17,985 nucleotides of DNA from Nitrosopumilales archaeon. Lineage in GTDB: Archaea > Thermoproteota > Nitrososphaeria > Nitrososphaerales > Nitrososphaeraceae. Shown here one piece after another: positions 1 through 17,985 of the stretch. Both the position numbers and the translations under genes were made by a program. The number at the start of each line of letters is the position of its first letter. The first letter of the stretch is position 1. The stretch spans positions 1-17,985 of the forward strand of contig JBIQJB010000035.1 of assembly GCA_044507735.1 (NCBI GenBank), given 5' to 3'. The notes beneath the pieces were generated by a model, which was given only the letters and a program-made list of their open reading frames with translations, was not told the DNA's origin and made no database searches.

Positions 1-313
1 GAGTAGTTTCTTTGTCTGCCCTTTCTTCTCCCCCTTGCCCCGTTTGATCATTGATGATGTAGAGGTGAAACATCCTAGTATTGCTCTTAAAACCGGCTCG
101 ACCCTTGAACTGCTTGCTGTACTCAAACAGCGGTTTGTCTGTTCTTAGAATCAGCTGCTTTCTCCACAGGTTTGATAACAAATGTGATATCGTCTTTTCA
201 TCAATGCCGGTAGCGTTGATAATATCTCTGGCTGATTTTGGCTTGCCATCTGCCAGTGCAGTCAGTACAGCTTTTACGTAATGCTCTCTGCCATGTACAA
301 TATCAGCCATCAT
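1..313 (-). CDS. Winged helix-turn-helix domain protein, partial (3' end runs off the window)
   Basis: Manual translation, not in the ORF track: ATG at 313 or 310 gives MMADIVHGREHYVKAVLTALADGKPKSARDIINATGIDEKTISHLLSNLWRKQLILRTDKPLFEYSKQFKGRAGFKSNTRMFHLYIIND..., open to position 1. The segment VLTALADGKPKSARDIINATGIDEKTISHLLSNLWRKQLI has a typical wHTH pattern. A TATA-like box lies upstream. Confidence 0.8.
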   Translation of the reverse strand, partial: MMADIVHGREHYVKAVLTALADGKPKSARDIINATGIDEKTISHLLSNLWRKQLILRTDKPLFEYSKQFKGRAGFKSNTRMFHLYIINDQTGQGGEERADKETT

Positions 314-331
314 TTACTGCACTCTCCAGTG

Positions 332-339
332 TATTTAAG
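332..339 (-). promoter_or_regulatory. Putative TATA box of the wHTH gene
   Basis: CTTAAATA on the minus strand, about 20 nt upstream of the ATGs at 313/310, a spacing compatible with a leaderless transcript. Confidence 0.45.
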
Positions 340-411
340 GCGGAGTTCAAACGGTTGCCTGTATTGTACGGTGCCGCAAAAAATCGATCTCGGTTATTCT
401 TGCTTGTTTGC

Positions 412-444
412 TGCCAAAGAGCAATATTCTTGCTCCTTTTGGCA
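412..444. repeat. Inverted repeat / hairpin just 3' of the tRNA
   Basis: TGCCAAA-GAGCAA [TATTC] TTGCTC-(CT)-TTTGGCA: 13-bp stem with a 2-nt bulge. Confidence 0.7.
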
Positions 445-500
445 AAGTTAGATGGTGCGGGGGGTGGGATTTGAACCCACGAACCCCTAAGGGACGGGAT

Positions 501-520
501 AACCCATTCCTATGTGAGAT
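501..520 (-). other. tRNA intron at canonical position 37/38 (20 nt)
   Basis: ATCTCACATAGGAATGGGTT. The BHB central helix is CTTA/TGGG (two G.U pairs), with bulges AG^A and TT^A. Confidence 0.88.
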
Positions 521-534
521 CTTAAGTCCCGCGT

Positions 535-551
535 CTCCAATTTTGTAGCCT
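535..551 (-). other. Non-canonical tRNA intron in the D-arm, position ~23/24 (17 nt)
   Basis: AGGCTACAAAATTGGAG. The central helix is CCAA/TTGG with bulges AT^A and AG^A. Removal restores the D-stem GTA/TAC. Confidence 0.82.
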
Positions 552-605
552 ATTTGGCCAGGCTCTACAACCCCCGCTGACCTATGACTGCGTTAGTGCA
601 GTGTG

Positions 606-613
606 TAATTAAA
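606..613 (-). promoter_or_regulatory. Putative TATA box of the tRNA-Leu gene
   Basis: TTTAATTA on the minus strand, 28 nt upstream of the mature tRNA 5' end. Confidence 0.55.
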
Positions 614-1171
614 TCTTGATCTCGTGTATGTATGCATGCGCGCATGTTTGTGTGTTTCCATCATGATGTGCGCGAGCAAGGCCGCTGCGAATCTTCATCG
701 ATAAGCGATCAGATATCACCATCTATCTGGGAAACGGGAGACGCACTCTAAACATAGCAGTATCAAGGCAGATCGGCGCCGGCCAGTTCTGTAACTCTGG
801 GCACCTCAACGAGCAGCGAGAATTGTCATTTGCAGCAGAAGCATACTGCTTGTGGATAACGTGTCCCCCTATTTGTCCACTCACTAGCGTGAAAACAAGG
901 GATGATGACTGTTGGTAGGCCCGATCTTTCCTAGCACCAATAGCATCCAGCGATAGGAGGGGGTCATTACATACCGAACCTAACAGGGATATTAGTTCCA
1001 TATCGAAGAAATTTGAAATAATTCAACTCTTTCGCTGACGGCTATGGTTCGCGACTATCTGATGGTGACGACCCTCAGCTAGATCTTGAACGTTATCGAA
1101 TCTCAGCAGATTGAGCCATTCTGAAAAAGGATTTCATAGCTGAAATAATCAACCCAGAGTAAGAAAACTAC

Positions 1172-4100
1172 CTACTCCAGTTTCACGTAGTTTCGTAATG
1201 GCGCCAGAGTCGGTGTATTGCTGCTGAGCCAGTGCAGCGTCTTTGTAAATGACGTTGCAGACTCTATCGTGGTCAGAACCGGTATCCCCATCTCGACTGC
1301 TTTTCTCCGAATTTGATACTCATCATACAGCATCCCTACGTACTTTTCGATCGTGGATGTGGCGGGAATGTTGATAATAAAATCGATCTTGCGTTCATAT
1401 AGCAAGTCCGCGATGTTAGGCTTTCTGTCCGGTTCACTTATCTTGTAAACCAGCTGTACATCTTTGAAGTTGTTGTTCTCCATAAATTCAGCGGTATGTT
1501 CTGTGGCAAGCATCTTGTAGTTCATGGAGGAAATAAGCGACACGATTGGCAGTAGCTTCTCTTTATTCTTTTGTCCCCCGACTGTTATCAACGCAGTTCC
1601 TGTCAACGGTAGGGAATAACCGGCAGCCATGTAAGCCTTGGACAGAGCGTCGTAGAACGAGTTGCCAAAGCACGCGACCTCGCCAGTCGACTGCATCTCC
1701 ACGCCTAGCACAATGTCTGAACCTTCGAGCTGCATGAACGAGAACTGCGGAACCTTTATTCCAAACCCGGTGGTCTTCAACCACAAATCTTTCGCTGTAG
1801 GTGGCAACTTCCTGCCAGTCATTGCCTTTGCGGCCAAGCTTATCAGGTTAAATCCAACGAACTTGCTCACAAACGGCATGGAACGCGACGCTCTGACGTT
1901 CGCTTCGATTACCGACACTTCACCATCCTTCACCAGATACTGAATGTTGAAGGGGCCCTTGACATTAAGCGCCTTTCCGATCTTGACAGAGTTGTCCACT
2001 ATGGTATCGATTGTCTCCCTTTCGAGACGCCAGGGCGGTATGCTCATCATAGCATCTCCGGAGTGGACGCCTGCATTGTCAATGTGTTCTATTACTGAAC
2101 CAATAATGACATCCGTACCATCTGACACAGCATCCACCTCTACTTCGGCTGCATCCTGCAGGAACTTGCTGATGACCACAGGGTGGTCGCGGCTAACGTT
2201 TGTTGCGTCAGTCAGAAATTGCTCCAGTTGCTGGTCTCCCCATACCACCTTCATGGCTGCGCCAGAGAGCACGTATGAGGGCCTAACAAGCACAGGGTAG
2301 CCCACCAAATCGGCAAATTCCTTTGCCTCTGCAAGAGAAGTAAACTTTCTCCATGCAGGCTGCTTTATTCCTAGTGTGTCGAGCAATTGACCGAATTTTG
2401 CGCGATCTTCTGCTCTGTCCACGTCTTCCGCGCTTGTTCCTACGATCTTGATTCCGTTTTTCGCTAATTTCGGTGTAAGGTTGTTGGCGGTTTGGCCGCC
2501 CACACATGTCACTACGCCAGTCGGCTTTTCTATTTCACAGATATCCAAGACCCGCTCCAGCGTTAGTTCATCGAAATACAGGCGATCGCAAATGTCGTAA
2601 TCAGTAGACACTGTTTCAGGATTGCAGTTGATTACCGAGATCTCCTTCACGCCATTGTCCTTGAGTCCCCATACCATGTTTACCGTCCCCCAATCAAATT
2701 CGACGCTGCTTCCGATCCTATATGGCCCAGCTCCTAGTACTATCATCCTCTTGCTCTTGTCATTCTCTTCCACCTTGATATCGTCTTCACTTCCTCCATA
2801 CGTCACGTAAAGGTAATTGGTTTTTGCGGGCCATTCCGCTGCAAGTGTGTCGATCTGCTTGACTGCCGGCTTGATCCCAAACTTTTGCCTGAATGCTCTA
2901 ACCTGCATCTCGTCAAGGTTCTGGCATCGGGCGATCTGTATATCAGAAAATCCCAATTTCTTTGCGCGCCTTATGATGTTTTCATCAAATCCGGTGGTCC
3001 TGCGCAGTTGTTCCTCCATGTCTACAATATTCTTTATCTTTGTAAGGAACCACGGATCAATGTAAGATAGCTGGTAGATCCTTTCGATCGACATGCCTGC
3101 CTTCATGGCCTCTACAACGTGGAAAATTATCTCGTCATTTGGATGAATCAAGGCTTGTTCGATCCTCTCCATGTCCTCAGGAGAGGGTATAGGAGGAGAA
3201 TTGGCATTTGCCACAAGACCGTCCTTGCCCATATCGCACATCCTTATCGCCTTTTGCACGACTTCCTCGAACGTCCTGCCGATTGCCATGACCTCCCCTA
3301 CCGACTTCATGGTACTTCCGAGCTTACGCTTCACCAGTTCGAACTTGGAAAAGTCCCATCGGGGCATCTTGAGCACGACATAGTCGAGCGACGGTTCAAA
3401 GCATGCGGTAGTCGCCTTTGTGATCCTATTTATCAGCTCTGGTAGAGTATAACCCAACCCTATCTTTGCAGCCATGTATGCAAGCGGGTATCCCGTGGCC
3501 TTGCTCGCAAGCGCCGATGATCTCGACAGCCTTGCGTTTATCTCAATGGCAGTATATTCCTCTGACTGAGGATCAAGCCCGAACTGGATATTGCATTCGC
3601 CCACAATGCCACAATAGTTTGTCGCCCTTATCGCGGCAGATCGGAGCATGTGGTACTCGTAGTTATTAAGCGTCTGCGATGGCGCGATGACAATGTTGTC
3701 GCCAGTGTGCACGCGCATTGCAAGGAGATTTTCCATATTGCAGACGATGACACTATTGCCCTTGTAGTCACGCATCACCTCGTACTCAATCTGCTTCCAG
3801 TGCCCGACGTAACGCTCTATCAGGATCTGGTGCACCATGCTGAGGTTGAGGCCCCTCTGCGCGATTTCTTGCAATTCGTATTCGTTGTATGCTACTCCGC
3901 CTCCCCTGCCTCCGAGGGTGTATGCAACCCTGATTATGACAGGGTATCCTATTTCGTTGGCAGCCTTGAATGCCTCATCCAATGAATTGACCGCAAAACT
4001 GCGGAGCACAGGTACATCGCTCTTTATCATTGCATCCTTGAAGAGCTGCCTGTCCTCCGTGATTTCAATCCCCTTGATCTGTGTCCCTAGCACCCTTATG

Positions 4101-4456
4101 CCATACTTTTCCAAGATGCCCTGATCGTGCAATGCGACACCGCAGTTGAGCGCCGTCTGACCGCCAAACCCAAGCATTATCGAGTCAGGCCTTTCCATCT
4201 CGATTATTTTTTCAACGTTGGCAGTATTGATCGGTACTGGATACACCTTATCAGCAAAGCGCGTATCAGTCTGGATAGTTGCGATGTTGGGGTTTATGAG
4301 GACGCTCTTTATGCCCTCCTCTGCTAGAGCCTTGAGGCATTGCGAACCGGAGTAGTCGAACTTGCGGCCAGTTTACTGGCTCTCGCCTGCTTCTCCGATT
4401 TTTATTGCACCGCTGCCTAGCACGAGTACTTTTCTTATCGATTCATCCCTTGGCGC
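1172..4456 (-). CDS. carB: Carbamoyl-phosphate synthase large subunit, split: exon 1 4456-4382, exon 2 4360-1172 (about 1087 aa if spliced)
   Basis: Two ATP-grasp domains (IIRVAYTLGGRGGG, VRPSYVLSG, IEINARLSRSS, IEANVRASRS), GPYRIGSSVEFD, NCNPETVSTDYD and a C-terminal MGS-like domain. The ORF-track start at 4246 is truncated: the same frame upstream encodes xPRDESIRKVLVLGSGAIKIGEAGE, then a 21-nt insert, then FDYSGSQCLKALAEEGIKSVLINPNIATIQTD. The start codon is uncertain (see findings). Confidence 0.93.
4361..4381 (-). other. Candidate 21-nt BHB-type pre-mRNA intron in carB
   Basis: AGCCAGTAAACTGGCCGCAAG lies between the GAG (Glu) and TTC (Phe) codons of the conserved GE-FDYSG motif. It contains an in-frame TAA (4375-4373), an internal hairpin GCCAG-TAAA-CTGGC and a relaxed BHB at both junctions. 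Confidence 0.75.
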
Positions 4457-5744
4457 CTTTTTTCACCCCTTTCTTTTTTGCGGATTTTTTCAATGGCTTA
4501 TTTGTCTTTTTCTTCATCATCGGCCGCGTCGACTTCTTTGGAAGTGTCTGCGTTGGCGACGATGCCGGATTCTTGCTCATTCCGTTAGTGATAACCTCTT
4601 TGAAGCGGTCAAATACATACATGCAGTCGTATGGCCCTGGCGAGGCCTCTGGGTGGAACTGCACCGCGATTATAGGCTTGCTCTTGTGCTCAATTCCTTC
4701 CACCGTGTCGTCATCTGCGTTTTCAAACCAGACCCTGAAGCCGGATTTTTCAAGTGTCTTTGGATCTATCCCATATCCGTGGTTCTGGCTCGTCACGTAG
4801 ACTTGGTTATTGTGTCTGTCGATACACGGTTTGTTCTGCCCTCTGTGACCAAATTTCAGCTTGTAAGTGTCAGCACCACCTGCAAGCGCAAGTATCTGAT
4901 TTCCTAGACATATCCCAAGAGTTGGTGTAGACTCTTTGATCAATTTTGAAGCCGTCTTGATCGTGGGTGTGCAGACCTTGGGGTCGCCCGGGCCGTTGCT
5001 TATTACGACGCCCTTTGGGTTATAGGACATTATCTGATCGTGTGTTGCATCCCAAGGGAGGCGCACGACGCGGTAGCCCGTCCGCATGATGTTTCTTATT
5101 ATGCTGTATTTGACGCCTGTGTCGAGGACTACAATGCAGTCTTTCGCCTTGTCGCCATACTCTTGTGGCTTGTCTGTCGACACTTCAGGCATAAAGTTGA
5201 GACCATCATACTTTGCATTTGCGAGTGCCTCTTTCAGCTGCACGTCTGTTATCTCTCCTTCTTCTTTGGAAACAATAACTGCGCCCATCATGACTCCCTT
5301 CACTCGCAGTTTTTTCGTTAATGCCCTAGTGTCGATGCCATAGATCCCAGGCACCTTTTCTTCATAGAGCCATTGGTCCAGCGTTTTTGTGCAGCTCCAG
5401 TGGCTTGCAATATCTGACAAATCATGAATCAATAGTGCCTTGACCTGTATCCGGTCTGATTCAAAGAACTTTGGTAAACCATACTCGTCTTTGATGTCAA
5501 AGCTCGGGACCCCGTAGTTGCCTATAAGAGGGTAGGTCATGCACAGGATCTGGCCGCGGTACGATGGGTCGGTCAGCGTTTCGGTGTAGCCCACCATCCC
5601 GGTGTTGAACACGACTTCGCCACCAATTTCAGAGGGATAACCAAAGCCGATACCGTCAAAAACACTGCCATCTTCTAGAATGAGCTTGGCCTTGTAGCCA
5701 GTGTAGGTCTGTTGCAGTGTTGGAATTTTTTGAACCCTCACCAA
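4443..5744 (-). CDS. carA: Carbamoyl-phosphate synthase small (glutaminase) subunit with a Lys-rich C-terminal tail
   Basis: LILEDG, GEVVFNTGMVGY, TDPSYRGQI, SNGPGDP, catalytic GICLG, KFGHRGQN, SQNHGY and QFHPE motifs. The start is TTG 5744 or GTG 5741. Confidence 0.97.
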   Translation of the reverse strand: MVRVQKIPTLQQTYTGYKAKLILEDGSVFDGIGFGYPSEIGGEVVFNTGMVGYTETLTDPSYRGQILCMTYPLIGNYGVPSFDIKDEYGLPKFFESDRIQVKALLIHDLSDIASHWSCTKTLDQWLYEEKVPGIYGIDTRALTKKLRVKGVMMGAVIVSKEEGEITDVQLKEALANAKYDGLNFMPEVSTDKPQEYGDKAKDCIVVLDTGVKYSIIRNIMRTGYRVVRLPWDATHDQIMSYNPKGVVISNGPGDPKVCTPTIKTASKLIKESTPTLGICLGNQILALAGGADTYKLKFGHRGQNKPCIDRHNNQVYVTSQNHGYGIDPKTLEKSGFRVWFENADDDTVEGIEHKSKPIIAVQFHPEASPGPYDCMYVFDRFKEVITNGMSKNPASSPTQTLPKKSTRPMMKKKTNKPLKKSAKKKGVKKGAKG

Positions 5745-5759
5745 CTGTTAAAGTAAGCA

Positions 5760-5774
5760 AATTTAAATTTTTTC
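5760..5774 (-). promoter_or_regulatory. BRE-TATA promoter of carAB
   Basis: GAAAAAA-TTTAAATT on the minus strand, about 20 nt upstream of the carA start. Confidence 0.65.
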
Positions 5775-6243
5775 ATTCAAGTGATCTGCGGGATATGCAT
5801 GACAGGAACGGCTATTGGTTGATGCTGCTCGGCCCATTCCATGGCTGCCTTGCTCACGGGTATGCCATCATAGATCCACGTCTTGCTGAAGAGTTCGGTT
5901 ATGCAAGTTTCTTCCATCGGACAGACCATACCCATAACGCCCTATTTTCTCAGGAGGATGTCGGTTCCACAATCAGATGCACTTCATAACCGTTCTCCAT
6001 TCCGCCTCAGCAGGATTTGAACTTTCACAGGCCCTTGCAGGCAGGGCCATCTCCTCAGAAATAAGGGGCAGGGTCTGGTATTAGGATGCGATTTGGATGA
6101 AATTGCGGGACACACGGACACGAAGCCAGGGGCCAACAACGTTGCTTGCTTTTTTCAGTGCTTTTTAACTAGACTGACTACTACTTGCAGAAGGCCCATC
6201 CGGGATAGAGTAATATTGTTGGCGTACCTATGAAACACACGCC

Positions 6244-6624
6244 TTGCAGACACGACATCGTTGCGCGATCTGTGGTTCCAGATTTGCCGAGCGTAAGTGC
6301 TACTACTGTGAAAGCAAAGTCTGCACATCATGCGTCGTCCCAGTCGAAGTGTCGGGCTCGACGACAAAGTGCCTGACCTGCGACAGGAGAAAAATAAACA
6401 AACTAAGCTTTGCTCAACTGATGAGACGCAACTATTACCTATTTGCGATAATAGTCGCCTACTGGCTATTCACTGTATTTCCAATACCTTTTATGCACCT
6501 TGCGGGCCTTGAGATTAACCCGACCGCATTCCAACCTGTGCTCATAGCCACTGCGGCTATGACGATACCATTTGTGTTCTTGTTCGTCGCATGGCAGAGG
6601 AAGGCACCTAGAGGATACTCATAG
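6244..6624 (+). CDS. Hypothetical Zn-finger membrane protein (four CxxC motifs and two predicted TM helices)
   Basis: CAIC, CYYC, CTSC and CLTC, followed by the hydrophobic segments YYLFAIIVAYWLFTVFPIPFM and VLIATAAMTIPFVFLFVAW and a basic C-terminus. TTG start. Confidence 0.8.
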   Translation: MQTRHRCAICGSRFAERKCYYCESKVCTSCVVPVEVSGSTTKCLTCDRRKINKLSFAQLMRRNYYLFAIIVAYWLFTVFPIPFMHLAGLEINPTAFQPVLIATAAMTIPFVFLFVAWQRKAPRGYS

Positions 6625-7544
6625 TGCCGTTTGGATGATTCCTTAAGCAAACGGTCAACCACGGCCGTTTTTGGATCGCGTTGCCATCGGAGAATGTTAT
6701 AGTATTCTAGCCTGCCATTAGCTCTTTCTGCCTCGATGGCGACATGTGATTTTGTTCGCTCTTGGCGTGTATCGGCAGCAACCAGGCAATCAAGAATAGA
6801 CCTCACCAACCATCCAATCGCACAGCCAGAGTGACTGGCAATGTCGCTATGAACGAGGCGTAGGACCTGGCGGCATTTATTGTCATCACCCAGCCCCTCT
6901 GAAGCATCTCTTGGTGGCCCTTGGAAAACGAGCTCAATATCTGCAAATAGCCCGGGCGGCGATAGGATATGACCTCACGGTGACAGAATGTCAACAGTGA
7001 GACCGTATTTCAACAAAGCATCCATGCACGGCTTCGAATCAAATGAGCACCGATCGGCTGATCCGGAAAAATGCGGTTGCCATGACAGGTCTTTGATTTG
7101 AAAGTGCCTTTATAGACCATCACTGCCCAGCGTAGCATTGAGCAGAACTGATGATCCCCGCAGACGAAAAAGAGGAATGACGGAATTAACATATCAACAA
7201 CACGTATCTCGCGATTTAAGGACAATAATCCAACCGCACTAGGACTATGCTGTCATCGACAGGTGACACTGATCTACCACTATAGAGTTTTAGTTGTCCG
7301 AAGGCTATAGGGCGCAGGCTAGCTCCAAAACGGCGGTGCCACTCTATTCCCATGATTGTGATTTCTTTCTGTGTGGTTCAAGAACAAGCTCCATCTTGAA
7401 AGCGAAGTATATGTAAAATTGAAGCGCAGAGACAACCGCGTTGAAATTCCCCTCCAGACCAGGCTAGTAAAGGAACAAGCCATCGTCGGCATTGCACAAT
7501 AACTCAGATAGAAGCTGAGGTACAATTCGTGTTCTCTGCAGAGG

Positions 7545-7553
7545 AAAAACAAA
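7545..7553 (-). terminator. Putative U-rich terminator after leuB
   Basis: TTTGTTTTT on the minus strand, starting 2 nt after the leuB stop codon. Confidence 0.45.
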
Positions 7554-7555
7554 GT

Positions 7556-8581
7556 CTAGTACAACGCTCTTGCTACGAGCTCTGTGAATTCCGTAGTTGA
7601 CAGACTGCCGCCAATATCCTTTGTCTTTTTCCCTTTTCTCAGTACATCGACGATGGCGTCCTCGATGCGCTTTCCTTCCGTTATCGCGTTCTTATCGCCG
7701 TGCTTGTCACCCAACCACTCCAACATCATCTTTGCTGACAGCATTATTGAAGATGGGTTTGCAGCATTCTTGCCTGCGATGTCAAATGCTGCACCGTGAA
7801 CGGGCTCGAAGAGTGCGAATTGTTCGCCAATGTTGGCTGCAGGCCCCATGCCAAGGCCGCCAACTACTTGAGCCGCCTCGTCTGATAGGATGTCGCCAAA
7901 GAGGTTGGTCGTGACGATAACATCGAACTCTTCGGGGTTGCGGATCAAGTTCATTGAACACGCATCCACATAGAGCTCGCTGTATTGTATCTCGGGGTAT
8001 TTCTTAGCAACATCCTTGCACGTGGCGGCAAAGAGCCCGTCTCCTTTGCGGAGCACATTTCTCTTGTGCACTGCGACCACCTTGCGCTTGTCATTGCGGA
8101 GCATCGCAGTCTTGAAAGCGTATTCCGCTATCCTGCGGCTAGCTCGTTCTGACGTCACTCTGAGAGCCACAACAGTACTTTCATCTGCGTTAAACTCCCA
8201 GCCCAAGTAAACGTCTTCTGTATTCTCTCTGACGGTAACAAGGTCAACATTATCAGATAGGCAAGGGATGTTTGGGTATGACTTGGCGGGCCGAACATTT
8301 GCGTAGAGGTCAAACATCCTCCGGAGCACGATTATGACGTCGGCGGCGCTTTCGCCTACCGGTCCCTTCAAGCATGCCTGTGACTTCTTTATCGTGTCGA
8401 CAGTCCATTCAGGCAGCGCCTTGCCGTGCTTGGCCAGTGCACCATCCCCAGCGTCCACTTCGCTTATATCAAATTTCGTAGAAGACCTGTCACTGATTGT
8501 TTCAAGGATTTTCTTTGCTGCAGAAATCTGCTCCGGACCGATCCCATCGCCCCTAATTAGGGAAATATTGTATCTTGCCAA
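7556..8581 (-). CDS. leuB: 3-isopropylmalate dehydrogenase (isocitrate/isopropylmalate dehydrogenase family)
   Basis: GDGIGPE, LYANVRP, VRENTED, NLFGDILSDEAA and FEPVHGAAFDIAGKNAANP motifs; lies directly downstream of leuA. TTG start. Confidence 0.88.
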   Translation of the reverse strand: MARYNISLIRGDGIGPEQISAAKKILETISDRSSTKFDISEVDAGDGALAKHGKALPEWTVDTIKKSQACLKGPVGESAADVIIVLRRMFDLYANVRPAKSYPNIPCLSDNVDLVTVRENTEDVYLGWEFNADESTVVALRVTSERASRRIAEYAFKTAMLRNDKRKVVAVHKRNVLRKGDGLFAATCKDVAKKYPEIQYSELYVDACSMNLIRNPEEFDVIVTTNLFGDILSDEAAQVVGGLGMGPAANIGEQFALFEPVHGAAFDIAGKNAANPSSIMLSAKMMLEWLGDKHGDKNAITEGKRIEDAIVDVLRKGKKTKDIGGSLSTTEFTELVARALY

Positions 8582-8605
8582 TCAGATCATCATCTGTCTG
8601 TCTTT

Positions 8606-10126
8606 CTAGCTCTTAGAATATAGAGTCTGTCTTAGCAGCACCTTGTTTATGGCGTCCATCATTGCCTGCACGGACGCGACGACGATGTCTTCCCCAGATT
8701 TCGTCGCAGAGACGATGTTCCCGTCCTTGTCCTCCACCTTGATGGTAACGACAGCCAGAGCATCAGAGCCGCCTGCGATAGAATCGAGCATAAAGTCCCT
8801 TATCTTGATGTTGGCCATTTCGCCAGCTATTTTTTGTATCGCCTTGAGTGCTGCATCCACAGGTCCAACTCCTGTTTCAGCGGCTATGAGGTCCTTGCCG
8901 TTAGCATTGAGCCTGATGACTGCCGTGGGTATCGCGTTCATACCTGTAAAGATGTTGAAGTCATAGAGCTTGAACTTTTCCTCAAACTTGCTGTTGCCCA
9001 TTATCTCGCCGGCAATTGCTAGTAACTCCGAAGTCGTTATTGACTTGCCTTTGTCGGCGATGTTCTTTTGCTTATCTACTATCTGTCTTAGCTGCTCGTC
9101 TGTTGGTTTGATTCCAAAGTCCTCTAGCATTGCCCTTATGCCGTGAGCGCCGGCGTGCTTGCCTGCCTGAAGCCATCTTTTCCTGCCAACAAGCTCTGGC
9201 GGTATCGGCTCGTATGTAAGTGGGTTGTTGATGACTCCGTGGGTATGGATACCAGACTCGTGGCCAAATGCATTTTCTCCTATAATGGCCTTGTTCGGCT
9301 GGACAATGATTCCCATCGTGTTTGACACGAACCTCGAAGTCTCATAGATAAGCTTGGTGTTAATGTTATGCTTTTTGTTGTAGAGGATCTCTAGTGCCAT
9401 CACAAACTCTTCAAGCGACGCGTTGCCTGCCCGCTCTCCGAGCCCATTTATTGTTACATGTGCGCATGCCGCTCCAGCATTTATACCCGCGATCGCATTG
9501 GCGACGGCAAGCCCAAAGTCATTATGGCAGTGCATGCTTATCGGAAGGTGAGTCACGCTCTTGACATCCCTCACAATCTCAGCCATATATTCCGGTGTCC
9601 TGTAGCCGACTGTATCGGGTATGTCTATCCTATCGGCGCCAGCCTCTGTGACTGCCTTGAACACCTTTAGCAAAAACTGCCGGTCAGACCTCGTTGCGTC
9701 TTCAGCAGAGAACTCTACTTGCATGCCGTGCTTTTTCGCGTATTCAACTGCTCTGACTGCCCTCTCCAACACCTGCTGTGGCTCCATCTTGAGCTTGTAC
9801 TTCATGTGTATGTCTGACGTGGCGATGAATGTGTGGACATAACCCAAATCGCACTTTATCGCAGCGTCAATGTCGGTTTCGGCTGCACGTGCCAGGCCAC
9901 AGATCTCCGCCTTCAATCCCTGTTTTGCTATCGTCCTAACTGCCTGCATTTCCCCTTGTGAAACTATTGGAAAGCCGGCCTCTATAGCGTCGACTCCAAG
10001 CTCATCTAGCTTTATTGCAATTTGGACCTTTTGTTCAGGTGCAACAGTCACACCAGGTGTCTGCTCACCGTCCCGGAGAGTGGTGTCAAATATCCTCACC
10101 TTGTCGTTATTATTGCGGTTGTTCAT
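8606..10126 (-). CDS. leuA: 2-isopropylmalate synthase (LeuA/CimA family) with C-terminal regulatory domain
   Basis: IFDTTLRDGEQTPG, HTFIATSDIH, EFSAEDATR, HCHNDFGLAVAN, NGLGERAGNA, HESGIH and GVGPVDA motifs. The start overlaps the ilvH stop (TAATG). Confidence 0.9.
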   Translation of the reverse strand: MNNRNNNDKVRIFDTTLRDGEQTPGVTVAPEQKVQIAIKLDELGVDAIEAGFPIVSQGEMQAVRTIAKQGLKAEICGLARAAETDIDAAIKCDLGYVHTFIATSDIHMKYKLKMEPQQVLERAVRAVEYAKKHGMQVEFSAEDATRSDRQFLLKVFKAVTEAGADRIDIPDTVGYRTPEYMAEIVRDVKSVTHLPISMHCHNDFGLAVANAIAGINAGAACAHVTINGLGERAGNASLEEFVMALEILYNKKHNINTKLIYETSRFVSNTMGIIVQPNKAIIGENAFGHESGIHTHGVINNPLTYEPIPPELVGRKRWLQAGKHAGAHGIRAMLEDFGIKPTDEQLRQIVDKQKNIADKGKSITTSELLAIAGEIMGNSKFEEKFKLYDFNIFTGMNAIPTAVIRLNANGKDLIAAETGVGPVDAALKAIQKIAGEMANIKIRDFMLDSIAGGSDALAVVTIKVEDKDGNIVSATKSGEDIVVASVQAMMDAINKVLLRQTLYSKS

Positions 10127-10665
10127 TATGGCTCAACCCCTCTTGGAAGCGCAGATACGCCTGTCCTTGAAATCTGCGCAATACCATAATGTTCTACCAG
10201 ATTCTTAAACGCATCTATCTTGTCTGGGGTCCCGGTTATCTCTACGGTTATCGTTTCCTTGCCGATGTCAAGTATGCTGCCCCTAAAGATGGTAGCATAG
10301 TTAATTATCTCACTCCTCGTAGTAGGGTCGACAGCTTTCATCTTTATCAGCGCAAGCTCTCTGTAGACTGTCTTGCTAGTATCGAGAACCTTTACTTCTA
10401 CGACATCTATCAGCTTCCGCAACTGTTTTACCAACTGGTCAAGCGTACGCTCATCACTATTGGTTGTGATCGTCATCCTTGAAAGATCCTTCTGCTCAGT
10501 CGAACCCACAGTTATGCTTTCGATGTTGAAATTGCGAGCGCGGAAAAGGTTAGTCACCCTGAAGAGAACACCAGGTTTGTTTTCCACAAGAGCAGTCACA
10601 ATGTGCCAGGACCCTTTTGGATTATCAGTATTTGTTGATGTTGCTGTAGCGGTACTACTCACCAA
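10126..10665 (-). CDS. ilvH: Acetolactate synthase small (regulatory, ACT-domain) subunit
   Basis: LVENKPGVLFRVTNLFRARNFNIESITVG, QLRKLIDV, RELALIK and RTG motifs; lies downstream of ilvB. Confidence 0.95.
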   Translation of the reverse strand: MVSSTATATSTNTDNPKGSWHIVTALVENKPGVLFRVTNLFRARNFNIESITVGSTEQKDLSRMTITTNSDERTLDQLVKQLRKLIDVVEVKVLDTSKTVYRELALIKMKAVDPTTRSEIINYATIFRGSILDIGKETITVEITGTPDKIDAFKNLVEHYGIAQISRTGVSALPRGVEP

Positions 10666-10670
10666 ATCAA

Positions 10671-12359
10671 TTACGCTCCTGTTATCATATCCTTGAGGCC
10701 GCTACCGGGGGCTACGAATGGATATACGTCTTCGTCAGGATCTATAGGGATATCTATCACGGTGGCGACGTCACTCTTTATCGCCGTCTTGATCGCCTTT
10801 TCGAGCTCCTGCATCGATCCCACCCTTATGCCCTGCGCGCCATACGCTTCTGCAATCTTGACATAGTCAGGACAGTTGTGTTGGTGTACTCCGCTATAGC
10901 GCCTGTTGTAGAATGTGCGCTGCCATTGCGCCACCATGCCAAGCATGTAGTTGTTCATAAGAAATACAATAACAGGCAACTTTTCAAGCACGGACACTGC
11001 AAGAGAGTTCTCGGTCATGTTGAACGAGCCGTCGCCGGCAATGTCCACAACCGGTACATCCGGAGCAGCAGCCTTTGCTCCTATCGACGCAGGGAAGCCA
11101 AAGCCCATCGTGCCAAGCCCTGTCGAACTAAAGAAGGTGCCTGGCGAAATTACGTCAAAGTGAAGCGAGGCCCACATCTGGCATTGACCTACTTCTGTGG
11201 TCACAATACCTTTTGCAGGCAACAATTCACGCAACTTTTTCAGCGACTTCTTGGCCGTGATCTCTCTTGGATAGTCCTTGAGAGTCTCAGAGTAATACTG
11301 TATTAGCTCCCTCCTGCGCTTGAGCCAAGGGTTGTCCGGCGACCTCTTGGCTATTTTCTTTGAGAGCATCTTGACGAGCGTGCGGAGCGATGACTTGACG
11401 TCGCCTACAAGAGCCACATCCACGGATTTGTTCTTCCCGATTTCGGCAGGGTCGATATCCATGTGGATTATGCTCATGCCCTTGCCAAATTCATCGAATC
11501 GTCCTACAGACCTGTCGGAGAACCTTGCGCCGACCGCCACAATGCAGTCTGCCTCAACAATTATCTTGTTGGCCTCCGCATGTCCATGCATGCCTATCGG
11601 GCCCATTGCAAGTGGATGATTCTCCGGGAATGCACCCTTGCCCTTGAAAGTAGTAACCACAGGTATCATAAGCAGCTCGGCCAACGCCTGAAGTTCCGAG
11701 AATGCGCCAGAGAGAATCACACCTCCGCCAGCCATTATTATCGGCCTCTCGGCCTTTACAAGAATTTCAACAGCCTTGCTCATCTCGCGAAGGTCGGCAT
11801 CTACAACAGGGTTGTATCCTCGCACCTTGATGAGGTCGGGGAACTTCATGTCTGCGGTGGCCTGTTGCACGTCCTTCGGAATGTCTACCAGCACAGGCCC
11901 GGGTCTCCCGCTCTCAGCTATGTAGAATGCTTTCTTGACCATCTCGGGGATCTCATTTGCCATTCTTGGTTGGAATGCATATTTTGTGCACGGATTGGCA
12001 ACTCCGATGATATCTGTCTCTTGGAATGCATCTTTCCCTATCATGTTGAGCGGCACTTGGCCAGTAACGGCCACAATCGGTGACGAGTCTGCATATGCGG
12101 TAGCGATGCCTGTAATCAGATTAGTTGCTCCGGGGCCCGAGGTCGCAAAACAAACGCCGGCCCTTCTCTTTATCCTTGCATACCCGTCAGCCATGTGGGC
12201 TGCAGATTGCTCATGTCTGACAAGCACGTGTCTCAAGTTTGCATCTACAAGAGCATCATATATCGGAAGATTCGCTCCTCCAGGAAGTCCAAAGACTACA
12301 TCTGTCCCTTCCTTCTCGAGGGCCTGTATCAAGGCCTTTGCGCCAGTCATTTCAACCAA
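10671..12359 (-). CDS. ilvB: Acetolactate synthase large subunit, biosynthetic type
   Basis: VFGLPGGA, RHEQSAAHMADGYAR, TSGPGATN, GRPGPVLVDIPKD, GLGTMGFG and the TPP motif GDGSFNM...NN. The start is TTG 12359 (GGTGA SD at 12373-12369) or ATG 12350. Confidence 0.97.
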   Translation of the reverse strand: MVEMTGAKALIQALEKEGTDVVFGLPGGANLPIYDALVDANLRHVLVRHEQSAAHMADGYARIKRRAGVCFATSGPGATNLITGIATAYADSSPIVAVTGQVPLNMIGKDAFQETDIIGVANPCTKYAFQPRMANEIPEMVKKAFYIAESGRPGPVLVDIPKDVQQATADMKFPDLIKVRGYNPVVDADLREMSKAVEILVKAERPIIMAGGGVILSGAFSELQALAELLMIPVVTTFKGKGAFPENHPLAMGPIGMHGHAEANKIIVEADCIVAVGARFSDRSVGRFDEFGKGMSIIHMDIDPAEIGKNKSVDVALVGDVKSSLRTLVKMLSKKIAKRSPDNPWLKRRRELIQYYSETLKDYPREITAKKSLKKLRELLPAKGIVTTEVGQCQMWASLHFDVISPGTFFSSTGLGTMGFGFPASIGAKAAAPDVPVVDIAGDGSFNMTENSLAVSVLEKLPVIVFLMNNYMLGMVAQWQRTFYNRRYSGVHQHNCPDYVKIAEAYGAQGIRVGSMQELEKAIKTAIKSDVATVIDIPIDPDEDVYPFVAPGSGLKDMITGA

Positions 12360-12420
12360 TTTTATTTTTCACCAAATTTCTCTCTGCAAACGCCTGCTCG
12401 CCTGCTAGACAGGGTTTGCT

Positions 12421-12480
12421 CTAGGCAAGTCTCAGTAGAACCAGAACATGAACCTTGTGTTCCCTGTCAGCCCTAGGCAT
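12421..12480 (-). CDS. Putative leader peptide of the ilv-leu operon, MPRADREHKVHVLVLLRLA (19 aa)
   Basis: ATG CCT AGG GCT GAC AGG GAA CAC AAG GTT CAT GTT CTG GTT CTA CTG AGA CTT GCC TAG. The ATG is 24 nt after the TATA box, at the predicted transcription start. Seven of codons 10-18 are Val or Leu. The ORF ends 61 nt before ilvB. Confidence 0.72.
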   Translation of the reverse strand: MPRADREHKVHVLVLLRLA

Positions 12481-12504
12481 TTTTGATGAATTGCACTAAT
12501 ATAA

Positions 12505-12512
12505 TTTATAAA
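12505..12512 (-). promoter_or_regulatory. TATA box of the leader-ilvB-ilvH-leuA-leuB operon
   Basis: Consensus TTTATAAA; predicts a transcription start near 12480-12482. Confidence 0.7.
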
Positions 12513-12580
12513 GTTAACGTCCATTAAGGCAGATAATCCGGTATCTCTGAAGGTCACAAACGCCGAAAGCCGCACCATTT

Positions 12581-12595
12581 ATGCAATAATTGCAA
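12581..12595. promoter_or_regulatory. Palindromic operator-like site (Lrp/AsnC-like)
   Basis: ATGCAATAATTGCAA with a perfect TGCAAT-A-ATTGCA dyad, about 70 nt upstream of the ilv TATA box. Confidence 0.4.
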
Positions 12596-12934
12596 TGCAT
12601 TTCCAACTTTCGTTGACCAGCTAGCTTGGCATTCGTATGGATGATTATCTGTTTGTTGATAATAACTGGTTTTTAGTCACAAATCGAGATTGCGAAAAAT
12701 GAGGAAAAACTCGTGCAAGCGATACCATCCTTAGAATTGTGCGCCACTGCTCACGCAAACTCCAGCAGTGGTGAGAAACAGAACGCCTGCCCAAAAGCCG
12801 GTCACCCAACCGGGGCTGGCCACTAGGGCTTGTTATCCTATACAACATCAGCGGGTGACTTTACTGCACTGGGCCGAAAGCAGCACACATACTATCCATA
12901 ACCTGAGAAGGTTAAAGTCAGTTTATTAGACTGT

Positions 12935-13372
12935 GTGCTCAGACAGAACATCAGATTGGTTGCTTCAACTACTGATTCTGCTAAGGTACGTGACCTGATT
13001 TACGACTATTTTCAACTCGCTAAGACTAAAGAGATTGAAAAGATAGAAGAGTTTCTGGATCCAGGTTTTACCAAGTTCGGCGATTCGCCCCCGTACGACC
13101 GGCGGGACTTTGAGCGCGCCCTAATGCTTGAGCAGCTTCAGTTTGCGAGCTTGTCCGACTACGACTTCAAGATCGAAGACATGAAGACAGAGATAATGGG
13201 AGACGCTGCGATTGCGACATTTGTTTTGCAGATAACGGGCATGATTGTAGACGACTATAGCTTTCGCGGAACAGCAATCAACAACAGATCAAGGGCGACT
13301 GTCGTCCTGAAAAAGGACAAAAACGGTCGGTGGAAAATAATCCACCAACACCTGTCAAAACTTGTGGTCTAG
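12935..13372 (+). CDS. SnoaL-like / nuclear transport factor 2 (NTF2) family protein
   Basis: An N-terminal helix followed by beta strands with the typical pattern GDAAIAT...SRATVVLKKDKNGRWKIIHQHLS. The start is GTG 12935 or a slightly downstream TTG. The stop overlaps the convergent aldolase stop (CTAG). Confidence 0.88.
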   Translation: MLRQNIRLVASTTDSAKVRDLIYDYFQLAKTKEIEKIEEFLDPGFTKFGDSPPYDRRDFERALMLEQLQFASLSDYDFKIEDMKTEIMGDAAIATFVLQITGMIVDDYSFRGTAINNRSRATVVLKKDKNGRWKIIHQHLSKLVV

Positions 13373-14214
13373 TCGAACGATCCGGATTGGCTTACTGCCT
13401 TTAGAACCTTTGATTCTTTGTGCTCAGGCTCTTTCTCCTTCTCTTTCAGGAAAATGCCGTACGCTTCCTTGTGATCAGCATTCTTGTGGACAATCGCGCG
13501 TATGGCCTTTATCATGGCCACAGGGTAGTCGGACTGCCAGATGTTCCTCCCCATGTCAACGCCTACTGCACCGTGTGTGATCGAGTCGTATGCAAGCTTT
13601 AGTGCATCGGGCTCAGGTAGCTTCTTGCCGCCTGCGATTATTAGCGGGACGGGACAGCCCTCAGCTACCTGTTCAAAGTTTTCGCAATAGTACGTCTTTA
13701 CAATGTGAGCGCCTTGTTCTGCAGCAACCCTGCATGCAAGACCCAAGTAACGGGCATCGCGGCCCATTTCTTTTCCGACCGCAGTGACTGCCAGAACAGG
13801 AATTCCGTACTTTTCTCCTTCGTCCACGAGCTTGGCCAGGTTTGCAAGCGTTTGGTGTTCATACTTGCTTCCAACAAAAATTGAGAGCGCAAGGCACGCT
13901 GCGTTTAGCCTTATTGCTTCTTCAATAGAAACGGTGATAGTTTCCTTGGAAAGATCCTCTCCAATGATGCTCGTACCACCAGAGACTCGAAGCACTATGG
14001 GCACGTCAGTTGTAGGTTCAACCGATGTCCTCAACACGCCTCTTGTAAGCATCAGAGAGTCTGCATAGGGCAGAAGCGGCGCTATTGTCTTTCTCGGGAC
14101 TTCGAGCCGTTCTGTCGGACCCAAAAAGTAGCCATGGTCAACTGCGAGCATAAGGCAGCGGCCGTCTTCGGGGCGAATTATTCGAGATAGCCTGTTTTTC
14201 ATTCCCCAGTCCAT
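13369..14214 (-). CDS. lsrF: LsrF-like DhnA-family class I aldolase/thiolase
   Basis: MDWGMKNRLSRI, MLAVDHGYFLGPT, Schiff-base Lys in GAHIVKTYY, IAGGKK and GVDMGRNIWQS, all characteristic of the LsrF subfamily. Confidence 0.85.
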   Translation of the reverse strand: MDWGMKNRLSRIIRPEDGRCLMLAVDHGYFLGPTERLEVPRKTIAPLLPYADSLMLTRGVLRTSVEPTTDVPIVLRVSGGTSIIGEDLSKETITVSIEEAIRLNAACLALSIFVGSKYEHQTLANLAKLVDEGEKYGIPVLAVTAVGKEMGRDARYLGLACRVAAEQGAHIVKTYYCENFEQVAEGCPVPLIIAGGKKLPEPDALKLAYDSITHGAVGVDMGRNIWQSDYPVAMIKAIRAIVHKNADHKEAYGIFLKEKEKEPEHKESKVLKAVSQSGSFD

Positions 14215-14244
14215 AAACTATCGGAGTCTAAGGGCCTCTCTAAT

Positions 14245-14257
14245 TATTTATAGTTTC
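14245..14257 (-). promoter_or_regulatory. BRE-TATA promoter of the lsrF-like gene
   Basis: GAAAC-TATAAATA on the minus strand, 30 nt upstream of ATG 14214. Confidence 0.65.
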
Positions 14258-14367
14258 TACGGCACCTGCTTGTTTCAAGACCGATCTTGCGCTCGCATCC
14301 TGTTTTTCCCTTGTCAGATAGTATTGTAGGAACCGAAAGACAACACGAGTGATGAACTGGGCCGTTC

Positions 14368-16167
14368 CTAGTTCGTCGCGGGAAGCGTAAACGTGAACCT
14401 GGCTCCAACCCCACAAGGATTGTTCTCTCCCCACATCTTGCCGCCATGCGCCTCGATCACGTTCTTTGAGACGTAGAGGCCCAGACCTGTGCCCGACTCC
14501 GACTTTGAGACAAACCTGGTAAACAGTTTTGGCATTATCTCTGGGTCAATGCCCTTGCCCGTATCCATGATTACAACCTTGGCGAAATCCCCTTCCCGAG
14601 TGAGAGTAATATCTATCGCACCCTCCTTTGTGAACTTGATCGCGTTTCCGATTAGGTTGGCGAGCACTTCGTAAATCCTTGTCATATCGGCCTCCACAAA
14701 GAGCGGCGGCCCCGGAAGAAAGTTGATGGTTACGCCTTTAGCAAGCCCTGTCTTCATGTCCCTGACCGTGTTCAGGATCTTTTCATTCATGTCAAATCTT
14801 TCTTTATTTAGGACAAGTTTGTTGCTCTCTATCCTCGTTACATCCAGGATGTTTTGCGTCAATTTTTCGAGCCTCTTTGCATTGCGTTCAAGCATCTTGA
14901 CTTCTTCTCTTGACATTAGCACCCCTTCAGCCTTCTCGGATTCTGACCTGTCCTTCAACAGCTCTGCTATCCCGAGCAGTGGCTGTACTGGCGTGCGCAG
15001 CTCGTGAGCCGCGATGTTGATAAAATCGCGTTGCATCCTGTCGTGTTCGTCGAGCTGTTCATTTGCCCTTTCGAGCTTTATGTTAGATTCTATAAGGGAC
15101 TCGTTTGTTTGCCTCAGCTCACCGGTCTTTTCCTCCACAAGTCTTGCGAGCCTCTTATTTGAAGACACCGTCATGAGGACTACTGCTCCGGCTATTGCGC
15201 CTACTGCAACGATAAATATGGTATTGAGTGTCCTCTGGCTGTCTATGATTGGGGTTATTTCTTCGTCAAAGGTATGGACTGACAGGATGTAAAGCATTGC
15301 AAAGTCTATGCCATCTATTTGCACGCTTTGATATGCAAGCGTCATGCTAGCACCTCCGGTGCTGATGTCCTCGAAGCCATCCTGCCCTTGCAAGGAGCGC
15401 CTCAAGAAATCGATAATCTGCCCGCTTATGTCTTGCGGGAGCTGCGAGCGATATTCTTCTGTGAAGACATTCATCCCGATCTGTGACTCGTTTGAGGCAT
15501 AGTGTATTGTACCGGTGCGATCTACAAGACCCGTAGTGCTCTGGAAATCAGAAGATATCTTAGACTGGAGGAACCGGCCGACATTGATCGGCTGGACAGA
15601 TGCGACAATTGCGCCTTCAAATTCACCATTGCCGCTTAATACAGGATACGAAATGAAAAACCGCGGGCTACCATCTAGCGAGCTGATCACGCTCGTGATG
15701 TAGGGTTGAAGTGTCTGCTTTGGAACCTGAAAATATGGTCTGTCTGTCCTATCTGTTCCCGCAAAATGCTGATACAAAGTTCTGTTTGTAAAAGAACTTG
15801 ACCAGAGCAGCTTGCCTTCACGATCAAGCCACAAGTAACTATCTGTTATATCCTTTGTAGATTCTTGGGCAGCTGCCATGGTAAATTGTGCGCGGGACAC
15901 TTCTTGGGCATGGACAGATGAAGAGTTTGCTATGATCTTAAGGTTAGCCATCACTGACTCCATCCTGACCCTTAGTATCTCCGAAAGATCGTGTGCGGCT
16001 ATCCGGGAATTTTCGTGTACCTCTTCAATCGCGTTCCGTTCCACTGCGTCAGCCACGTAGCTTGAATAAGAGTACGAGGCGACGGCCGTGGACACTACTG
16101 CCACAATGACTATCGGAATGACAATGGCGTCTGTTCCCGTCAACATGCGCCCAAAGTGCAAGTCCAC
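14368..16167 (-). CDS. Membrane sensor histidine kinase (TM, dCache, TM, coiled coil, HisKA, HATPase_c)
   Basis: Two hydrophobic helices flank a Cache-like domain (WLDREGKL, DRPYFQ, PYIT, GEFEGAIVA). H-box FINIAAHELRTP, N-box NLIGNAIKFT, G-boxes DTGKGI and GTGLGL. The start is GTG 16167 or ATG 16146. Confidence 0.95.
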   Translation of the reverse strand: MDLHFGRMLTGTDAIVIPIVIVAVVSTAVASYSYSSYVADAVERNAIEEVHENSRIAAHDLSEILRVRMESVMANLKIIANSSSVHAQEVSRAQFTMAAAQESTKDITDSYLWLDREGKLLWSSSFTNRTLYQHFAGTDRTDRPYFQVPKQTLQPYITSVISSLDGSPRFFISYPVLSGNGEFEGAIVASVQPINVGRFLQSKISSDFQSTTGLVDRTGTIHYASNESQIGMNVFTEEYRSQLPQDISGQIIDFLRRSLQGQDGFEDISTGGASMTLAYQSVQIDGIDFAMLYILSVHTFDEEITPIIDSQRTLNTIFIVAVGAIAGAVVLMTVSSNKRLARLVEEKTGELRQTNESLIESNIKLERANEQLDEHDRMQRDFINIAAHELRTPVQPLLGIAELLKDRSESEKAEGVLMSREEVKMLERNAKRLEKLTQNILDVTRIESNKLVLNKERFDMNEKILNTVRDMKTGLAKGVTINFLPGPPLFVEADMTRIYEVLANLIGNAIKFTKEGAIDITLTREGDFAKVVIMDTGKGIDPEIMPKLFTRFVSKSESGTGLGLYVSKNVIEAHGGKMWGENNPCGVGARFTFTLPATN

Positions 16168-16454
16168 CGCGCGATCACCATCCGGACATATTTGACGTTA
16201 TTAATTATTCAAGGAGACATTATACGTGAGATTCTTCTATAGACTCAATGCAGGCACCGTGCAATAGTTTGAAATCGCAGCCGCAACAAATTCTGCGCCT
16301 TCACAGGATGAGTCCGTTTCTCCGTCTCTTGCTGGGAACAAGACGGAATAACAATAGGTATCTGCAAGATCGTACCTTTTGTAAACTCATGTTCGAGTTC
16401 CTCTGTTGGGTCACTTGAATTCTAGCTATCAGAATATCTTCTTGTTTTTCAAAG

Positions 16455-16803
16455 ATGGTCAAGAGTGCGAATAATTTCTATTGGTTGTTCGCTATATCGA
16501 CATCAGATAACAGAAACATGAGATACACCGGTGCGACAGATAGCAGTGGCAGGAACTTTGTTGTAGGTGAAAATCATAGACAGATCCAAATCCTATGATA
16601 ACTGCAATTAAGACAGTATATCTTGTTCAGAGCGCAGTCGGCAACAGCAGGGGCGCCGCCGGCCCCTTTGCCATCAGCAGCATGATTTACTTGCTACACA
16701 TGAAGGAAGAAGGGGCCCAGGTCAGCTGGGACATCACATTGCTGAAAAGCTTGCGACCGTTGTGCAGTTACACAGGATAGATAGTAATTCGAATTTCGAT
16801 TGA
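16455..16803 (+). pseudogene. Possible decayed roadblock/profilin-like (DUF6659-type) gene
   Basis: Protein-like fragments in different frames: 16455-16598 ...DNRNMRYTGATDSSGRNFVVGENHRQIQIL*, then 16595-16780 MITAIKTVYLVQ..., then GHHIAEKLATVVQLH...*. The family resemblance is judged from memory only. Confidence 0.25.
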
Positions 16804-16851
16804 CCTCTTGGTCTACTGCCATCCAATTATCGCAAAAATACCAAGAAGCAC

Positions 16852-17883
16852 CTAGCCAGAAGTCACGATGACTTTCATCGCATCTTTGGCCACATGCGCG
16901 CACTTGACTGCCTCTGGAGCATCCTTGATGTCGAATCTGTGTGTGATAAGCGACGCAATATCGACCTTTTTCTCTGATATCAGTTTTAGCGCCTCGTTCG
17001 TCTCTATTTCCGAAGCAGCATAGCTTGGTATTATCGAGTGTTCGTTCGAGTACAGTTTGCTCATGTCGTAAGACATCTGTGATCCTTTTGGCGGCACTCC
17101 AAAGAGCATTATGTCGCCTCCCTTCCTTGTCATCTCAAACGATTGCAAGAGCGCTTTCATACTGCCAGTTGCTACAACGCAAATGTCAACTCCCCTGCCA
17201 TCAGTAGCTGACTTGATCCTGTCAGCAAGATTCGGAGCAGCAGAATTGAACGCTTCGACTCCGTATCTACCGGCAAAGTTCAGGCGAAAGTCGTTGATGT
17301 CGAAGACAAACACCTTACGCGCGCCATAGGCTTTTGCTAGCAGCACATGCATCAATCCTGCCGGGCCAGCACCAAGCACCGCAATATCATCCCCGGGCTG
17401 GAAGTTGCACTTGTTCCATGCCCTGATGCAGCACGCGAAAGGCTCTATAAGCGATGCTTCGTCATAGCTAACACCATCTGGCAGCTTTATCAGGCCGCCC
17501 CTTGACACGTTCCACTCTGGGACCAGAAACTGTTCTGCCAACCCACAGGGGCTTATGTTGCTCGTCTGATAGTGAGGGCACATCGTATGATCGCCGTGCT
17601 TGCAGTAATGACACGAATAGCATGCAACATGATGATGAATGAAAACGCGGTCACCTGGTGAAAAGCCCTTTACTCCGCCACCCACAGCTACAACCTCTCC
17701 TGCCGGCTCGTGTCCAAGTCTGCCAGACGTCATGCCATACTCGCCATAGATCTTTTCAAGATCCGAACCGCACAGACCGCAGGCGCGCATCTTGACTATC
17801 ACGTCACCAGCGTTCGTAATATCAGGTGACTTGACATCATCGACTGACACAGCATCTCGTGCTTTTACAAATACGGCCTTCAT
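16852..17883 (-). CDS. Zinc-dependent medium-chain dehydrogenase (sorbitol/threonine dehydrogenase-like), 343 aa
   Basis: CGLCGSD, GHEPAG, structural Zn site CYSCHYCKHGDHTMC, EPFACC and Rossmann motif VLGAGPAG. The start is placed at MKAVFVK (17883) because of the TATA box at 17915-17909; the ORF-track start at 17943 looks over-extended. Confidence 0.92.
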   Translation of the reverse strand: MKAVFVKARDAVSVDDVKSPDITNAGDVIVKMRACGLCGSDLEKIYGEYGMTSGRLGHEPAGEVVAVGGGVKGFSPGDRVFIHHHVACYSCHYCKHGDHTMCPHYQTSNISPCGLAEQFLVPEWNVSRGGLIKLPDGVSYDEASLIEPFACCIRAWNKCNFQPGDDIAVLGAGPAGLMHVLLAKAYGARKVFVFDINDFRLNFAGRYGVEAFNSAAPNLADRIKSATDGRGVDICVVATGSMKALLQSFEMTRKGGDIMLFGVPPKGSQMSYDMSKLYSNEHSIIPSYAASEIETNEALKLISEKKVDIASLITHRFDIKDAPEAVKCAHVAKDAMKVIVTSG

Positions 17884-17908
17884 CTTTTTGTCCATCATTC
17901 TGCGCCTG

Positions 17909-17915
17909 ATATAAA
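17909..17915 (-). promoter_or_regulatory. TATA box of the dehydrogenase gene
   Basis: TTTATAT on the minus strand, 25 nt upstream of ATG 17883. Confidence 0.6.
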
Positions 17916-17985
17916 CAGTGGGCAATGCCATGCTTTGCTGCATGATCTGGAATAAACAAGCGATGCTCGAACACCCTATGGATCA

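What the first reader, a model, noticed from the sequence alone, without database searches (positions are those of the whole stretch)
4350..4395. Candidate BHB-type pre-mRNA intron in carB, possibly making carbamoyl-phosphate synthase expression splicing-dependent
Seen: the minus strand reads GGA GAA GCA GGC GAG [AGCCAGTAAACTGGCCGCAAG] TTC GAC TAC TCC GGT. The 21-nt insert (4381-4361) splits the conserved CarB IGxAxEFDYSG motif between E and F and contains an in-frame TAA, while the other ~3.2 kb is intact. It folds into an intron stem GCCAG/CTGGC with a TAAA loop, a 3-nt bulge AG^A, a central helix GGCG/CGCA (three G-C pairs plus G.A), a second bulge AG^U, and possible outer GAA/UUC pairing. 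Cutting after the second nucleotide of each bulge, the archaeal splicing endonuclease rule, restores GAG-TTC exactly. Known: EndA removes BHB/BHL introns from tRNA and rRNA, and cbf5 is the one well-established archaeal pre-mRNA example. The non-canonical tRNA intron in this window implies a relaxed-specificity endonuclease. Inference: this is a spliced mRNA intron in an Arg/pyrimidine biosynthesis gene. Unspliced mRNA would give only a ~27-aa peptide, so splicing could act as a switch. I know of no description of it but cannot search the literature.
Basis: partly seen in the sequence, partly recalled or inferred. Interest (0 to 1): 0.95.

Follow-up and report, generated by a model that had tools for sequence, protein, structure and literature searches.

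The report
Spliced mini-intron inside archaeal carB
The gene for the large subunit of carbamoyl-phosphate synthase in this soil ammonia-oxidising archaeon is interrupted by a 21-base intron of the tRNA-type (bulge-helix-bulge) kind, which is shared by most of its relatives and is cut out exactly from the messenger RNA in a cultured relative, so this is a second clear case of a spliced protein-coding gene in archaea.

Summary
carB on the minus strand carries a 21-nt insert (4381-4361) between the codons for GEAGE and FDYSG, with an in-frame TAA. It is neither an error nor gene decay. Of 123 carB loci parsed from Nitrososphaerales and relatives, 109 carry an insert at exactly this site. Lengths run from 17 to 40 nt; 66 shift the frame and 43 are in frame, all with a stop. 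The hairpin stem and the exon-intron helix covary (93.8% of cells paired against 84.4% in shuffles, 0 of 500 as high).

Three single-contig genomes of the same genus have the insert. RNA-seq from three studies of one of them shows the 33-nt homologue removed to the base (775 junction reads in one run; spliced contigs in two others), giving GAG|TTC. The own genome has one carB, two splicing-endonuclease paralogues and RtcB.

Shown: exact RNA-level excision in a congener, and conservation with covariation. Inferred: the same in this organism, and EndA/RtcB as the enzymes. The "switch" idea was not tested.

Ten full-text searches found only cbf5 and one Haloferax 5'UTR as known archaeal mRNA introns.

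Separately, carB here has no canonical start codon (GCG). This is unexplained.

The parts
4382..4456 (-). carB exon 1: 25 codons, (GCG)-PRDESIRKVLVLGSGAIKIGEAGE. It begins at the conserved start position, which here holds GCG rather than ATG/GTG/TTG.
   Evidence: It aligns codon for codon with intron-less homologues that start with ATG/GTG/TTG at this position (P0001).
4361..4381 (-). 21-nt BHB-type intron AGCCAGTAAACTGGCCGCAAG with an in-frame TAA.
   Evidence: Homologous inserts in 109 of 123 loci. Exact excision of the 33-nt homologue in RNA of a congener.
1172..4360 (-). carB exon 2: 1062 codons plus stop, starting at FDYSG.
   Evidence: Pfam CPSase_L_D2, CPSase_L_D1, CPSase_L_D3 and MGS.
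4384..4387 (-). Central helix, exon strand GGCG (codons Gly-Glu).
   Evidence: Pairs with 4366-4363. Three pairs are kept in 86 of 86 unique sequences, including one GGUG/CACC double change. The fourth pair is G-C or G-U in 52 of 86 and G.A in 34, including the window.
4381..4383 (-). 5' bulge A-G^A. The cut falls between 4382 and 4381.
   Evidence: Junction in congener RNA. Bulge is AA^A in 71, AG^A in 14 and AA^T in 1 of 86 unique sequences.
4367..4380 (-). Intron hairpin GCCAG-TAAA-CTGGC.
   Evidence: 5 pairs, 96.7% of cells paired across 86 sequences; 4 of the 5 pairs show changes on both sides. Recovered independently by RNAalifold.
4363..4366 (-). Central helix, intron strand CGCA.
4360..4362 (-). 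3' bulge or loop A-G^T. The cut falls between 4361 and 4360. It is closed on the outside by at most one conserved pair.
4463..4469 (-). Shine-Dalgarno-like GGGGTGA, 6 nt before the GCG at the start position.
   Evidence: Read from the sequence. The same spacing is seen before ATG in intron-less L020.
4443..5744 (-). carA (small subunit). Its open frame overlaps carB exon 1 by 14 nt and ends at TGA 4445-4443.
   Evidence: Pfam CPSase_sm_chain plus GATase, with a roughly 50-residue Lys-rich tail.

Best explanation
The 21 nt at window 4381-4361 (minus strand) are a bulge-helix-bulge-type intron in the coding sequence of carB.

Proposed structure in the pre-mRNA:
- The last exon-1 codons (GGCG) pair with the 3' part of the intron (CGCA) to form the short central helix.
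- The intron's own 5-bp hairpin forms the inner helix.
- The 5' splice site lies in a 3-nt bulge (A-G^A) between these two helices.
- The 3' splice site lies in a 3-nt bulge or loop (A-G^U) on the other side of the central helix. It has almost no outer helix, so this is a relaxed form of the motif.

Proposed mechanism: the archaeal splicing endonuclease cuts after the second nucleotide of each bulge and RtcB joins the exons. This genome has two paralogous endonuclease subunits, as in the two-subunit type. The result is GAG|TTC and an uninterrupted CarB (…GEAGEFDYSG…). Unspliced RNA can yield only a roughly 27-residue peptide, so CarB synthesis depends on splicing.

Shown: the insert; its conservation and covariation; its invariably disruptive nature; and exact RNA-level excision of the homologous intron in a congener.

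Inferred: excision in this organism, the enzymes involved, and any physiological role.
For: 1. Sequence as described. There is a single carB in a genome that is 97% complete.

2. An insert sits at the identical codon boundary in 109 of 123 parsed loci (86 unique intron-bearing sequences, 10 unique intron-less). Lengths are 17-40 nt. The set includes three single-contig genomes of the genus and named cultured strains.

3. All 109 inserts are disruptive: 66 shift the frame, 43 are in frame with a stop, and 0 are in frame without a stop. All 28 unique in-frame introns carry an in-frame stop, against a mean of 8.7 in mononucleotide shuffles (0 of 2000 reach 28). The other two frames carry stops in 0 and 6 introns.

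4. Covariation for my named structure on 86 unique sequences:
- 93.8% of cells paired against 84.4% shuffled (0 of 500 as high).
- 5 of 9 pairs change on both sides (80 cells).
- Controls with the 3' partner slid by 1-3 columns give 6-44% paired.
- RNAalifold recovers the hairpin and three central-helix pairs unaided.

5. RNA-seq laid on L113 (same genus, single-contig genome):
- The joint 1467->1501 'skips 33', with no ambiguity at the junction (both = 0).
- 775 reads beginning at 82 places in raw-read run X23.
- A spliced contig at depth 1869 against an unspliced one at 155 in X1.
- A 3222-nt spliced contig in X15.
- These are three different studies.
- Depth inside the intron in X23 is about 300, against about 920 and 1100 in the flanks.

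6. Two splicing-endonuclease ORFs (181 and 212 aa, both with N and C domains, 29% identical) and one RtcB are present in the own genome.

7. Solved CPS structures align without a gap across GEAGE|FDYSG.
Against: - No RNA data exist for the window's own organism. Splicing there is inferred from an intron that differs in loop length (21 against 33 nt) from the one seen spliced.
- The single-sequence fold is unremarkable (z -1.92), and its minimum-energy structure is not the BHB.
- The fourth pair of the central helix is G.A in the window and in 34 of 86 sequences.
- The 3' site has no convincing outer helix, so the motif is relaxed rather than canonical.
- The enzyme was not identified. Only its genes were found.
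- Whether a DNA form without the insert coexists was not tested (table 5b was not given).
- Exon 1 has no canonical start codon here (GCG), so how the spliced mRNA is translated is not understood.
Confidence: 0.9

Rival explanations
1. The RNA is spliced exactly, but not by the tRNA-splicing endonuclease and RtcB. Some other nuclease and ligase pair, or an unknown factor, recognises the conserved GGCGAR|AG...CCGY motif.
For: The enzyme was not tested. The 3' site lacks the outer helix of the canonical motif. Exon and intron letters next to the sites are strongly conserved, which could also mean sequence-specific recognition.
Against: The geometry fits the known rule: a 4-position central helix between two 3-nt bulges, each cut after its second nucleotide (passages of PMC12397907). 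Both endonuclease subunits and RtcB are encoded. The two-subunit type is reported to accept relaxed motifs (abstract of PMC5829648). Much of the exon conservation is explained by the protein motif.
Confidence: 0.05
2. The skipped reads are a reverse-transcription artefact: the enzyme jumps over the hairpin. Under this reading the RNA keeps the insert, and the protein is made by ribosomal bypass or frameshift.
For: Reverse transcriptases can skip structured segments. All the RNA evidence here is cDNA-based.
Against: The junction has no shared letters on the two sides (both = 0). The skipped form is the majority in three libraries of different types from three studies. The hairpin is only 5-9 bp. 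Both forms are seen. Insert lengths of 17-40 nt with any phase would need a different recoding event in each lineage.
Confidence: 0.02
3. carB is a decaying pseudogene, or the insert is an assembly or sequencing error in this metagenome-assembled genome.
For: There is an in-frame stop near the 5' end, and no canonical start codon.
Against: After the insert 1062 codons are intact. It is the only carB. The same insert occurs in 109 of 123 loci, including three single-contig genomes. The helices covary. The RNA is spliced in a congener.
Confidence: 0.01
4. The intron is spliced and also serves as a regulatory gate: CarB output is tuned by the rate of splicing.
For: - Unspliced RNA is a sizeable minority. 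In X23 intron-bin depth is about a third of the flanking depth; in X1 the unspliced contig has depth 155 against 1869 for the spliced one.
- In-frame stops are strongly enriched in in-frame introns (28 of 28), as if read-through were selected against.
- The intron has been kept in most lineages of the order.
Against: No comparison of conditions was possible, since only one lay of reads was allowed. The intron was lost precisely at least twice and up to six times without loss of the gene, and 17 of 43 genomes of one family lack it, so it is dispensable. An unspliced fraction may simply be nascent RNA.
Confidence: 0.15

Closest known systems
cbf5 pre-mRNA intron of Crenarchaeota (Watanabe 2002, recalled from reference lists; Yokobori 2009, PMC2738675, abstract and passages)
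   Same: A BHB-type intron inside a protein-coding sequence. It is removed by the tRNA-splicing machinery of archaea with the two-subunit endonuclease, has a patchy distribution with gains or losses among relatives, and confuses gene prediction.
   Different: A different gene (central metabolism rather than an RNA-modifying enzyme), a different lineage (Nitrososphaerales; cbf5 is intron-less in the two thaumarchaea listed in Table 1 of PMC2738675), and a different position (25 codons from the start). It is also small (17-40 nt here), but I did not see cbf5 intron lengths in the passages read, so I make no size comparison.
BHB intron in the 5'UTR of Haloferax volcanii HVO_1309 (Schwarz 2020, PMC7714728, passages)
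   Same: An mRNA substrate of the archaeal splicing endonuclease outside tRNA and rRNA.
   Different: That intron lies in the untranslated leader, so the reading frame does not depend on it. The carB intron interrupts the coding sequence.
Non-canonical (relaxed BHB) tRNA introns of Thermoproteota cut by two-subunit endonucleases (abstract of PMC5829648)
   Same: The same motif logic, including tolerance of a missing outer helix, and the same enzymes expected. The window itself holds a tRNA-like gene with extra inserted segments.
   Different: The exons here are coding sequence with no tRNA body to help recognition. The central helix is built from Gly-Glu codons.
HAC1/XBP1 unconventional mRNA splicing in eukaryotes (IRE1 plus tRNA ligase/RtcB; mentioned in PMC13149111 and PMC12530127; details recalled)
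   Same: It works alike: a very short intron in a coding sequence is cut by a protein endonuclease at RNA structure rather than by a spliceosome, and is joined by a tRNA-type ligase. Removal changes what the ribosome can read.
   Different: The endonuclease (IRE1) is unrelated and recognises twin stem-loops. The eukaryotic event is a proven stress switch, whereas no regulation is shown here.

Membership tests
Archaeal bulge-helix-bulge intron (splicing endonuclease + RtcB) | A central helix of 4 base pairs separating the two splice sites | tested here: met
   Exon GGCG pairs with intron CGYN. Three pairs are kept in 86 of 86 unique sequences, with one double change. The fourth is paired in 52 of 86 and is G.A in the window.
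Archaeal bulge-helix-bulge intron (splicing endonuclease + RtcB) | Each splice site lies in a 3-nt bulge flanked by helices on both sides (canonical hBHBh') | tested here: inconclusive
   The 5' bulge lies between the central helix and the covarying intron hairpin (met). The 3' bulge has only one conserved outer pair (91%) or a discontinuous, untestable exon-exon pairing. This is a relaxed form.
Archaeal bulge-helix-bulge intron (splicing endonuclease + RtcB) | Cleavage after the second nucleotide of each bulge, followed by exact exon ligation | tested here: met
   The RNA-seq joint 1467->1501 in L113 equals A-G^A ... A-A^U. This was shown in a congener, not in the window's organism. The cleavage rule comes from passages of PMC12397907 and from recall.
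Archaeal bulge-helix-bulge intron (splicing endonuclease + RtcB) | Helices maintained by compensatory change among relatives | tested here: met
   5 of 9 pairs show changes on both sides, 0 of 500 shuffles are as high on four of five measures (1 of 500 on the fifth), and slid controls give 6-44% paired.
Archaeal bulge-helix-bulge intron (splicing endonuclease + RtcB) | Host encodes the endonuclease (broad-specificity two-subunit type) and the RtcB ligase | tested here: met
   Two PF01974/PF02778 ORFs at 29% identity and one PF01139 ORF. That they form a heterotetramer is inferred.
Archaeal bulge-helix-bulge intron (splicing endonuclease + RtcB) | Cleavage depends on the endonuclease; the intron is released (often as a circle) | not testable with these tools
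   Needs an in vitro assay or circRNA-seq.
Programmed translational bypass or frameshift | The mature mRNA retains the interrupting segment | tested here: not met
   Most RNA lacks the segment in three libraries.
Self-splicing group I or group II intron | A catalytic RNA fold of hundreds of nucleotides | tested here: not met
   The insert is 21 nt here and 17-40 nt across relatives. No Rfam family matches at this place.
Pseudogene | Loss of constraint: scattered disruptions not shared with relatives | tested here: not met
   There is a single disruption at a shared site. 1062 codons are intact, and Pfam domains match at E-values of 1e-108 and 8e-74.

The most novel reading that the evidence does not exclude
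carB expression in Nitrososphaera may depend on two unconventional steps at once.

First, obligatory endonuclease/RtcB splicing of a mini-intron. Its in-frame stops appear to be kept by selection as a fail-safe, so that CarB output is gated by RNA-processing capacity.

Second, translation that begins at a non-start codon (GCG or UCG, 6 nt after a Shine-Dalgarno-like motif). This would happen through coupling to the terminating carA ribosome 10 nt downstream. Within the genus the two states track each other: every intron-less lineage has ATG, GTG or TTG.
Probability: 0.2. Interest if true: 0.92.

Novelty: new member of a known kind. Interest (0 to 1): 0.85.

Why it matters
Spliced protein-coding genes are a rarity in archaea. 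The passages I read state that cbf5 is the only coding-sequence case, plus one 5'UTR case (PMC7714728).

Here is a second coding-sequence intron, in a central biosynthetic gene (arginine and pyrimidine precursor). It is in the globally abundant ammonia-oxidising archaea, is conserved across many genera, and has direct RNA evidence in a cultured strain.

Practical consequences:
- Standard gene callers cannot produce a complete CarB for these genomes. In the window the only long carB ORF listed is 1024 aa, starting at a downstream GTG, so the N-terminal exon is lost. Metabolic reconstructions built on such calls may be affected.
- It gives a natural minimal substrate (17-40 nt, dozens of covarying variants) for studying how the two-subunit endonuclease reads relaxed motifs without a tRNA body.
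- It gives a clean system for studying precise intron loss.
- The missing start codon points to an unusual initiation mode that can be tested in a cultured organism.

Tried and rejected
- **Second carB copy in the genome.** None found. The only other hit is a 29%-identical ATP-grasp protein on C17.
- **Second intron, base editing or slippage at the carA/carB junction.** In congener RNA there is no other joint, no indel, and no base change at 5% or more at the carB start position; the one change listed nearby (1387 G>C, 7 of 132 reads) lies 6 nt upstream of it. Depth at the start position is about 330.
- **+1 frameshift fusion of CarA to CarB.** Judged unlikely. An in-frame TGA lies 2 codons upstream of the start position in the window and in L114, and no slippery site is shared.
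- **Genome-wide search for more such introns.** A strict motif scan of the own genome gave 4903 motif hits, of which 95 passed an open-frame filter and 28 lacked a nearby start codon. Only carB has protein-like flanks by eye. The scan is narrow (stem of 5 bp or more, intron 14-60 nt) and is not evidence of absence.
- **Rfam.** No family matches at the intron.
- **Single-sequence thermodynamics.** Weak.
- **Literature.** Ten full-text searches found no report of a carB intron. Subscription papers and supplements were not searchable. Three look-ups for two papers I wanted (the Cenarchaeum genome paper and a Nitrososphaera proteome paper, IDs typed from recall) were answered 'not held'.
- **Run X22.** It had no depth over the intron and says nothing.

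Full report
**1. The observation**

On the minus strand the window reads GGA GAA GCA GGC GAG, then 21 nt (4381-4361), then TTC GAC TAC TCC GGT. Translation gives ...KVLVLGSGAIKIGEAGE-SQ*TGRK-FDYSGSQCLK..., followed by 1062 open codons down to 1175.

The downstream part is a complete CarB by Pfam: CPSase_L_D2 at 1e-108, both pre-ATP-grasp domains, the oligomerisation domain and MGS. Upstream lies carA (CPSase_sm_chain plus GATase). Solved structures of human CPS1 and E. coli CarB align without a gap across GEAGE|FDYSG when queried with a natural intron-less homologue. The 7 extra codons therefore fall inside a motif that normally tolerates no insertion.

The genome (97% complete, 55 contigs) has no second carB. 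The only other hit is a 29%-identical ATP-grasp protein.

**2. Not an artefact, not decay**

I collected carB 5' regions from several sources:
- the same genus and 16 other families of the order;
- 80 named public contigs (which identifies the genus as Nitrososphaera and the neighbours as Nitrosocosmicus, Nitrosopolaris, Nitrosotenuis, Nitrosotalea and a Nitrosomirales record);
- further genus members, including three single-contig genomes.

Of 123 loci that could be parsed (window included), 109 have an insert exactly between the Glu and Phe codons and 14 have none. Some loci are the same contig reached by two routes, so by unique sequence there are 86 intron-bearing and 10 intron-less forms. 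Three further loci could not be parsed: L024 and L053 are cut by contig ends, and L085 shows the insert by eye but lacks exon 1.

Insert lengths are 17-40 nt; the commonest among all loci are 21, 22 and 26 nt. Sixty-six inserts shift the frame, 43 are in frame and all of those hold a stop, and none is a harmless in-frame insertion. Loci L010 and L013 come from genomes flagged as unpublished. They are in these counts, but nothing depends on them.

**3. Structure**

Anchoring each sequence at its two splice sites gives the same architecture everywhere:
- The exon strand GGCG (window 4387-4384) pairs with the intron strand CGYN (4366-4363).
- A 3-nt bulge A-R^A follows.
- An intron hairpin of 5 or more pairs begins at intron position 2.
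- After the central helix comes A-N^U at the 3' end.

Results on 86 unique sequences:

| Measure | Observed | Control |
|---|---|---|
| Cells forming standard pairs | 93.8% | 84.4% in shuffles, 0 of 500 as high |
| Pairs with changes on both sides | 5 of 9 (80 cells) | - |
| Paired when the 3' partner is slid by 1-3 columns | - | 6-44% |

- The second hairpin pair is U-A in 41, C-G in 38 and U-G in 7 sequences.
- One lineage changed the Gly codon GGC to GGU together with CGC to CAC in the intron.
- The fourth central-helix pair is weak: G-C 31, G-U 21, G.A 34. The window has G.A.

RNAalifold, given only the alignment, recovers the hairpin and three central-helix pairs.

The outer helix is the weak point. 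RNAalifold's GGAG/CUCC exon-exon pairing lies in conserved codons that vary only G-C to G-U, so it can be neither confirmed nor rejected. This is a relaxed BHB.

The window's 48 nt alone fold at z -1.92, which would not be convincing by itself.

**4. RNA evidence**

Twenty RNA-seq runs from five studies hold the carB locus of a single-contig genome of the same genus (L113, 33-nt insert at L113 1468-1500). I laid four runs.

- **X23 (raw reads).** 775 reads (10 + 765), beginning at 82 places, join 1467 directly to 1501. The table reports 'skips 33', ends AG..AA, with no letters shared between the sides. Depth in the bin inside the intron is about 300, against about 920 and 1100 in the flanking bins. 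Roughly two thirds to three quarters of the RNA is therefore spliced.
- **X1 (contigs, another study).** The spliced contig has depth 1869 and an unspliced 92-nt contig has depth 155.
- **X15 (third study, different organism label).** A 3222-nt contig carries the spliced junction.
- **X22.** No depth there, so uninformative.

First mates lie on the minus strand, as expected in most stranded libraries for RNA of the carB sense strand.

The junction is exactly the predicted GAG|TTC. That is a cut after the second nucleotide of A-G^A and of A-A^U. This matches the cleavage chemistry described for the endonuclease-BHB complex, in which the 2'-OH of the second bulge nucleotide attacks the phosphate of the third (passages of PMC12397907; the general rule is otherwise recalled).

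This shows splicing of the homologous intron. For the window's own organism it remains an inference. A single-contig genome of the genus (L114) carries an intron that differs from the window's at one base.

**5. Machinery**

The own genome encodes two splicing-endonuclease ORFs (181 and 212 aa). Each has the N-terminal and catalytic-domain families, and they are 29% identical to each other. It also encodes one RtcB.

Two diverged paralogues are what the two-subunit (alpha-beta)2 enzyme looks like. According to the abstract of PMC5829648, only that type and the epsilon2 type cleave non-canonical introns. By eye the shorter ORF keeps Tyr, His and Lys at positions that look like the catalytic triad, and the longer one lacks the His. 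That is my reading of the sequences, not a tool result.

The window's tRNA-like gene (453-577, minus strand) is missed by ARAGORN and by Rfam at gathering scores, and is found only as a weak tRNA-clan hit (E 7e-4). By eye it is a tRNA-Leu(UAA)-like gene with about 20 extra nt at or near position 37/38 and 11 extra nt before the anticodon stem. This fits a genome that relies on a permissive endonuclease, but I did not resolve its structure.

**6. Distribution and history**

- **Within the order.** Single representatives of seven families have the insert (f1, f3, f4, f8, f10, f13, f14). Five do not (f2, f5, f7, f9, f15), nor do two genomes of f12.
- **Within family f13.** In an even sample of 43 genomes, 17 have continuous carB and 17 have an in-frame insert with stops. 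In 9 the match starts at residue 18-25, indicating an out-of-frame insert; two of these were checked by eye and carry 20 and 22 nt.
- **Outside the order, same class.** 16 of 47 sampled genomes have a carB match. Fifteen are continuous and one (G463, family f20) has a 23-nt insert at the same site.
- **Trees.** A quick protein tree of 111 unique rows needs 6 changes of state, of which well-supported branches force 2. A DNA tree of the genus needs 3, with 1 forced. An AU test gives p = 0.03 against a single intron-less clade, but that group was named after seeing the tree.

The simplest history is one old gain followed by several exact losses.

**7. Selection on the intron**

All 28 unique in-frame introns carry a stop in the carB frame. 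Letter shuffles give a mean of 8.7, and none of 2000 reaches 28. The other two frames carry stops in 0 and 6 introns.

The stop sits either in the hairpin loop or in the last codon. Relatedness inflates such counts, but the pattern suggests that translating through an unspliced copy is selected against.

**8. Function**

CarB cannot be made from unspliced RNA, so expression is splicing-dependent in the trivial sense. Whether the cell uses this as a control point is open:
- The intron is dispensable, since repeated loss has occurred.
- A minority of the RNA is unspliced.
- No conditions were compared.

I put a regulatory role at about 0.15.

**9. The start codon (unexplained)**

Intron-less homologues begin M-P-[KR]-D-E at an ATG, GTG or TTG that lies 6 nt after a Shine-Dalgarno-like motif and 10 nt before the carA stop. 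The window has GCG at that codon (4456-4454), after GGGGTGA (4469-4463).

| Group (unique loci) | Codon at the start position |
|---|---|
| Intron-bearing Nitrososphaera (35) | TCG 25, GCG 10 |
| Intron-less Nitrososphaera (7) | canonical start in all 7 |
| Other genera with the intron | mostly ATG (24) or TTG (19); also CTA, TTT, ATA, CTG, GTA |

- Some loci (e.g. L006) have no ATG, GTG or TTG anywhere in exon 1.
- The congener's RNA shows no editing or indel at that codon and no second joint in the stretch laid.
- A frameshift fusion with CarA is unlikely, because an in-frame TGA lies two codons upstream in the window.
- My guess is termination-reinitiation coupling to carA with a relaxed start codon.
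- The link with the intron may be mere linkage, since the start codon and the intron site are 75 nt apart. Four of the 7 intron-less rows share the identical 18 nt around the junction and a fifth differs at one base, so one intron-less 5' segment may have spread by recombination.

**10. Comparison with known cases and novelty**

The closest known case is the cbf5 intron of Crenarchaeota. The 2020 Haloferax study states that cbf5 was the only additional BHB intron reported, and it adds one in a 5'UTR (PMC7714728). Yokobori 2009 lists cbf5 as intron-less in Cenarchaeum and Nitrosopumilus.

Ten full-text searches found no mention of a carB intron. I therefore rate it as a new member of a known kind, not seen in print in what I could search.

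A restricted scan of this genome for further introns of the same architecture recovered carB and nothing else convincing. That scan is too narrow to show carB is alone.

Noticed in passing
window 4454-4456 (-), with 4463-4469 and 4443-4445: carB has no canonical start codon. GCG sits at the conserved start position, 6 nt after a Shine-Dalgarno-like GGGGTGA and 10 nt before the carA stop. All 35 unique intron-bearing Nitrososphaera loci have TCG or GCG there, and all 7 intron-less ones have ATG, GTG or TTG. No RNA editing or indel was seen in a congener.
   Followed up: partly
window 453-577 (-): A tRNA-like gene that ARAGORN and Rfam gathering scores miss, found only as a weak tRNA-clan hit (E 7e-4). 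By eye it is tRNA-Leu(UAA)-like, with about 20 extra nt at or near position 37/38 and 11 extra nt between the D arm and the anticodon stem.
   Followed up: partly
window 4446-4595 (-), C-terminal ~50 residues of carA: CarA carries a Lys-rich tail of about 50 residues beyond its GATase domain. The tail runs through the carB ribosome-binding region and overlaps carB by 14 nt. Relatives have similar K/R/G-rich tails.
   Followed up: no
L007, L042, L119, L126 (and L125), exon junction: Four of the 7 unique intron-less Nitrososphaera rows share the identical 18 nt GCC GGC GAG TTT GAC TAT around the former intron site, although the downstream gene tree places them in three groups. This hints that an intron-less 5' segment spread by recombination.
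   Followed up: partly
L132 (G463:C32:4650-5300): One genome from a different order of the class carries a 23-nt insert at the same carB site, while 15 other carB-bearing genomes sampled outside the order do not. This could reflect an older origin or transfer of carB.
   Followed up: partly
L113 1386 (congener): In run X23, 45 molecules end at L113 position 1386, just upstream of the carB start position. Depth dips to about 170-185 between carA and carB before rising to about 780-920. This may be a processing site or an internal 5' end, or it may be noise.
   Followed up: no

Follow-up and report, generated by a model that had tools for sequence, protein, structure and literature searches.

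A predicted leaderless leader peptide rich in valine, leucine and isoleucine codons precedes ilvB in an archaeal class

We analyzed a 17,985-nt contig of a Nitrosopumilales archaeon of the family Nitrososphaeraceae (assembly GCA_044507735.1, contig JBIQJB010000035.1); this whole stretch, at its full length, is referred to as the window. Its minus strand carries a four-gene operon for branched-chain amino acid synthesis. Pfam searches identified ilvB, the acetolactate synthase large subunit (10671–12359, minus strand; three TPP-enzyme domains); ilvH/ilvN, the small subunit (10126–10665, minus strand; ACT and ALS_ss_C); leuA, 2-isopropylmalate synthase (8606–10126, minus strand; HMGL-like and LeuA_dimer); and, as the last gene, leuB, 3-isopropylmalate dehydrogenase (7556–8581, minus strand; Iso_dh). 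The first of these genes encodes the first common enzyme of the branched-chain pathway. A run of five T residues (7545–7549, minus strand), which starts 7 nt after the leuB stop codon with 6 nt between, is likely the operon terminator. The ilvB start is most likely the TTG at 12359 (MVEM...) and not the ATG at 12350, because relatives have ATG-GTx-GAA where the window has TTG-GTT-GAA. A Shine-Dalgarno (SD) sequence, GGTGA (12369–12373, minus strand), conserved in the genus alignment, lies 9 nt before this TTG, and SD-like motifs peaked genome-wide at −20 to −11 before crude gene starts; judged by these positions, the geometry of ilvB is that of an SD-led gene. On the far side of the operon promoter, about 420 nt (12513–12934) contain no convincing gene and no Rfam match, and are followed by a divergent DUF4440/SnoaL-like gene (12935–13372, plus strand).

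The operon is preceded by a short upstream open reading frame (uORF) that we regard as an unannotated small gene overlooked by automatic annotation. On the minus strand, the frame runs from the ATG at 12480–12478 to the TAG at 12423–12421 and translates, within 12418–12480 of the window, as MPRADREHKVHVLVLLRLA*. The leader uORF (12421–12480, minus strand) comprises 19 codons plus TAG: ATG CCT AGG GCT GAC AGG GAA CAC AAG GTT CAT GTT CTG GTT CTA CTG AGA CTT GCC TAG. Translation and comparison of the tracts within the genus delimited a control tract at codons 10–18 (12427–12453, minus strand; V H V L V L L R L), encoded by GTT CAT GTT CTG GTT CTA CTG AGA CTT. Valine is encoded three times by GTT (codons 10, 12 and 14) and leucine by CTG, CTA, CTG and CTT (codons 13, 15, 16 and 18), so that seven of the last ten uORF codons belong to the V/L/I class, all of them Val or Leu. 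The tract ends 6 nt from the stop codon, and a spacer of 61 nt separates this stop from the ilvB start. A preliminary description, made from the letters of the window and their translated frames, had reported a Val/Leu-rich frame of 19 codons at this place, with all its Val and Leu codons in codons 10–18, upstream of ilvB-ilvH-leuA-leuB; frame and gene identities were confirmed by translation and by Pfam, respectively, and its codon list proved exact.

A cmscan search of the whole window against Rfam at E values up to 1 gave no match in the leader (12348–12512), a tRNA scan of the window found none, and a scan for bacterial promoters and terminators returned 0 sites. Elsewhere in the window, Rfam reported a sub-threshold tmRNA match at 453–577 (minus strand; E = 0.00067; 18.3 bits, with the gathering score at 47), which is probably spurious; ARAGORN found neither a tmRNA nor a tRNA in the window.

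We then considered how the uORF would be transcribed. A TATA box, TTTATAAA (12505–12512, minus strand), forms the putative operon promoter; from its first base to the A of the uORF ATG the distance is 32 nt. TATA-like motifs peaked genome-wide at −39 to −27 before crude start codons, and the uORF matches this peak, which supports a geometry like that of a leaderless gene. The position of the box predicts a transcript 5′ end at the ATG or within a few nucleotides (about 2) of it, that is, a uORF without a leader of its own. Every one of the 21 genus loci whose upstream region is complete carried the box. More broadly, 44 of the 49 loci that reached the score defined below had a TATA-like box with its first base 26–42 nt upstream of the uORF start; the distance was 31–36 nt in 34 of these 44 and most often 32 nt (19 loci). 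The earlier prediction of +1 at the uORF ATG agrees with the genome-wide peak and with the recurrence of this distance in scoring loci. The spacer between the uORF and ilvB contained neither a promoter-like box at a workable distance nor a run of four or more T, and on these grounds transcription of ilvB is taken to pass through the uORF. Immediately upstream of the TATA box, the sequence was not conserved between the window and other members of the genus.

To judge the V/L/I-rich end of the frame against chance, we considered, at every locus, each stop codon located 20–150 nt upstream of ilvB, counted V/L/I among the 10 codons preceding it and took the largest count as the score. The frequency of V, L and I together in the genome is 0.231. 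The window's score of 7 was reached by none of 100 dinucleotide shuffles of its own upstream region and by 24 of 1934 crude upstream regions in this genome, many of which were ends of upstream genes. The score alone is therefore rare but not unique within the genome, and it is conservation that sets the window's uORF apart. Other branched-chain genes are scattered over the genome: ilvC, ilvD, leuC-like genes of the aconitase family and two ilvE-like genes lie on contigs C17, C24, C2, C33 and C49 of the assembly (G000). Upstream of ilvC, ilvD, three aconitase-family (leuC-like) genes and the two ilvE-like genes, a comparable uORF was absent, and among the branched-chain genes examined in this genome the element sits at the ilvB operon only. 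Two wider searches of the genome agreed with this picture: a TATA-anchored scan of 86 short frames revealed no other convincing product-matched leaderless leader peptide, and a scan of the 1934 upstream regions for V/L/I tracts revealed no second convincing leader peptide.

The uORF, its V/L/I-rich end and the promoter geometry recurred in the 21 loci of the genus that retain a full upstream region. In a 22nd genus locus (L018), which is cut by a contig end, the tract, the hairpin described below and the SD sequence were present, and the start codon and promoter would lie beyond the contig end. These counts include two loci from unpublished genomes (G009 and G022), on which none of our claims rests. 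Without them, the uORF and promoter occurred in 19 of the 19 genus loci whose upstream region is complete, and the V/L/I-rich end in 20 of 20.

At the level of the class, we found ilvB in 38 of the 41 relatives and in 106 of the 121 class genomes. From these we assembled 69 upstream regions, 29 from the set of relatives and 40 from the class set (mostly one per genus), leaving out a paralogue (L002) and a contig-end fragment (L026). A score of at least 7 was reached by 49 of the 69 loci, compared with 155 of 6900 dinucleotide shuffles and 7 of 69 antisense strands. Scoring loci occurred in 16 of the 21 families sampled in the class, including 13 of 18 loci of a large marine family, and two further families of the order scored 5 and 6. 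Of the 69 loci, 20 stayed below 7. Three genera of the window's family, other than its own genus, belong here with a score of 4 each, as do the three f9 loci, some lineages of high GC or AT content and a locus containing Ns. Because related genomes are not independent, there are fewer independent observations than these counts suggest, and the spread over 16 families with unrelated N-terminal sequences appears to us the stronger argument. The comparison with relatives, to which the preliminary description had looked for a verdict on its leader peptide, thus came out in favor of the frame and its Val/Leu bias.

Downstream of the uORF, folding revealed a hairpin (hairpin 2; leader nt 62–95; 12386–12419, minus strand) that starts 2 nt beyond the stop codon. 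Its stems in the centroid structure, GCAAAC/GTTTGC and CCTG/CAGG, form 10 pairs, to which the minimum free energy structure adds two (12). In the window, the hairpin has a predicted energy of −14.7 kcal/mol (z = −2.1), and 9 of 200 shuffles reached this stability; the leader as a whole was no more stable than its shuffles (z = 0.0). The ilvB SD sequence lies 12 nt outside the hairpin. We next folded the 45 nt that begin at the uORF stop in each of the 49 scoring loci and compared them with shuffles. The median z was −2.0, with 26 of the 49 loci below −2 and 42 below −1, and in 38 of the 49 the hairpin started between −2 and +3 nt of the end of the stop codon. Its place was constant in three sub-groups of the genus and in other families, while sequence and register differed: one sub-group has the outer stem GCAAAC/GTTTGC, another the outer stem GACAAA/TTTGTC, and the third an inner stem GTGCTT/AAGCAC. 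Because the registers of the sub-groups differ, which precludes a covariation count on a single alignment, the hairpin was assessed by its stability in each sequence.

Folding and genus alignment pairing also pointed to a further pairing segment within the uORF, segment 1 (leader nt 10–22, codons 4–8; 12459–12471, minus strand), which can pair either with the Leu/Val codons 14–16 or with the 5′ arm of hairpin 2, so that the possible pairings are 1:2, 1:3 and 3:4. Pairing of segment 1 with the tract was kept in 84% of genus cells, as against 24–55% for slid controls. This helix displayed almost no covariation and did not exceed column shuffles, and its stability did not exceed that obtained with a shuffled N-terminal half (window z = +0.42). 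The only double change in this helix occurs in one genus locus (L023), where a tract codon goes from CTG to CCG (Leu to Pro) and its partner in segment 1 from A to G. Pairing of segment 1 with the hairpin arm was kept in 67% of genus cells and included one clean covarying pair (A-U in 12 loci, G-C in 8, none unpaired), with compensated changes in L003, L005, L007 and L017; the covariation of this helix was 0.162 versus 0.145 for column shuffles, and 93 of 500 shuffles reached 0.162. We consider the covariation of the alternative pairings modest. A general "hairpin 1", in which the N-terminal half pairs with the tract, was striking in single folds but was rejected, as in the genus it was no better than with shuffled N-terminal halves; outside the genus it was only mildly better (median z = −1.1, with 6 of 24 below −2).

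To examine how a ribosome on the uORF would affect hairpin 2, we modeled the predicted hairpin probability (P) as a function of the position of the ribosomal A site in 21 genus leaders. With the A site on the stop codon or the last three codons, P was predicted to fall to 0.14 or less in 12 of the 21 leaders, comprising 8 of the 12 outside sub-group B and 4 of the 9 within it; in the nine leaders of sub-group B, P was mostly 0.2–0.65 even with the A site on the stop codon. With the A site at −4 to −7, and outside sub-group B, 10 of the 12 leaders had at least one position at which the predicted P was 0.34 or less. In the model, this loss of the hairpin comes about through pairing of segment 1 with the hairpin arm, and it was hardly seen in the nine sub-group B leaders. 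Equilibrium folding of the free leader RNA of the window already disfavored the hairpin (P = 0.01), and the corresponding values in the genus ranged from 0.00 to 0.94; because of these low and scattered values, the thermodynamic model is inconsistent.

We also looked for the step on which the hairpin would act. Runs of five or more T occurred within 100 nt after 22.3% of 1961 crude genes, compared with 6.7% in coding sequence, and the genome-wide enrichment fell in the first 30 nt after stop codons, suggesting that the organism uses plain oligo-T terminators. The longest T run between the uORF stop and ilvB in the window is a TTT inside the 3′ arm of the hairpin; because an oligo-T tract is absent, though gene ends carry T5, a classical intrinsic terminator is not evident in this leader. 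Only about half of the other families have runs of T4–T6 after the hairpin; L028, L051, L053, L056, L063 and L067 are examples. Sequestration of the SD sequence, as in the mycobacterial type discussed below, was rejected for the genus, because the predicted accessibility of the region from the ilvB SD to the start codon stayed constant across ribosome positions: its mean unpaired probability in 21 genus leaders was 0.58 in the free RNA and 0.56–0.59 with the ribosome at four positions. Our guess, a weak preference, is that the output is hairpin-dependent premature transcription termination, perhaps aided by a factor, or RNA processing, and not masking of the ribosome-binding site. The ribosome-mediated attenuation first proposed for this operon is thus supported in its sensor by the conserved V/L/I frame; an intrinsic terminator with oligo-T does not accompany it, and premature termination, attenuation in the strict sense, is what we infer.

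The reading we prefer, and hold to be probably correct, is that the uORF serves as a leaderless leader peptide that senses branched-chain amino acids and on which a stalled ribosome prevents formation of the hairpin. The comparison across loci supports the sensor itself well, and we rate it as likely. Translation of the uORF, stalling and the role of the hairpin enter the model as inferred steps. The messenger of ilvB-ilvH-leuA-leuB would start at the uORF ATG or within a few nucleotides of it, and ribosomes would read the uORF in leaderless fashion. Under a shortage of charged Val-, Leu- or Ile-tRNA, the first ribosome would linger on codons 10–18. Held on the last codons, it would cover the 5′ arm of the hairpin; held slightly further upstream, it would leave segment 1 free to pair with that arm. 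By either route the hairpin would be blocked and the operon expressed. When the amino acids are plentiful, the ribosome would finish and leave, the hairpin would form and expression would be lowered. More tentatively, we suggest as a possibility, on balance a doubtful one, that ammonia-oxidizing and related archaea of this class directly gauge the charging of Val-, Leu- and Ile-tRNA through a leaderless leader peptide and that the hairpin governs an archaea-specific step, for example factor-dependent termination of the aCPSF1/FttA type or cleavage of the nascent leader, in place of a hairpin-plus-U terminator.

Whether the tract is maintained for its codons or for its nucleotides bears directly on this reading. 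Among the 22 genus loci, which carry 19 distinct tracts, seven positions remained V, I or L, and the changes at these positions were either synonymous (CTG/CTA, GTT/GTC) or conservative (GTT/ATT). Positions −3 and −9 of the tract were free, with 8 and 3 different amino acids, respectively, in the genus. Beyond the genus, what is kept between families is the amino-acid class of the tract and not its nucleotide sequence. These patterns weigh on an alternative that we consider improbable, namely that the uORF is translated and acts in cis without gauging amino acids, by loading ribosomes, opening the hairpin or protecting the 5′ end, with the V/L/I run arising as a by-product of nucleotide constraints such as tract pairing. 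The 84% retention of pairing between the tract and the upstream part of the uORF, the L023 change matched on the other strand of the helix and the folding and T-run analyses, which identified no output step for sensing, speak for such an element. Against it, the tract nucleotides and their partners differ across families while the amino-acid class is kept, the pairing between tract and N-terminal half in the genus is no stronger than with shuffled halves, and the element precedes ilvB, whose pathway makes precisely these three amino acids, and not the other genes examined in the genome.

An amino-acid-sensing tract also accounts better for the composition of the uORFs than a small hydrophobic peptide with a function of its own, for example a membrane micro-protein merely co-transcribed with ilvB, which we regard as very unlikely. 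Small hydrophobic proteins are common in prokaryotes, and the C-terminal half of the uORF is indeed hydrophobic. The hydrophobic run, however, spans at most about 10 residues, too short for a membrane span of about 18 or more, and is broken by D, E, Q, R, H, S and P while being almost devoid of F, M, W and A. In the last ten codons of 32 loci (the window and the non-genus scorers), we counted 241 V/L/I residues, 63 polar, charged or Pro residues and 16 other hydrophobic or small residues (F/M/A/W/C/G), a distribution that favors a run of branched-chain codons over a membrane helix. Across families the uORFs range from 14 to 37 codons and have dissimilar N-terminal halves, with no conservation of these halves between families, and all end in a V/L/I run, as exemplified by MNEHGNTTSLVELLLLVVLLD, MTYILTQPFLVLVELVL, MNKTTDKTALFLLVVLL and MRSTMSERVSASSSSVALIVLLIVV from loci of the class. 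The position of the uORF relative to ilvB and the hairpin is likewise fixed, which also counts against this reading.

A non-coding structured 5′ untranslated region bound by a protein or ligand, in which the open frame is incidental, would suit the conserved hairpin and an AT-rich palindrome between uORF and ilvB in the marine family, a possible protein site, but is very unlikely given that the frame is open with its start codon at the predicted +1 in 21 of 21 full genus loci and in most families, that indels come in multiples of three, that substitutions follow codon logic and that the leader has no Rfam match at E values up to 1. Within the genus, the 21 full uORFs range from 19 to 24 codons, one of them starting with GTG, and it is between the genus sub-groups that the indels were multiples of three. 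The palindrome, AAAATTTTAACAC(A)TTAAAATT, followed by ATGGAG, is strongly conserved in many genera of the large marine family (f13; L037–L053); it may form a second RNA hairpin, serve as a protein site or belong to the ribosome-binding region.

In bacteria, attenuation by leader peptides is textbook knowledge and relies on transcription being coupled to translation; the enterobacterial ilvBN (ivbL), ilvGMEDA (ilvL) and leu (leuL) operons carry leader-peptide transcription attenuators. The archaeal element resembles ivbL, ilvL and leuL in its layout, with a short frame rich in end-product codons before the first biosynthetic gene, then a hairpin and then an SD-led gene, and in the logic proposed here, by which a hungry ribosome would turn the operon on. 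It differs from them in being archaeal and in having a frame that is predicted to be leaderless and lacks an SD sequence. The control codons lie at the very end of the frame beside a single hairpin, and not in segment 1 of a 1:2/2:3/3:4 arrangement, so that the pairings are 1:2, 1:3 and 3:4 in place of the classical set. In this genus, moreover, no U-run follows the hairpin, and no Rfam leader family matched. A second comparison is offered by translation attenuation of cat and erm resistance genes, in which a drug-stalled ribosome in a short leader frame melts an adjacent hairpin holding the SD sequence. A stalled ribosome that melts the adjoining hairpin from within a short leader frame is also what we propose; here, in contrast, the suggested cause of stalling is amino-acid supply, and the SD sequence lies outside the hairpin, at a distance of 12 nt.

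Two further bacterial systems come closer in individual features. Excerpts of a study of the Corynebacterium glutamicum ilvBNC leader (PMC11857589) describe a three-hairpin model with an intrinsic terminator and a leader peptide without a ribosome-binding site. To the extent of these excerpts, both systems control ilvB through a leader peptide lacking a ribosome-binding site, with a hairpin between leader and ilvB; unlike the bacterial system with its three hairpins and intrinsic terminator, the hairpin described here has no U-run and would be met by archaeal transcription machinery. In the mycobacterial polycysteine leaderless short ORFs (Ms5788A), as presented in parts of a preprint (bioRxiv 10.1101/834739), control is translational and works through pairing of the tract with the SD region of the following gene. 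Measured against those parts, the uORF is similar in being a (predicted) leaderless short ORF that forms the first frame of an operon messenger, with cognate codons at its 3′ end, and in that the leader folds according to whether a ribosome occupies the tract, as our model proposes here; it is dissimilar in that SD accessibility was unchanged by ribosome position in our folding. We class the element as a variant and not as a member of these systems, because the U-run terminator and Rfam match of the classical type and the tract:SD pairing of the mycobacterial type were all absent.

Searches of open-licence full text in PubMed Central and bioRxiv, which may miss subscription papers, returned no description of leader-peptide attenuation in archaea, and none appeared in the accessible portions of a review of coupling or of ribosome-profiling papers on Haloferax and Methanosarcina. 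Coupling of transcription and translation is itself known in archaea (French et al. 2007, as cited in the review of coupling). A conserved, product-matched leader peptide, predicted to be leaderless and recurring across a class that includes globally important ammonia oxidizers, provides a concrete and easily mutated test object. With it one can ask whether ribosomes in archaea act in cis to regulate transcription or the fate of the RNA, and which machinery for termination or processing they would use.

Finally, we extended the scoring beyond the class using a sample of the phylum. One of the 37 scored ilvB upstream regions reached 7 (L077), and one more region was too short to score. Two families in this sample displayed other features at the same place. 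In f42 (L094–L096), the V/L/I frame was absent and the loci shared a common ...CCCTCCAA... motif just before a stop codon; in f31 (L084, L086 and L087), the frame was likewise absent and the upstream regions carried long-range inverted repeats. The f42 motif and the f31 repeats may represent different leader elements.
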